The notes beneath the pieces are model-generated. The model did no database searches. It was not told the origin of the DNA and worked only from the letters and a program-made list of their open reading frames with translations. The position numbers and the translations under genes were made by a program. A stretch of DNA of 63,356 nucleotides, counting the filler, from Stramenopiles sp. TOSAG23-2 (lineage: Eukaryota), in NCBI GenBank assembly GCA_900128395.1. It is 7 parts of 7 records of this genome, joined end to end, with 100 filler letters (N's around TTAATTAATTAA, not from the genome) between each part and the next. Parts side by side here need not be neighbours in the genome. Positions count along the whole stretch, not along the records: positions 18,147 to 27,112 come from LT650137.1; 6 more parts are not named here. The stretch is one strand, 5' to 3'. Of the stretch, positions 1 through 63,356 are shown one piece after another; position 1 is the first letter of the stretch, and the number at the start of each line of letters is the position of its first letter.

Positions 1-764
1 ATTTTTGTTAAATTTATAAGATATATATTTCATTATAATATGTGTTATTTTAATACGTGTTTCACCTTGGACGCACTTTTGCATATCGACTGTCAGTAAA
101 TAAATATCCGATTTTATATTCATATTAAGTTTATATACTAATAGTATAAATATATAGGAATTAAAATCCAAAAAAAAATAACAAAATATGATAAACAAAA
201 TGCATTATATGCATAATTCATAAAAATTATAGAGGTTACAGGGAATAGGGATACTAATGATATTTATATGGTTATAACAGCCGGCCCCCCGGCACTTATC
301 GATATCCCGTGAAGGGATATGAGCCGTAATCGGAGAGGTGAAATCTACATACTGTAGGGAAATATCCAATAAGAAATGTTACAAACAAAAATTGAGATGA
401 CATCCATGCTATTATTATATTTTAATACCTAATATATTACCATTATTACCATTTTGCGATGTCTTGTTTTGTATATATCCGAACAATTTTCAATATGCTA
501 TTTTCCTACATTTTATTCTTCTTCTTCTTCTAAAAATATAGACGTTAGAAAAATCAAATACAAAAATAATTAAAAAATAAAATAGGATACAAGAGTGCAT
601 AAACACGAGGAATATAATTGATATATCATACATACGTATATTTATATATATATATAAAACTATACGGTGTGTATAATATATACAAAGTGTAGTAGTAATA
701 AAGAGAAGGAGAAAAGCAAGAAGAGCAGAGTGAGGGAGAAAGAAGAAAAAAAGAAAAAAAAAGT

Positions 765-3700
765 ATGTTTCGTAGATCACCGAAAAAATCACCAAAAAAA
801 GAATATGATGCGTTGAACCAAAAATATATACAACAGACAAATGATTATGATAAATTGAAGAAACAATTTGAATCATTGAATGAGAAATATGCTTTAATGG
901 AACAAGAGAAAGTAAATAGTCATAAGGAAGTGAAAATGGTAGAGCGTAGAGAAAGTGAGATGAGACGAAAAATGAAAGATGAAGCAGAAGCAATTCAAGC
1001 AACTTCACAACGACGTGAAAGTGAAATTAAACGTTTAACGGAGGAACTACAACGTTTTCAAGAAAAAGAAAGTAAAATAGATAATATTCAAGTATTAACA
1101 GAACAATATGAAGCAGAATTTAAAGCATTGAAAAATGAATTAGAAGAAAATAGAAAAATGCTAGAAGAATCTGAACAAAAGCATCAAATAGAAGTAGATG
1201 AAATCAAAACCAAGTATTTAAACACCATTTCACAAAATGATAGCTTACGAGAACAAATTAATCATTTTCATGCAAATGAATCAGATAACATTGTAGTACA
1301 ATTAACGAATCAAGTGAATGATTATGAGGCTAAATTAATGGAACAAGTTGAGAAAAATTACAATATAGCTCAACGTGTCGAAGAAGAAAAAATCAAACGA
1401 ACCGAAGTAGAACATACACTCAAGCGTACGAGAGAACAAATGAAAATGGCAACACAACGTGCTGTTGACGTCTCTAGATTATTAGATAACGAGAAAAAAA
1501 ATGGACGTAAGCTTGAAATTGAAATAGAGCGATCAAAAGAAAATCGATACGTATATCGACGTCCTGGAACTAGTGGTAGAGACGACGAAGATAATTATGA
1601 CGATGATCATGATCAATTAATAGATGATGATAATGATAATTATAATATGGATCAATTTGAAAATGATAATGAGGAGGAGGAAGAAGAAGAAGAAGAAGAT
1701 GAACGTAGTGAAAATGATCGAAATGTTGTTAGCAGGAAAAAAAGCAAAAAGAAAGGGAAAAAGAAATTCTCCTCCAGTAATAAAAAAAGAAGCCATGGAA
1801 GGTCAAAATCTGCGTCTAATTTAAAAGGCAGAGAGAAAAATAATTATAATCCAGTGGAAAAAACATTAAGAAATAAAATTAAAAAAACACAAAGTAAAAA
1901 TGTCGTCATGTTTCGACGTTTAGCAGATGCAAAACGAGCAAAAGAAGCTGCAGAATCGCGTGATCGTGCAAAATCAGAACAATTAAATGCATTATCGAAT
2001 CATTTAGAAAAAATGATGTCATTGTTAAGAGCAGAAGCGGCAGCAAAAGCAAGTGCACAGGAAGCTGTACGAGATATTGAAGATCAACTTGCACAAGAAA
2101 AACTGAAACTAGTGAAAATATTAGAAGAACATGCAGAGGAGGAAAAAGCTAGAAAAGATGAAGCACGTAGAGAAAGTATGTTAGCAAAGCAATTGGAATT
2201 GATGGATGAAAAATTCAATGGTTTAATGCGCACGCATAATTTTTTACGTTCTAAAACGGAAAAGGAAAGTAAAAAATTACAATCCGCATTGCATGAAGTT
2301 GGTGATAAATTATATCATCAAACAAAACGAAACGATGTCATGAATGCGGCAAAGCGTAATGTTTATAATAATTTATTACGAATTATAACTAGTGCACATT
2401 TATTTGATAAATTACCATTCCCATCAGAAATGGCTGATAAAAATACCGGTCAACTAAAAGACAACAGTCCAAGGCATATTGTATTAGATTTACAAGATTG
2501 TCTTTTAGAAAATGAAGGTGCCATAGCGTTTGTAAATGCATTTAATAAATATACCATCAATCAAGCAAAAAAAGTAGTTGAAAAAACACAATTATTGAAA
2601 GATCACTCAAGGTCACTTGGAAGTGGTAAAGGAATGGACTTTACACGCCCATTGAATAAAGTTATTAATGTATTGCCAATAACAAAATCATCTGTGAAGT
2701 TTTCAATTAATTTATCATACAATGGGATAACAGATAGTAATAATGCTGCAGTTGTTAGGCAAATATGTAGAAGCATTGTCGCTTCTAATTCAATTGTAGA
2801 AATTGATCTTAAAGGAAATCATATTGGTCGTACAGGTTTACGGATGATATTAGATGCGTTGCAATACAATCCAACAATCAAAGCAGTCGATTTAAGTGGA
2901 AATAACGTAACAGATGCACATTTGACAGAATATTTAAATGATAATGGCAGACAAGCAGATAAAATGCCAGTGTTGACCATGGAAGAATCAAATGAAGCAT
3001 TACAATTAAGAAATGCATTATCTAGAGAGAGTCCTAGTAGCAACTATGGTAATAATAATAATGATAATCACCATACAACAACTTCGTTTGGGAATACTTA
3101 TAATGGTTCTAGAAATCCATATGATATCAAAAAAAGACCATCAAGTGCACCTCCAGGAAAAGGACGAGAAGTACAAATGCCATTTAGAAAAACATTAAAT
3201 AAAACAACGAAACAACAAAATGAAAATAGCAATAATAATAATAACAAACCTGCCGCACAAAAAATATATGGATTGCAATTTCAACCAAAAATGTCAGCTG
3301 TTTCAGCTGTGCAGCGTGTAATAACTGATAGTGTAACAAAAGTAGTTGCAAAAAATCCATTTAGAAAACCTGAAACAGCAGATGATGAATTAATTGAATT
3401 GTCAGAAATTCCAGAAGTTGGTAATAATAAAAAGAAAAAAAGTACCAGTTTTAAAAAGAGTCATTCAACGAAAAAGATTCGACCTAAAACTGCTGGTGGA
3501 ATACAAAAAAGTGCAACGACGAAAAATTTACGTAGTCGTATGCGTTTGCCACCAAAACGACCTATTTCTGCAGATACAAAACGTCGCATGGGTTTAAAAC
3601 CTGGTGAAAAAGAACGTAAAGAAGCATTGAGAAGGAAAAAGAAACAAGAAGCTGAAGAAAAGAGAAAAAGAGAGGAAATGCCTGAAGTTACTGAAGTTGA

Positions 3701-4343
3701 AGATGGTAGTAAACCAAAATATGGTGGAGAATATGCAAAAGAAATTTTCTGGCCTGGTTTTGCTCGTGCGCGAGCTGGACGTTATAATAGTATGATGGAA
3801 ATGTTAAAACTTGGAATGCCGATTGATTCCCGTGAACCAGGAAGTGGCGATAGTATGTTGATGTGTGCTGTTTTGTCTGGCAATGTCATGGTAGTGAAGA
3901 CATTATTACGACGAGGAGCCAAGGTAAATGCTAGAAACAATAAAGGATGGACGGCATTGCATTGTGCAGTTGGTGCTGATAATCCTCAAGCTGAAATGAC
4001 AAACGTATTAATGGATGGTGGTATTCAAATTGAAGCTAGAGATGCAGCAGGGGTCACTGCATTGCAATTAGCAGTAGAACAAGCATCCGATGATATTATC
4101 TGCCGTTTAGTTGAAGCTGGTGCAAATATGAAAACACAAGATTCATATGGGCGTTCTGTAATGCATCGCGTAGCAGCAGTTGGTGATAAAGAAACGACTG
4201 AATTGATATTAAACCTCGGTGCAAAGAAAATGATTAATGTACCTGATGTAGATGGTAGATGCCCAGCTAGTTATGCGGAACGACATGATCAGTTTGAATT
4301 TTTGACATATTTACAAACTATGGGTGCTATTATGGAGTGTTAA
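765..4343 (+). CDS. Coiled-coil + leucine-rich repeat + C-terminal ankyrin-repeat protein (1192 aa)
   Basis: Long E/K/Q-rich coiled coils; RI-like LRRs (LDLQDCLL, INLSYNGI, IDLKGNHIG, VDLSGNNV); ankyrin repeats (GWTALHCAV, GVTALQLAV, GRSVMHRVA, GRCPASYA). Confidence 0.85.
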   Translation: MFRRSPKKSPKKEYDALNQKYIQQTNDYDKLKKQFESLNEKYALMEQEKVNSHKEVKMVERRESEMRRKMKDEAEAIQATSQRRESEIKRLTEELQRFQEKESKIDNIQVLTEQYEAEFKALKNELEENRKMLEESEQKHQIEVDEIKTKYLNTISQNDSLREQINHFHANESDNIVVQLTNQVNDYEAKLMEQVEKNYNIAQRVEEEKIKRTEVEHTLKRTREQMKMATQRAVDVSRLLDNEKKNGRKLEIEIERSKENRYVYRRPGTSGRDDEDNYDDDHDQLIDDDNDNYNMDQFENDNEEEEEEEEEDERSENDRNVVSRKKSKKKGKKKFSSSNKKRSHGRSKSASNLKGREKNNYNPVEKTLRNKIKKTQSKNVVMFRRLADAKRAKEAAESRDRAKSEQLNALSNHLEKMMSLLRAEAAAKASAQEAVRDIEDQLAQEKLKLVKILEEHAEEEKARKDEARRESMLAKQLELMDEKFNGLMRTHNFLRSKTEKESKKLQSALHEVGDKLYHQTKRNDVMNAAKRNVYNNLLRIITSAHLFDKLPFPSEMADKNTGQLKDNSPRHIVLDLQDCLLENEGAIAFVNAFNKYTINQAKKVVEKTQLLKDHSRSLGSGKGMDFTRPLNKVINVLPITKSSVKFSINLSYNGITDSNNAAVVRQICRSIVASNSIVEIDLKGNHIGRTGLRMILDALQYNPTIKAVDLSGNNVTDAHLTEYLNDNGRQADKMPVLTMEESNEALQLRNALSRESPSSNYGNNNNDNHHTTTSFGNTYNGSRNPYDIKKRPSSAPPGKGREVQMPFRKTLNKTTKQQNENSNNNNNKPAAQKIYGLQFQPKMSAVSAVQRVITDSVTKVVAKNPFRKPETADDELIELSEIPEVGNNKKKKSTSFKKSHSTKKIRPKTAGGIQKSATTKNLRSRMRLPPKRPISADTKRRMGLKPGEKERKEALRRKKKQEAEEKRKREEMPEVTEVEDGSKPKYGGEYAKEIFWPGFARARAGRYNSMMEMLKLGMPIDSREPGSGDSMLMCAVLSGNVMVVKTLLRRGAKVNARNNKGWTALHCAVGADNPQAEMTNVLMDGGIQIEARDAAGVTALQLAVEQASDDIICRLVEAGANMKTQDSYGRSVMHRVAAVGDKETTELILNLGAKKMINVPDVDGRCPASYAERHDQFEFLTYLQTMGAIMEC

Positions 4344-4555
4344 AAAAAATAAAATATTATAAAAAAAATATACGAAGGTTCGTAAATGTAAAATAATATC
4401 ATATCATATCATAGTTTAGAGTTGCTATCATATACGCGCGAAATTAACTTATTTTATACACAAACTCTTTTTTATTAATATATTATATATAAAGAGATGT
4501 TCGTGATTCGTGTGATAAAAAAACCTAACCACCCACGTTCTCCTTTCTTTTTATT

Positions 4556-6221
4556 TCACATTATGGTCTGAAGTAAAGCAATTGCATCTTTAACAATTTC
4601 AGAATCTTTCCCATGTGTTACTGATAATGCATCCTTTCCCATTTGCAAATATTTCATTGCATTTTCGTTATCACCAATGGATTGAAACAATGAACCTAAC
4701 GACAAACATTTCAAACCAATCATTGGATGGTTATATCGATATATACAATTATAAACATCAATTGCTCTTAATAAACATTGAATTCCAATTTCATATTGTC
4801 CACATAATAATGCAGTTGCAAGAATATTATTCGTTACTGATAAATTATCTAGATGTAACGGGTGTCTGTATGGAGCGTAGCGTATGAATATATGATGTGT
4901 TAGAGAGGACGATATAGATTGTTTCGGTTTATGGGGGAGTAGAAAATTTTACTTACAACCATTTCGATCGTGTATTTTTACATTGAAGTAATAATTTCAA
5001 TTCTCGGTCTGCCTCTTCCTCCAAACCTGCTTCTTCAAATAATTTATTTGCTAACTTTAATTCTATATCACGTCGCATATTTTTATTTTCTTTTAATGTA
5101 ATATCTTTTGACATAATATCCCCATTAAGACATTTTTCTAAATCCACAGGAGTTGACTGCGCTTGTAATGCAAATAAATTCAATTGTTCATCCGTAATTT
5201 GATTATTCGTACTTGCTTTGATTGCTAATATCAATTCATGTATCAATCCATTTGGCATTCTTACTAATAATGTTGTTTTATCATCCGCACAACGAGGGCA
5301 TTGACATATAAAATTATAATCTTTTTTTAATTTACTAATACGATTTGCTTTTGTACATGCAGTATCAAGATATGGATGGCATAATTCCTCACCTTTTTTT
5401 ATATTTTTAACTGTTCGTATTTCTTGAATAATATTATCATTATTGTTATCACCACCTTCCATGATACGATATGTAACAACACAATTTGGATCGCATGAAT
5501 GATTTAATAATGCGCCAAGTGGAACACAAGCAGCAGCTACTGAGACCATTAATTTATTTGTAATAGAAAAATTATTGCATCCAAAACGTTTTAATATATT
5601 TTGTAATTCATCCTCTGATGATGATACTATTTGGTCGTTTCCATCTTTAAATATTTCAATTAAAGTTTTAACTATTTGAACATGTTCATCACGATGATCA
5701 TTCTTTTCATATACCATATTTTGAAGATCATTAAATGAATTTCGATACAATAACGACGACTTTTTATCTTCCTGGAATGATGATGTCAATTGTTGTTTGG
5801 AATTATTGGACATGAATTGTTCAGTAGAGGTTCGTAAACATCTACTTAATAGTAACAAATCAGATATGCATGACATATCTTTTAAAAAAGTTGCAACTAA
5901 TTTTTTCAGATGAGGTTTTTCATATTGAAAATGATAATCTTTCTTTACACATTTTTTATTGCAAAAGGATACATGCATTTTCTCTTTTCTTCCATTATAA
6001 CCAACATCATATGTAACAACGTCATTTGGATTTCTTTTAGATAGTTGTTTTAAACAATAATAACATTTCGTCGTCCAATACATAGGATGTAATATATAAT
6101 TATCAACAATTGCTTGGCTAATTAAAGATCCTTTTTGTATATCTTCATTAGCTTCCACACATCTTCCACGGTTATCTCGTTTCACCACAATGCATTTTCT
6201 TTCTTTTAAATAGTCTTCCAT
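4556..6221 (-). CDS. SMYD-family (SET + MYND-like + TPR-like C-terminal) lysine methyltransferase, 2 exons (6221-4957, 4865-4556)
   Basis: RGR..A SET start, CYYC...C..KC MYND-like insert, LNHSCDPNC, GEELCHPY, post-SET FICQCPRC. The ORF-track stop at 4953 lies in a GTAAGT donor; splicing gives ...KWLHPLHLDN...YNHPMIG...VTHGKDS...TIM*, the typical SMYD C-terminal domain. Confidence 0.9.
4866..4956 (-). other. Spliceosomal intron (91 nt) in the SMYD gene
   Basis: GTAAGT donor, CTAAC branch-like motif, TACAG acceptor; removal restores the frame. Confidence 0.85.
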
Positions 6222-6644
6222 CGCCGTTAACGTTTGTTCTTCTTCTTTGTTGGTTCTTATCTTTCTCTTGTTATGTAATATCTATAATGTTGTTTTTATT
6301 TTCCTTGAACCGCAGGTATTCTTATTATTAATAATTGGACCCGACTACTTTTACCAGGTTAGGTGGTTAATAATTCATTCTTCATAATATTATCAATTAT
6401 ATTAAAACAATATATATCCTAGTATAGAAGTAAAATAAGATCAACAATGTAAATGCAATATATAATATAGATATAAACGTAGAAAAAGAGAGAGAGAGAG
6501 AGTAATGTACTATATTTGTTCCGTCTCATTGTACAAATAACATAGTAGTATTTTACATAATATATTGTGGTACATATATATAATATATTACCATTTAATT
6601 ATTATTCTCATTATTAGTAATAGTATATTATATTGCACACATAA

Positions 6645-8447
6645 ATGAGTTCCAATACAGTGTCAGAAATTATTAAAGGAGAGTTGGAATTATTAGAAAA
6701 AATTGATGGGTTAATATTTACTCCAATCATTGTCAATTGGTTATCTGTGTTTGTTGTTGTCGAGGAAAATGCTTTATACGTTTATCCAAGCGATACGTCT
6801 TTAAGTCCAATACATGTTATTCGTGTTGAATCCATGCATGTAGAAAATATGAATAATACTGAATCTGGTCGAGATTTTTGCTTTTTAATATCTAATGCAT
6901 TTACTGTATATATGTTTTCAGCAAAAAATAAAGCGTTGCAAAAATTATGGGTTGAAAAATTATTTCAATTACGTATTATAAGACTAAATGTTTTAATGAT
7001 GGAATCACAAAAGTTATTACAAACACAAGAAAGTGTAATAGTGAAATTAAATGGATATGTTTATTATCATGAAAATTCCAGAAAATCGAAATGGGGTAGA
7101 AGATGGCTAGAGCTAAATGGTCTTAATTTATGCGTATATGAAGATACAGATACAGGTAGGCAAATAGAAAGAAAAATGAATTTAACATGTGCTATTGTAT
7201 CCATGTCGTCGATTGATTCTAAAATTAATCTGTCCAAATCACCGAAAAAAATTAGAGACAAAGATAAATGGCCAACAGAACATTTCATGCATGTAAAAGC
7301 TAGTGATTCATTATCAGGTTCAGCTTCATCATCAAATGATGTTGTTGATATATATATATGTGCATTTACAAAGGAGGAAAAAAAAAATTGGGAAACTGCA
7401 TTTCGGGTTGTTGGTAGAGGTGGAATGGCACCATTGGCAGGTTGTAATATTGTTGCAAATATTATTCGGTCAAAAGTAGTAGAAGAGGATGGGAAAATAG
7501 ATAGACATGTTGTATATGAAATAACTATAACTACAAATGCTTTACAGAAAAATGATGAGACAAAAGATCAACGAAGAACAGATAGTACATCGTCTATTCA
7601 TAAAGAAGATAATAATAATAATAACGAAAGTAGTAATGATGAGGATATTAATGTAGATGATAATGATGTTGGCGATGATTCATCATCGGTATTATTCAAT
7701 AATACAGAAGATATTGATATTGCATCATTTAATAATGTACCACCAGCAACTTGGACAATTTATCGTCGTTACAGTCATTTTTTAAAATTACATGAAATGT
7801 TATCTGCTAACTTTGCTGTATTTAACAGAGCTGATATTCCAAGTTTCCCTAAAAAAACATATCATAAACGTCGATCTTTTGTTGATTCACATATTGATGA
7901 TCGTTTAGATGGTTTAAATATTTATTTAAATGCTATTTTAGGGTTTACAAGTATTCGTGAAAATGGCATTTTACATAGATTTTTATTAGATTCCAACGAT
8001 GCTATTTCAACATTTTTAACATGTCGATTAGATCCACATTGGCAATTAAAAGATGATAAAACTCATGTAGTTGATCAAGTAAAAAATAAAATGGAAAGAG
8101 ATATAAAACGAGTAAGAGCAGCAAGTGTATATCGTAATGTTGAAGCTGATGATATGGTAGAATTAAAAAATAATGATGAACATCGAAAACATACACGCGT
8201 ATATAGCAAAGGTATTTCGGATGGTACATTGACAAATGAAATACTACTTGGTGGCGCATCACCACCATCATCCCCATCATTATCACCAGCATCATTGAAG
8301 AATCATGACAAGAACAATAATCATCATACATCTTCTACCGTTACAACAACAAGTAATTCAACAACAAAGAAGAAGAAGAAGGTTGTAAATAGAAATAAAG
8401 CAGATGTGAATGATAATGGTGATGATGGCAGCTGTATTTTGTCTTGA
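6645..8447 (+). CDS. PH-PH-PX domain protein with C-terminal CaaX motif
   Basis: Two PH-like domains ending ..QKLWVEKL and ..KKNWETAF; PX motifs (VVYEITI, IYRRYSHFLKLH, PSFPKK, RLDGLNIYL); polybasic KKKKK upstream of terminal CILS. Confidence 0.8.
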   Translation: MSSNTVSEIIKGELELLEKIDGLIFTPIIVNWLSVFVVVEENALYVYPSDTSLSPIHVIRVESMHVENMNNTESGRDFCFLISNAFTVYMFSAKNKALQKLWVEKLFQLRIIRLNVLMMESQKLLQTQESVIVKLNGYVYYHENSRKSKWGRRWLELNGLNLCVYEDTDTGRQIERKMNLTCAIVSMSSIDSKINLSKSPKKIRDKDKWPTEHFMHVKASDSLSGSASSSNDVVDIYICAFTKEEKKNWETAFRVVGRGGMAPLAGCNIVANIIRSKVVEEDGKIDRHVVYEITITTNALQKNDETKDQRRTDSTSSIHKEDNNNNNESSNDEDINVDDNDVGDDSSSVLFNNTEDIDIASFNNVPPATWTIYRRYSHFLKLHEMLSANFAVFNRADIPSFPKKTYHKRRSFVDSHIDDRLDGLNIYLNAILGFTSIRENGILHRFLLDSNDAISTFLTCRLDPHWQLKDDKTHVVDQVKNKMERDIKRVRAASVYRNVEADDMVELKNNDEHRKHTRVYSKGISDGTLTNEILLGGASPPSSPSLSPASLKNHDKNNNHHTSSTVTTTSNSTTKKKKKVVNRNKADVNDNGDDGSCILS

Positions 8448-8904
8448 GAGAGGGAGAGAGATAATTTTTTTTATTAGGTACACGGCTATATATATACAGT
8501 ATGTATTTTACGAGAGACGGGACAATAGATGAAAAAATTATTTTAGAAAAATGTAAAAAATGAACCTGCTATATGCATATGATGTACTACACAGGTTTTA
8601 TTCCTATACTCTTCAATAATAATAAGCACATAACAAATACTACAGTACTATTTATTTATACTGTACCTGCTATTTTACCATCTTTTTTCTGCATGCACTA
8701 TTATAATGGTGTGTCTACTCGATTCCCTTCGTTCTTCCCTGCTATTATATATACGCAGCCCATCATAAATACAGTAATGAGCGTATGGACGACTGGAAAA
8801 AAAAAACATTTTCATTTCTAAGGCACACACCATATAAGTGCTTTCTGCCTACATGCACTTCAATCTTCAATACTATTTTGATGGTAAAGGATTTAAATCG
8901 TTTA

Positions 8905-8978
8905 TAACCCGATATAATTTTTACTGTGCCGGCCAGTCACCGATTTTCGGTACAAATTGTTTATTATACTTAAACAAT
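8905..8978 (+). repeat. Contig-terminal repeat, copy 1 (near-identical to 17972-18046)
   Basis: taacccgata..ctgtgccggccagtYaccgattttcggtacaaattgtttattatacttaaaca ends both contig 1 and contig 2. Confidence 0.9.
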
Positions 8979-9078
8979 NNNNNNNNNNNNNNNNNNNNNN
9001 NNNNNNNNNNNNNNNNNNNNNNTTAATTAATTAANNNNNNNNNNNNNNNNNNNNNNNNNNNNNNNNNNNNNNNNNNNN
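8979..9078. other. Artificial contig linker
   Basis: 44 N + TTAATTAATTAA (stops in all six frames) + 44 N. Confidence 0.98.
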
Positions 9079-9105
9079 CTTAAAAGAAAGCAAATCAAGA
9101 AAAAG

Positions 9106-12100
9106 ATGTTGGTGAAAAAATCACCTATTAAACGAAATATTGCAAGTATGGAGAAAGGGGTCGAAGTAAATCCTGTAATAGAATCCGATATTACAAAGGA
9201 CAGCATTGATGCACTTAATCAATACCACATTATTTTTACACCATCCATATATCATAAATTCTTTATCGCTGTTATTATTTTCGCTTGTGTTTCAAATGTT
9301 AATTATTGGTTTTCCGCTGGTGAAGATGTTATTGATAGACAGGTAAACACTTTGGTATTTGATTTAAGTGTAGAATTGCAATTAAAATTAGAAGCATTTT
9401 TAAAAGTGCCAATGGGATTTGTTAAAATGATGTCATTGTTTTATCATTTAGAAATGTTACCCAGTGGTTTGTTCAATGCAGGGCGTGATAGAAACCGTGC
9501 GGATGCTAGCAACGTTGGTATGTTGAGGGCATATCCACCAGATCAGAGGCCATTTTTTTGTTATATTGGGACAGAGGAAGGTAGTTTTTTGGGAGCTAAA
9601 ATCGATCCAAAATATAAACCATTGGGAGTCTTAGTATCTGCAAAAGATAATAGTACAGGTAAAGATTTATGCACAGGTGATCCGTATACGGTATCATACT
9701 TTTTAAAAACAATAGGAAACCATTATCATATCAGAGATTCTACGTCCATTGTACCAAAGGCAAATGGCGATCTGAGTATTTATTCTGGCTACAATCCAAA
9801 GCAACGACCTTGGTATCGTAGTGGAATCAAAATGCCATATATACCTAGTTGGAGTCCTGTATATGAATTTAGTAGCGTTTATCCACCGACTATTGGTATT
9901 ACAGCTGTAATTGGATTTAATCATTCGAGGAGAAAAAATGATTTTTTTGGAGTTGCAGCGGTGGATTATACATTAAAACAATTAAATGAATTGTTGGAAA
10001 ATACTATGGAACACATTTCCGAATTGCTACGGGATGGCATTGGAACAGCTTACATTGTCGAAAACACTGGTAATATTATAGCGTTATCAAGCGGTGTTCC
10101 AATTATAAGGCAGTATAGTGAAAATGGGAATTTTAATCGTATACATGCAGCTGCATTATGTGCTAGACGCGATCAATTTCCAGATGAATGTGACCCTGCA
10201 ATCAGCGCATCATTTATGGAATTAGAAAATCGGTTGGAGGAAGGATTTTTTACGAATAATCTTTTGGAGAAGAATTATCCGGATGGCTTGGAAATGGAGA
10301 TCGGGCGTGGCAACGAGCTCGGTGTTATGATGGTACGCTTATCCGTTTTAAAAAGTGAGGAGGGATTAAACTGGGTATTAATCAGTGGGTTTGGAAAACG
10401 GAGTTTCTTAGCAAAGTTTGGCCGTTATAAAGATTTATATTTAATTTCAAGTTTAGGCATAAGTTGTTTTGCTGTATTAGTTGGATTTTTATTTTCACAT
10501 GGGAAATTGAAGCGTCTATATGGGAAGAAAAAAAGCATAGAGCAAAGAAAAAAAGATGAACTTGATAAGAAATTAGTGGATGATGAAGTAGATTTTCGTC
10601 AACGAATACGTACTCAAACAGATATAGATAGTGAAGATTTCTTCCATGAATTTCGTCGATTACTTGCACCTACTGTATTGTCAGCAAATTTAGTATGCCG
10701 TTTCAATGGAAATGAAGCAAAACCTCCGAAAATTTATCAAACATTTCGACGATTATTGTTGGATAAAAAAGAAAAGGGAAGTAGTATTTTCAAACAGCTT
10801 GATAGAAATGGCGATGGTAACATATCATATGATGAGTTTTTAATAGGTTTAAGTTCGTTAGGTTACCAGACAACAGAGGCTGAAGCAGAATTGCTTTTTG
10901 CTGCGCTAGATAAAAACAGGTCTGGTTCTATCAGCTATCAAGAAATAATTGAAGATGAAAATATCATTTTAGTAGAATCAGAAGCAACGTTGGCAGAGAA
11001 ACATAGAGCATTGGAATATCTCCTCCTTTCTGAAAACACTGAATGTAACATAATTGACTTTTTGCATTTACAACGAAACAATGATGTTCCGAGGATACTT
11101 GCGTATAAATGGTTTTACTCTACGCAATATTTTATTTTTGTGACTTGCAGCGTTATATTAAATTTATCATTGTCATTTTTAGAAGCTCCAGCGAGTAGTC
11201 AGAATTACTTTACGAAAAATAAAGACGAAGATGGGCGTATTTTAGCATTGAAATTGGTAACAATTTTATCCATATTATTATATTTGTTTGATTTAATTCT
11301 AGAAATATGGCTTTTTGGTATATATGAGCCCGATCGATCGTTAAAAGAATCTAGGAAAGTTAAAACATCTCATCGAAGAGGTAAATTTGATGACATTAAT
11401 AAAAGAAATATAACTCATCAACATACCATGTTAAATAAGATAATTGTTGGAAAAATCATTTTGATGTTGTTTTTTATAATTGATACGATTGCACCAGTAT
11501 ATTACACTGGTAGAGGTGTTTTAAGTCCAATTGACAATGAAGATACTCAATTGTTGTTTCTATTACCTTACACGGCTTTATTAAGAGCTTTTTGGCCAAT
11601 GTTACGCTTTGGTGGAATACGAACAACGCTGATCATTTTCACCAAGACTATCTATGGCGCACGGGCAGTTTTTTTCACGTTTTTTATAACATTAATGGTC
11701 TTTTCGATGATTGGTACTACCTTGTTAAGCAACAGATTTTCTTACGATACATTTGATAGTTTTCAATCCGTTTACCGATCATTTAGTACTTTATTCATAT
11801 ATATGATTACAGCAGAAAATTATCCTGATGTCGTGTATCCGCCAACTGTTTGCCATAATGAATCAATTGCTAATTCCCGTGAAGGTGGGGTCATATCAGC
11901 AGAGTGTAACGATTCTTTCATACATATTTACACTATTTTAGCAAGTTTATCTGGTACATTTTTAATCGTATCTTTGATTATAGCGGCGTTCGAGGAAGGA
12001 TTTATTAGCCATATGGAAAAAAATAGAGTTGATGAGACAATTAGATCGCGAATGGCAATCATTGCAGCATTTATTATTTTAGACAAGGACAATGGCGGTT

Positions 12101-13827
12101 CATTAGATAAATTAGAATTTCTTAATTTCTTCAACGGGACATGCAATACTGGTAGAATTTTTCATGTAGATGATGGGTTTGAATTGAGTGGAGCAGATTT
12201 TTTTCAATTATGTGAAGAACTATTGCATGAAATGAAATATGAAAAAGTGGAAGAGATGCATATGGTGGAATTTGGTGAAGCAGACAAAAAATTACATTTT
12301 GATACGTGCACATGGCATGAATTGTTTGAATATTTGCGTACATTGAACATAAATGGTTTGCCACCAGAAGAGGGAACGTTAGATCCAAGTCATCCGGGTG
12401 ATAAAGCAGTAATAGAATATTGGCGTCATCGCGGGGCAGATTACCATCAAGAACATGAACGATCGAAGAACAATGAGGCAACAGGAAAAGTTGATAATGC
12501 TGGTAATGAGGAAAATCTAGGCAACAAATTGAGTCGGTTTTACGTAGATGAAATGTATTTGATTACCGTAACATGTTTACTTTTAATGAATTGTGGCTTA
12601 GTTTGTCTATATGGTGCATCATCAAAAGATAATACAGCTTCGCTTGATACAATTAACGGTTTATTTGTAATCTTTTGGTTTATCGAGCTTGTAGTGAAAA
12701 TAATAATTGTAGGGTATGACAATTACATCCATGTAAACGATGATTTTTTCAAAGAAGTAAAAAATAAAGTAGATGGTTTTGTTGTAGTATTTTCGTTTGC
12801 ATTTTTGATTATATTAGCAACACACCGTTTGATTGTGTTGAATACTGGCTATGTCTTTGAACCATGGAAAGAATGCTTATCGGCAGCAAATTGCGAAGTA
12901 AATGATTGGGCAAGAGTAATTGTATCCTTAAACGTGTTGCGCTTGTTTGGAGAGTTTGAAATGGTGAAAAAAATTGTCTTTTGTTTCTATGTTATCGTAC
13001 CAAATTATTTCACGATAATACAATTAACGGTGCTCTTGATATATAGCTACGCAGTCTACGGCTGTATAGCATTTGGTGGGACATTCAAATATTTACACAA
13101 TTACGACATGGGGCAAGCAAATTTCAATTCTATGACTGATAGTATTATTACGTTAATTCAATTGTATGTAGGTGAAGCATGGAATAGCGTGATGCTAGCA
13201 GCATTTGATAGTATCGGCAGTGGTGCTTATCCATTCTTTTTTAGTTATGTAATTATTAGTACATTGCTATTGACAAATTTACTTGTCGGTGTTATAATAA
13301 ATGGATTTAAGGAGACTGTTAATGTGCAAAAACATGTAGAATCAAAACGTTTGGCAAAAGTTCCATCTTTACTTATTCAACGAGCATTGAAAGAGGGTAA
13401 AATATCAGAGCCAAGATTAAAATTTGAATATGGTAAAAATAATGTTATGCATATAGAGCATAATCCAGAATTATTAAGACGAATGACATATAAGGCAGAT
13501 AGAGACTTATACGAAGCCGCAAAAAACAACAAGATTTTACAGGACAAGAAAAAAATGCGCCAAATAGAATTAGAACACAATATAACGCGCGCATCTAAAT
13601 TTGAACGATTAGTTGAAAGATCGAAAGATCAATTTGGATTTTACACTAACAATAGCCGGAAAATTATCTCACGATATGCTATGGTTGTACTGGAGGAAGA
13701 AGCTGAAGATAAGAAACGTATTTTTTCGAAAGATGGTGAATATAATAAGAAAAATACTAGAACAACGACTAAAGTTGATAAATCTGTTATTAATAAAATC
13801 GATATGGAAAAATTAGGGTTAGGATGA
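9106..13827 (+). CDS. dCache sensor / EF-hand / two-pore-channel-like (2 x 6TM) fusion protein, 1573 aa; may be 5'-partial
   Basis: TM - dCache (YIGTEEGSF, YNPKQRPWY, WSPVY, GVAAVD, AYIVENTGNIIA, GLNWVLI) - TM; EF-hand pair (DRNGDGNISYDE, DKNRSGSISYQE); channel repeat I with pore LFIYMITAENYPDVVYP; linker EF-hand DKDNGGSLDKLE; repeat II with pore TLIQLYVGEAWNSVM and S6 LLTNLLVGVII. The frame is open back to the contig edge at 9079. Confidence 0.85.
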   Translation: MLVKKSPIKRNIASMEKGVEVNPVIESDITKDSIDALNQYHIIFTPSIYHKFFIAVIIFACVSNVNYWFSAGEDVIDRQVNTLVFDLSVELQLKLEAFLKVPMGFVKMMSLFYHLEMLPSGLFNAGRDRNRADASNVGMLRAYPPDQRPFFCYIGTEEGSFLGAKIDPKYKPLGVLVSAKDNSTGKDLCTGDPYTVSYFLKTIGNHYHIRDSTSIVPKANGDLSIYSGYNPKQRPWYRSGIKMPYIPSWSPVYEFSSVYPPTIGITAVIGFNHSRRKNDFFGVAAVDYTLKQLNELLENTMEHISELLRDGIGTAYIVENTGNIIALSSGVPIIRQYSENGNFNRIHAAALCARRDQFPDECDPAISASFMELENRLEEGFFTNNLLEKNYPDGLEMEIGRGNELGVMMVRLSVLKSEEGLNWVLISGFGKRSFLAKFGRYKDLYLISSLGISCFAVLVGFLFSHGKLKRLYGKKKSIEQRKKDELDKKLVDDEVDFRQRIRTQTDIDSEDFFHEFRRLLAPTVLSANLVCRFNGNEAKPPKIYQTFRRLLLDKKEKGSSIFKQLDRNGDGNISYDEFLIGLSSLGYQTTEAEAELLFAALDKNRSGSISYQEIIEDENIILVESEATLAEKHRALEYLLLSENTECNIIDFLHLQRNNDVPRILAYKWFYSTQYFIFVTCSVILNLSLSFLEAPASSQNYFTKNKDEDGRILALKLVTILSILLYLFDLILEIWLFGIYEPDRSLKESRKVKTSHRRGKFDDINKRNITHQHTMLNKIIVGKIILMLFFIIDTIAPVYYTGRGVLSPIDNEDTQLLFLLPYTALLRAFWPMLRFGGIRTTLIIFTKTIYGARAVFFTFFITLMVFSMIGTTLLSNRFSYDTFDSFQSVYRSFSTLFIYMITAENYPDVVYPPTVCHNESIANSREGGVISAECNDSFIHIYTILASLSGTFLIVSLIIAAFEEGFISHMEKNRVDETIRSRMAIIAAFIILDKDNGGSLDKLEFLNFFNGTCNTGRIFHVDDGFELSGADFFQLCEELLHEMKYEKVEEMHMVEFGEADKKLHFDTCTWHELFEYLRTLNINGLPPEEGTLDPSHPGDKAVIEYWRHRGADYHQEHERSKNNEATGKVDNAGNEENLGNKLSRFYVDEMYLITVTCLLLMNCGLVCLYGASSKDNTASLDTINGLFVIFWFIELVVKIIIVGYDNYIHVNDDFFKEVKNKVDGFVVVFSFAFLIILATHRLIVLNTGYVFEPWKECLSAANCEVNDWARVIVSLNVLRLFGEFEMVKKIVFCFYVIVPNYFTIIQLTVLLIYSYAVYGCIAFGGTFKYLHNYDMGQANFNSMTDSIITLIQLYVGEAWNSVMLAAFDSIGSGAYPFFFSYVIISTLLLTNLLVGVIINGFKETVNVQKHVESKRLAKVPSLLIQRALKEGKISEPRLKFEYGKNNVMHIEHNPELLRRMTYKADRDLYEAAKNNKILQDKKKMRQIELEHNITRASKFERLVERSKDQFGFYTNNSRKIISRYAMVVLEEEAEDKKRIFSKDGEYNKKNTRTTTKVDKSVINKIDMEKLGLG

Positions 13828-14303
13828 ATTGCGTTAAAAATATATTCTATAACCTGTGGGCACATCCCATATTATCCCTGTGTTTCACTTACGATTAATT
13901 TTAAAAAATTTTTTATTATTATTAGAATTAGACGTCTATAGATCTATTAATTTTTCAAATTAAAAAAATATTTTTTTTTTTTCCAGATCCACAATATTGA
14001 TAAATAAGGTATATATTAATATCGACACACCACTACCTAATTGTGCCCCCAAATTAAAAAAAAAACACATATCCCGGCTCTTCTTTTCTCACACAACTAC
14101 CGTTGCCACACCCCCATCACCGCTTAATTTAACTTTACATAACTATATTTACGTTGTCCAGGTGTAGGACATAGAGCTTTATATATGTAGAATATTATAC
14201 GACAGGCATCTCTTATAGATGATATCAATACAGAAATAGTTGTTTTATAAAATAACTACACACACACACACATATATAGTTATAGTTAGAGACAAGACCC
14301 AGG

Positions 14304-16727
14304 ATGCCATTATTTGAATCTGCAAAGTTTGCTAAAGAAGCACGGGATGGAAAATTAAAATTAGGTATAACTAATCAAACTGGTTCTTTATATACGGCAG
14401 AAATGGCATCTGGTACAGGGATGGACTTTGTCGTGATTGATAGCTTTCACAGGGGTTTAACGCATGATGGTATACGTAAAATGGTTACTGCTTCTCAATC
14501 TAGTAATATAGGAAATACCGTTTCCCTCGTTAGAGTTGCTGGTCCACATGATAGGGCTGGCATGCAACAAACAATGGATATTGGTGGCGACGGTGTTATA
14601 ATACCAAATGTTCGTAATAAAAAAGAAGCAATGGAAGCAGCATCAGTTCCAAAATATCCTGGAGGTGGAGGTACTCGTTCTTTATATATGCCTATAAGAG
14701 CTCAATTGAAAACTGGCATATTAATGGGCCTTGTTAGTTTTGCAAAGGTACCATTTATTGCGTGTGAAACTTCTACTGTTGAACAAATCAATAATAGTTC
14801 AGAAATTGCTTCTGTTCCTCTTGTTTCTGCATTATTTGTAGATTGTTTGCAACTTGCAGCATCCATGGATTTATTTGCAAATGTTACTGTAAACGATGGG
14901 GAAACGTACGATAAATTTGTAGAACGTCTTGCTCAAATTGCATGCAGCAATTCAAAAGTAATTCAAGCATTAGCGAATGTTGTTGAATCCGCAAAAAGAA
15001 ATAATAAAGCAGCTGGATGTTTTTCACCATCTGCAGAAATGGTACCAATGTTGAAAAAGATGGGATTTAACGTCATTTCTGTTTTTAATGATGTACGTCC
15101 AATGACACAATTTTTTGAAAATTTTAATGTATCGGAAATAGAAAAAGTCGATTTGAAAAGTATTGGGAAAGGAAAAAATTTTACACGTAAACCATTGAAA
15201 GAGATGATTTCAACAAAAAATGGTATGGAAATTCTGGCTACTAGCAAAGATGGATGCAAAAATGGGGCAATCATTTCACGTACTCATTCATGTTCAGATA
15301 TTGAAAGATTAATAGGTTCCGGCGTTGATTGCTTAGTTTTTGATTTAGTTAATCATAATTTTACATATAAACAAATGGAAGCACAAATTTTTACTGCATT
15401 AACTTTCAATATTCCATGCGTAGCACGTTGTCGACATTATGATCAGATTCAAAGATCATTGACTGCTGGATGTGATGGCATCATAGTACCTGGAAATGAT
15501 GATAAAATTAATAAATGCATGGACATGTCTGAATTTTCAAAATTACGAGGATTAGCAATGTTACCAACTACAATTTACAAACGTTCTTTTCAAACTAAGC
15601 CGGTAATATTAGTGGAAGGTAAAACACTTTTATTTGATGGTAAAACTATGAAATCTGATACATTAACTGCTTCATATGTTCAAGTTCCGGATACAGTTCC
15701 AGAGATGATTAAAAATCGTATTGAAAAACAAAATCAAAAACAAGCTAAATTTAAAGCAGATGCATTGACTGGAGGGATCTGCCAAACTGGTCTTTTCATT
15801 AACTCTGCATCTCATGAAGTTATACTTGGTTTAGGATTGCTTGGTTATACATGGATGCTAGCTGATTTTCAACATAGTCCATATGATCAAGAAATGATTG
15901 AAGGATTATATGCTGCCGCACATTTATCGGATTCAATGATATTTAGCCGAGTTGGCGGATATGATGATTCTGTTGGTATAGGTATGTGCTTGGATTTGGG
16001 ATTTGATGGTGCTTTAATTCCATACGTAAACAATGCAAAAGAAGGACAAATTGGAATTGATTTATGCAAATTAGGTAAACGAAGGATGAATTTATTCCAG
16101 GAAGAGCAAAAGTTGAGAAATAATCTAGTACTATTTCAAGTTGAAACCGCAGGTGCAATGCATGATATCGATGCCTTGTTAAAACTGGATGGTTTGGATA
16201 TTGCATTTGTTGGCCCAGGTGATTTAAGTATGAGTATTGGTTTGCATGAACGTTACTCATTGTTAAAAAGTGTGGCTGGTGATGAGGTGGGTTGGTGCCT
16301 GGATACTGTTTATTCAGTTTGTAAAAAATATGGTGTTGTTCCTGGAGGATTTAGTAGAGGTGGTCCACCAATTAAATTTATGAGCCGTGAATATCGATTT
16401 TGTACTTGGGGAAGTGATTTGTATGGATTTTATGCAGGTTTAACCGGGCTTTATACCGGGAATTATGGTATGATAGTACCAGATGTGAAAAGCTTTTACA
16501 CATACTCGTTCTCGTCATTAGGTTGGAATCCAACTAAAAATGGAATGGTAATGAATCGTGGACAAACCAGGAATCTATTAATGAACCATATGGTTCCACA
16601 TATATTCAAACATAGTGGTTCACGTGGTAAACGATATGATATATCTATGCCTGATCAATTTTTCTCGGATATCGGAAAGCCAAATAATAACAAAGGTACT
16701 GGTAGTGGTGGTTGTGTGGTGATGTAA
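14304..16727 (+). CDS. Tandem-triplicated HpcH/HpaI-family (class II pyruvate aldolase-like) protein with C-terminal CaaX
   Basis: Three copies of the family pattern (DFVVIDSFH..LVRV..MDIGGDGVIIP; DCLVFDLVNH..ARC..LTAGCDGIIVP; WMLADFQHSP..SRV..LDLGFDGALIP..QVET..FVGPGDLSMSIG); ends GGCVVM. Confidence 0.85.
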   Translation: MPLFESAKFAKEARDGKLKLGITNQTGSLYTAEMASGTGMDFVVIDSFHRGLTHDGIRKMVTASQSSNIGNTVSLVRVAGPHDRAGMQQTMDIGGDGVIIPNVRNKKEAMEAASVPKYPGGGGTRSLYMPIRAQLKTGILMGLVSFAKVPFIACETSTVEQINNSSEIASVPLVSALFVDCLQLAASMDLFANVTVNDGETYDKFVERLAQIACSNSKVIQALANVVESAKRNNKAAGCFSPSAEMVPMLKKMGFNVISVFNDVRPMTQFFENFNVSEIEKVDLKSIGKGKNFTRKPLKEMISTKNGMEILATSKDGCKNGAIISRTHSCSDIERLIGSGVDCLVFDLVNHNFTYKQMEAQIFTALTFNIPCVARCRHYDQIQRSLTAGCDGIIVPGNDDKINKCMDMSEFSKLRGLAMLPTTIYKRSFQTKPVILVEGKTLLFDGKTMKSDTLTASYVQVPDTVPEMIKNRIEKQNQKQAKFKADALTGGICQTGLFINSASHEVILGLGLLGYTWMLADFQHSPYDQEMIEGLYAAAHLSDSMIFSRVGGYDDSVGIGMCLDLGFDGALIPYVNNAKEGQIGIDLCKLGKRRMNLFQEEQKLRNNLVLFQVETAGAMHDIDALLKLDGLDIAFVGPGDLSMSIGLHERYSLLKSVAGDEVGWCLDTVYSVCKKYGVVPGGFSRGGPPIKFMSREYRFCTWGSDLYGFYAGLTGLYTGNYGMIVPDVKSFYTYSFSSLGWNPTKNGMVMNRGQTRNLLMNHMVPHIFKHSGSRGKRYDISMPDQFFSDIGKPNNNKGTGSGGCVVM

Positions 16728-16878
16728 TATATCATATCATATTATATATATCATATATATTTAAAATATTTTAAAATAAATATTAATTTAATATATGCAT
16801 ATCATAACCTTATTTTTAAAACTCGTACACACATCATTACATACGAGAAGTATTGAATCGTATTTTATTCCCTCTCTC

Positions 16879-17811
16879 TTACCCCTTCGTTGGCATTTTT
16901 TTCATAATATCACTTATTTCTTTTTCATATTTTTCCGCTTCTTCCAAGTTATTACATTCTTTTTCCAAGATTAATAAATTATTGATTGTAATCAATGTAT
17001 TTTTATTTGTTTCACCAAAATATTCTTTCCTACCGTTCAATGCTTCTATGTAATATTCACGTGCTTTCTCATAATTTCCTTGTAATTTATACATATAACC
17101 TAAATTATTAATCGCAGTTAAACCAGCTGGTATGACAGTGGAATTTTTTTCCATATGTACACGAAAAATCGAAATACTTTCTTGCATCATTTCAATTGCT
17201 TCTTCATCACGTTCTAATAAATTTTTTATCATACTCAATGCACTTAAACTAGTGGCAATATCGGCATGGTTTGGAGCCAATACCTTTCTACGCAATTCCA
17301 AACTTTCAAATAAAACTTCCTCGGCTTTGGTATATAAATCAAATTTTTCCATTTCTGATACGTCACCAGATTCACCAGCTTCTGCCAAATCTTTAAAAGC
17401 GACACCAACATTATGTATAGCAGTTGCAGTGGAAGCATGTTCATGTCCGATCGAATTTTGATACGTTTCAACAGCTTGTGAATAAAAATCAATGGCTATG
17501 TCATATCTGCCTAAGCTCTTGTTTAATAACCCTAAATTATTCAAGGAAGCTGCATATACAGGGTGTTCAATACCAAAATGTTCTAAAGACATTTGATTTA
17601 ACATTTCTGCATGGTTTAACGCATCATCATATTCACAATCTAAATAGCATCTTCTGATGCGACGTTGAATTTGTGCCATTTGTTGCTCTACATCTTGTTC
17701 ATTCACGTTATTATTAAATATAGTAAATTGCCTCCTTGCCATTTTTTGTACGACATTAGTATTATTGATGGTCCGGCGTATTATTAATTTTTTCACCATA
17801 TATTGAAACAT
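16879..17811 (-). CDS. TPR_12 (kinesin-light-chain-like) repeat protein, possibly mitochondrial
   Basis: HPVYAASLNNLG, HASTATAIHNVG, HADIATSLSAL, LTAINNLGYMY repeats; R-rich, acid-free N-terminus. First ATG is at 17811; the ORF-track GTG start runs through a TA microsatellite. Confidence 0.8.
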   Translation of the reverse strand: MFQYMVKKLIIRRTINNTNVVQKMARRQFTIFNNNVNEQDVEQQMAQIQRRIRRCYLDCEYDDALNHAEMLNQMSLEHFGIEHPVYAASLNNLGLLNKSLGRYDIAIDFYSQAVETYQNSIGHEHASTATAIHNVGVAFKDLAEAGESGDVSEMEKFDLYTKAEEVLFESLELRRKVLAPNHADIATSLSALSMIKNLLERDEEAIEMMQESISIFRVHMEKNSTVIPAGLTAINNLGYMYKLQGNYEKAREYYIEALNGRKEYFGETNKNTLITINNLLILEKECNNLEEAEKYEKEISDIMKKMPTKG

Positions 17812-17971
17812 GTTGCTATATGTATGTAGATACCAATTTGAATTCGTAAATACATATATATATATATATATATAGATAGATACCACTTTCTATTCATAAA
17901 CATATATATTATATCATAAACGAATTCGATTTTACTCTTCTTCACTATCGATAATTGAAATAAATACTTGG

Positions 17972-18046
17972 TAACCCGATACTAATTGTTCCTGTGCCGG
18001 CCAGTTACCGATTTTCGGTACAAATTGTTTATTATACTTAAACACT
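17972..18046 (+). repeat. Contig-terminal repeat, copy 2 (near-identical to 8905-8978)
   Basis: Direct alignment shows one indel and a few substitutions over ~75 nt. Confidence 0.9.
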
Positions 18047-18146
18047 NNNNNNNNNNNNNNNNNNNNNNNNNNNNNNNNNNNNNNNNNNNNTTAATTAATT
18101 AANNNNNNNNNNNNNNNNNNNNNNNNNNNNNNNNNNNNNNNNNNNN
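18047..18146. other. Artificial contig linker
   Basis: 44 N + TTAATTAATTAA + 44 N. Confidence 0.98.
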
Positions 18147-18747
18147 GGTTGATGCTGCTGGGTTGGACGATTATTATTATTGCTGGAAGAGTTGCTTCCT
18201 TAACCTGATGGTATATAATGGTATAATATTAATATATTAATATTAATACTGTATTTTCCATTGTATATATAGTAATATTAATAGTAAAAATGAAAAAATG
18301 CCAATACTCTGTATATTAATAGTATTTAATTTGATAATAATCCTGATTTTTCAAAACAAAATAAAAATCACCGCGTGAATATGAGGAGATTTATACTGAT
18401 ACTATAATTTTTCATAGAGTTCAAAGGCACTTTTGCCCTATTTACAGGATACAGGTTTTCCATTTTCCATATTTTTTTCTGTTTTTCCAGTGCTACCCTA
18501 TGATATATCAGTTATTTTTATATTATCACAGAGTTTTTTTTTTAAAAAAATAGATAATGGCAAAACAATGATGCGCTAATCAACACTATAAACATTCTAT
18601 CATTTATACGACAAAACTATAAATATAACATTCCAACATTCCCAATATATTTCATGAAACAAATAGTCTAAGAGTAATATATTATATTATTTGATATGAA
18701 AAATTGAATAATAAGTTATTTGATATAAAAAATAGAGAAAGACAAAT

Positions 18748-21700
18748 ATGGCGAAAAAGTCTGGCGAGAATTCTATTACTGATAAAAATAATGTAAAAAA
18801 AGAGAATGATAGTAGTGACAATGTTGAAAAAAAGAAGAGCGAAAAGGCTGAATCAGTAACTTCAAAAGCAAAACAAAAAATTGTTGGATTTAGTACCAAC
18901 TCTGTATTTAAGAAAAAAGAGAAAAAGACAACGAAAGAAAATGGTGAAGATGTGAAATCACCAGCAGCTCCTAAAGAAAAGGTATATCGTAAATCGACAT
19001 TTGAGCTGTCAGAAAAAGATTTTGAAATATTTGGAACAGATAAGAAAATAGAAAAAAAACTTGAACAATTAAATGATAAACTAGGCGGGATAGAAAAAAT
19101 CATGAAATTATTGAAAATAGATGAACGTAATGGTATGTGTTCACCAAAGGAGGAGAAATACGCTGCCAAAGCTAAGAAAAAGCTAGATATTGCTATTGAA
19201 TATCGGAAATCGTTTGGTGACAATAAATTACCAAATATACCACCTAATCGTTTATTGCATTTCATCATAGAAGGTTTTGATGATATAACTTTATTAATAT
19301 TATTATTTGCATCTGTTTTATCATTTATTATTGGATTGGCTGATGATCCCATAAATGGATGGAGCGAAGGATTTTCAATTGTATTATCTATCGTATTTGT
19401 CTCTTCCATATCAGGTATGATAGAATATTATAAAGATCAAAGTTTAAATGCAATTGATAAAAAAAGTAATACATCATATTCTACAATAATTCGTGATGGT
19501 AATCATATGCATATTAAAAGTGAAGATCTTGTTGTTGGTGATTTAATTGTATTGGATGTAGGGAACCGTGTCCCATGCGATTGCTTAATAGTTGATGACG
19601 ATATATCATTATATACACAAGATTTTACCAATAGTGCTGGTGGTAGAAGCACAAGTCCAATGTTAATAAATGATAAAGAGAAAAATCCGTTTATTCTTTC
19701 CGGGTACGATATCGTTAAAGGAACATGTAGAGCTGTTGCAATTTCCGTTGGTGAAAATAGTCGGCAATATAAAGAAATTGTAAAGCGTAATTTAGAAACT
19801 ACAACAGATACTGCATTGCAAGGTAGACTTCAAGGCGTTGCAAATTACGTGACATACACAGGCATTTTTTTCGCGATAGTAATTTTTATTGTGATTGCTG
19901 CAACGTTTGAAGATGCAACGTATCGTGAAGGTCGTAGTGATGCAAGATATTTCATCGATGCGATTGTCCTTGCAGCAACTATTGTAGTCGTTGCAATTCC
20001 AGAAGGTTTGCCAATGACCGTGGCGATATCATTGGGATTTAGAGCAAACACGATTTTAGAACAAAATTTACTAATACGTAAAGTAAGTGGGAATGAAAAC
20101 ATGGGATATGTTACTGATATTTTGCCAAATAAAACTGGTACATTTACAAAAAACGACATGGTATGTTCAGCTGGTTGGTTTGCCGATTTATATTACAGTA
20201 CAAGTGATGGAATACCAAATGGTAAAAAAAAGTTTGAAAAATATCTTTATGATATTATACGAGAAAATATTGCACAAAATTCATCTACGACAGTTACATA
20301 TCACAAGAAAGTAATAAAGAAACAATCCATGGCTGCTAAAAGTGCAGCGTTTTTAGGTAAAATGATGGGCAGCGGGGAAAAAAACAAAGATAAAAAAGCT
20401 GAAAGTGGTAAACCAGAAGCTGAGCGTGATGGTGGTATGGACGTTCAAATATTTGGCACACAAACAGAAGCTGCTTTGATTCGAATGATGGTTGACAAAA
20501 TGGGTTGTGCAAAAGATTTTTTCATATATGAACGTAAAGTTAATGTGAGGAAATGCTTTTATACATTTACACCTAGTGCCAGGATAAGTGCAGCAGTTGT
20601 GGAGAAAAAAACAAATGGCAACGGGTATCGGTTATATGTAAAAGGTGCTGCGGAAACAGTTGTCAAACTATGTTTTAAATATCTAGATCATCGTGCTGAA
20701 ATGCAAGATTTAGATTATAAAAAGAAACAATATATTATCAACGATTTGATTGTTAAAATGGGAAGAGCACAATTACGACCGATTGCATTAGCTCATTGTG
20801 ATTTTGATGAAATAACAAAATTGAAATTGCCAACAAATCTAAAACAGATAGATTGGATATTTAAACAGAAATTAGTATTAGATGCTATCGTAGGGATCAA
20901 AGATCCATTACGTGATGGCATATCAGATGCAGTATTAAAATGTCAAAAAGCTGGAATTAAAATACGCATGGTTACCGGGGAACATATTGACACTGCACGT
21001 GCTATATGTACTCGTTTAAATATATTAAGCGATGAGAAGAATGCATATCTAGCGAGTGATTTAGAACGTTTATCATTGAGCCAAATTGACAAAATTTTAC
21101 CTTCCATTGAAATTATTGCACGATGTCCACCTGAATTTAAAAAAGGTTTTGTAAGCCGATTAAATGGCAAAGCATTGCCAAGAAATAAAAAAGAATGGTG
21201 TAAATTACATAACATCAAAGATACGGAATGGGATCAACAAGCATCACGCTTGTTGCCTGGATATCACGATGAATGGTATAATCATCATGTTCGTGATAGT
21301 AACATCGTTGGCGTTGTTGGAAAACATCCGGAAGATATTTTGACTTTAAGTGTTGGTAACATTGGCCTTGCGCTTGCCAAAAGTTCAACAACTGGAGCTA
21401 AATTATCATCAGATGTTTCAGCCATGGATGATAGCTTTTCAACCATTGTGAAAAGTGTTACATGGGGAAGAGCTTTGCAAGAAAATGTTCGAAGTTTTTT
21501 GCAATTTCAATTGACTACAAATTTCGTCGTATTGTCCTTCTCATTAATTATTGCATTGCATGGAGAGCAAGTTCCATTCAATGCGGTTATGTTATTATGG
21601 ACGAATTTAATTATGGATACATTGGCTGCAGTAGCATTTGGCACGGAAGCACCGTTTCACATGTCAATGGAACGTTTGCCATATCGACGTGATGCTGATT

Positions 21701-22404
21701 TAATCAATAAAGAAATGCGAAAAAATATTATTGTTCAAGGTTCATTCCAATTGCTTTTGTTAATCATATTGTATTTCGACGGTCACACAATGTTTCAAAA
21801 AACTGATGGAACGTTTATTAATAAAGGCAGCGTATGTATAAAGAACTTTACAAATACTGATGATGTATCCCCAACTCCAAGTAGTGCACCGGTGATATGC
21901 TCTGAATACGATTACACACATTATACCATCGTGTTTAATACATTTATATTCCAGCAAATATTTAACTTTTTCAATGCTCGTAGGTTAGAAGCTGATGCAA
22001 AATCTGTATGCCAAGGATTTCAGCGAAATTGGACGTTTTTAGGAACAATTTTTTTCATTGTAATATTTCAATATTTTCTTGTTAATTTTGCAAGTACCTT
22101 GTTGAAAACTAGTAATGCTTTAACAATCGGGCATTGGATTGCGTGTTGTTTAATGGCAATGTTTACTGTATTGCCAGTCGGTTTTTTATTACGTTATTTA
22201 AATAATACGAAAAGCGATGATATGAAAACGTTTAGTGGATATCCAGGTTTAGTACCTGTTGTGGAAGAGGAAGAAGAGGAAGATGGTGGAGCGAAAGAAC
22301 CAAATTCCCCAACATCATTAATGGAGAAAGGTAAATTATCAAAAGGTAAAAGTACACCGACTTCGCCATCGAAAAAAAAGTCGTCAAAGTATGTTGTAAA
22401 ATAA
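18748..22404 (+). CDS. P2B (PMCA/ACA-type) Ca2+-ATPase-like protein with degenerate catalytic motifs
   Basis: DITLLILL, GWSEG, VVAIPEGLP, YVKGAAE, VGIKDPLR, AGIKIRMVTG, WGR...FLQFQLT, LLWTNLIMDTLAA, FNTFIFQQIFNFFNAR are PMCA hallmarks; DKTGT reads NKTGT. Confidence 0.9.
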   Translation: MAKKSGENSITDKNNVKKENDSSDNVEKKKSEKAESVTSKAKQKIVGFSTNSVFKKKEKKTTKENGEDVKSPAAPKEKVYRKSTFELSEKDFEIFGTDKKIEKKLEQLNDKLGGIEKIMKLLKIDERNGMCSPKEEKYAAKAKKKLDIAIEYRKSFGDNKLPNIPPNRLLHFIIEGFDDITLLILLFASVLSFIIGLADDPINGWSEGFSIVLSIVFVSSISGMIEYYKDQSLNAIDKKSNTSYSTIIRDGNHMHIKSEDLVVGDLIVLDVGNRVPCDCLIVDDDISLYTQDFTNSAGGRSTSPMLINDKEKNPFILSGYDIVKGTCRAVAISVGENSRQYKEIVKRNLETTTDTALQGRLQGVANYVTYTGIFFAIVIFIVIAATFEDATYREGRSDARYFIDAIVLAATIVVVAIPEGLPMTVAISLGFRANTILEQNLLIRKVSGNENMGYVTDILPNKTGTFTKNDMVCSAGWFADLYYSTSDGIPNGKKKFEKYLYDIIRENIAQNSSTTVTYHKKVIKKQSMAAKSAAFLGKMMGSGEKNKDKKAESGKPEAERDGGMDVQIFGTQTEAALIRMMVDKMGCAKDFFIYERKVNVRKCFYTFTPSARISAAVVEKKTNGNGYRLYVKGAAETVVKLCFKYLDHRAEMQDLDYKKKQYIINDLIVKMGRAQLRPIALAHCDFDEITKLKLPTNLKQIDWIFKQKLVLDAIVGIKDPLRDGISDAVLKCQKAGIKIRMVTGEHIDTARAICTRLNILSDEKNAYLASDLERLSLSQIDKILPSIEIIARCPPEFKKGFVSRLNGKALPRNKKEWCKLHNIKDTEWDQQASRLLPGYHDEWYNHHVRDSNIVGVVGKHPEDILTLSVGNIGLALAKSSTTGAKLSSDVSAMDDSFSTIVKSVTWGRALQENVRSFLQFQLTTNFVVLSFSLIIALHGEQVPFNAVMLLWTNLIMDTLAAVAFGTEAPFHMSMERLPYRRDADLINKEMRKNIIVQGSFQLLLLIILYFDGHTMFQKTDGTFINKGSVCIKNFTNTDDVSPTPSSAPVICSEYDYTHYTIVFNTFIFQQIFNFFNARRLEADAKSVCQGFQRNWTFLGTIFFIVIFQYFLVNFASTLLKTSNALTIGHWIACCLMAMFTVLPVGFLLRYLNNTKSDDMKTFSGYPGLVPVVEEEEEEDGGAKEPNSPTSLMEKGKLSKGKSTPTSPSKKKSSKYVVK

Positions 22405-22609
22405 ATATATACGTATTTTTAGGTAAGAGAAGAAACGAGTGAAACAAAGCAGCAGAGAGGGGTGAGAGGTGGTAGGTCTAAAAGAATTTTGTACCCCCTG
22501 GTTCTTGTTAATAATATACTCGTGTATCATATTTCATACGTCGTACATATATCATATGATATCATATGCATATTTATTATACTGCATAAATTAAAATAAA
22601 ATATTATTT

Positions 22610-23623
22610 TTACAAACTTGTCATGATTCTACAATTTTCTTCTTCCAATAATTTCGTTGGGCATTTGATACCCCCATTTTTTGGCGTTAATGTTATTTTA
22701 CGAGTACGTCTTCGTATTGCGAACACGTTGTCATCGATATTATTACCTTTCTTTGCTGCATTTTCACAACTACTCCATTCAGACCAATCTGTAAATTCAC
22801 AATTAATTTTTGCTAAATTTTCAATTTCAGTTTTTGATAATGCTTTATCCCATAGTTGCAAATCATCATATGCAGCATTTATTGGATTGGCTAAATCTTG
22901 ATATTGTCTACCTAATATGATATTTTTCACTTGACGTCGAGCAATAGCTTCATACCGAACGGCACCTTCTACAAACCCATCTAATTTGCCATCAACATAT
23001 AGTTGAAATATTTGTTTCGTTGCATCTAATACAACTGCAACGTGTCTCCATTCCCCTATATTTAAAGCTGTAATGGTATTAACGACTCTTGGTCTTTGAG
23101 CACGTAAACCACATAAACCTTCATTTGCTTCGTGTTTAGTAGGTATTAAAAAAACATGTGCACCTTGCCTTGTAGACATTAAACGTATAGATGCAGGGCA
23201 GCGATCTACACAATTGTCACATGATATGTCAAAAACACAACCACCTGGGTCGTTTATATCCATTTTTATCCAAACACCAATAGTAATACTATCCATTGGA
23301 AACCCTTTCACCGTTGGAAATTCAACATATGGATGTCGTAACGTTGAACTTCGCCATGTATATGCTGCTTTATTGCGTTGGTTGAACCTGTTGCTTGCTG
23401 GAATCAATGGTCCATTTTGCCATTCGCCTTCAAGATAATTTGATGGATCCAATGTAAACGTAACATTTCTAGTAGAAACAACCGTTATATGAAGAATAAT
23501 ACAAATAATCAATAATATAATATGTTGATAAATATTATGAGGATGATATTGAAAAAATAATTTCGAAAAAGAACATGATGAAAATGAGGATGATCGTGAT
23601 AATAATGATGCAATGAACGACAT
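22610..23623 (-). CDS. Secreted LamG-like (concanavalin A fold) + thrombospondin type-1 (spondin-like) protein
   Basis: Hydrophobic signal segment; ITIGVWIK, GEWRHVAVV, LYVDGK, DDLQLWDKALS (Laminin_G_3 pattern); C..TDWSEWSSC...RRRTR...PKNGGIKCP..EEENC (TSP1). Confidence 0.8.
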   Translation of the reverse strand: MSFIASLLSRSSSFSSCSFSKLFFQYHPHNIYQHIILLIICIILHITVVSTRNVTFTLDPSNYLEGEWQNGPLIPASNRFNQRNKAAYTWRSSTLRHPYVEFPTVKGFPMDSITIGVWIKMDINDPGGCVFDISCDNCVDRCPASIRLMSTRQGAHVFLIPTKHEANEGLCGLRAQRPRVVNTITALNIGEWRHVAVVLDATKQIFQLYVDGKLDGFVEGAVRYEAIARRQVKNIILGRQYQDLANPINAAYDDLQLWDKALSKTEIENLAKINCEFTDWSEWSSCENAAKKGNNIDDNVFAIRRRTRKITLTPKNGGIKCPTKLLEEENCRIMTSL

Positions 23624-25081
23624 GTTTTTGTTTTGCCTTTTTTTTCCTCTGGATTATAGTTATTATCTATTTTCTGTTTTGTTTTTCAACCAATCAAACA
23701 AATCTGTGTATTAAAACTTTTTATATGTATTATTTTTTTTGTAATGTTTTCATTGGATAAAATATACACTCGATCATCGACGATATCCCACTAAATTCTA
23801 CACATTCTTACTAATAGGTTCTTACTGAAAAACAGACAAATAACTTAAAAAAGAGGAAATATTAACAGATAATAAAATTACAATGTCATATAATTATTAA
23901 GGTACAGATAACATACAACATACATAATAATAACACATGTAATAATATATAGAAATAATATTAACTAGTAACTTATAATTACTCTAAGAATACATATATA
24001 TTAATAGAAACAAAAGAATTTCACAAAAACATTTTAATTTCATCTTTTACTTTTTATTTTTCAACAAGTATAAAATTTATGTGTTATTTGATAGGATGAG
24101 ATTATTAAATTAAATACGGGATATATGTACTGATCATTTGACCAGAAATATTGTCAATCTGTCATCATTTTTATTTTATCTTATATCCTGATGTATTTCA
24201 GTCTATTTTTCATCATCTATGTACGCGTAATAGTATACGAGTCCTCCTAGGTACATGGCCATAGGTCTAATTGTCTAATTGCGTCGTCGACAGGTCGACA
24301 GATGATGTAATAAAACCACATTAATAATTATACATTTCCCTTAAAAATAAACAAGACAGAATTGTATTGCGTTTCCACAGGTATAATATAGTACTACACA
24401 GTATCAATATGTTTTTCATCCCTTCTTTGGTTTGGATATTGTATACCGTATTATAATATATATAATTGTATTATAACTTGATATACAATTTAAATTTTCA
24501 CAAGTAAAAACTATATATACAATACTTTTGAAATGATCAATTGTATCATTGTATAATATAAATAATGATATTTATTATTACAGTGTTGAAAGAGCTGTTT
24601 CTATTGTTTTCCAGCAACGAAGACGTTGAGCATAAACTTGCAAAAAAGGTTGCGTGTTGTATATGGTATATTTGTAACCACACATTTGTAAAATGATCAA
24701 TATATAAATATATATTATTAAGGAAATTAATAGAGGGGAAAAAATTCTGTTATCTACTTTTTCTGCGCGCGAGAGGGGGAATAAATATATAGTAAATTGT
24801 ACTTATTAGTCTACAACGACGGAGGTGAAAATCTCGTTCAGGGCCGTAGATTTTACTAAAAATAATATAAAATATAGAATTAACATTACATATGCACTAG
24901 AAATAGTTTGTGTATAGACGATATAGATAGAAAAGAAGTAGTAGAGATATTCAACATATATAAAACGAAGAATCATTTTACATTGCGCTGTGTTATATAT
25001 ATATATATATTACATATTACATATTATTAAACATTTTAACAAAACAAATTATATAATTATATTATTATTATTACAAAAAAT

Positions 25082-26173
25082 ATGGCATCTTTAACTGCAC
25101 AAGATTATACTGCTGAATTAATACAAACTGCACGTGCTATTGGAGCACCAGGTAAAGGTATCTTAGCTGCTGATGAATCCACTGGTACCATTGGCAAACG
25201 TTTTGCACCTATCAATGTGGAAAACAACCAGGCAAATCGCCGCGCATACAGACATTTGTTGATCACCACCCCAGGGTTAAGTGAATACATCAGTGGCTGC
25301 ATCATGTTTGAAGAAACTTTATTTGAGAAAGATGATAGTGGTAAAAATTTTACTGCTATTTTAAAGGAAAATGGTATCATTTCAGGTATTAAAATTGATA
25401 AAGGTGTAAGAATTTTAGCTGGTACCGATGGCGAAACCGTTACCCAAGGTATCGATGGCTTGGCAGATAGATGCCGCAAATACTATGCGCAAGGTGCACG
25501 CTTCAGCAAATGGCGTTCCGTACTTCACATTAAAGATAGTGGTTGCCCAACGAAACTTGCTATTGATGCAAATGCATATGTATTGGCACGTATGGCAAGT
25601 ATTTCCCAAGAATGTGGTCTTGTACCAATTGTAGAACCTGAAATTTTAATGGATGGTGAACACAGTATTGAACGTAGTGCTGAAGTGACACAAAAAGTAT
25701 TAGCAGCAACATTCAAAGCATTGAGTGATCACCACGTCATGTTGGAAGGTTGTTTATTGAAACCAAACATGGTACGTTCCGGTTCCCAAGCTGCTAAAAA
25801 AGCACCACCACAAGATATTGCAAGATGTACCGTACGTGTATTGCAAAATACAGTACCACCAGCATTACCAACCATTTCCTTTTTATCTGGTGGTATGTCC
25901 GAAGAAGAAGCAACGGTTGCACTTGATTGCATCAATAAATTTGGTGAGAAAAGTAAAAAACCATGGTCGTTGACATTTTCATATGGACGTGCATTACAAG
26001 GTAGTGTATTGCAAGCATGGAAAGGTCAATCAGAAAATATCGCAGCTGCACAAAAAGAATTAATGATACGTGCAAAGGCAAATTCAGAAGCACAAAGAGG
26101 TATTTATAGTGGTAGTGGTGCGGCAGGTAAAGCTGCATCGCAAAGTTTGGATGTGAAAAACTATGTATATTAA
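25082..26173 (+). CDS. FBA: Fructose-bisphosphate aldolase, class I (cytosolic)
   Basis: [31 protein letters not shown] (Schiff-base Lys), [13 protein letters not shown], terminal Tyr. Confidence 0.97.
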
Positions 26174-26236
26174 AGATTGTATATATATATGTAGGGGTGA
26201 TATGTGAAAGAATGAACGATTGTAGTCTCCTGTGTT

Positions 26237-26268
<32 letters not shown>

Positions 26269-26726
26269 ACGACAATTGTTGTATGAAGATCTATATTTGG
26301 TTCTTTGTTATAATATATATATATATATTAATCGAAATCACCTTTCCAATTATCATATTTATAAAAAAAATGACACATTTGCATCACATTCAATCACTGT
26401 GTTTGACGTAAAATAAAATATTTTTTATATTTTGACATCCTCGTATTTATCAGTGTGTATGAACTTGGAGAGAGAGAGAGAGTGAAGCTAAAATATAATG
26501 TTTGTATATTGATACACAGTGCACTCTTGAACATATGTGTGTGTTTTACGTCTCTCTCGGTCCTCTTTTAATGTACGTAAAACACCTTCTTCTTATCCAA
26601 TTGTAATTGCATTTTAACTTTTGTATTTGAATGAACTAAGATTAATAATAAATATAAGAAAGGACGAAGAGATACGTAGAAAATATATATATACAAAATA
26701 TACATATATATATATACTTATATATT

Positions 26727-27112
26727 ATGGCATCTTTAACCACTAATCAACCACCTACAAAACGACAACGTACTACAAATGAATCGACCTTGGAAGCGTT
26801 ACAACAAGAACGGGCACCACCACCAATTGAAATTGGTATATTGCTTTTACCAGCTGGATTTGAGTCTGCCTGCGGTATAATGACAAAAATATTTCTATAT
26901 TTAGATATTCGATCATTATGTAATGTGAAACGATCTTCTTTAATACAACAGTGTAGAAAAGCATTTGGATGTGATGATTTTGAACGTGTACGTGATGAAG
27001 CATTGAGTATTGATTATGAAGGTAGAAGAAGTATGAATGAGATGATACTTTCACATTCAGCGAGACGACTTTATTTATTAATTGAAAGATATAAAAGAGA
27101 GTTTCCACGTGG
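26727..27112 (+). CDS. Hypothetical protein with F-box-like segment, 3'-truncated at contig end
   Basis: ATG in a typical AT-rich context; LLP...IMTKIFLYLDIRSLCNV resembles an F-box; the ORF runs into the linker. Confidence 0.5.
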
Positions 27113-27212
27113 NNNNNNNNNNNNNNNNNNNNNNNNNNNNNNNNNNNNNNNNNNNNTTAATTAATTAANNNNNNNNNNNNNNNNNNNNNNNNNNNNNNNN
27201 NNNNNNNNNNNN
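27113..27212. other. Artificial contig linker
   Basis: 44 N + TTAATTAATTAA + 44 N. Confidence 0.98.
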
Positions 27213-30200
27213 GGATCGTTCCGATGTTACGTATTGGATTTGGAAAGGAACGATTAAATATGGATGATTTGCCATCTTTAGCATCTTGTGATGAACCTAT
27301 TAATATTTATGAAAAATATATAAATATATGGGAAAAACAATATATATTAAAAAATAAAACACCTAGTTTAATACGAATTTTACATAAAACATTAGGATAT
27401 CGATTTTGGAAAGGTGGTTTTTTACTTTTACTTGGTCAAACTGCTGCAATATTTATTCCGATTATTACACATGAATTGCTAACAAGTTTAGAAACGCGTG
27501 AAAATAAAGATACGGATACAAAGTTATACAGCAAAGGTGGTTCATTGGAATATTTAATTTTATTAGTACTTNNNNNNNNNNNNNNNNNNNNNNNNNNNNN
27601 NNNNNNNNNNNNNNNNNNNNNNNNNNNNNNNNNNNNNNNNNNNNNNNNNNNNNNNNNNNNNNNNNNNNNNNNNNNNNNNNNNNNGTACTTTTATTAACTT
27701 TCATGTCGGCGATGCAATCCATTTTAACCCATCAATTTTGGATTGTTGGTGTTAGAGTATCAATGCATAGTAAAATGATATTGCAAACTCATATATTAGA
27801 TCATGTGATGAATTTAAGCCATCGATCTAGATCAACAACTACGGAAGGGGAAATGTCAAATTTAGTCAGTAGTGATGCCAGCAAAATTGCTAATTCATTT
27901 TGGGGGTGTATGGTTCATTGGGGTGGATGGTGTAGCATCGGTACAATTGTAATAGCAATGTATAATTTACATTCACTACTGGGTTTTGGAGCGTATGCAG
28001 GTGTACTGGTAATTTTGCTTTTTATGCCAACCTCTTATTATTTATCACAATATATTAAAACCGTGTATAAGAAAATGATGTCTTATCGCGATAAGCGTGG
28101 AAAGAGAATGGTAGAAAATTTAAGAGCAATACGAATATTAAAGGCATTCACTGCTGAAACTGCTGCATGGAATGATATAGATGAAATGAGGACTTTGGAA
28201 TTGAAGTGGCAGCGTTATCAGCAATTTTTAAATATTGGCAATATTATTTTATCTAATATAGGCCCTGTGTTGGTCAATGCTGCATCGTTTATGGTGTTTT
28301 CATTTTACGGTGGAAAGGTTACGGCGGCAAAAATTTTTACCTCCTTGCTGTGGTTTACAATGTTACAAGGGGCTATGACACGTATACCAGGCACTATAAT
28401 AACCACGATGAATGTATTTGGGAGTTTAGAAAGGTTGGAAAAATTTTTACTATTAGATAAAAATAAAAACATCCCCAATGAACGAACAAGAGGGGAGAAA
28501 TATTTAAAGGTGGAGAATTGTTCATTTGGTTGGTATGATAGTGGCAGTAAGCATAATAATAGCGGCGAGGGCGATAATAATAATATCGATGATGATGCTA
28601 AGAAGATAAAATCAATTGTACACAACGTAACTTTCAATGCAAAAGAAGGTGATTTTATATGTTTAGTCGGTCCTGTTGGATGTGGTAAAAGTAGTATTTT
28701 AGCAGGATTGACTAGTAATAATGTACATATTTCTGGTAAGATTCAATACAATGGTGACATGGCATATGTTACTCAAAGACCATGGCTACGTAATGCAAGT
28801 ATATTAGAAAATATTATTGATTTTGATTTTAATGATACTGGTTATGATTTTAACAACAACAACAATAAAAATACAATAAAAGTTGATGAAACAAAATTAA
28901 ATCGATGCATTGATATATGTGCACTACAAGCAGATCTTGATATGTTTGAGGATGGAATTGATACGCTTGTTGGTAGTAATGGCGTTACATTAAGTGGTGG
29001 TCAAAGGCAACGTATTAGTTTAGCACGTGCGATGTACTCGGATGCAGATATTTATATTTTTGATGATGTTTTATCCGCTGTTGATGAAAATGTAGGCAAG
29101 CATATTTTTAATAATTGCATAGTGAAAAATTTAATTGAGAAAAAGAAAATTGTAATACTAGCAACACATGCAGAGCAATACATTAAAAATAATGCAAATG
29201 TTAGCAACATTTATACAATTGATATAACAAATGGTAAATTTATAAATATGAAAGCGTTCACTAATCGAAACAGTGATGATGAAGAGAAAGTTGATGAAGA
29301 TGGTAAAAAGACTAATAACAACAATGACCTGGATTCGAAAAATAGTACAATGGAAGAAAATAAAGGGAAAAAAAATAAAGAGAAACGAAAGAAAGGTTAT
29401 GTATCATTTCAAGATATAAAGCAATATATCCATGCATTTGGAATTTTTACAACTTTAATGCTTCTAGTTTTATTTATTATACGCCAATTAATTACGGTTG
29501 GGCAACAATATTGGCTAACCATTTGGGTTCGCTCTGCCAATCCTGGATCTACATATTATGTATACGTATATGGAGCAATAGGTCTAATCTTAGTTGGTTT
29601 TACTGGTGTATCATGTTACTTTATTGTTGTTGGGAGTATAAATGGCGCTAGAATTATGCATGATAAAGCAATGAAAGCTTTGCTTTGTTCTCGCATTACA
29701 TTTTTTGACACCACACCATTTGGTGTAATTGTAAATCGTATGTTAAATGACATAGCCAAGATCGATTCCAATATGTCAAGAGCAATCGTCGGGCTAGCAA
29801 TGTCAATTTTGCAAGTATTTAGTACGATTGGTGTTGTTGTTTTCGTAACACCATTTGTTATTATCATGGTAATAATATTAATATGGCCCTATTACTTATG
29901 TGGTTTGTATTATCGATGGAGCTCACGTGAATTGAGGCGTTTAACGAGCACGACACGTTCTCCGATCATAACAAATTTCTCTGAAACTGTTGATGGCATG
30001 GATATTATTCGAGCATATCATGGAGAAGATGTTACATTTCATAGATTTACGGATGCAGTGCGCAGAAATGCTCGGGCATATTACATGTTTTGGGTTTCAA
30101 ACCAATGGGTGTCGGCAGTTTTAGATGCCATGGGAGTCTTTATCATATTTATTAGTACTGGTTCTGCAGTATACTTGCATTTATTTCAAAACGGCGTTGA

Positions 30201-31200
30201 TCCAGCCTTAATCGGATTTTGTTTAACATATACGTTAAACTTACCCTTTGCATTGATGTGGTTGATACGTAATTTAGCAACAGCAGAGACTGAATTAGTT
30301 GCTGTTGAACGGATTGTTGAATATAGCAATATTGAGAAAGAAGATGATCGTGTTGTTTTTAACAAAAGACAAAACAACAAGCAAAAAACAAACAATAGAG
30401 GGCCATTGACCTTTTTGATTGATGATGATAGTAAAGAAGTATCGTTACTGAAAGATCATGCTGCGATGAATTATAATACTACTAATGGCATTCTCAGAAA
30501 CAATCGTGGCTGTATTAAATTTCAAAACGTCACTATGAAATATAGAAAAGATTTAACACCTGTATTACAAAATGTTTCTTTTGAAATTCCCGGTGGTAAA
30601 AAAGTTGCTGTCATCGGAAGAACAGGTGCGGGTAAGACTAGCATTTTTATGGCGTTATTACGTTTTTATGAATGTGAACAACATAGTGCAATTTATCTAA
30701 ACGATAAAAATATTGTTACTGAATATAAAAATATAAATGACTATCGCAAACACATTGCATATGTACCACAAGAGGCAATATTGTTTTCTGGTACGATCCG
30801 CGCATCATTGACTAAAAATCGGGAAGATGAAGTCAAAGATGAAGATGTTTGGGGTGTATTGGAAAAAGTAAAAATGCGAAGAAAGATTCAATCATTAGAT
30901 GATGGTTTGGACACGGAAATTGTGGAAGGTGGAAAGAATTTTTCTCATGGTGAAAGACAATTATTATGTCTTGCTAGGGCATTATTGAACAAAGAAGCTT
31001 CAATAGTATTAGCAGATGAAGCAACTGCGAGTGTTGACAATTCGAATGAACTTTTAATCCAACAAGTAATATTAAATTTACCGATGACTGTGTTGTACAT
31101 ATGTCATCGTTTAGTTAATTTGAATCAATTTGACTTGTTAATGATCATGGAAGATGGAAAGGTCAAACGCATTTGTAAACCTGAAGATAGATGGAGTTAA
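27213..31200 (+). CDS. ABCC/MRP-family ABC transporter (TMD-NBD-TMD-NBD), probably 5'-partial, spanning the N-gap at 27572-27684
   Basis: Lasso-like PMLRIG...LNMDDL; GEMSNLVSSD; NBD1 GPVGCGKS / LSGGQRQR / IFDD; FFDTTPFG; NBD2 GRTGAGKT / FSHGERQ / DEAT / CHRL. ORFs 27224 and 27703 join in frame if the GTACTT on both sides of the gap is collapsed. Confidence 0.92.
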
Positions 31201-31562
31201 ATATAATTATATATAAATATTTTAAAATAAGGTATTCCAGTATTATATTTGATTTTATTAGGTAGATTATCTAACGCACTAACTGTATTTCTATGCTAGC
31301 TCTTATACCCATCACATCAGCCCCTATACCGGATATACAATTGCATATTATACCATTGCATACCTGGCATAAGGTATACCGATAAAAGAGGACAGTTATA
31401 AGTATATATCCTGTCTTTATTAATAAAATACACAAAAAAATAATAAATGAATAGATGATAGTAGATAGGATAAATGAAAAAGAAGATAATAGAATTTAGA
31501 TAAGATTGAAAAGATTATATGATATATACGTCTATTATCAGAAAAAATAATTTTACAAAGGA

Positions 31563-32264
31563 ATGGGTTTGTGTAGTTCCAAAAAAGAGGATGTAACCAA
31601 ACCAAAGGATAATGAAGATGATACACCAAAGAAATTAGGTTCACATAATAGTTTATCAGCTGTATCAGTATCCATTCCTACCGCAAATAATAATGATATT
31701 GTTATACAAGCAAAATCCGTTAAAGTAAAAATTGATGAAATTAATAATAATAAAGGTGGAGGCCAAACATCAAAGCGTGCCAATAAAAAGCAAGACAAAC
31801 CACCACCAAGAAAAGTTCCAAGTGCTTCTAAGATAGAGGTTCCTGAGAAAAAGAAACCACCACCAAGAAAAGTTCCTAGTGTATCTAAAATGAATACTCC
31901 TGCGAATAATAATAAAAAAAATAATAGTAATGGTACATCCACAGATAAGAAAAATGCATCAGATAACAATATAATAGAGAATAATTCTAGTTCGACCGCT
32001 GCATCGAATCGAGAGGAAGAATATTTTCTTGCTATGAAAAAACAAAAAGAAGAAAAGGAACTTGCTGAGAAGAAAAAAAGAGAGGATCAAGTAGCAGCTA
32101 TGGATGAAGAAGAAAGAGCAGCTTTTTTGAAGGCTGAAGCAGATGAGTTAGAACATCAAAAGAAACAAGATAGAATGTTAAAAAGGCAATTGAAAACGTA
32201 TAAATCGAAAGGTAAAAAAAAGAAAGTAGGAGGTGGTAGAGCAAAGAAAAAAAAGAAGAAATAA
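31563..32264 (+). CDS. Hypothetical N-acylated (MGLCSS) lysine-rich protein
   Basis: MGxCxS myristoylation/palmitoylation-type start; duplicated KPPPRKVPS; short coiled coil; polybasic tail. Confidence 0.7.
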   Translation: MGLCSSKKEDVTKPKDNEDDTPKKLGSHNSLSAVSVSIPTANNNDIVIQAKSVKVKIDEINNNKGGGQTSKRANKKQDKPPPRKVPSASKIEVPEKKKPPPRKVPSVSKMNTPANNNKKNNSNGTSTDKKNASDNNIIENNSSSTAASNREEEYFLAMKKQKEEKELAEKKKREDQVAAMDEEERAAFLKAEADELEHQKKQDRMLKRQLKTYKSKGKKKKVGGGRAKKKKKK

Positions 32265-32356
32265 AGAAGTTTGTGTGTAGAAAAACAATATTTTTTTATG
32301 AAGAGTATCATATATAAAAGTTTTATATAATAATTTAATTTACGCATAATTTATTG

Positions 32357-32495
32357 TTTTTTAATTTACTCATGATAATTCCTACTCTTCNNNNNNNNNN
32401 NNNNNNNNNTGATAATTCCTACTCTTCAAAAGAATACAATAACTGAAATAATCTATCTCACACTCTAGTGCACTAGTGTGTTGATATTCTCATAA
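32357..32495 (-). repeat. Dispersed ~100-bp repeat, copy A (interrupted by a 19-N gap with an 18-nt overlap)
   Basis: Reverse complement reads ttatgagaatatcaacac..gtgtgagatagat..tcagttattgtattcttttgaagagtaggaattatcatgagtaaattaaaaaa, matching 40782-40887 and 58506-58580. Confidence 0.88.
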
Positions 32496-32634
32496 TTTTA
32501 CATATATAATATATAAATTTTTAATTTTTATATATTATTAGAATTATGACATATTATAAAATATTAAAATAATATAATAAAAACAAATTTTGGCAAAACA
32601 ATTTTATAATTTTTTTTATAAATATTCAAAATTT

Positions 32635-33150
32635 TTAATTTCCGAATTTTTTTTTATAGTTGCTACTTTCTAAAGCGATTTTCTCTCTTGTGTCTTTAAC
32701 CTTCTTTTTCATTTTTCCTACAATTCCTAATGCAATTAAACTACCAGACATTTGTCGTTTTATATCACTCAATTTCGGTTTAACAAGAGGTGGAGGCTTT
32801 TCAGCATATTCTGCTGGGCCAGGTATATGTTTGGCACGCGACATAATTTGATCAATTTCACCCATTGGTTCGAAATCACCCCATTTAACTGCTTTTTGTG
32901 ATTTATCTCTTGCATGTTTGATAGAATATTGTCCAGGACCAGGTTTTTGTTCTGCATAGTACATAAGCCATTCAACATCTGATTTAGGTTTGTATTTACC
33001 CCATGAACCGGATGATTTCCCTTTATGATTTGGGTCATTTGGTGTATATTGACCTGGACCTGGAATCTGTGCCGAACGATACATAATCCAATCAATATCA
33101 GATTTTGGTTTGTATTTACCCCATCTTGCACCTTTTGCATTGTTTGCCAT
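32635..33150 (-). CDS. SHIPPO/STPG (PGP-repeat, ODF3-like) flagellar-type protein; 5' part disrupted or uncertain
   Basis: Three repeats W(G)..KPKSD..W.MY....PGPGQY / PGPAEY. Confidence 0.7.
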   Translation of the reverse strand: MANNAKGARWGKYKPKSDIDWIMYRSAQIPGPGQYTPNDPNHKGKSSGSWGKYKPKSDVEWLMYYAEQKPGPGQYSIKHARDKSQKAVKWGDFEPMGEIDQIMSRAKHIPGPAEYAEKPPPLVKPKLSDIKRQMSGSLIALGIVGKMKKKVKDTREKIALESSNYKKKFGN

Positions 33151-33828
33151 ATCTGTTTTATTGTTATGATAGCACGATTGTTTTGATGACGAAAATAACT
33201 TTTTCGTCTTGGTATTAATTCCTTATCTTCGATACCTTTTCTCTTCGTTGCTTCTTTGAAGACATCTTCGTTCATTAATCTCGTCAATTCCTGATTCACT
33301 TGATAATATATTAATGATATTTGTAGTATTTATTTCATTTTTTGAATTATTATTCATTGACATGTTGTTATATTTTGTTTCGTCTATTTTAATGTTAATC
33401 TTGATGCTCTGGTATAACCAATACGATTATACTTTAGTATATTTCATCAGTCGTCTTACACATGTAACAATATATATATTAATATTTATTTATGGGTCGA
33501 ATATATATATGATAGGCCAGGTTAGGTACCGTCGATATATATACTGTGTGTTACCATCATCATGATGTGTCCTTTTAGCTCTCCCAGCTCTCTCTCTCCT
33601 CTAGGTGCTATGTGGTGCTGTGTAATAGCGAAATGCGAAATCCAGGAAATCCCCTTTTCATCACATTGCTGGATTGCCGTTAATTCACACATGAGAGTGC
33701 ATATATTCTTAATATTATAATATATATCATACATTATTATATCCAGTCACAACAAGATCATTTACTTTTTTAATATACATATATGTATATACAATAAAAC
33801 ATTGTGAATTGTGGAGGGGGGTATAAAA

Positions 33829-34270
33829 ATGGAAAGAAAAGATGGAACACCCAGTCCATCACCACATTTACGTAGAATGACTACATTTATTGGTTCAGAT
33901 GCGGAGGAAATATTAAATGAAACGAAATATGGACCATCATGGGATAATAGTCGATCTAGAAGAATTATACGTCCACCATTACCAATCATGAAGCCATTGC
34001 ATAAAAGTTTAGAAATTGCAACAAATAAATCCGTATGGAGAAATGCAATACCAGATCAAAAGAATGTACCATACCAACCATCATCATCATCTTGCTGGCT
34101 ATAAAACCGTGCGTGCATGGATGAAAGGCAGGCCACCAATGACAGAAGAGGAACGGCGTAAGCAAGCTATTGAAATGATGCGCTTGGCAATGTATGGACA
34201 AGCTGAAGGGCCTGGAGAAGACTCGGAAGTTGAAACATCCGATGAAGAAAAGTATATGGTGCAATGGTAA
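33829..34270 (+). pseudogene. Hypothetical gene with an apparent 1-nt frameshift near 34070-34076 (pseudogene or consensus error)
   Basis: Frame 1 (MERKDG...DQKNVPY) is protein-like up to ~34074; a second frame (NHHHHLAGYKTVRAW...SDEEKYMVQW*) is protein-like afterwards. Confidence 0.45.
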
Positions 34271-34321
34271 AAAAAATATGGAATTCTTCTCTGGTGTATT
34301 AAAAACTATTCGGTATCATAT

Positions 34322-34503
34322 GAGATGTACATCAAAAATTTGGCTTTACTATATACGTAGTAGGATAGCATATATTATTCTTGCGATTGAGTATTGAGCA
34401 TATTACTTAACAGAGATGTACATCAAAAATTTGGCTTTACTATATACGTAGTAGGATAGCATATATTATTCTTGCGATTGAGTATTGAGCATATTACTTA
34501 ACA
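34322..34503. repeat. Exact tandem duplication, 2 x 91 bp
   Basis: gagatgtacatcaaaaatttggc...gagcatattacttaaca at 34322-34412 and 34413-34503. Confidence 0.95.
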
Positions 34504-34633
34504 CGAGAAGTGTAAAAATACGAGTACGCTCGTATTATATAACTTACGAAGATTTTAACCATCATGATATATATACGAAGTATATGATACACATATTATA
34601 TTTAAATTAAAAGTTTTAAAATATCCTTTAACT

Positions 34634-36177
34634 CTAAAAATTCTTAATCATGCTTCCTCGCAAATTACTGTTTGATTTAAACTTTCTCCAAGAACCAACA
34701 CCTTTTCGTTTTGCTGTTTGATCCAATTCAATAGGTTGATCATCACTACTTGTAAATGTTGTACTTTCGCTTTTAAAACCAAATGCTTTTTTCATGTGAC
34801 CATGAACTTTTTTCGCAACTTTTTTTACAAAGCACAGTATTTTGCCAATTAGATTCTTGCCGCAACCTTTTTTACCACCTCCTCCTCCATCGCCGCCGCC
34901 ACCACCGCCTGGAGGCGCGCCGCCACCAGCAGCTGGAGGGGCACCATCTGCACCGCCGCCGCCGCCCCCCAACTTATCTTTAACAGCCTTAGCTCCTTTT
35001 TTTATTTTTTTCGCAACTTTTTTAATAAAACACATTAATTTGCCAATCAAACCTTTGCCACAACTTTTTTTCTTTTTTTTAGGAGGTTTCGGAGCATCAG
35101 GTGGCCCTGTTGGTATTGTTATCTTAGGCAACCCACATGGGAATTGCAATGATGGAAGCATTGCTTTATCAGTATCCGGTACAGGTAGACCTGGCCGTCC
35201 TAATTTACCAGTAACATCCTCAAAGGGAATCGTCGGGCGTGGAACTGGTGAACAATCCGCATCTATACCAGCTTTTTTATTCATTCCTTCAATAGCTTTT
35301 CCATCTGGACCAACTTTAACTTGTGCATCTTTATCAAATGGGGTTTTAGGGGGTGTAGGGGCATTTTTCTTTTCTTTATCTGTTTTGTCTGCTGCAGCTA
35401 CATCTTGCTTTGCTGGTGGGCCACTAGCACCACTAGCACCACTACCACTACCATCGCCGCCACCGTCACCATCACCCTCATCTTCATCCTTTGGCGGTTT
35501 TGGAGGTGGAATAGGTGGTATTGCTAACTTTCCTTTATCACTTTTCTCTTTTGCTTCCATCTTATCCTTTAATTCCGCCGCTTTTGCTGGGTCCATAGGT
35601 TTCTCGAGTACGGCTTTAAGGTTTGCCTTGGCTAATAGTTCATTTGCATGTTGTTTTGTCATTTGTTTTTTAACCATTTGTATACTATCCATATGTGGAT
35701 TAACAGGTGCTAGCATTTCTTTTACATCATCTGAAAAAGGACTTTTTGGTTTTGGATGTTCAGCAGCTTTATCTGATGATGCAGGGGGTCTTAATTCATT
35801 TACAACTGGCAGTGAAATTTTTGGATCTTTTTTATCATCCTTACCGCCACTTCCATCTACAATTGGATTTTTATTATCACCTTGTGTGACTCCAGCTTCT
35901 ATTTCCTTTTCTTTTTTTTCTAAATTTTCTTTAAAGGTCTTTAAAATATTTGTATCGACTTTTTCATCAACCTTCCCATCTACACGAACGTTTTTCTTCA
36001 CAGCATCTTTCATAGCTGCATTTTTCACGTCATCATTTAATAAGGATTTAATAGTTTTTTTATCGCTTTCAGACATTTTTTCCGGCATGGTTTGGCGCAA
36101 TATATTATCCATAACAACTTTACTATTTGCAGCGCTGACAATACTATCTTTTGCATTCTCACTGACGCTTTTTTTTC
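34634..36177 (-). CDS. Pro/Lys/Gly-rich low-complexity protein with two Cys-flanked cationic amphipathic repeats; 5'-partial
   Basis: The frame of ORF 34634..36112 stays open to the contig end; repeats CGKGLIGKLMCFIKKVAKK and CGKNLIGKILCFVKKVAKK. Confidence 0.75.
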
Positions 36178-36277
36178 NNNNNNNNNNNNNNNNNNNNNNN
36201 NNNNNNNNNNNNNNNNNNNNNTTAATTAATTAANNNNNNNNNNNNNNNNNNNNNNNNNNNNNNNNNNNNNNNNNNNN
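36178..36277. other. Artificial contig linker
   Basis: 44 N + TTAATTAATTAA + 44 N. Confidence 0.98.
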
Positions 36278-37443
36278 TCCCCATACTGTGCTGTTATAGA
36301 AAATTAATAACACTAATTATAATTAAAAAATGTACACATAGGCAGGTTTTAAAAAGTAGGTACACAGCAGGTGTTAGTACTGTGTGTATGTATTAAATAC
36401 CATATGCACAGCATTAAACAGTCTCCATATTTACTCCCTGCTATCTCCATATGTAAAATTACATGTATTTTTTTTTCCATAGTGTGTAGTTATATTTAAT
36501 TTTATGGATATTAAATAAAACATTATACTGATATGTATAATTTTTACCATAATCAATATAGTGATTATTTACTATAATTACCTTAATTACGATATCTTAT
36601 ATATTATTCTATTATGTTGACTATTGAAAAATAACATCGATATTTACTTGTTTAAGGATTATTATAGATTAGTAACTAAATTTACATCACAAAAACTTTT
36701 GGTTTAATTGGATTTCTTTTATTAGATTTTTTTTCCAAATCCTCGCAACACTGCCTTCTAAAACTTGCTGCTAATGAGGTGCTAAATTAACAGAAAAATT
36801 GGTTTTTACGTTAAAACAAAAACTTTTTCGTTAATTTTTCGTTGTTCTATTAATAGAATTGCTTTTTGATAGGACCCATGTAGTAAGAACATTCAAATAC
36901 TAAAACGTATAGGAAAAAATGGATAGTTTCAAAATACATGTATAGAGAATGGTATACTAACGATTTGTGCAGTTGGAAAATCCAAATTTTATTATTAGTT
37001 AATTTTCCACCACCACCACCACGTGTCCAAAAAGACATCCTTATATTATAGTCTACCAAGTATAATATTTATAAATTATAAACTACCGCCTACACATCAT
37101 GTGGGGGGAAAGGAAAACCTGTACCTGAAATTCCATTTTTAGACATAGAATAATACATAATTATATCCGAAATATCTAAATATTTTTCTATCATTCAGTA
37201 TTGTTATTTTGTACATAAATTTGAGTGTAAATCCAAGAAGTCTCGATATTTCTTCATTGAAAGACCGACAATTAGAACAAGAGAGGAAAAAATAGAATAA
37301 ATTTTGAATAGGACTAAGTAAAAGAAAAAAGTAGAGATGTGCATATATTTAAAAGAGAAAGTAATATATATATACATTAGAGAAACAAACAAACAAACAA
37401 CAACAACACAAAAAAGAGAAGTAAAGAAAATTACAACAAGACT

Positions 37444-38056
<613 letters not shown>

Positions 38057-38483
38057 ATACTTGTATATATATATATATATATATTAAATCCAACCACAAA
38101 CACGGGGAGACAAGAAAAATTAAAATCATCTTCCATGCGCGCATGTCATACGCACAAATATATTTTATATATTTTAAATATTTTTTAAAACAACACACAA
38201 TTAATAATATTTTTTTTATTTTAAAAGTGTATGTCAATTTGTACTTGTTTAGTGGATTTAGTAGTCTTTAGATATATATATAGGGAACTTGATATTTTTT
38301 ATTTTTTTGTTGATTTTCAAAGGCAAAGAGGCCGATTTTCAAGCAAAAAATGTTAAAACGTATATTAATATACATATTATAAGAGAAGATGATGTAAAGG
38401 AAAGTATAGTGTGTGGTATATAATATGCATCTCACACTCTTTTTTAAAATATATATATATTTTTCTCGCGTGTATATAACTTA

Positions 38484-39147
38484 TTATTGTGTTTCCCTTC
38501 CTACGGTGCCACTTGGACCTGCCCTACATTTTTCTTTTAACCACCTATCTTCACCTGGTTCTAAATATCGCATTTCTTCCCCCGTTTTAAAACTACGTAT
38601 TTTACCATCTCGTTTTTTCATATCATAATAACCATCACCTGCATCGTATTGACCATCTTCGAGCTTTGGATCTCCATCCCTATTATCTGTTAACTGTGAT
38701 TGTCCAGCTGGTTTCAATCCATTTTTTATTTCTGTATAAAAACGCCTATCTTCTAAAGTACAATATTTCCAATCTTTTTTTTCATATTCAAGTCCATCAT
38801 TAAAGGTATAATCACCACGAACTTCTTTGCCTTCATTCCAAAAAGCTTTATAACTTCCACAATCTGGTACGTAAATGGTTCCTTCACCATGAAACATTCC
38901 ATTTTTAAATCCACCTTGTGATATTAATATTAATATGCATATTTTATTGTTAGTATATTTTTTATTTTAATCTGTGTTAGTAGAGAAATTAGAGAATATT
39001 GAATTTCAATTCGTTACAATAATACATAGAAATGAATTACGTACCAACATATTTTGTCCCATTCGGATATGTAAATGTTCCTTGCCCTTCAAACCTTCCA
39101 CTATCCATAGCAGATTTAGGTTCATATTGCGCCCCTGTATATTCCAT
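38484..39147 (-). CDS. MORN5: MORN repeat-containing protein 5, 2 exons (39147-39045, 38914-38484)
   Basis: MEYTGAQY...GRFEGQGTFTYPNGTKYV|GGFKNGMFHGEG...YTFNDGLEY..W.YC...DRRFYTEIKNGLKPAG..QLT...YDAGDGYY matches MORN5 as I recall it. Confidence 0.9.
38915..39044 (-). other. Spliceosomal intron (130 nt) in MORN5
   Basis: GTACGT donor, two TACTAAC motifs, AAG acceptor; phase 1, restores the frame. Confidence 0.85.
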
Positions 39148-39401
39148 ATTTTATATTATCTTGATAGCTATTATTTTATCTTACAAATGTATTCTTCTCA
39201 AACCTAATTATATATGCAATGTTATGTGTATGTACTAAAAAAGGGATTGATAAGACTTATCAGAAGAAGAAGAAGAAGAACATCCACAAAGTACTTGGTA
39301 TACAATAAGTCATAGTACTTTTCTTTTGTTCATATAAAATATATATTTTTATCTATTTTTTGTACGTTGGTCAAAAATTGATCTTGAATCGTGCCCATAT
39401 G

Positions 39402-39431
39402 CACATTTCGGAAATATTTATCCGAAATGTG
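39402..39431. repeat. Perfect 11-bp inverted repeat in a divergent promoter region
   Basis: CACATTTCGGA-aatattta-TCCGAAATGTG. Confidence 0.85.
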
Positions 39432-39813
39432 GAAATATCTATTTCATTTTAATTTCATACTAAAATGAAAAGTGTATTAAATTTTCCATCCTAATAAATC
39501 CATTTTTTTTTTGCGAAAAAAATGAACAAAGCGTTTCCTGTCTTCCGTAGTTAAAGCTAAGTGACCTGCTATTTCCCTGTATATGTAATTTTTTAATGCT
39601 ATTGTAATTGTATGATTTTGGTAATGTGGTTGTTGTTGGGTTGCTTGTGGTAAAATATATAAGTTAAAGGAAAGAAAGAGATATACATATATTATATTGT
39701 TTGCCTGTATAGAGATATTGAGGAATGATGATTCTTTGTGTGTTTGTTGTTGTTGTTGCATAAAGAATATAAATATATAATAAATTCGGTTATATTTAGT
39801 TTTATTCAAAAAA

Positions 39814-40758
39814 ATGGTGAAAAAATATGATCCGTCGTATTTACGTGATTTAAAATCATATCGTGAACATCGTACTGGTGTTTTACAAGTATCTAAAAAA
39901 ACAATTAAACCTTCTTTCTTACAAAATATGAATAGTAAAAATCAAAATAATAATAATAATACAATAAATAGGAACAATGTCAACAATCAATTATCGTCGT
40001 ATGGAATGAATTACAACAGTAATAACAACAATGGCAGTAAAAATACGAAAATTAATGAAGCAGTTGCTGAATATAAAATTAAAAGCTATGCTTTAAACGA
40101 TAGATTATTTGTAAAATCACTTGATGGAGATAATAATAATTTTCAAAGTTCAGATAGACCACCATTAGTACGCTACTCACATTTACCAAATACATTAAAA
40201 TATGAGCGAATTAGCGTTCCTACTACGCTATTGGATAAACCGACATCTATTGATAATTGCATGCCACCGGAATATGTTGTAGAACCAAGTCTTGCAGCTG
40301 CTGCTCATTGTACACACGGATGGATTGCACCAAGATCACATAAAATGAATAATCGGAAAAAGAAAAAAATTGTTGATAAAGGTGGGCGTACATTTGGTGA
40401 CTTAGATATAAGAAGCGCAATGTCTGAAATTAACTATGAAGAACAAATATTAAATCATGTCAATGAAGGGATTAATAAATCGACTTTAAGAGGTATGTTA
40501 ATTGTTGCTGATGATAATAATGAATATAATTATAATAATATAAAGAATAACAATGGTATGGCAAATAAATATACATCTCCATATAGAAAAAAATCATATA
40601 CTGAAAATGAATATGCTGATGGTGTGATCAATCAACCGAGAACATGGGGAGTAGGTCGCTCTGAATATTATAATCATTTTAGTAGTGCAACGAAAAATTT
40701 ATTGCAAAAAGAAGAACAAGTTAGAAAGCCTATATTAAGACGTGTCAAAATGTATTAG
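39814..40758 (+). CDS. Hypothetical Asn-rich protein (314 aa)
   Basis: ATG-initiated ORF with coding-like composition; no family recognised. Confidence 0.65.
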   Translation: MVKKYDPSYLRDLKSYREHRTGVLQVSKKTIKPSFLQNMNSKNQNNNNNTINRNNVNNQLSSYGMNYNSNNNNGSKNTKINEAVAEYKIKSYALNDRLFVKSLDGDNNNFQSSDRPPLVRYSHLPNTLKYERISVPTTLLDKPTSIDNCMPPEYVVEPSLAAAAHCTHGWIAPRSHKMNNRKKKKIVDKGGRTFGDLDIRSAMSEINYEEQILNHVNEGINKSTLRGMLIVADDNNEYNYNNIKNNNGMANKYTSPYRKKSYTENEYADGVINQPRTWGVGRSEYYNHFSSATKNLLQKEEQVRKPILRRVKMY

Positions 40759-40781
40759 CACATTCATTATGGTATTCTCTT

Positions 40782-40887
40782 TTATGAGAATATCAACACC
40801 CTAGTGTGAGATAGATATCACACTGCCTCAATTATTGTATTCTTTTGAAGGAGTAGGAATTATCATATATATGAGTCAATTAAAAAA
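40782..40887 (+). repeat. Dispersed ~100-bp repeat, copy B
   Basis: ttatgagaatatcaacac..gtgtgagatagat..attattgtattcttttgaaggagtaggaattatc..atgagtcaattaaaaaa. Confidence 0.88.
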
Positions 40888-41068
40888 TACGGCTTCGTAT
40901 ACGGTAAGATTATGCGTAAAAATTATATTATTACGTATATATATATATATTATATATATGTACACAAAATAAAATATATATATCTAGAATTTAATACGCG
41001 AAAGTATATTAAATATAAATATTTTTTCGTAAAATACGCGTATTTTTTCTTTTCTCTGTGTTTTAATT

Positions 41069-44000
41069 TTACATGTCATTGCCAAATAATTTTAACAATG
41101 AATCGCCATCAATATTATCATTTCGACCAAACACATTCGTTGTAACAACTCCACCATTAGGTGTTACTCTACCATTTGATGATTTTGGCAAATCAACAAT
41201 ATTTAATTGCTTTTTTGCTAATATACTATCCTCATCAGAACTACCATCATTTTTTCCACCCATAGATGCACTTACATCGGTTAAAAAAGATTGAAATACA
41301 GTGCGTTTAGCACGATCTGTCAAAGCTGCTTTTTTTAACTTTTCATCTAATTGTAATACAACATTTTTATCAACATTTGGCAAAATACATAATACCTCAC
41401 GAGCAACATCAGAATATATAGTTACGCCTGGTTTGATATTTAAATCACCACCACCACCCTCGTGTACTGGTATCCACCCAAATGAGATCCTACAATACGT
41501 TGATGTTACTAATGCCACTAAATGTCCTTGATTTGTTTTGCCATGATTTTCATTATTTAATAAAACGGTTAAAAGAGATTTCAATATATGCCCAAGTAAT
41601 GCATGTTTATTTCCATCTTTTGATACGTGTGGTAAAATTCTTTCAATAACCTGCGAGGCTAGGATTAAACATTTTGTATCTGGCCATATAATCACACTTG
41701 CTAATGTTAAACATATTTGTTCGATTATTTCATAATTCATCATAACAATTTTACCCAATTCTGTTAAATATGTATGAGGTGAGTTTTGCTTTGATAAATC
41801 TTGTTTTGTTGCCGCACCATTTTTATTCAATTTAAGCGGTTTTGCTGGGAATATTTCGCGCAAGTAACTAACATATTCCCTGCTTGCATCGCATAAAATC
41901 CTTTCGTCTACCATTAATTTTACATCCGGTTCCATACCAACTGGGAAATGCCATGGATTGCGTTCATCCGGGTTCGTTTTCCACGTTTGCCATGTGTTTT
42001 GCAATTTGCTTGTTGTGTGTTGAAAGAAATTTCGTAATAAAGGCAATAATATTGGAACCGCCAAAGGCAACGGGCATGATAAGGTAAATGGATTCATAAA
42101 TTGAGATATCAATAAACGTAAATGTCGCAATTCCATGTAATCAATACCATTGAATAAACTATGTACTAAAACTGCGTTTAAATTTTGCCAATCGAATAAA
42201 CCGCCTTGGCCTGGTGTATACGTTAATGGATTTTTTAAAAATCCAATGTGTCCTTGTTGCATAGATGCTGTTTGGAACGCGGCGATTTTTAATATATCGT
42301 ACGATTCTCGTCGTAAATGTGTCATCAAACTAGCAAAATCTGGACCTCCAACATTTACATTATGTTTCCATTGGTTGCTACTAACAGCGACGGATTGATG
42401 ATGCGCTCCAGGTATGTTGACATAATGATCCTCAAATCCCATGGCACTTCGAATTTCTAATGGAGCGATACGCTGTATCCAACACATCTGCGATTGCTCT
42501 AATTTTTCTCGAAATTTTGGTTCCCATATCGAATGTATAGTTTTAATCAAGATAAATGTATTAGGTAAAATTTTAGGCCAGTGATGTATGAATGGATGCC
42601 TTTTGATTTGACTTTGCTTATCTTTTTTTATACGTGTACGTTTTCCGACGCAATGAAAGATTTGTAACAACGAATATATTTTCCAACGATTATCGGCACT
42701 TGAAGCTTGTAACATTTGAATTAAATTTTCTGGAGACGATATTATTTGCTTTGAATTTGGAAGATTCCAGTCTTTCAGAGGTTGATCCATCATTTGGTCT
42801 ATAAATAATTTTTGATCCTCGAAATTTGGTTTTGAGTTGCTAACAATAACTAATGTTTCGTACAATAATGCCTTTTCTGAATCTAAAATTTGCTTTTGCG
42901 TCATCAAGGACACTACGCGGCCAATTAAATCAGGAAACAATGTATGCATCTGATCTGGAACTTTATTGCCAATTTTTATTAAGGATGTTGCTGCCCTTCG
43001 CCTTGCTGCTTTTGTATCATTGTGTAAGTTTCCCAACGTTTCTAATTGCATTTCATTTGGGCATTTAAATATTACTGATGTAAATAATTTTTCAAGAACA
43101 TGTCCTAAATTTGCTGAATGGTTCTTAAAATAACCGCCCTTCGCAAATTGTGCCAACCCTATTAATTGCCTACTTAACAAGAGTGCATCATTGGTTTGAT
43201 ATTTTAATATCATAATTAAAATTTCTGTCAATGGCTTGGAAATATCTACAGTGCCATTGTGCAATCCATTTGGCTTGGTCATATTACCCTTTAACGATCC
43301 CATAATACACTCCAAATAAACCATGATACCTTCCATCTGTACATATTCCTTGCTAAATAATGTTGCTTGCATTAATCCATCTTTATTATCGTTTCTAAAA
43401 GAATTTGTTGCTTTTGAGGACATTTGTAAAATTTTAGATATATTTTGCCCTAATATATTAATCATAACTGACGGGTATTTACGTGCTACTGCTTTAATTG
43501 CAGTTATAATACGGCTGCGTACTATACCTAGGGATTGTAAAAAACTGTCATGGTCCTCAAAATCCATAATACCATATTGTGTAAATGGAGAATTAATGGC
43601 AGGATCTTCTGGGGAACCATGACGTAAAACTTTTTCATATAAAACATTTCCCAGCCAACCAATACGATTTTTTATTACAGGAGCATCGATATAACCTGGC
43701 AAACGCTCCAATACGTAATACCATACACCTAATAATTTTTCTGTAATTTTCTTACTCGTATGTTGAAAGCATCTACATACTAAATCTAAATATGCATTCG
43801 CGACTGGGGAATCTGGTTTAAACGAAATTAAATGCACTTCGCCAATAGAAGTTACAATTTTTATGACTTTTTTCTGATATTCGTGATTACTTTCATTTAC
43901 TGGAAATTCTGTTTGTGGGTCCAGATTAATTTGTTTACACGTTTCAATAATTCTAGACACTGCTGCTTCTGGACTGATTTTATTAGTAGCTGGTTCCGTG

Positions 44001-44818
44001 AAAGTTTTTCTGGAACATAATGCATGTAATGCAACACATGCTTTCATTCGTATTGAATGTGATTGTTCTCTCATTAATGTACAAAAAACATTTAAAAAAT
44101 CATGTTCTGGATCGAAACAATAATTTACATTCATCCATTGTGCCAATATTGTTAATAATTCTAAACATATACATAAGAAGTATTCAATTCGCTTGCCATC
44201 ATTACCATTTCTATTTGCACAAAACATAGAATATTGTTGCTGTATAGCATTGTACAACGTTTTCAATATTTGTGATAATCCAGTGCTGATAGCTTTTAAA
44301 ACTTCGTTGCGCCTCTTCGTCGGCATGCAATTATTAAATTCAGACGAATTTGCATCTTGTGCCAATAAATGCAATGCTCGTATGGCTATAGACGCTTGTG
44401 AATATCCTACATTCATCAATTTAAATATTTCTGGTATGAAATTCACCCAAAGCTGTGGCCAATCGCGTTTTGCTAACTCTGCTAGTAACTTTGCAATAAT
44501 TTCAGCAATAACACGTGAAGGTGATAATATATCAAATTCAATACTAGCAAAAGTTAATATATTCGTTTTTATCCAATTTTTTTTCTCTTGATCCCATCCA
44601 TTCCATTGGTTTTTTATAGCATGTTCAATGCAATGCAAAAAGAAATGTTGCATAGTTATATCATCTCTAGGACAAGCTGCAAATAGAGATATTGATTTTG
44701 GACAAGCTTGTGGATCATTTTTAAATTGTTCTAAATAATTTCCAGCTTTTTGCCTTTGTTGAATAGACGTATTTGGTGCATGTACTGCTCTAATCGCTTG
44801 GACTACAGTTTCCTCCAT
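41069..44818 (-). CDS. XPO5: Exportin-5-like karyopherin (importin-beta superfamily)
   Basis: IBN_N/Xpo1-type N-terminus (RQKAGNYLEQFK, HFFLHCIEHAIKNQWN, LAKRDWPQLW); RRRAATSLIKIG and EKALLYETLVIVSN segments and the ~1250-aa length fit exportin-5/HASTY/Msn5. Confidence 0.8.
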   Translation of the reverse strand: MEETVVQAIRAVHAPNTSIQQRQKAGNYLEQFKNDPQACPKSISLFAACPRDDITMQHFFLHCIEHAIKNQWNGWDQEKKNWIKTNILTFASIEFDILSPSRVIAEIIAKLLAELAKRDWPQLWVNFIPEIFKLMNVGYSQASIAIRALHLLAQDANSSEFNNCMPTKRRNEVLKAISTGLSQILKTLYNAIQQQYSMFCANRNGNDGKRIEYFLCICLELLTILAQWMNVNYCFDPEHDFLNVFCTLMREQSHSIRMKACVALHALCSRKTFTEPATNKISPEAAVSRIIETCKQINLDPQTEFPVNESNHEYQKKVIKIVTSIGEVHLISFKPDSPVANAYLDLVCRCFQHTSKKITEKLLGVWYYVLERLPGYIDAPVIKNRIGWLGNVLYEKVLRHGSPEDPAINSPFTQYGIMDFEDHDSFLQSLGIVRSRIITAIKAVARKYPSVMINILGQNISKILQMSSKATNSFRNDNKDGLMQATLFSKEYVQMEGIMVYLECIMGSLKGNMTKPNGLHNGTVDISKPLTEILIMILKYQTNDALLLSRQLIGLAQFAKGGYFKNHSANLGHVLEKLFTSVIFKCPNEMQLETLGNLHNDTKAARRRAATSLIKIGNKVPDQMHTLFPDLIGRVVSLMTQKQILDSEKALLYETLVIVSNSKPNFEDQKLFIDQMMDQPLKDWNLPNSKQIISSPENLIQMLQASSADNRWKIYSLLQIFHCVGKRTRIKKDKQSQIKRHPFIHHWPKILPNTFILIKTIHSIWEPKFREKLEQSQMCWIQRIAPLEIRSAMGFEDHYVNIPGAHHQSVAVSSNQWKHNVNVGGPDFASLMTHLRRESYDILKIAAFQTASMQQGHIGFLKNPLTYTPGQGGLFDWQNLNAVLVHSLFNGIDYMELRHLRLLISQFMNPFTLSCPLPLAVPILLPLLRNFFQHTTSKLQNTWQTWKTNPDERNPWHFPVGMEPDVKLMVDERILCDASREYVSYLREIFPAKPLKLNKNGAATKQDLSKQNSPHTYLTELGKIVMMNYEIIEQICLTLASVIIWPDTKCLILASQVIERILPHVSKDGNKHALLGHILKSLLTVLLNNENHGKTNQGHLVALVTSTYCRISFGWIPVHEGGGGDLNIKPGVTIYSDVAREVLCILPNVDKNVVLQLDEKLKKAALTDRAKRTVFQSFLTDVSASMGGKNDGSSDEDSILAKKQLNIVDLPKSSNGRVTPNGGVVTTNVFGRNDNIDGDSLLKLFGNDM

Positions 44819-45241
44819 ATGTTATATATATAATTCTTACTACGTGTGTGTGGGGAAGAGATAAGATATTTTTCAAAGAACCAAAAGGGCAGAATGATGT
44901 TACAATTTGCTTTAAAATGCGTTTTACATACATCTACAAAAAAACGGTAGAAATAATTACATCAGTATATACATATTTCAATCAATCACTCTAACACACT
45001 CACTAATAAATACATCTTTATCTTGTTTGTAAAAAATTAATAATAATAAATAATAAAAAAAAGAAGAAGAAGACGACGAGACGACATCATGTGCACACTG
45101 GCACATCATCATCGCAGCTGCTTTTCTTTTGTGTCTATTTTTCGTGGTGGTGGTGAATTTTCTAAATAACAATTCTATAAATCTATAAATGAAAATCACC
45201 ATGATTTCTCGTCTTCCTATCAAATTCCCGTAGCTTAACTA

Positions 45242-45341
45242 NNNNNNNNNNNNNNNNNNNNNNNNNNNNNNNNNNNNNNNNNNNNTTAATTAATTAANNN
45301 NNNNNNNNNNNNNNNNNNNNNNNNNNNNNNNNNNNNNNNNN
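45242..45341. other. Artificial contig linker
   Basis: 44 N + TTAATTAATTAA + 44 N. Confidence 0.98.
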
Positions 45342-45343
45342 GT

Positions 45344-48300
45344 AGTAGTAGTAGTAGTAATAATAATAGTAATAATAACAATGTTGTAGATAATAAGAAG
45401 AAAGAAAAGAAGAAAAAAGCTTTGCCCAAAAATTTAACACCAGCTATGATGAAAAAGCTTATGAAGGAAGCTCAAAAAAATAAAGGTAAAAAGAAAAAAA
45501 ACACTGCTGGAACTTCATCAAACAAGGCATCTACTGCTAATAAAACTACAAGTGTCGCGAAATCAACAACAAACAATGCAAAATCATCAAGTGGTGGAGG
45601 AGCGAAAGGTATGACAAATTTGAAGAAACTAGGTAAGGAAGACCATCCAATGTTATCGTCAATAATAGCATTATTGCTTGAGTCAAATGCTAATATAACA
45701 AAAAATGCTAATAGTTTAATGAAATCTGTATCTACAGCAGGTTCTGGGATAGAATTGTTACAAGCTTTGGTTGCATCGTATCGACGTAATTTATTCCGTC
45801 AGGGCAAGCAATTAACAAATAAACGAAAGAAACTTGGTGATAAGTTAGATGAACAAATGCCAAAAGTTTATGCAAAGAATGTGGAAACATTAAATGTATT
45901 ATCTAAGTGTTATAGGGCACTTAATGCAGAGAATCACAATAATCCAATTATGGCTGACATTTTATTTTGCTCGCACCATCCTGCATTATCGAAAGGGCAA
46001 AAAAAAAGTTATAAAATATGGACACAATCTCTGAATGTATCTGTCGGTGATGATGGTAATGCTAACTTTTTAGCATACAATGGCATAGCTGAATTAATTT
46101 GTAGATCCGATAGGCATGGTATTTTCTCAACAACTACTATGGAACGAGCAGCATCAAAACGATTACTTAGCACGATGACGAAATATGGAAATGGCGAAAC
46201 ATCTACGTTTATTAAAATGAATGTTATACCATTAATCTGTGATAAATTAAGTTCAACAAATAACATTTTCATTAATTTAACATCAAAAGAAATTGGTATT
46301 TACAATACACCAAAAGGACAAGTTTATGAAAAAGCAGCTTTAAATGCTTCTCAAAACGATTCCCAAAAACAATTCAGAGGAACAGAAGATCAACGTTGGG
46401 AAGAACAAGTTAGATTGGAATTGGAAAAGAAGAAAAAAGCCGAAGAAGCCGCGAAAAGAGCGAAGGCTGGTAAGCTAGATCCCGAAGTGGAAAAGAAATT
46501 GAAAGAAGAACAAGAGATTCGCGATAATATAAATAATCATGTAAATACTACATTATATGGCTTAGAAAGCGTTCAAGCGATGGCCAAAGGTGATAGGGGA
46601 TTTGTATATGGAAACGTATCATCTCTTTTAGCTGCTACTCATGTGTTTTTAGATTTTGAAAAATCATTTCAAAATATGCATAAGCGAACATTAACAACCG
46701 TTCAAGATTTGGCTAAATGCACGCAAGATCCTGTAGGCGATGAGTTATTTGAGGAAGTAACGTCGTTGTATTACATTGCAACGAGAAATAAAACATTATC
46801 TGAAGAAGATGGCAGCTTGAACCTTACTAGGATATTAGTTGATACTATTTATGAAAAATGGAATGCTGCACCAGCAAATATGAAAATATTTTTTTCCGCT
46901 GGCACATTAGAATTTTTATTACCAATTTTTTCTCACGTAGCCAAATCAAAAAATGTGACCGGAAAATTGCGTTCTAAGGCATTCACATTATCAACTGCGC
47001 ATATACTATTGGACAATTTACCTCCAAAATTTCGATTGATGATTACAAAGACTGCTTTACATTTATTAAATGTTGCACAAGGAATGTCACCTAGTCCAAT
47101 AGACACATTGAAAATGTTATGCAGTAGTGGTGAAGGTATATTTACAATTGGTGAATTTGATCATCTATGTGGGGACGATGGGCTTCTATCGCTACAATCG
47201 CATGTCCGTAAAGGTGTATTAACAGCAATGATGGAATTAAATGAAAATGCAGAATTTAATACAAGCAATAAATATTTATTGCGTTTATGGTTAGCCCAGT
47301 TCGATGCGGACAAAGATAATTTAGAATTTGCTGAAGATGCATGGGGTGATTTATTTGGAGATGATGATGAAGGTATTTTGCCATCGACTGGATTTGATGA
47401 ACATTTTATCGAGTTGATGTGTCATAAAGATCGGCTTATACAGCGCATGGCGGCAGATGCGTTATCTGGTGCCATGGGTGTTCACAGCGATGACCTTGAA
47501 ATGATTTTAAAAAAATTGTTAGATTTGTTTCGGTCAAAAGCCCCATTATCAGAGGAAGAGAAAAACGAGAAGAAGAAAAATGCAGCAAAACCAAAATTCG
47601 CAGAAGCACGGGCAAAGAAAAAGGAAATTGATCCAAATATTGCCATTTTTGCTGGCACGCGAGGAGCTGTTGGTCGAGTATTCGGCGCAGCTGGTGATGA
47701 AGAAGTATTTTCTTTAGACAATGTTGAACATGCATTTGGGTTTTTGATTGAAAATGGATTGAGAGATGTAGATTCATATGTTAGACAGGAAATGACGAAT
47801 TCAGGGATGAGACTAGTATCGCAATATGGTAAAGATGCTTCAGATCGATTTTTACGTATATTTGAAATAGCATTAGGAAAGGCAGAAGCAGCGGAGAAAA
47901 ATAAAAACTTGACGGAAGCGGAATATTTATTATACGATCACCAACGTGAAGGTGTCATTGTATTTATGGGTACAATTGCGAAGTATATGGATCCACAAAA
48001 TCCTAAAATACCCACTATAATTGAAACATTGATACAAGCATTACGTACTCCATCGCAAGATGTACAATTAGCAGTTGCTGGATGTTTGCCAGCGATTATG
48101 AAGTTAGAGAAAAAACGCGTTGGTAATGATGGGGGTAAACATATTATAACTACATTGTTAGATCGAGTATTAAATGAGGAAACGTATGGGGAGCGTCGAG
48201 GTGCTGCGCATGGCTTAGCGGCTTCTGTGAAAGGTTTGGGAATACCAGTACTGACAACTTTCTCTGTTATTCCAAAATTGAAAGAAGCTGCTGGAAATCG

Positions 48301-51300
48301 AAAAAAATTTGAGCACAGACAAGGCGCATTATTTTGCTTTGAACGTCTTTGCATCACACTAGGACTTTTGTTTGAACCATTTGTCATTCAACTATTGGAA
48401 AGCATGTTAATTTTAGTTAGTGATCGCCATCCACAAGTGAGTGAAGCGGCAAGAGACGCCACTAGGGCAGTCATGACAAAGTTGAGTGCTCATGGCGTTA
48501 AGCTTGTCATGGAACCTTTGTTAAAAGCGCTCGAAGCTCCAAAATGGCAAAGTAAAGTTGCCAGTATTAGTATGCTTGGATCTATGTCATACTGCGCACC
48601 TAAACAATTGGCATCATGCTTACCTAAGGTCATGCCAAAATTAAACATTGCATTGGCAGATGCTCATCCACGAGTTCGTAAAGCTGGATTGGCGGCGCTT
48701 GATGATGTTAGCTCCGTTATTACCAACCCAGAAATTTCAAGCATTGCGTCCAAATTACGGGATGCCATGGCTGATCCACCCCAGTTTACAGAAGTTACAT
48801 TGAAAGAGCTGGAAGAGATCGAATTTGTAAACCCTGTTGATGCACCTGCATTAGCAATGATCATGCCGGTCGTACTAAGAGGAATTTCGGATCGATCAAC
48901 AAAATCAAAATCAGCTGCTGCACGTATTGTCGGGGGAATGTGCAATATGGTAAGTGAGTCTAAAACATTAATGCCATATAAAGAGGATTTGCTAAATGCA
49001 TTGAAAAAAACACTTGCTGATCCGATACCAAATGTCCGCGCATTAGCAGCTCAAGGATTGGGTGAAATGGTTCGTGGTATGGGAGAATCTGAATTCCCAA
49101 ATCTTGTTGCATATTTGATTGAAACTACTAAGAGTGATACAACCACTGTTGAGCGATCTGGTGGTGCACAAGGTTTGAGCGAAGTACTTGTTGCGCTTGG
49201 TCCGGAACGACTGGAAAATACATTGTTAAAGGAGTTGTTACCATGTCAATCCAACGCAGAGGCGTATGTTCGGGAAGGTGTCATGTGGATCTTAGCATTT
49301 TTACCACCTATCATGGGAGGGCATTTTGCTGAAATTTTAGAACATGCTTTGCCAGTAGTATTAAAATCATTATCCGATGAAGCAGAATTTGTACGCAATG
49401 TTTCGTTAAAGGCTGGTCAAATTATTGTTACCCAACATGCAGTATCACATACAGATCTTTTGTTGCCGCTAATTGAAAATGCCATGTTCGATGCTGACTG
49501 GAGAATTAGACAAAGTGCAGTTCAATTATTGGGTGACTTATTGTTTCAAATTGCTGGAATCAAACGCCAAGGTGCTGATAAATATGGTAATTCTAACGCT
49601 GCAGTTAATAAAGATGGACCGGAAGATGCTAACAAGAATGACGAGGACGAGCATTCTAGCGATGATGATGCGACTAGTGCATATAATACAGAGAAAATTA
49701 CCGAAGTTGATACTGAAGCTCATGTCGGATCGAATAAAGCCGAGAAGGATTTAATTAAAGGTCTCGGGGAAGCTCGTCATAGTGCAGTAATAGCATCCCT
49801 ATATATTGTCCGTGCGGATCGTAGTATGGTTGTGCGCCAAGCTGCAATTCAAGTATGGAAAATGGTGGTGTACAATACTGGGCGTACCATGCGTATTGTC
49901 TTGCCAGCATTAATGGACTACGTAATAAATTTTCTTTCTAGTGACGATGAAGATAAAAGGTTCACTGCCGGAACTGCTTTAGGGGATATCGTTAGAAAAT
50001 TAGGAGACAGAGTGCTTCCGCGGATGGTTCCGATTTTAAAAGATGGTTTATCGGCTGAATATGAAGGCCAACGCCAAGGTGTTTGCCGTGGTTTGGTAGA
50101 ACTAATTGGTGCTGCTGGACGGCGGAATTTACAAACGTATGCTGAAGATTTGATATCTGCAGTAAAAATTGCATTGTGTGATACATCCCAAGAGGTACGT
50201 GAATCGGCTGCAACGGCGTTTAACTCTTTACATAAGCAAGTAGGTCAAGATGTAATGAACATAATTTTCCCAGCTTTGTTGGAAATGTTAGAAAATGGCG
50301 ATAAACAAGCATTATTAGGTATTAAAGAAGTAGTAGCTCAAAAAAGTGGAGAATTATTGCCATATTTAATTCCTAAGTTAATAAAACCTATTCCACTGGG
50401 CAATTTTCAAGCGACTGCAATTGAGGCGGTAGCATCTGTTAGTGGATCTATGTTGCACCACCATGTCAATACGCTGCTACCGGCAATTATTGAAAGTATC
50501 GTTCATTATGAAGAAAATAGCGACGTTGAGAATAAAGACGTCTGTAAAAGCGCACTGCAAGGCGTTGTATGTTCGATTGAGGATATAGGTGTACAATGGA
50601 CATGCGTTGAATTGGGGAAACATTTGAAAAATGACAATTCCGTATGGAGAGCAACCAGTTTTTGGGCAATTAATGAATTTTTGCTTAACACGAAAGCAGA
50701 TTATTCTGCGCAATTACCAATGTTATTAAAAGATATATTCAATGGATTTTTCGACGAGGATCAAACGGTTCTTGTTGCTGCAAGTGGGTGTCTTGCTACC
50801 GTCAACAAAGTAGTTGACATTGTGGAATTGCTTGGAAATTTAGATTTTATCCGTCAAACCGTCAGTGCACAAGTGAGCAAGTTAAAATATGGCACACAAG
50901 GAATACAAGATGAAGTGTTTGTACCTGGATATAACATTCCCAAAGGCCTTGCCCCAGTCGTTCCAGTGTATTTGCATGGTTTGATGTACGGATCAACATT
51001 GCAGCGTGAATGTGCGGCAGAGGGAATTGGCGAATTGGTTAAATATTCCACCACTGACAGTTTAAAGCGCTATTTTGTTAAATTAACTGGCCCGCTGATT
51101 CGTGTAGTCGGTGATCGTTTCCCATCTTCGGTAAAAGGTGCCATTTTAAAAACATTGATTTTATTACTTGGTAAAGCTGGTGTCAAATTACGGGCCTTTT
51201 TGCCACAGTTGCAGACAACATTTTTGAAGAATATTCCAGACACAAGTCATATAGTTCGTAAATTAAGTGTGGAGGCACTTGATGCTTTATTACCAATGGT

Positions 51301-51514
51301 AACGCGGGTAGATCCATTAGTGACGGAGGTATTGAACGGTTTAATTGCAGCTGAATTAACGGGAGTGAAGGAATCGTACGCGATTGCTTTGGCAAATATC
51401 ATTAAAGTTAAGAAGGACAAGATATCAGAGAAATTGAAAGATCAAATTGCTGATTTTTTGAAAAATAAGAATGAAAATGAAGATATCGAGAAAACTTTAA
51501 CTAGTGTGCTGTAA
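45344..51514 (+). CDS. GCN1: eIF2-alpha kinase activator GCN1 (HEAT repeats), 5'-partial
   Basis: ALRTPSQDVQLAVAGCL, YGERRGAAHGLA, LSAHGVKL, CAPKQLASCLP, VERSGGAQGLSEV, WRIRQSAVQLLGDLL, TGPLIRVVGDRF, FLPQLQTTF; frame open to the contig start. Confidence 0.95.
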   Translation, partial: SSSSSNNNSNNNNVVDNKKKEKKKKALPKNLTPAMMKKLMKEAQKNKGKKKKNTAGTSSNKASTANKTTSVAKSTTNNAKSSSGGGAKGMTNLKKLGKEDHPMLSSIIALLLESNANITKNANSLMKSVSTAGSGIELLQALVASYRRNLFRQGKQLTNKRKKLGDKLDEQMPKVYAKNVETLNVLSKCYRALNAENHNNPIMADILFCSHHPALSKGQKKSYKIWTQSLNVSVGDDGNANFLAYNGIAELICRSDRHGIFSTTTMERAASKRLLSTMTKYGNGETSTFIKMNVIPLICDKLSSTNNIFINLTSKEIGIYNTPKGQVYEKAALNASQNDSQKQFRGTEDQRWEEQVRLELEKKKKAEEAAKRAKAGKLDPEVEKKLKEEQEIRDNINNHVNTTLYGLESVQAMAKGDRGFVYGNVSSLLAATHVFLDFEKSFQNMHKRTLTTVQDLAKCTQDPVGDELFEEVTSLYYIATRNKTLSEEDGSLNLTRILVDTIYEKWNAAPANMKIFFSAGTLEFLLPIFSHVAKSKNVTGKLRSKAFTLSTAHILLDNLPPKFRLMITKTALHLLNVAQGMSPSPIDTLKMLCSSGEGIFTIGEFDHLCGDDGLLSLQSHVRKGVLTAMMELNENAEFNTSNKYLLRLWLAQFDADKDNLEFAEDAWGDLFGDDDEGILPSTGFDEHFIELMCHKDRLIQRMAADALSGAMGVHSDDLEMILKKLLDLFRSKAPLSEEEKNEKKKNAAKPKFAEARAKKKEIDPNIAIFAGTRGAVGRVFGAAGDEEVFSLDNVEHAFGFLIENGLRDVDSYVRQEMTNSGMRLVSQYGKDASDRFLRIFEIALGKAEAAEKNKNLTEAEYLLYDHQREGVIVFMGTIAKYMDPQNPKIPTIIETLIQALRTPSQDVQLAVAGCLPAIMKLEKKRVGNDGGKHIITTLLDRVLNEETYGERRGAAHGLAASVKGLGIPVLTTFSVIPKLKEAAGNRKKFEHRQGALFCFERLCITLGLLFEPFVIQLLESMLILVSDRHPQVSEAARDATRAVMTKLSAHGVKLVMEPLLKALEAPKWQSKVASISMLGSMSYCAPKQLASCLPKVMPKLNIALADAHPRVRKAGLAALDDVSSVITNPEISSIASKLRDAMADPPQFTEVTLKELEEIEFVNPVDAPALAMIMPVVLRGISDRSTKSKSAAARIVGGMCNMVSESKTLMPYKEDLLNALKKTLADPIPNVRALAAQGLGEMVRGMGESEFPNLVAYLIETTKSDTTTVERSGGAQGLSEVLVALGPERLENTLLKELLPCQSNAEAYVREGVMWILAFLPPIMGGHFAEILEHALPVVLKSLSDEAEFVRNVSLKAGQIIVTQHAVSHTDLLLPLIENAMFDADWRIRQSAVQLLGDLLFQIAGIKRQGADKYGNSNAAVNKDGPEDANKNDEDEHSSDDDATSAYNTEKITEVDTEAHVGSNKAEKDLIKGLGEARHSAVIASLYIVRADRSMVVRQAAIQVWKMVVYNTGRTMRIVLPALMDYVINFLSSDDEDKRFTAGTALGDIVRKLGDRVLPRMVPILKDGLSAEYEGQRQGVCRGLVELIGAAGRRNLQTYAEDLISAVKIALCDTSQEVRESAATAFNSLHKQVGQDVMNIIFPALLEMLENGDKQALLGIKEVVAQKSGELLPYLIPKLIKPIPLGNFQATAIEAVASVSGSMLHHHVNTLLPAIIESIVHYEENSDVENKDVCKSALQGVVCSIEDIGVQWTCVELGKHLKNDNSVWRATSFWAINEFLLNTKADYSAQLPMLLKDIFNGFFDEDQTVLVAASGCLATVNKVVDIVELLGNLDFIRQTVSAQVSKLKYGTQGIQDEVFVPGYNIPKGLAPVVPVYLHGLMYGSTLQRECAAEGIGELVKYSTTDSLKRYFVKLTGPLIRVVGDRFPSSVKGAILKTLILLLGKAGVKLRAFLPQLQTTFLKNIPDTSHIVRKLSVEALDALLPMVTRVDPLVTEVLNGLIAAELTGVKESYAIALANIIKVKKDKISEKLKDQIADFLKNKNENEDIEKTLTSVL

Positions 51515-51895
51515 AAAAAAATGTGTATTCGTATGATATCATAGATCAGATATTACTCGAACTGTCTTTCGTAAAATATCATACGTACGCGAGCGAGTGT
51601 GACATCTCTCCATATATATATATATTATATATACCGGCTTCGTATATATTATATATAACACGTGAGCACAGCATCGCTTTCTCTCTCTCTCTCTTACAAA
51701 TTATTTGGAATTGAAATATAAAAATGCATGCATGCATGCATCGGTGTTTTTTGTTTATTTTTTTTATTTGCTTGGAATATACCAATTTTTCTTATTTAAT
51801 AATAATGATGGTTAAAATTTGTCTGTCGTAACATGTTTCCACATGCCTCATTATTCGAAATATAACGTTTCTTGTTCTGTAAACAAACGAATTAC

Positions 51896-53428
51896 TTAAA
51901 CTACTGCTGCACGTGCTCTTTTTGCTTTTGGAGTTTTCTTTTTTTTTTTTGCTGGTCGTGAACTTGCACCATCAACATTTTTAATATTTTTGGCATCTCC
52001 CCACCATGCAATTTTTACTTTCGATGTGACTTCTCTTTCACTTAATCCAGCAAAAGCTTCTTTGTTGTCTTCCAAGTGTTTTTTACGGAATATCATGTAA
52101 GGTGTGGGGGTACCTGCGGGGGTTTTTGGCCGTGGTTGTACAGGTTGAGCCGACTTTGGGCGCTTTCGTTTTTTTCTTTTCGTTGCTAATTTTAGCAAGC
52201 GTCTTTTTTCCCTAGACAAATCTTTGTCACGTTTCATTTTTTGTGTGATCTCTTTCAAATATTCAGCTTGATATGCTCTCCATGCTACTTTAATCTTATC
52301 AGTTGTTTCTTTTTTCGCTAAATCCAAACCGTATAATAAACGGTAGCCGGAACGGAAAATTTGGTAAGGTGTCAATTCACCTTTTTCATAAGCACCAACA
52401 GCTTTGATTTCGCTAACTTTGCCAGCTTTCTTTTCTTTTTCCGCTTCGATTTTTACAACTTCCTCGCGTTTTCTTTTTGTAATGCGAGCAATAGCACGAA
52501 TTTCTTCTTTTTTCTTTTGTTTATTCCATTCTGTTTTGATGATGTCTGTGCGTTCTTTCTCCTTCATATGCTCAAACCTGTCGCGGTTAATATCCATGTA
52601 ACCATATCGGAATATAATGTAGTCTGAAACTTTCGTGCCTTCTGCAACTGGGACTTGTGTACGTCCTAATTTTCGTAACCATTCTTTGTGTTTCTTTTCT
52701 CTTCGTTTTTGATCTTTGGCATTTTTCTCTGCAACTTTTGCTGCACTAAGTGTTTTTCTGACACCTTTGGCAGCTTTGCCCTTGACCTCTTTCGTCATTT
52801 CTTGTTTCTTTTTCGTCCAAGCATTTTTTATTGCTGCTGTCTTGGCTTTTTCGTCCATGATTTGAAGAGAATCGTAATTTTTGCAAATGTATTGTAACTT
52901 AAACTTTTGATATTTAGAAGTATCTTTCCAAGCAGATTTAATCATGGCCGTTTTTTCACGTTTACTCTTGCCTTTAAATTCTGCCCTATGCTCATTGATA
53001 TATTTAGTACGGAATAAAATATATGGTGTCATGCCATCCGTTGGCTTTTCCAACTTTTTGCCCCAAGCTTTTTTGATGATGTTCGTGCGCTCGCTTTTAG
53101 ATTTGCCACGCATCAATTTTGGATATTTGTTCATAAACTCAAGACGAAATCTCATGTAATCAGTTGCATTTTCTGGAATAATTTTCTTTTTAAATGCTCT
53201 TGGTTTTTTTTTCTTTTTGGCTGGTTGTGGCGGTGCTCCCAATACAGCTGCTGATTTTTGCGCATCAGACATTGCTTGAGTTCTGTTATTGTTAGTACCA
53301 CCATCTACTGACCTTGTGCCAGGTGGTGGCAAATAAGAAGCTTTTGGATTATTAGGTCTTGCTTTTGGAATTGGTTTTGGACCTGGGCGTTTTTTGCCGC
53401 CTTTGCTTGGTGCAGTTTTCTTTGGCAT
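51896..53428 (-). CDS. Very basic protein with six HMG-box/YABBY-like two-helix repeats
   Basis: Six units of pattern (T/S)xY..F(R/K)...~20 aa...(I/V)K.(A/E)W; likely start at MPKKTAPSK (53428). Confidence 0.7.
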   Translation of the reverse strand: MPKKTAPSKGGKKRPGPKPIPKARPNNPKASYLPPPGTRSVDGGTNNNRTQAMSDAQKSAAVLGAPPQPAKKKKKPRAFKKKIIPENATDYMRFRLEFMNKYPKLMRGKSKSERTNIIKKAWGKKLEKPTDGMTPYILFRTKYINEHRAEFKGKSKREKTAMIKSAWKDTSKYQKFKLQYICKNYDSLQIMDEKAKTAAIKNAWTKKKQEMTKEVKGKAAKGVRKTLSAAKVAEKNAKDQKRREKKHKEWLRKLGRTQVPVAEGTKVSDYIIFRYGYMDINRDRFEHMKEKERTDIIKTEWNKQKKKEEIRAIARITKRKREEVVKIEAEKEKKAGKVSEIKAVGAYEKGELTPYQIFRSGYRLLYGLDLAKKETTDKIKVAWRAYQAEYLKEITQKMKRDKDLSREKRRLLKLATKRKKRKRPKSAQPVQPRPKTPAGTPTPYMIFRKKHLEDNKEAFAGLSEREVTSKVKIAWWGDAKNIKNVDGASSRPAKKKKKTPKAKRARAAVV

Positions 53429-54304
53429 TTTGGTCTTGTTGCAACTTAAAAAACTTTTTAATTGATTCAAATAATACTAATAAAAATATGTAAAGCTTAA
53501 TCCACGAAATGAATTATGTTTGTTTTATTATGTACTTGTGCTCTTTTTCGCTGTTGTTATCTGTTTTCTGTTGGATGTTACGTTGTATCTTAAATGTAAC
53601 GACCAAGTTACAGTGGTACATATGTACATGTTTGAACAAAAAAGGTCTGTGTTCTGGTGTTCTCATGCGTGTTGTTCGGGTATATAAGTTGCCAAAAAAT
53701 AATGATTTAGCAGGTACATAGCATCTCTTTCCTGAAACCAAATCAATACAATCCAAAAAAGAATAAAATGGCAATGTTGAGGGAGGGATGCTATTTCCAT
53801 AATAAAATTATAACCACACAATAACGATATTTTTTTAAAAATGGATTTAAAATGTCTATAATTACGTTTTGTTCCTTCTGAATACCATAAGAATAGCATT
53901 ATGGAATATTTGTTCCAAAAAATTACAACCGATGGATGGAAATTTCTTTATCAACTAAAACTTAAAAAATTCAAATAATAGAAAACACCATTTTTGTACC
54001 GCAGGTAATTAGCATGGAAAAAGGAATACTGTACAGTACGTGAACGAGTGCACGAGTGCTCGAGTTCAGACAACTAGCAACACGAGAGTTTCAGAGTTGC
54101 AATCAAGTATCCCAAATTATTTTAATTATTTCAATTATATGCCTATGAAAACACTACAAATTTTTAATTCAGAGTAAAGGCTGATGCTGTATGCTGTGGT
54201 GGTGGTAATCGGAACACATTTTAATATTCAACCCAAAAATCCTTTAAGTTACCTGATAAACGAATGGCACTATGCTTGAGACTTTTTTTTTTTTACGAGA
54301 TGTA

Positions 54305-54404
54305 NNNNNNNNNNNNNNNNNNNNNNNNNNNNNNNNNNNNNNNNNNNNTTAATTAATTAANNNNNNNNNNNNNNNNNNNNNNNNNNNNNNNNNNNNNNNN
54401 NNNN
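54305..54404. other. Artificial contig linker
   Basis: 44 N + TTAATTAATTAA + 44 N. Confidence 0.98.
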
Positions 54405-55085
54405 TAGTAATAGTATGGATATAGCGTTGAAACGAACTTCGATTGCTAATCTCATTTATTTCGAGCATTTTTTCTAAAATTATTATTTATATACGCGTGG
54501 ATTATTATATTACGTAGTTGCTACCACAAGTAAATAAAAGGTAGATACATTTATTTCACACTTTCCAAAAAGGTAGGCGGTGGTACTTCTCAGCTTTTAT
54601 CTACGTAAGAGTACCAGATATTTATACTTAAAATAATATTTAATAGAATGGCATTATAAATTACCCATTGCAATGCCATTATCTCTTTAGTGTTGCTAGT
54701 TGATAAAATGTATTATATACTATAGGATAAATATAATATTACAAAAATGTAGATAGAAAGAGAAGGAAAAAGTATCAAGAGATAGAGAAACAACGAATAT
54801 TATAATTACAACCGGAAGGTCCATTTAATTGACAGTATCGATTGTTTCATTGATATATCCTCGTCATTTACAAATTTTATACTTTTCAAAGTTTAAGAAA
54901 AGAGAAAAAGAATTTATAGAAATCAAATTATTCAATAATTATTCCAAATATTGCGTCAAAAAATAGACAAACAAAAATAGCACTTCACATATACGTAAAT
55001 ATTTAGATACATATAAGTAAACATTTATATCATTCAACCGTCTTGCCTATATTTTTGAAATTTTTTAAGGCGATCTTAGCTGCTG

Positions 55086-55460
55086 ATGAACATGAATAAT
55101 GATGACAATGGCAACCCAAATGAAAATAGCAAAAAAAGTGGGTCAGTATCATTAGATAATTTCTGGCAACAAAATGGTGAGGGAAGTAATTTTGGAATTT
55201 ATTCCATGATGAATGAGGATATAGGTGAATCGTCTGTAGATGAACTAGAAGATTTATTTAGCACTGCTGTAGGGGATATTCCATCTCAAAATAACTTTAG
55301 TGCTGCAATTGCATCTGCGATAGCAGTTGTACCTCAAAACCAAGTAATTAGAAATGACAACGATAGTGGTAGTAGCAGTAAACCAATTGTGACTGCGATA
55401 AATAATAGCAGTAATACTAGACCAAGAAAGAAAAAGAAAAGAAAATTCCCTTCTACAACA

Positions 55461-55495
<35 letters not shown>

Positions 55496-56834
55496 CGCCA
55501 CAAACAACGTAACCAATGGTAGTAGTTCCAAAAACGCTTCAATAGTGACGTCAACAAACTCCAGCAATAAAGTAGTAAAGAAACAAAAGATAGAAAGTCT
55601 CAGTAAAAAAATGAATATAAATAATAAAAAAAAATCCGTAAATGTATCTCCAACAGTCACTGTTGATGGTGCTTCAACTATGATAGAAGATAAAGATAAT
55701 AATAATAATAATAATATCAACAACCATAATAGTGCATTCGCAAAAGTAACTGGACAGCAAGCTATTAAAAAAGGGAAAAAGAAAAGTTATTACAAACAAA
55801 AATCGTTTGTATATAATGGAACGAGATGCCGTTTTCCCATTAATTCTGATGATGATTTATTACTAGATCCTGTCGTTTGGTACCGTGCATGTATAGATTT
55901 TCAACGTGCTGGTATTCTTTCTGAACTTAAATTGACCAAGATTAATCATGAAAGCCAATTTCCAGAGGATGCATATCACTTGCCTTTATCATTTGAGAAA
56001 AGGCAGGATCTCACTCCGTTGTACCGAAGATTTTACAGTGCGTTACCATTGTCGGGTGTGATTAAGTTATGCATTTATCGATATTTAGTTGATTTGTTAA
56101 TGGCGAAAAAAGTACAAAGATTAAAAACTAAATTCGATCGAGTGCATCTGGAACACTGGATTGATGTTGACAACCGTGCTCAAGAAGCAGTTGCATTTTT
56201 ATTTAGACATGACTTAGAAAAGCATCCTTTGGCAAATTCCAGTTCCATACCAATTACACCTGATCAACTAACACTTTCATCGTCAGATTTAAGATTAGGA
56301 AGCTTGGGATTTACACCTGCACTGAGACCAATGGAGAATGCCGATAAATATTACATTTCAAACTTTCAGGATAAGAGACCAAAATTTTCTGGTAACACTC
56401 ATGGCGGTGCTTCTTCTGTTTCTCGGGCGCGATTAAAACTTTCTCCATATGGGAAGTTTGAATTAAAATTAAATGCCACAACCTTTCAGCCAACATTGCA
56501 TTCAGAGCTCATTTATTACTTAAAAAACTCAGTTGACATGAGTGAGCTTCAACCAGCATTCACGCGTGGTGTGTGCTATATCACAGCTGGCCCAACAAGA
56601 AGAGGAAGGAAGTTTTACATTGATAAAAACCATGAACCAAGTAAATACAGGCAAACGTTAGCGCATTGGCATATCGATAGCCAAGGCAATTACTTAGATT
56701 CATTGCGTAGAAAGATATGCTCCCACTTGTCTGGTCATATCTGTTCATGCGCCGTATTTGCGATGAAACAAAAATGGGGAGATGCTTATTTTGAAGCTAA
56801 GATGATGGAAATAGAAGTGTTTTTAGATCTGTAA
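55086..56834 (+). CDS. Hypothetical, probably nuclear protein (acidic/low-complexity N-half, globular Cys/His-containing C-half)
   Basis: 582-aa ORF; NLS-like RPRKKKKRK; poly-T and poly-N tracts; no family confidently recognised. Confidence 0.7.
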
Positions 56835-57387
56835 ATATAGTGTGTAATAAACACAAGTGGTTATTACTTCAAAAATATTAAAAATAAAGGAGAGAGGAGG
56901 GCATTTTAAAATACTCGTGTACGAAGACGTATTTTTTTAATTAAATGTTAGGATGGTTAAAATCTACTCGTTATATAATAATTTTACTTCCCGTGGTAAA
57001 TAATATGATGCTCAAATACTCAAACAACGCAAGGAGAATTAAAATATCCCCTTTTCCTCCAAGGTTTTCCCTGTCCCTTTAATGAGTTGAACGGGATGAG
57101 GTATTCTAAAAAGTATATAATCCTATATTCTATGGTGGCGGCGGCTATATCAGTATAAGTTAGTAGATTGAAAAAATTCTTCATTAATTCTAAAAATAAT
57201 TTAAATTCTAAAAGGTTAATACAAAAATTAATAATATATGAAAAGACGAAAAACATAATCATAATATTCTAAATATAGATAATAACGTTCACATATCTGA
57301 ATGATAATATATATATGGCATTGAATCAATCCGAAAATACCATCGAAAAGATAACTGGAAAAAAAAAAAGAAAGTTAAAGAAATAAT

Positions 57388-58191
57388 ATGGATAACAATA
57401 ATAACAATGAAAACAAATGGTGTATATTTTCATATGGAAGTAATTCAATCACACAATTAAGAGCTCGGGTTGAAAATAATGAACTCACGGCGTTACCCGC
57501 AAAGTGTATAAATTTCACACGTACCTTTTGTTACCGATCCAAAAATTGGGGGAATGGTGGTGTCGCAACTATTTGTCCGTGTCCAGATTCTGTTGTTTTT
57601 GGAGCTTGTGTATATTTAACCAATGTAGAAAAAGAACGACTGGATCAATTTGAAGGTGGGTACAGACTGGAAGAAATTAATGTTACAATACATGATAAAG
57701 AAAATGTTAAAGCATTTGCTTATATTGCTGGGAGGAAAAGCGATAATCCGGGATATACGTTGAAAATGGATGTCGAGCCATCTGAAGAATATTTAACTGC
57801 GATCCATATTATGCTTCGTGAACAATGGGATATGCAGCACGAAACAATTACTATACGGTCATATGATCCAACCAATAACTCTGTTTCTGTAATCAAAGAA
57901 TATACCCATCCGATCTCATCGATTCTTGATCTGTCATTAGAAGCATTATGTGTTGAAATTAATACTCGTAAAAAAAATCCTTGGAAAATGCCAATATCAA
58001 TTAAAAAAATTGTTGAAAAGCTTTTAACGGTGATTCCTGATGACAAGAAGAATAGTGATGCTACAAGATCATATGGATGGCAATTAAAACCATATTATTT
58101 ATTGTTAGAAAATGTTTTAGATGAAGATTCATACAAAGCTATACGAATCATATTTGATAGTGACGTCAATAGCAAAAATAATAATTTGTAA
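57388..58191 (+). CDS. Gamma-glutamylcyclotransferase (GGCT/AIG2-like) family protein
   Basis: IFSYGSN, GGVATI, V.G..YL, LDQFEG.Y, PSEEYL motifs. Confidence 0.85.
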   Translation: MDNNNNNENKWCIFSYGSNSITQLRARVENNELTALPAKCINFTRTFCYRSKNWGNGGVATICPCPDSVVFGACVYLTNVEKERLDQFEGGYRLEEINVTIHDKENVKAFAYIAGRKSDNPGYTLKMDVEPSEEYLTAIHIMLREQWDMQHETITIRSYDPTNNSVSVIKEYTHPISSILDLSLEALCVEINTRKKNPWKMPISIKKIVEKLLTVIPDDKKNSDATRSYGWQLKPYYLLLENVLDEDSYKAIRIIFDSDVNSKNNNL

Positions 58192-58505
58192 AAAGGTGTA
58201 AAAAAAAAGAAGAGTGTTTAAGACACAACATGGAAAATATTTTTTGTGTACCGAAGAATTGTGGTGGCGTTACATTAAATTTCATTATTACTTCGGGGTA
58301 TATAATAAATTTGATGTGTGTCTAAAAATATACGAATACGAAATACGTATTCGTACATCACAGAGTACATAAAAATTTTATATATAATATATATTCAATA
58401 TATATGTGTGTATAATTTTACATCTTTAAAAATATTGGGGCACACTCTGTGGATTTCAATGAACTCTATCGCAATGTTACGATTCATTGTCCATCTTTCA
58501 GTTTA

Positions 58506-58580
58506 GTGAGATAGATTTGTCTCAGTTATTGTATTCTTTCTGGAGAGTAGGAATTATTATTTTGAGTAAATTAAAAAATA
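58506..58580 (+). repeat. Dispersed repeat, copy C (5'-shortened)
   Basis: gtgagatagatttgtctcagttattgtattctttctggagagtaggaattattattttgagtaaattaaaaaa. Confidence 0.85.
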
Positions 58581-58651
58581 TAAGAGAGTTAATATTATGT
58601 ATAATTAATCATTAAGAATAATATTGTGTTCGTTTATATTATAAAACATTT

Positions 58652-59464
58652 TTATTGTAATTCCCATGTCATTCCACCTTTACTGACATTTTGATGCAAA
58701 GATTGTTGTCGTCCATCATCTCCAACAAATTCGTGAATTGATTTTCCATTTTCTTGGCTAACCATTTTATCAAGTTGTACTTGATACTCAATCACTTTTT
58801 GTCTCCAATATTCACGCTCTTTTGCAACACGATCAACCTCTAGACTCAATTCCTCCATGTTTGATTCCGTTTCATCGTTTTCATACAAGTCTTTCAACGT
58901 CAATGAATCATCATCAAAGTTATTGCCAGAGCCTGGCATTCTAGAATTTAATAGACTTGTTTGCTTTGTCATTGTAGTCATTAATTCTTTCTTTAATGCT
59001 AATGCCCCTTCCTTCCTTTCCAGCCACATTTGGTAACGGGGCAACAATGTGCGTCTTATTGTATGATCTATCGTTGATGCTTTTTCGACAATTTCTGCTG
59101 ATTGTCGATGTCCACCTACATTATTAGCCGGCCAGGATACGTAAATACTCCAAAACATTTTTCTTGCTTCGGTATCATCCCATCCCATCGGGGTCTTTAA
59201 TTTTAATTCTTTTAATATATCTATACCTTTTTTGCCTTTTTTAATTCCATCTTCTTCTTTATCAAAGATATGCCGTTTCATGCGTCTTCGTAGTTTATTT
59301 CCAGACTCTCCAGGTGCATTGCAAATGCTAATTTTTGAATTAAAGGCTTCAGATGGCTTTTCATGCAAATACCAGCGTGTGAATGCTGATCTTAGCAATG
59401 ATCGTTTGGAACCAAAAATTAAATTTGTTATCCCCTTCAAGAATTTAATATTAGCTGGAATTGC
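58652..59464 (-). CDS. Hypothetical coiled-coil protein, apparently lacking its 5' end
   Basis: Coding-like frame open from a stop at ~59465 with no ATG for ~60 codons. Confidence 0.55.
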   Translation of the reverse strand, partial: AIPANIKFLKGITNLIFGSKRSLLRSAFTRWYLHEKPSEAFNSKISICNAPGESGNKLRRRMKRHIFDKEEDGIKKGKKGIDILKELKLKTPMGWDDTEARKMFWSIYVSWPANNVGGHRQSAEIVEKASTIDHTIRRTLLPRYQMWLERKEGALALKKELMTTMTKQTSLLNSRMPGSGNNFDDDSLTLKDLYENDETESNMEELSLEVDRVAKEREYWRQKVIEYQVQLDKMVSQENGKSIHEFVGDDGRQQSLHQNVSKGGMTWELQ

Positions 59465-59467
59465 TTA

Positions 59468-60195
59468 GATACAAAAGCAGTGCATGAATTTTTTGAAACA
59501 TTGAAAAGTATTAAACGTTCTCAAGAAGAAATGCAACTGTTAAATATATCAAATGTAAATGCTACTGATGCGAATGCTAATGATTTCAATGAGTTTTTTC
59601 ATAATAAAAAGTTTCCAAATGTAAGTAAAAATTATAATTATATACCATTTATATATAATCAGTTAATCAAGAAATACCGTGCTGACATTCTTCTGCGTTT
59701 TGTATAAATATATAGACACATGTTATATTTTATCCCAACAAGTTTAAATCAGATACGGTTGATGAATTGTGCTTTCTTGAGCATTTAAATATGGGGAGAT
59801 ATGACTTTCAACCATCTTTTTACGATATAGTTGATTTTGGATTAAAAGTAAAAATCGATGATTGTGTACCTTTAGCAGTAGATATTTCTCAGCGTGCAAC
59901 AAATTTAGATATTAAAAGTAGATGGATAACAAATAAACCACGAGAAGATCGTATTTTTAAAGGTCAAATTAGAAGAAATGATTATGTCAATGAGAAAGGT
60001 ACATATCCTGCCGTCTTTGAATTGAGTGAAAAAGAATGGGAAAATAGTAAAGTTCCAGAACATGTGGCATTAAGAAAAGAATGGCAACGTATGGATAAAG
60101 AGAAAGAAAAAAAATGGTTAAAGAAATTAAAACAACAAGGTGACGACAACAGTAGTGTAAAAAGTAGCAAGAGAAAAAAAGGAAGAAAGAAATAA
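59468..60195 (+). CDS. Hypothetical protein, 2 exons (..59620, 59716-60195), 5' end uncertain
   Basis: ORFs 59480 and 59767 join in frame across a GTAAGT...TATAG intron: ...HNKKFPN|THVIFYPNKFKSDTVDELCF... Confidence 0.65.
59621..59715 (+). other. Spliceosomal intron (95 nt)
   Basis: GTAAGT donor, TGCTGAC branch-like motif, TAG acceptor, phase 0. Confidence 0.8.
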
Positions 60196-60575
60196 GAAAA
60201 AAGTACTGCGCTGAGGAACGTAATATGAAAAGAAAGAGAGATACTAGAGATCTCAGAACACGTACAACTGTCCAGAATGTTTCTAAGATACTGTATCATC
60301 TAGAGATTTTAATAATATTTTTTTAGATTTTTGTATGAATTATCTCGTGTTGAGTAAATATACTTCTCGTAATATTTAAATCTCATATTTTATTTAAAAA
60401 TATCATACGAGTTCGTATAATTTTTCAAAAATAATATTTTTTTTATTTTTATAAAATACCTGGTATAAAATATAAAAAAAAATATACAAAAAAAACAAAA
60501 GTTCTCTATTTTACTTCACGTATGAACAATGTTTTCAAATAACACACATCACCACAAGAGAGAACAATGTGTTTT

Positions 60576-60606
<31 letters not shown>

Positions 60607-60626
60607 ATGTGTGTCTCTCTTTTCTC

Positions 60627-63356
60627 TTAATTTTTATGTTTCAATCCACCCTTTTTTTTCTTCAATCCAGGCAATTTTTTCGTCCTTTCACGGGATTTTC
60701 CACGTCTACTGGTACTACGATTACTACCACGGGAACCACCACCACGTTGAGATTCACGACTATGAACAGATTCCCTCGAAGTCGTTTTTCTACCAACCAT
60801 TTCTTCATATCCTTGTTCTCTTTCTCGCTGGGCTCCTTGATCATCTTGAATCTGTTTTTGCAAATATCGTTCACGGCGTCGTCGTTTTTCCAAAAAACGC
60901 TCGGTACGCATTAACGAATCTTTCGTCGCATTACCAGTAGGTACAAATTCTTCTTCTTCAACCGATGGTTGCTTTTGTTTTTTGATTACACCACGGACCG
61001 GTGCAAAATTTTCAGATCGATGATTTTGATCCGATAGTACAGTTGTCATTGCAACATCATCCTTTATAAAATCTTCAGTGTCCGTGTTACCAGCACCAAT
61101 TTGCTTTGAACGGGCCATCTCATGTGCCCTTTCAACGTTTCTATCATTTTCAAGCTGTGTCACCAATGATTCGCGTAACTGTCGCATTGCATTTACAGGA
61201 TCACGCTCAGCAGATGCTCGTATTAGAGCATCTCGTCCGAGCTCAGCGGTGAACAAACCTTGTTTCTCTTTTTCAGGGCTAATGACTACTCCAGAAGTAG
61301 TTGCCCCTGCTTTGGAATTTTTCAACATTCCTTTGTGTTGCAATTCTTCCATAATTTGCTTTCGTAAGTTTACCTCCAATTTTGCCCGCATTTCGTTAGA
61401 TCTATCTAATTCTTCAGTTAAACTAGACACGCGAATGTTTAACCCTTGGATCTGTCTAGCTAATTGTGATGCTTCATCAGCTGCACCATCTCTAGCTTCC
61501 AGGACTTGATGTACCATGTCCGTTTTATCGCCTCGTGTTCTTTCAAGCTCTTGCAATAATGACTTTCTACTATCCTCTGCATTTCCTAATTGCCTAGCCT
61601 TTTCTTGTGCTTCCATCGTCATATGTTTCAATTCCCGAGTCACAGAGTCTGTTTGTAATTTCTTTGTTCGTAACTCTTTTCTCATTTTAGCAACATTTTC
61701 TTCAGCATCTTGTGTTCGTTGTCTTAAATCTTCCACTGAGCGTTTCATTTCAACCGCAGTCATTTTACTTCTATCATTCGTTTCCTCCAATTCTTTTCGC
61801 AGGAGGCCAATAGTATACTCACTCGTGTTTTGCATATCACGCATTTGAGCTTGTTGGTTTTCAATTTCTTTTTCTGCTTGTCTATGCTCTTGTGTTTTAT
61901 GATCTAACGCTGCTTTCATGGTAGCGACTTCACGTTCTAATTGCGACACCTTGACACTACCTTCCCGCTCCGTCCACAGGGATTGGTGCTTTAGACTGGT
62001 AATTTCAGCTGCTAAATGACTAGCACGGCCTGTAACTTCCTTCAATTCAGCTCTTACCTTTTGCTCTGTTTCTTTTGCTCTCCATCCAAGATCTTCTTTT
62101 TCTTTTTCTAGCCTGCTAATTTGCTGTTCTAACGATGTTTTCGTAGATTTCCAATCATCTAATTCTTGCATTGCTTCTGCATTTGTTTCTGTTATCTCAT
62201 CAACTCGTAGAGACATTTTTTGGCATTCAGTCCATTTTTCTTGAAGCATTTTCTTCAATTCAGTCTTTTCTTTTTCTAATAAATTTGCCAATCTACGTTG
62301 TGTGTCTGCGTCGTTCTTCATTGCTTCAATAGCTGCTTTTGAATTCTCCGCTTGACGATCTCGTTCACGTTTCATACTGGTTGAAAATTCGTATTGTTGC
62401 TCTAATTCTTTTGTTAAACGATCATGTTCTTGCTTTTTGCTGGTTTTTAAGGCCTGGCACTCACGCATTAAAGCTTCAACAGTTGTATGAGCCTCCGCAC
62501 GAACTTCTACGACTTTCTTTTCCAATTTTTCCCTACGAGCTCTTTCTAAATCTTCAGTATCTCTACCTTTGTGAATTTGTTTTTTCAACTCTGTTATTTC
62601 TACCCTATATGCATCTAACTCTTTGCCATTTCGTCCTAATTCTTTATCTCGATCTATTAACAATTGTTGTATTCTTGCTTCCAATTGTTTAGCTTTTTCT
62701 GCTCTCATTTTACTTTCTGCTCGCAAAGCATTTTTTTCACCCTCGACTCGCTCAACAGCCAAGGCAGATTCAACTTTTTCTTTTTCTGCTTTTATTACTT
62801 TTCTCTCTGCCTCTTTCCGCTTGCGTTCAGCAACTTTTCGCTCGTGTTCAGTTTTACCAGCATTGTTCGACTCTTGTTGTGCCTTTAAATTAGCTTGTTC
62901 CAATTCTTCTTCCAGCGTTTCAATTTTAGCAACTTGCTCTCTCATTGTATTTCTCATCGCAGCTGCTTCTTTTCCAACAGCATCGCGTAATTTATGTACA
63001 TCATTTAATGTTCCTTGCAATTCTGCAATTTTGTCTTGTTTCGTATTAATAGTTCCCTCTTGATCCTGTACCGTTTCCTGCAACTCGCGTTTTTCCAACG
63101 TTAAGCGTTGTATTTCCGTTGCTAATTCCCTTCCTTGTTCTGAAAATCGTGCTACACGTTTAGCAGCTTCTTTTTGCGTTAGTTTTACTTCTCGTCTTAA
63201 ATTATCTATTTGTTTTTGATTTTCTGATTCAGATTGATAATGACCTTTTGTTAAATTTTCTATCCTATTTTGTGCTGTATTTAATTCCTCTCTTAACTCA
63301 TCTTGCATACGTTTTGAAAGCTCCAACCTCTCTGTCATATTGTCTTTTTCCCTATA
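60627..63356 (-). CDS. Long coiled-coil protein (centrosomal/cytoskeletal-like), 5'-partial
   Basis: More than 650 aa of E/K/R/Q heptad-like sequence plus a basic tail; frame open to the window end. Confidence 0.8.
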   Translation of the reverse strand, partial: YREKDNMTERLELSKRMQDELREELNTAQNRIENLTKGHYQSESENQKQIDNLRREVKLTQKEAAKRVARFSEQGRELATEIQRLTLEKRELQETVQDQEGTINTKQDKIAELQGTLNDVHKLRDAVGKEAAAMRNTMREQVAKIETLEEELEQANLKAQQESNNAGKTEHERKVAERKRKEAERKVIKAEKEKVESALAVERVEGEKNALRAESKMRAEKAKQLEARIQQLLIDRDKELGRNGKELDAYRVEITELKKQIHKGRDTEDLERARREKLEKKVVEVRAEAHTTVEALMRECQALKTSKKQEHDRLTKELEQQYEFSTSMKRERDRQAENSKAAIEAMKNDADTQRRLANLLEKEKTELKKMLQEKWTECQKMSLRVDEITETNAEAMQELDDWKSTKTSLEQQISRLEKEKEDLGWRAKETEQKVRAELKEVTGRASHLAAEITSLKHQSLWTEREGSVKVSQLEREVATMKAALDHKTQEHRQAEKEIENQQAQMRDMQNTSEYTIGLLRKELEETNDRSKMTAVEMKRSVEDLRQRTQDAEENVAKMRKELRTKKLQTDSVTRELKHMTMEAQEKARQLGNAEDSRKSLLQELERTRGDKTDMVHQVLEARDGAADEASQLARQIQGLNIRVSSLTEELDRSNEMRAKLEVNLRKQIMEELQHKGMLKNSKAGATTSGVVISPEKEKQGLFTAELGRDALIRASAERDPVNAMRQLRESLVTQLENDRNVERAHEMARSKQIGAGNTDTEDFIKDDVAMTTVLSDQNHRSENFAPVRGVIKKQKQPSVEEEEFVPTGNATKDSLMRTERFLEKRRRRERYLQKQIQDDQGAQREREQGYEEMVGRKTTSRESVHSRESQRGGGSRGSNRSTSRRGKSRERTKKLPGLKKKKGGLKHKN

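Follow-up and report, generated by a model that had tools for sequence, protein, structure and literature searches.

A two-repeat channel of Stramenopiles sp. TOSAG23-2 with Glu in both pore loops, charge-poor S4 segments and a dCache-like ectodomain

The window analyzed was a 63,356-nucleotide stretch of DNA from Stramenopiles sp. TOSAG23-2 (GCA_900128395.1), in which parts from seven records are joined with filler. Translation of the window DNA revealed an open reading frame for a 1573-aa channel protein (P0001) at positions 9106-13827 of the + strand, on which all the features described below lie. From the N-terminus, P0001 consists of a transmembrane (TM) helix, a dCache-like ectodomain, a second TM helix, a cytosolic EF-hand pair, repeat I, a linker with an EF-like loop, and repeat II. 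Runs of N at about 8979-9079 hide the true 5′ end of the frame, and P0002 (ENA), which is 99% identical to P0001, has an N-terminus longer by 82 residues. The interrupted 5′ end could point to an artefact, whether through mis-assembly or because the locus is a pseudogene or only part of the gene for a four-domain channel. We consider this extremely improbable, because the 4.7-kb frame stays open up to a stop codon that follows a 170-residue tail behind repeat II, the neighboring ORF encodes an unrelated HpcH/HpaI-type protein, the two-repeat layout is common to the relatives, and a 99% identical protein stands in for 77 member sequences. The same is argued by contigs from polyA and oligo-dT marine RNA libraries, which are colinear with the gene, contain no joints or indels and cover both pore motifs with the Glu codons unchanged. 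The channel gene is intact and is found in polyA RNA libraries.

The N-terminal region comprises a predicted TM helix (9244-9309, residues ~47-68; hydropathy peaks), an extracytosolic dCache-like sensor domain (9313-10434, residues ~70-443), another predicted TM helix (10435-10503, residues ~444-466; hydropathy) and the cytosolic EF-hand pair (10786-10950, residues 561-615). The first-pass annotation had proposed both EF-hands and a fused Cache domain. The EF-hands proved real, with an EF-hand_7 score of 54.9 bits against a Pfam cut-off of 30 and canonical 12-residue loops at residues 566-577 and 602-613. The Cache assignment held in part: the ectodomain of P0001 itself scored below the Pfam cut-off of 45 bits for dCache_1 (23.7 bits; MCP-like_PDC_1, 18.6 bits), whereas the relatives P0048 (48.2 bits) and P0060 (49.8 bits) exceeded it. 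dCache_1 or PDC was detected at E≤1e-4 in 13 of the 21 long relatives, which, like the other family members, were gathered by similarity to P0001 and are therefore not independent samples. The dCache_1AA amino-acid-binding motif has been described as YxxxxRxWY ... Y[x about 27-34]D inside a dCache_1 domain (Gumerov et al. 2022; PMC8915833). A regular-expression search found it complete in P0001 (Y229-x4-R234-x-W236-Y237 ... Y253-x33-D287; 9790-9966) and in 22 of 53 family-type proteins of at least 1400 aa, several of these 22 being near-identical cluster mates, as against none of 33 four-domain channels. The best PDB match of the ectodomain was the PctA ligand-binding domain, a weak match (E 0.13) in which Y229, R234, W236, Y237, Y253 and D287 align on the PctA motif residues. 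The Pfam matches of the relatives and the complete motif support the assignment of the ectodomain as dCache-like. Conservation also pointed to an EF-hand-like loop, DKDNGGSLDKLE, in the linker after IS6 (12082-12117, residues 993-1004), in which D993, D995, L1000 and E1004 are invariant (n=10 sequences); Pfam did not call this loop as an EF-hand. Plant TPC1 carries EF-hands between its repeats (PMC12839299) at the matching position, and a Ca2+-binding-type loop in the inter-repeat linker is common to both proteins.

Pfam Ion_trans (PF00520) matched P0001 over two stretches with 122.4 bits, against a cut-off of 25. Repeat I (IS1-IS6) spans 11131-11991 (residues ~676-962; Ion_trans, hydropathy and model helices) and repeat II (IIS1-IIS6) spans 12553-13299 (residues ~1150-1398; hydropathy and the best Ion_trans stretch, 1151-1404). 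By its sequence, P0001 is a member of the voltage-gated-like ion channel superfamily built as one 2 × 6TM subunit, its two 6TM repeats being followed by a stop and not by two further domains. Foldseek placed HsTPC2, AtTPC1 and MmTPC1 at ranks 1-17 for the channel part (E 1e-13 to 7e-9; TM by target 0.54-0.65). The monomer model, whose pLDDT averages 64.6 and drops under 50 in the pore I loop, gives no geometry, but in overall fold the modeled channel part appears most like the TPCs, with which it shares two tandem 6TM repeats. In its protein atlas features, P0001 likewise lay closest to clusters of plant TPC1 (score 0.95). Among PDB sequence matches, Cav channels ranked first and no TPC stood within the best 60 of 95; neither the homologue searches nor the best 150 of an exhaustive search contained a TPC sequence. 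The S4-S5 segment of repeat I matched only domain I (9) or domain III (4) of four-domain channels, some matches having very low scores, and the LRP signature of Cav domains I and III recurs in it. Full-length repeat II matched domains II (11), IV (17), III (2) and I (0). In these alignments each repeat is colinear with half of a four-domain channel; a tree that included the repeats did not resolve the attachment point of either.

Inspection of the DNA and its translation located ITAENYPDV at 11806-11832 (residues 901-909) and YVGEAW at 13165-13182 (residues 1354-1359), exactly where they had been annotated. The pore I filter reads T-A-E-N-Y-P-D (11809-11829, residues 902-908; E904, codon GAA at 11815-11817) and the pore II filter V-G-E-A-W-N-S (13168-13188, residues 1355-1361; E1357, codon GAA at 13174-13176). 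Both HMMER and hhalign aligned E904 and E1357 on the Cav selectivity-filter Glu and placed neither outside the filter, in agreement with the first-pass annotation, and a profile-profile alignment of the two repeats set E on E. Pore II VGEAWNSVM aligned on TGEDWNSVM of Cav1.2 domain II, and the family profile ttAENyPdvVy on ltGEDWnsvmy of Cav1.x domain II and stFEGWPallY of domain III. The E1357 column reads E,E,E,E in named Cav1/Cav2 proteins, and in four-domain Cav α1 the filter Glu of all four domains occupies the same profile column as the P0001 Glu. Each P-loop Glu thus takes position 3 of the Cav/Nav T-x-E-x-W filter motif (TAENY, VGEAW). Position 4 is N in pore I and A in pore II; pore I has Tyr in place of the filter Trp and, as in Cav domain I, Asp at position 7, while GEAWNS of pore II is close to GEDWNS of Cav domain II and GEAW of domain IV. 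Pore I was alignable in 78 related proteins: at the E904 position, 64 of them have E, 11 D, 2 S and 1 A. Both pores could be aligned in 57 relatives, 36 of which were E/E and 42 acidic/acidic; in two close relatives, P0004 and P0005, the pore II Glu is replaced by Pro. The filters of TPCs are described as having uncharged Asn instead of Glu (10.1101/181578, PMC11844439, PMC11085791), as the annotation had stated. Going by these published residues, TAENY and VGEAW carry Glu where TPC1-3 have Asn: the hTPC2 filter is given as N273/N274 and V652-N653-N654, and AtTPC1 has M and G at the V652/N653 positions.

The S4 of repeat I (11560-11625, residues 819-840) includes ALLRAFWPMLR (residues 824-834, 11575-11607) with the conserved R827 and R834, followed by R839. 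That of repeat II (12904-12972, residues 1267-1289; register D1267, R1270, V1273, N1276, R1279, G1282, E1285, K1288) includes WARVIVSLNVLRLF (residues 1268-1281, 12907-12948) with R1270 and R1279, followed by K1288 and K1289. No RxxR spacing occurs in either stretch. At the R827 position 66 of 69 sequences have R, followed by P in most, and this column aligns on the LRP of the Cav domain I/III S4; the repeat II S4 was aligned to that of Cav1.2 domain III. S4-II follows the pattern R-hydrophobic-P/N-R. Its four register columns contained two basic residues, as in P0001, in 79 of 92 family segments and one in the other 13, never three or four, whereas the same columns of four-domain channels contained four in 32 of 40 cases and three in 8. 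The claim that both S4 segments are charge-depleted, with about two Arg each, was therefore borne out against these controls: S4-I has one conserved Arg and S4-II keeps two of four register charges. By comparison, IIS4 of AtTPC1 has three gating Arg at 3-residue spacing, R537, R540 and R543 (10.1101/181578), whereas R1270 and R1279 of P0001 are nine residues apart with V and N between. All 10 sequences compared share two acidic residues, E1194 of IIS2 and D1213 of IIS3.

Glu filters and charge-poor S4 segments recur throughout a broad family of two-repeat protist channels, whose named members come from Rhizaria, Rhodelphis and Picozoa. The channel is usually C-terminal in these proteins of 1000-2900 aa, which carry Cache/PDC, VWA or cNMP sensor domains. 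VWA occurs in some of the members, and Cache and VWA are the building blocks of the Cav α2δ subunit. Two-domain channels with a filter resembling that of Cavs have already been reported from unicellular eukaryotes and named the TPCR clade (Rahman et al. 2014, Sci Signal 7:ra109; PMC4278181, PMC12839299); it has been suggested that the two-domain ancestor of Cav/Nav was similar to them. P0001 agrees with this description, and the family, compared by description only, fits it as well. The sequences from which the TPCRs were named, however, belong to opisthokont relatives and to an apusomonad (PMC8490419). A 2026 review considers that their domains are not clearly bona fide VSDs, which compares with the charge-depleted S4 segments of P0001. 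The portions of PMC4278181, PMC12839299 and PMC8490419 drawn upon mention no Cache fusion in TPCRs. Two features are apparently new: S4 depletion throughout the family, and a Cache domain that is fused to the channel and has an amino-acid-binding motif.

Other channels resemble P0001 in part. Cav α1 has four repeats with 3-4 S4 charges, as against two repeats with 1-2 in P0001; domains II and IV align full-length with repeat II. The α2δ subunit also has a dCache_1 domain with the same amino-acid motif (PMC8915833), but it is a separate subunit with a Cache domain interrupted by VWA, whereas that of P0001 is uninterrupted and fused in cis. Bacterial Nav/Cav channels (NaChBac, NavAb, CavAb, CavMr), which repeat II matched at E 1e-5 to 1e-3, share the T-x-E-x-W filter and form a four-Glu ring; unlike P0001, they are single-domain tetramers with a fully charged S4. 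Canonical bacterial Nav channels, in which a TLESW filter supplies four identical Glu, select for Na+; four Glu alone are no guarantee of Ca2+ selectivity.

Given the TPC-like fold, two P0001 subunits would form a pseudo-tetramer I-II-I-II, in line with the dimer and EEEE ring that the first-pass annotation had proposed. The filter of such a dimer would contain four Glu and two Asp, a net charge of −6 that lies within the 5-7 quoted for mammalian Cavs (PMC7041947) and would make the pore divalent-binding, probably Ca2+-permeable and Ca2+-preferring. From the sequence, we infer Ca2+ selectivity. The AtTPC1 filter is asymmetric, measuring about 14 Å across P1-P1′ versus about 5 Å across P2-P2′ (10.1101/181578), so that the pore I Glu may sit further from the axis and the four Glu may not make one ring. 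Because so few S4 charges are left, the VSD-like domains may be mainly structural or coupling modules, and it is plausible that P0001 lacks voltage gating. Opening would depend on cytosolic Ca2+ at the EF-hands and, at the Cache domain, on a ligand from the extracytosolic side, probably an amino acid, whose signal would pass via the TM helix behind that domain. Taken together, P0001 is probably a dimeric, Ca2+-preferring two-repeat cation channel with charge-poor S4 segments, gated by Ca2+ and a Cache ligand.

A channel still gated by voltage, in which the S4-II charges and the S2/S3 acidic residues do the gating and the Cache domain and EF-hands only modulate, is unlikely. R1270, R1279 and K1288 lie in 3-residue register and, with the invariant E1194 and D1213, would make some voltage sensitivity possible; AtTPC1 gates on just three charges in one VSD (10.1101/181578). 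Yet all 92 family segments have a hydrophobic residue and Pro or Asn at the two central register positions, so that an Arg step would bring an uncharged residue or a helix-breaking Pro into the transfer centre. The single conserved Arg of S4-I also argues against it, as does the description of TPC2 as largely voltage-insensitive (PMC11844439). The first VSD of AtTPC1 is itself voltage-insensitive (10.1101/181578), as that of P0001 may be.

Also unlikely, though slightly less so, is a non-selective or Na+-preferring cation pore that resembles bacterial Nav despite its four Glu. Negative charge is reported not to determine selectivity on its own: Gly at filter position 4 has an influence, CavMr requiring it, and a channel with more filter Asp prefers Na+ (PMC7041947). 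The N and A at this position, the Tyr in place of Trp in pore I and the asymmetric filter of the TPC-type fold would suit such a pore. The Cav-range charge of the dimer, the near identity of pore II GEAWNS to the Cav domain II/IV motif and the Cav domain I-like Asp of pore I oppose it. Very unlikely, finally, is an ordinary endolysosomal or vacuolar TPC of the Asn-filter type, gated by voltage, NAADP or PI(3,5)P2. The structural match, the atlas features and the label of the relative P0074 (JGI, 'two pore calcium channel protein, plant') point that way, but the Glu in both filters, the IIS4 without three consecutive Arg and the absence of any TPC from the best 60 of 95 PDB sequence matches, in which Cav ranks first, do not, and TPCs as described in the sources cited lack an N-terminal Cache ectodomain and EF-hand pair.

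Beyond the Ca2+- and Cache-gated channel favored here, we tentatively raise the possibility of a new class of marine-protist ionotropic chemoreceptors, in which an extracellular dCache amino-acid sensor is covalently joined to a Cav-like two-repeat pore, permeable to Ca2+, that has lost the ability to sense voltage. If so, binding of an external amino acid would directly open a Ca2+ entry pathway, and one polypeptide may preserve an ancient partnership between Cache/VWA and the Cav pore, older than four-domain channels and their separate α2δ.

Among protists, diatom TPCL is another divergent channel of two repeats whose filter II contains an acidic residue, and it forms a diatom clade (PMC11085791). 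Its filter II contains VND and it is described as having no EF-hands, whereas P0001 has VGEAW, EF-hands and a Cache domain.

The channel gene is a plus-strand ORF at positions 9106-13827, encoding a 1573-aa protein with two six-transmembrane repeats (RI and RII), in an AT-rich window (GC ~0.28-0.41) of long, intron-free, eukaryotic genes that include exportin-5, SET, PX/PH, P-type ATPase and ABC transporter genes. Runs of N at ~8979-9079 cut its 5′ end: two such runs, with a short AT-rich stretch between them, lie at 8979-9079, directly upstream of the first ATG. Because the residues LKRKQIKKK, in frame ahead of this ATG, match a public protein of 99% identity (P0002) whose N-terminus is 82 residues longer than that of the ORF product, the true start of the gene is hidden. 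Pfam analysis identified Ion_trans in two stretches (122.4 bits) and an EF-hand pair at residues 561-615 (54.9 bits), and the order by hydropathy was a transmembrane segment at ~47-68, an ectodomain of ~375 residues, a second transmembrane segment at ~444-466 and two S1-S6 sets. In channels of this type S1 begins on the cytosolic side, from which we infer that the EF-hand pair is cytosolic and the Cache-like domain of the ectodomain extracytosolic. A conserved EF-like loop, DKDNGGSLDKLE (residues 993-1004), directly follows IS6, and its D993, D995, L1000 and E1004 were invariant in 10 sequences; according to PMC12839299, it occupies the site of the activating EF-hands of plant TPC1. The loop after pore I (11851-11907) contains the nearly invariant C916 and C934, with N918 in an N-x-S site, which suggests a disulfide-bonded, glycosylated turret on the extracytosolic side.

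The first-pass annotation had reported Cav-like glutamates in both pore loops, and reading of the DNA confirmed this observation: ITAENYPDV is encoded at 11806-11832, with the E904 codon at 11815-11817, and YVGEAW at 13165-13182, with the E1357 codon at 13174-13176. HMMER, family-profile and repeat-repeat alignments agreed in placing both residues at the Cav-type filter position. HMMER matched VGEAWNSVM of pore II to TGEDWNSVM in domain II of Cav1.2 and aligned it with domains I and IV as well; for named Cav1 and Cav2 proteins, the E1357 column reads E,E,E,E. Repeat I as a single sequence had no PDB match at E<=10, and a 15-sequence family profile was needed for a match. This profile aligned the family motif ttAENyPdvVy on ltGEDWnsvmy of Cav1.x domain II and stFEGWPallY of domain III, so that the pore I Glu falls on the filter Glu and the Tyr on the filter Trp. 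When profiles of the two repeats (36 sequences each) were compared, TAENY aligned on VGEAW, E on E, with a probability of 99.2%. An AF2 monomer model put both Glu two residues beyond the first pore helix; because the pLDDT of the pore I loop was below 50, we gave this placement no weight and consider the model too uncertain for any statement on geometry.

The two S4-like segments described as charge-depleted correspond to residues 824-834 (R827/R834) and 1268-1281 (R1270/R1279), and their translation indeed lacks RxxR spacing. This depletion extends through the family. Over 92 aligned S4-II segments, the register columns 1270, 1273, 1276 and 1279 held R (79/92), hydrophobic residues, P or N (68 and 7) and R (91/92), respectively, giving two basic residues in 79 segments and one in 13. 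The same columns of four-domain channels held four basic residues in 32/40 cases and three in 8/40, and of ten aligned S4 segments from named Cavs, seven had RRRR or RRRK and the other three retained three basic residues. In S4-I the only conserved Arg is R827 (66/69), mostly with a Pro directly after it; the R834 column is basic in 44/69 and the R839 column is R in 45/69. The mid-S4-II column of N1276 (12931-12933), Asn in the subgroup of the ORF product and mostly Pro elsewhere, places a helix breaker at a gating-charge position. In AtTPC1, voltage sensing is ascribed to three Arg of repeat II only, R537, R540 and R543 (10.1101/181578). Whether the domains of the TPC-related (TPCR) clade, two-domain channels of unicellular eukaryotes, are real voltage sensors is called unclear in a 2026 review (PMC12839299); the family-wide depletion of both S4 helices, together with a central Pro or Asn in S4-II, offers a concrete and testable answer.

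An exhaustive search returned 1069 proteins at E<=1e-3, of which 217 reached E<=1e-10 and 34 reached E<=1e-30. The named sources of relatives are Rhodelphis marinus, a picozoan, Paulinella micropora and Nonionella stella. We counted pore residues by scanning 159 proteins, 25 of them four-domain channels, with a family HMM. In the 78 proteins with an aligned pore I, the E904 column held E (64), D (11), S (2) or A (1). Both pores were aligned in 57 proteins, with E/E in 36, D/E in 5 and E/D in 1; in the remaining 15, one or both pores showed a gap or an uncharged residue, the pore I cases having S or A and the pore II cases A, P, Q, S, V, N, F or a gap. Pore II only was aligned in 40 others, with E in 29 and D in 2. 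Two close relatives, P0004 and P0005 (46-47% identity), have VGPAW in place of VGEAW, showing that members of the Cache-fused subgroup can do without the Glu of pore II. The four-domain protein P0121 (1405 aa) carries the family signature TGDNYPDV in its third pore loop and may have arisen by tandem duplication of the two-repeat type.

Comparisons with known channels pointed both to TPCs and to Cavs. Foldseek searches with the monomer model ranked HsTPC2, AtTPC1 and MmTPC1 at positions 1-17, with NALCN, Cav and Nav after them. A single-sequence PDB search placed a Cav first (E 1.3e-10), and the top 60 of its 95 matches included no TPC. In a profile search Cav1.3 reached 1.6e-42 over seven stretches; AtTPC1 (7e-26) and HsTPC2 (4e-22) each aligned in one colinear stretch. 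Neither homologue searches nor the best 150 of the 1069 exhaustive-search matches contained a canonical TPC or any of the named TPCRs. In repeat I, the S4-S5 segment, which has the LRP signature, matched four-domain channels solely in domain I (9) or domain III (4), in some cases with very low scores; full-length matches of repeat II to 21 four-domain proteins fell on domain II (11), IV (17) and III (2), and none on domain I. The domain tree (128 rows, 251 columns, LG+G4, quick search) included both repeats of 36 family proteins, namely the 45 that passed coverage filters minus 9 near-identical cluster mates, and the four domains (D1-D4) of 14 of the 21 four-domain proteins. All six groups separated, each on one side of a branch, with supports of 92 for D1+D3 and 95 for D2+D4; the attachment point of the repeats had a support of only 18. 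Relative to the free quick tree, constrained trees changed lnL by +16.7 for D1+D3+RI and by +10.0 for D1+D3+RII, so that grouping repeat I with D1/D3 was ahead by 6.7 lnL units, with neither arrangement rejected. We rejected identity with the diatom TPCL, which has the filter VND and lacks EF-hands.

The Cav α2δ subunit is built from VWA and Cache domains. The fusion to a Cache domain and EF-hands claimed in the first-pass annotation held directly for the EF-hands; dCache_1 scored 23.7 bits, below its cut-off of 45, while the amino-acid-binding (dCache_1AA) motif was complete, with Y229, R234, W236, Y237, Y253 and D287 (9790-9966) corresponding to YxxxxRxWY ... Y[x27-34]D as given in PMC8915833. 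The top PDB sequence match of the ectodomain, the ligand-binding domain of PctA, was weak (E 0.13), with the motif residues aligned exactly. PMC8915833 also states a VWA insertion for all eukaryotic dCache_1 proteins; the Cache-like domain described here, by contrast, has none. Family members carry the channel mostly at the C-terminus of 1000-2900 aa proteins, and in 13 of 21 long members Pfam detected dCache_1 or MCP-like_PDC_1 at E<=1e-4, 6 of the 13 above the curated cut-off; VWA was found in two and a cNMP-binding domain in one. These lie upstream of the two-repeat pore in the relatives P0014 (VWA, 294-459), P0023 (VWA, 27-126) and P0021 (cNMP_binding, 1728-1811). In abundant marine protists, such frequent fusion to extracellular sensor domains points to a possible Ca2+ entry pathway gated by ligand and by Ca2+.

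Two-domain channels with a Cav-like filter were reported from unicellular eukaryotes, as the TPCR clade, by Rahman et al. 2014 (summarised in PMC4278181 and PMC12839299, with a mention in PMC8490419). The pore feature is thus already known at the level of kind, and the channel is, compared by description, at least a close analogue of TPCR; apparently no TPCR has been characterised in the literature examined. Neither S4 depletion nor Cache fusion of a two-repeat channel was found in the main texts surveyed; supplements such as Dataset S3 of PMC8915833 may list Cache-fused two-repeat channels. Pozdnyakov et al. 2018 (PMC5824947) mention neither two-domain channels nor TPC or Cache.

The first-pass annotation also proposed a Ca2+-selective pore with little or no voltage gating, and its interpretation as a whole is partly supported, the functional claims being predictions from sequence. 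The seven-residue filters TAENYPD and VGEAWNS would carry a net charge of −6 per presumed dimer, and 5-7 is quoted for mammalian Cav filters in PMC7041947. That paper shows that selectivity depends on more than charge, with a role for Gly at position 4, where the ORF product has N (pore I) and A (pore II); the AtTPC1 filter is described as strongly asymmetric (10.1101/181578). Taking these points together, a Ca2+ preference is likely but not secure. A four-Glu filter in a two-fold symmetric pore would constitute a natural experiment on the effect of such a filter.

The channel stretch was found in marine metagenomes and in polyA/oligo-dT RNA libraries (20/24 rows, 6 of them RNA, 12 studies). 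RNA-library contigs from four runs in two studies, which are no proof of transcription, spanned both pore loops with neither joints nor indels. The 40 listed contig differences comprised 16 synonymous and 24 non-synonymous changes, and the sole one in a filter motif was synonymous, at G1356. One RNA-library contig (run X16) had A->G at 11584, 31 letters from the contig end at a depth of 5.5; this is possibly an error, and otherwise would mean that a related strain has Gly in place of the conserved S4-I R827. Downstream of the channel gene, 14304-16727 encodes a protein of 807 aa in which HpcH/HpaI aldolase-type domains are repeated, and 18748-22404 encodes a P-type cation ATPase; neither shows an obvious functional connection to the channel.

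Follow-up and report, generated by a model that had tools for sequence, protein, structure and literature searches.

A descendant of PMCA-type calcium pumps in a stramenopile that has lost its catalytic motifs and is very probably maintained by selection

A gene of Stramenopiles sp. TOSAG23-2 (GenBank assembly GCA_900128395.1) encodes a protein, P0001, which, as judged from its sequence, is a descendant of the PMCA-type (P2B) pumps and is very probably both catalytically dead and maintained by selection. P-type cation pumps are textbook enzymes, in which the phosphorylated aspartate is treated as invariant. Since the residues for ATP use have been lost from P0001 whilst the calcium site is kept in a conserved protein, its job is probably one other than pumping. 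The best overall explanation, which we hold to be reasonably probable, is that of a dead PMCA-type descendant under selection for another job, as a sensor or regulatory subunit. The gene lies in record LT650137.1, within a window of 63,356 nucleotides (the whole stretch of DNA analysed, composed of seven parts of seven records). Its features, in window coordinates, are as follows.

18748..22404, + strand: pseudo-pump ORF P0001, 1218 aa, ATG start, intron-less and complete, stop codon included
18748..19077, + strand: Lys/Glu-rich N-terminal extension (aa 1-110), fast-evolving, 49% identical to the ortholog P0003
18874..18927, + strand: conserved basic-hydrophobic stretch QKIVGFSTNSVFKKKEKK (aa 43-60), within the N-terminal extension
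19627..19638, + strand: former A-domain TGES dephosphorylation loop, now TNSA (aa 294-297)
19999..20013, + strand: M4 PEGLP, with the presumed Ca2+ ligand Glu419
20128..20142, + strand: phosphorylation motif, reading NKTGT in the context PNKTGTF, with Asn461 (AAT, 20128-20130) replacing the nucleophilic Asp
20641..20655, + strand: N-domain KGAAE (Lys632), kept
20974..20982, + strand: TGD motif, reading TGE (Glu745)
21178..21291, + strand: P-domain insert, about aa 811-848 (...PRNKKEW...WDQQ...LPGY.DEW...), delimited by alignment
21319..21336, + strand: GDGxND motif, reading GKHPED, identical in P0003
21604..21618, + strand: M6 NLIMD, with the presumed Ca2+ ligands Asn953 and Asp957, both kept
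22384..22401, + strand: C-terminal SKYVVK

A single reading frame is listed at 18748..22404 and its translation contains zero internal stops. The Pfam models Cation_ATPase_N, E1-E2_ATPase, Cation_ATPase and Cation_ATPase_C all pass on P0001; PF00702 (Hydrolase) scores 19.7 bits, below its cutoff of 26.4. Against the PMCA-type model TIGR01517 the protein reaches 526.1 bits, a narrow margin over the cutoff of 507.05, with P0003 falling just below that cutoff (504.5 bits) and the intact relative P0005 scoring 913.3. The best solved relatives are ACA8 (8qmp) and PMCA1/2 (6a69, 9gs*). P0001 belongs to the P-type ATPase superfamily by descent and by fold, possessing A, N and P domains and a 10-helix membrane domain, and Pfam detects no fused effector domain in this free-standing protein. 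The first-pass annotation had described an intact 1218-aa frame of PMCA type, and both statements stand, the one on the ORF listing and stop-free translation, the other on the TIGR01517 score and the nesting of P0001 among PMCA-like sequences. The four motif losses it had read, like the conserved PEGLP, NLIMD and KGAAE, were each recovered at the positions given above.

An AlphaFold2 model of P0001 adopts the full ten-helix pump fold (mean pLDDT 82.1, pTM 0.79), with pLDDT below 50 at model residues 212-222, corresponding to aa 292-302 and hence to the former TGES loop. Foldseek comparison with PMCA, SERCA and SPCA structures gives E-values down to 2e-56 and TMt up to 0.87. The best matches are the E1-ATP and E1-Ca-ATP states of mouse PMCA (TMt 0.79-0.82), the E2/E2P states reaching 0.57-0.59. 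This E1-like pose may be a mere echo of the active pumps in the alignment from which the model was built.

Alignments to intact relatives place all four altered strings at the canonical TGES, DKTGT, TGD and GDGxND positions. At the phosphorylation motif the Lys, Thr, Gly and Thr of DKTGT are still present and the Asp is not, although an Asp occupies this column in every one of the 261 intact rows with a residue there; the string NKTGTFT is common to P0002, P0003 and P0145. The three TGE columns of the A-domain loop, at least 96% conserved in intact relatives, are gaps in P0001, and the same position reads TNNA in P0003. In GKHPED, Lys859 replaces Asp, His860 replaces Gly and Glu862 replaces Asn, the final Asp863 being kept, as is Lys798. 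Replacements extend beyond these motifs: of the 117 columns conserved at 95% or more across the 261 intact relatives, P0001 matches 90, and further changes include ACETMG to GNENMG and SPxDK to PPEFK. The DKTGT Asp, the TGES loop and the TGD and GDGxND motifs, each required for catalytic competence, are thus all lacking. The HAD/P-type mechanism cannot proceed without an Asp nucleophile, and P0001, as its sequence reads, cannot pump by the known mechanism.

This pattern is rare. In a motif census of 278 proteins of at least 250 aa (from 281 collected, four rows being blank at the phosphorylation column), the Asp is missing from just seven rows. Four of these (P0001, P0002, P0003 and P0145) come from the P0001 group, so that the pattern is lineage-specific and not due to chance; the other three (P0094, P0278 and P0280) represent lineages unrelated to it. 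Like P0001, all three are PMCA-type proteins without the Asp and part of GDGxND. P0280 (601 bits with TIGR01517) reads NITGT, TAEN and GASVQD, and P0278 (669 bits) reads GKSGT and TTDSTRD with TGES kept. They sit away from P0001 on the tree, grouping with P0143 and P0101 respectively, and their losses are therefore separate events. P0094, from a Fagus sylvatica record, reads NKTGT and GDSTND; its duplicated M4 region suggests a faulty gene model or pseudogene.

The residues associated with calcium have fared differently from the catalytic motifs. Glu419 is matched by Glu in 253 of the 261 intact relatives and in P0003 and P0004, and M5 Asn925 (QLTTN) is likewise kept. We take Glu419, Asn925, Asn953 and Asp957 to be Ca2+ contacts, following work on SERCA and PMCA, and the Ca2+ ligands are strictly kept across P0001, P0003 and P0004. 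The single PMCA-type Ca2+ site (M4 Glu, M6 Asn and Asp) accordingly appears, from these residues, to be present, and P0001 holds 23 of 25 invariant TM5-10 columns. Among the usual nucleotide-pocket positions, Phe607 and Arg677 are kept alongside Lys632, and Arg612 occupies a conserved Lys position, the HMMER and MAFFT alignments disagreeing by one residue on its partner; all four are presumably ATP contacts, as in SERCA and PMCA. The sister-clade protein P0004 lacks both Arg677 and the Asp of DPxR, so that nucleotide binding may be confined to part of the clade.

The losses are shared by other lineages. P0003 (1251 aa, 77% identical to P0001) reads NKTGT, TNNA, TGEH and GKHPED, and a third lineage or species, represented by two fragments about 69-76% identical to P0001, carries the same replacements (NKTGTFT and GNENMG in P0145; TGEH and PEFK in P0136). 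Homolog searches and the motif census found no close ortholog with intact motifs. In a quick LG+G4 tree of 51 rows chosen from the 281 collected proteins, P0001 is nested inside PMCA-like sequences whose named members are mostly stramenopile, the named relatives of the wider group being diatom, Tribonema, Triparma and oomycete. P0001 and P0003 are sister to P0004 and P0122, with SH-aLRT support of 100 for both clades and for their union; the stem of the dead clade has a length of 1.05 and its tips 0.14 and 0.11. P0004, labelled MAST-4 and 36% identical to P0001, retains the Asp and TGD but has lost GDGxND and TGES, and carries a long K/E-rich insert at the TGES position. Its clade comprises seven full-length members of 1156-1163 aa with open frames. 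Because P0004 retains the nucleophile without TGES or GDGxND, the losses are, on this sequence series, stepwise, from intact relatives through the P0004 type to the P0001 type.

Several observations indicate that the altered gene is constrained. Compared with the public contig L002, P0001 shows 13 synonymous and six non-synonymous differences (dN/dS 0.12, Fisher p 1e-5), and with L001, 24.5 synonymous and 15.5 non-synonymous (dN/dS 0.17, p 9e-8), values that rest on few differences between near-identical strains. These two independent contigs carry the same motif states as P0001, which excludes sequencing error. At the invariant columns where P0001 has been altered, its new residue is identical in P0003 in 24 of 24 cases, at an overall identity of about 77-80%; at 0.8 per site the chance of this is 0.8^24 = 0.005. 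Such fixation of the replaced pocket residues suggests that what was the active site has come under a new constraint. Within the GKHPED codons, contigs from the RNA libraries of runs X7 and X9 show three variants (21321 A>G, 21327 T>C, 21336 T>C), none of which alters the amino acid. By domain, the identity of P0001 to P0003 peaks in the remodelled P domain (89% and 87% for its two halves), with TM1-2 at 88% and the A domain lowest at 74%. The losses common to P0003, P0136 and P0145, the low dN/dS and the fixed replacements together mark P0001 as a pseudoenzyme. The first-pass annotation had inferred a selected non-catalytic P-type protein and discounted a single sequencing error; both views are upheld, as the ortholog search, the tree and the dN/dS values (which lie far from 1), the comparisons it had proposed, all agree with them. 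As candidate roles it had named a Ca2+/nucleotide sensor, a leak pathway and a scaffold for active pumps, between which the present results do not discriminate.

The gene is also apparently expressed. Parts of it occur in 22 runs, of which 16, from nine studies, are recorded as RNA, and in all four runs examined, RNA libraries of four studies that include two polyA-selected metatranscriptomes and one oligo-dT library, contigs cover the ORF at 95-100% identity, although such contigs may reflect DNA carry-over and show neither strand nor level.

Outside the pump core, both tails have distinctive features. Among the RNA-contig variants listed, eight non-synonymous and five synonymous changes fall within aa 41-145. 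The stretch at aa 43-60 reads QKIVGFSRKSVFKKKKKK in P0003 and could be a regulatory or calmodulin-type site; it is the sole candidate in P0001 for the calmodulin-binding autoinhibitory tail of P2B pumps. The C-terminal SKYVVK is identical in P0003 and reads SKYVLQKP in the distant P0004, its S, K, Y and V being invariant in alignment A3; this tail may serve in sorting or in binding a partner. The P-domain insert is shared with an insert-bearing PMCA-like subfamily (LNG...EW...PGY..EW), occurring in the intact proteins P0005, P0007, P0008, P0012 and P0014, whose named members are stramenopiles, and is missing from the aligned plant and oomycete sequences P0043 and P0046. The N-terminal region of P0046, a plant ACA-type protein, is set by MAFFT opposite aa 43-60, which serves as a lead only.

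How such a protein might act can be set out only tentatively, and the specific sensor or regulator mechanism that follows is a possible one. The phosphoenzyme cycle could no longer run, and selection would keep the gene for another job. To judge from the retained residues, cytosolic Ca2+ would still be bound at the single PMCA-type site, and ATP would probably be bound without hydrolysis. A frozen pocket comprising Asn461, Glu745, Phe797, Lys859, His860 and Glu862, with Lys859 possibly in place of the catalytic Mg2+, would hold the cytoplasmic headpiece in a ligand-dependent conformation. The protein would thus serve as a sensor or regulatory subunit that depends on Ca2+ and nucleotide and moves no Ca2+ uphill. 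Its signal would pass through the highly conserved P domain and the conserved tails to putative partners, for instance active PMCA paralogs or other membrane proteins.

A different proposal, which we regard as unlikely, is that the membrane domain conducts Ca2+ (or Ca2+/H+) downhill as a leak, channel or uniporter, perhaps gated by ATP binding to the N domain. There are precedents: palytoxin turns a P-type pump into a channel, and CFTR offers a parallel among ABC transporters. Such a passive route would accord with these precedents, with the retained Ca2+ ligands and TM5-10 columns, with the conservation of TM1-2, and with clade-specific changes beside the ion path, where the LAVT that follows PEGLP has become MTVA and the Glu of FNEFNAR, present in 206 of the 261 intact relatives, has become Phe. 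In canonical pumps, however, the exit gate opens solely in the phosphorylated E2P state, which P0001 would be unable to reach; no obvious pore-widening substitutions were seen, and the P domain would not be expected to be the most conserved part if the membrane domain alone mattered. It is quite improbable, too, that P0001 is a ligand-independent scaffold, its pump-like shape serving only to partner, target or stabilise active pumps or other membrane proteins, with the Ca2+ and nucleotide sites persisting merely as structural residues. The conserved basic N-terminal stretch and the C-terminal SKYV, found even in P0004, would suit this role, as would the missing Arg677 and DPxR Asp of P0004, which run contrary to a clade-wide nucleotide role; the strictness of the Ca2+ ligands in P0001, P0003 and P0004 and the complete fixation of the replaced pocket residues nevertheless exceed what one would expect a passive scaffold to need.

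The remaining two explanations are each scarcely credible. A recently inactivated pseudogene with its frame still open could account for the four lost motifs, the sub-threshold PF00702 score and the long stem branch, but is contradicted by the shared losses, by frames open in at least three lineages as well as in the P0004 clade, by the low dN/dS, the short tips after the long stem and the fixed replaced residues, and by the presence of the gene in RNA-library contigs, with the proviso on carry-over given above. A working ATP-driven pump, operating through unconventional chemistry or from mRNA edited back to Asp, would explain the TIGR01517 score and the survival of Lys, Thr, Gly and Thr of DKTGT, Lys798 and Asp863, but the obligatory Asp and three further catalytic motifs are gone, repair would need many simultaneous edits, and no difference at 20128, where cover is thin, is present among the RNA-contig differences listed.

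The sensor or regulatory subunit remains the reading preferred here. In domain order, predicted fold and the single-site Ca2+ ligands of M4, M5 and M6, P0001 is alike to PMCA and ACA pumps (P2B), from which it differs by its replaced Asp, TGES, TGD Asp and first GDGxND Asp. A literature search found no free-standing P2B pseudo-pump in print. The published precedent for a P-type ATPase that does not cycle comes from the P4GC guanylate-cyclase chimeras found in alveolates and stramenopiles: their P4-ATPase module is reported to have an altered DKTGT Asp and A-domain Glu in some lineages, and yet to be retained and considered necessary (PMC13466520). Those modules are P4 lipid flippases fused to a cyclase, whereas P0001 is a free-standing descendant of a P2B cation pump.

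The ABC family, in which SUR is a channel regulator and CFTR a channel, illustrates the reuse of transporter bodies with nucleotide binding kept as a switch. As an analogy this is limited, because the superfamily and chemistry differ and those proteins keep at least one hydrolytic site, whereas P0001 has lost its only one. It is a speculative and somewhat doubtful proposition that P0001 represents the first P-type ATPase body turned into a ligand-operated device, either a Ca2+/ATP-binding receptor or a gated Ca2+ pathway, in which a Lys/His/Glu-lined pocket has replaced the phosphoenzyme switch; it would be the counterpart of CFTR and SUR and would have arisen stepwise in marine stramenopiles, TGES and the Mg2+ site being lost first and the nucleophile later. 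More generally, a free-standing PMCA descendant that is conserved and apparently expressed without its catalytic apparatus, but with the Ca2+ site kept, would show that selection can maintain the pump body for something other than pumping, and P0001 would be a natural 'frozen' pump for structures of ion and nucleotide binding without turnover. The series from intact relatives through the P0004 type to the P0001 type provides a natural order of loss, which could reveal which partial reactions went first, and the protein itself would add an unrecognised Ca2+-handling component in abundant uncultured marine heterotrophic protists.

The pseudo-pump (P0001) is encoded on the + strand at positions 18748-22404. 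The first-pass annotation had described an intact reading frame of 1218 aa, which the ORF listing and a stop-free translation bear out, and a script check recovered every motif string that it had named:

19627-19638, + strand: TNSA
19999-20013, + strand: PEGLP (M4)
20128-20130, + strand: AAT (Asn) codon of NKTGT
20641-20655, + strand: KGAAE (N domain)
20974-20982, + strand: TGE
21319-21336, + strand: GKHPED
21604-21618, + strand: NLIMD (M6)

Alignments with intact relatives place the replaced strings exactly at TGES, DKTGT, TGD and GDGxND, confirming the claimed losses of these motifs. Because four defining features of catalytically competent P-type ATPases were tested and found to be absent, the pseudo-pump lies outside that group.

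The window is AT-rich (GC ~0.28-0.41 in 2-kb windows) and densely filled with long, intronless ORFs of eukaryotic type, whose other products include ankyrin/LRR, SET and PX-PH proteins, an Ion_trans channel with EF-hands, a class I aldolase, an ABC protein, exportin-5 and GCN1. Further features of the stretch are as follows:

9106-13827, + strand: 1573-aa ORF, situated 5 kb upstream of the pseudo-pump on the joined stretch, that encodes an EF-hand pair and two Ion_trans stretches; by its domains the product is a putative cation channel of voltage-gated or two-pore type carrying a Ca2+-binding module
18687-19409, - strand: 240-aa antisense ORF overlapping the 5' part of the pseudo-pump, opposite its Lys/Glu-rich N-terminal extension, and interpreted as an incidental product of the low-complexity coding sequence there
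22255-22275: poly-Glu tract (aa ~1171-1176), a near-C-terminal acidic run whose length differs among strains, with two extra codons in the metagenome locus L001 and 6-base insertions at 22262 and 22266 in RNA-library contigs, the frame being kept throughout
22610-23623, - strand: convergent neighbour of the pseudo-pump, 337 aa, with a concanavalin-A-like (Laminin_G_3) domain and a TSP1 repeat; it has the highest word depths on the stretch (16.5 and 25.2, from contigs of two polyA RNA runs), although contig depths cannot rank genes
27224-27697, + strand: 157-aa ORF preceding the ABC transporter ORF
27703-31200, + strand: ABC transporter ORF, 1165 aa (ABC_membrane and ABC_tran), separated from the 157-aa ORF by a 113-base N run, so that the listed ORF probably falls short of the whole gene
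8979-9078, 18047-18146, 27113-27212, 36178-36277, 45242-45341 and 54305-54404: six pairs of 44-base N runs, 12 bases between pair members, whose regular period of ~9,065 bases looks like a masking or scaffolding artefact rather than biology
27572-27684 and 32391-32409: N runs resembling ordinary gaps; the pseudo-pump ORF is free of every N run

The pseudo-pump descends from P2B pumps and works like a pseudoenzyme. Several lines of evidence agree with the PMCA-type descent proposed at first reading. The Pfam models Cation_ATPase_N, E1-E2_ATPase, Cation_ATPase and Cation_ATPase_C all score above cutoff, with the HAD Hydrolase model below it (19.7 bits vs 26.4), and among solved structures the closest in sequence are Arabidopsis ACA8 (8qmp, E 7e-108) and PMCA1/PMCA2. 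On TIGR01517, the NCBIfam equivalog model for the PMCA type, the pseudo-pump scores 526.1 bits (cutoff 507.05); an intact PMCA-like relative, P0005, reaches 913.3 bits and the ortholog P0003 falls slightly under the cutoff at 504.5. In the alignment, a P-domain insert (LNG..P..K.EW...WD...PGY..EW) is common to the pseudo-pump and a set of intact PMCA-like proteins, the named members of this wider group being mostly stramenopiles (diatoms, Tribonema, Triparma, Chrysoparadoxa and oomycetes). An Atlas search returned nothing more specific than 'P-type ATPase' for the protein. The neighbouring aldolase, used as a query, matched marine sequences without a species name at 94-79% identity, whereas named relatives such as Mallomonas reached only ~63%.

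In a census alignment of the 278 proteins of at least 250 aa, from a set of 281, the phosphorylated Asp is missing in only seven rows, four others being blank at that position. Four of the seven are close kin, namely P0001, its full-length orthologs P0002 and P0003 and the ortholog fragment P0145; the remainder (P0094, P0278 and P0280) lie elsewhere. The TGES column of this census was unusable, as MAFFT gave the loop of the pseudo-pump separate columns, and TGES states were taken from smaller alignments. Removal of 17 degenerate or fragmentary rows left 261 intact rows with 117 columns at least 95% conserved, 90 of which are retained by the pseudo-pump.

Invariant columns kept by the pseudo-pump, by region
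TM5-10: 23/25
TM3-4: 13/17
P-domain C-half: 27/37
P-domain N-half: 9/13
N domain: 5/7
TGE columns of TGES: 0/3

The replaced residues cluster at the catalytic site: D461N, C449N (ACETMG to GNENMG), D745E, D797F, T857V, D859K, G860H and N862E. The retained residues are Lys462, Thr463, Gly464, Thr465, Lys798, Asp863, Asp719, Arg722, Thr743 and Gly744, together with Glu419, Asn925, Asn953 and Asp957 at the ion site and Phe607, Lys632 and Arg677 in the N domain; we take these positions to have the ligand roles of the individual SERCA and PMCA residues to which they correspond. Arg612 occupies a position where 254 of the 261 intact rows have Lys, and since a HMMER alignment to PMCA1 offsets it by one, it is described only as a basic residue at or beside the Lys position.

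The same losses recur in the close orthologs. P0002 differs from the pseudo-pump at six of 1218 positions, all conservatively. P0003 (1251 aa, 77% identical) has SNKTGTFT, TNNA, TGEH and GKHPED. The fragments P0145 and P0136 (69% and 76% identical), which overlap and are therefore counted as one further lineage, show NKTGTFT, GNENMG, TGEH and PEFK. All 24 of 24 invariant-column residues replaced in the pseudo-pump are identical in P0003, at an overall identity of ~77-80%; the chance of this would be ~0.005 had these sites drifted as the average site, which argues that the new pocket is itself constrained. Identity to P0003 is 89% and 87% in the P domain, 88% in TM1-2, 81% in the N domain, 80% in TM3-4, 78% in TM5-10, 74% in the A domain and 49% in the N-terminal extension. 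That the P domain is the best conserved is not expected of drift at a dead active site.

The DNA for dN/dS estimates came from a metagenome scan that gave only the near-identical loci L001, L002 and L003, so the codon estimates apply to close strains. Two independent metagenome contigs, L001 and L002, carry the gene. Nei-Gojobori comparison of the window with L002 gave 13 synonymous and six non-synonymous differences (dN/dS 0.12; Fisher p 1e-5), and with L001, over aa 192-1218 and with a two-codon poly-Glu indel, 24.5 and 15.5 (dN/dS 0.17; Fisher p 9e-8). Both comparisons depart from neutrality, with small counts between close strains. The selected non-catalytic P-type protein envisaged in the first-pass annotation is thus supported by shared losses, fixed replacements and these ratios.

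Part of the gene is present in 22 public runs (16 recorded as RNA) from nine studies, each of marine or seawater origin. Contigs were placed along the ORF for four runs, every one from a different study, two of them polyA-selected metatranscriptomes, one an oligo-dT library and one a cDNA metatranscriptome; all four hold ORF contigs at 95-100% identity (23, 11, 7 and 12 contigs, covering 27, 22, 16 and 23 of 30 bins). These contigs are consistent with transcription of the pseudo-pump, although DNA may be among them and they carry no information on strand or level. In the polyA or oligo-dT runs X3, X7 and X9 there is little or no contig cover over 18384-18751, and over the intergenic 22432-22615 X3 has no cover while X7 and X9 have little, the uncovered parts not being evidence. 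Within the GKHPED codons, 21321 A>G, 21327 T>C and 21336 T>C (runs X7 and X9) are all synonymous (3/3). The RNA-contig differences shown include 25 in-ORF variants (12 synonymous, 13 non-synonymous), with 34 more differences outside the listing; the non-synonymous ones concentrate in the N-terminal extension and near one contig end, and this split was used for the GKHPED codons only and not as a dN/dS estimate.

The P2B phylogeny, built from 51 chosen rows (best matches and named outgroups) by a quick LG+G4 method with SH-aLRT support only, grouped the window clade with P0004 and P0122 among PMCA-like rows. The window protein and P0003 are sister to these two, with support of 100 for each clade and for their union. 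The shared stem measures 0.52, the window-clade stem 1.05 and the tips 0.14 and 0.11; a long stem with short tips indicates a burst of change that then gave way to conservation. P0004 belongs to a 90% cluster of 11 sequences, seven of full length (1156-1163 aa) and one bearing the EukProt label of the stramenopile MAST-4; the stramenopile assignment is based on this label and on the named relatives in the wider PMCA-like group. P0004 is 36% identical to the pseudo-pump and shares the clade marks GWFADLYYS.SDGIPNG and a C-terminal SKYV. It retains DKTGS and TGD, has a long K/E-rich insert in place of TGES, GNRMGD for GDGxND and APVR for DPxR, and carries Ser at the Arg677 position. Since the P0004 clade also lacks TGES and the first Asp of GDGxND, which is a Mg2+ ligand, both had gone by the time the two clades diverged; loss of the nucleophile and of the TGD Asp came afterwards, on the branch leading to the window protein. 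The long-branch sister P0148 (support 97) retains DKTGT, TGES and TGD. Among 120 matches listed from a profile search seeded with the dead clade, which did not include P0001-P0003 themselves, no further member was found: P0004 scored 2063 bits and the next match 898, and all other listed matches carry PF00702. A search of representatives gained only two clade fragments.

On the tree, P0280 (NITGT, TAEN, GASVQD) and P0278 (GKSGT, TTDSTRD, TGES retained, and a match to an NRPS terminal domain model in the N-terminal region) are separate degenerations. P0094 is recorded from Fagus sylvatica; it has NKTGT, its M4 region is duplicated, and it is possibly a faulty gene model. These three PMCA-type proteins belong to other lineages and lost the phosphorylated Asp independently of the window clade.

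An AlphaFold2 model of aa 81-1160, from a 44-row alignment, has a mean pLDDT of 82.1 and a pTM of 0.79, falling below 50 in pLDDT at the old TGES loop (aa 292-302) and the N-domain insert (aa 542-562). The complete pump architecture is predicted to persist. The best Foldseek matches are mouse PMCA E1-ATP and E1-Ca-ATP (TMt 0.79-0.82) and SERCA/SPCA E1-AMPPCP states, with E2 and E2P states at 0.57-0.59; this E1-like pose may merely reflect the active pumps in the alignment.

In the established HAD/P-type mechanism the phosphorylated Asp is required for the phosphoenzyme; its absence therefore rules out a phosphoenzyme, the E1P/E2P cycle and uphill transport. Because the ion ligands and N-domain residues are retained, binding of cytosolic Ca2+ and ATP would probably persist. 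The pocket of Asn461, Glu745, Lys859, His860 and Glu862 is fixed, and may have acquired a different, constrained interaction where the active site used to be, perhaps with Lys859 in the place of Mg2+. Of the roles considered, that of a sensor or regulatory subunit dependent on Ca2+ and nucleotide is the likeliest, and is put forward tentatively; SUR and CFTR are offered as an analogy. That P0004 has lost Arg677 makes it less likely that nucleotide binding is common to the whole clade. A passive Ca2+ pathway, for which the ion-site residues are in place, is unlikely: opening of the exit gate requires E2P, which speaks against simple conduction, and conservation of the P domain speaks against roles using the membrane domain alone. 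Less probable again is a ligand-independent scaffold, in a protein that keeps its ion-site residues and has a fixed pocket. A pseudogene, with an intact frame and low dN/dS, and a still-active pump, with no phosphorylated Asp, are both highly improbable.

No P2B pseudo-pump, and no NKTGT in a P-type context, was found in a full-text collection that covers few subscription journals; the string 'NKTGT' matched no paper on P-type ATPases, and a term search within a 2023 review (PMC10654040) returned no P2B pseudo-pump. The nearest printed precedent found comes from the P4GC guanylate cyclases, whose P4-flippase module has an altered DKTGT Asp and LDGET Glu in Cryptosporidium, P4GC-beta, gregarines and Tetrahymena, with loss of ATPase activity discussed (PMC13466520). 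That module, however, is a fused lipid-flippase domain, whereas the pseudo-pump is a free-standing descendant of a cation pump. Dead P2B pumps may be a recurrent theme. The pseudo-pump is a classic pump turned pseudoenzyme, and its clade, from uncultured marine protists, is small yet deep.
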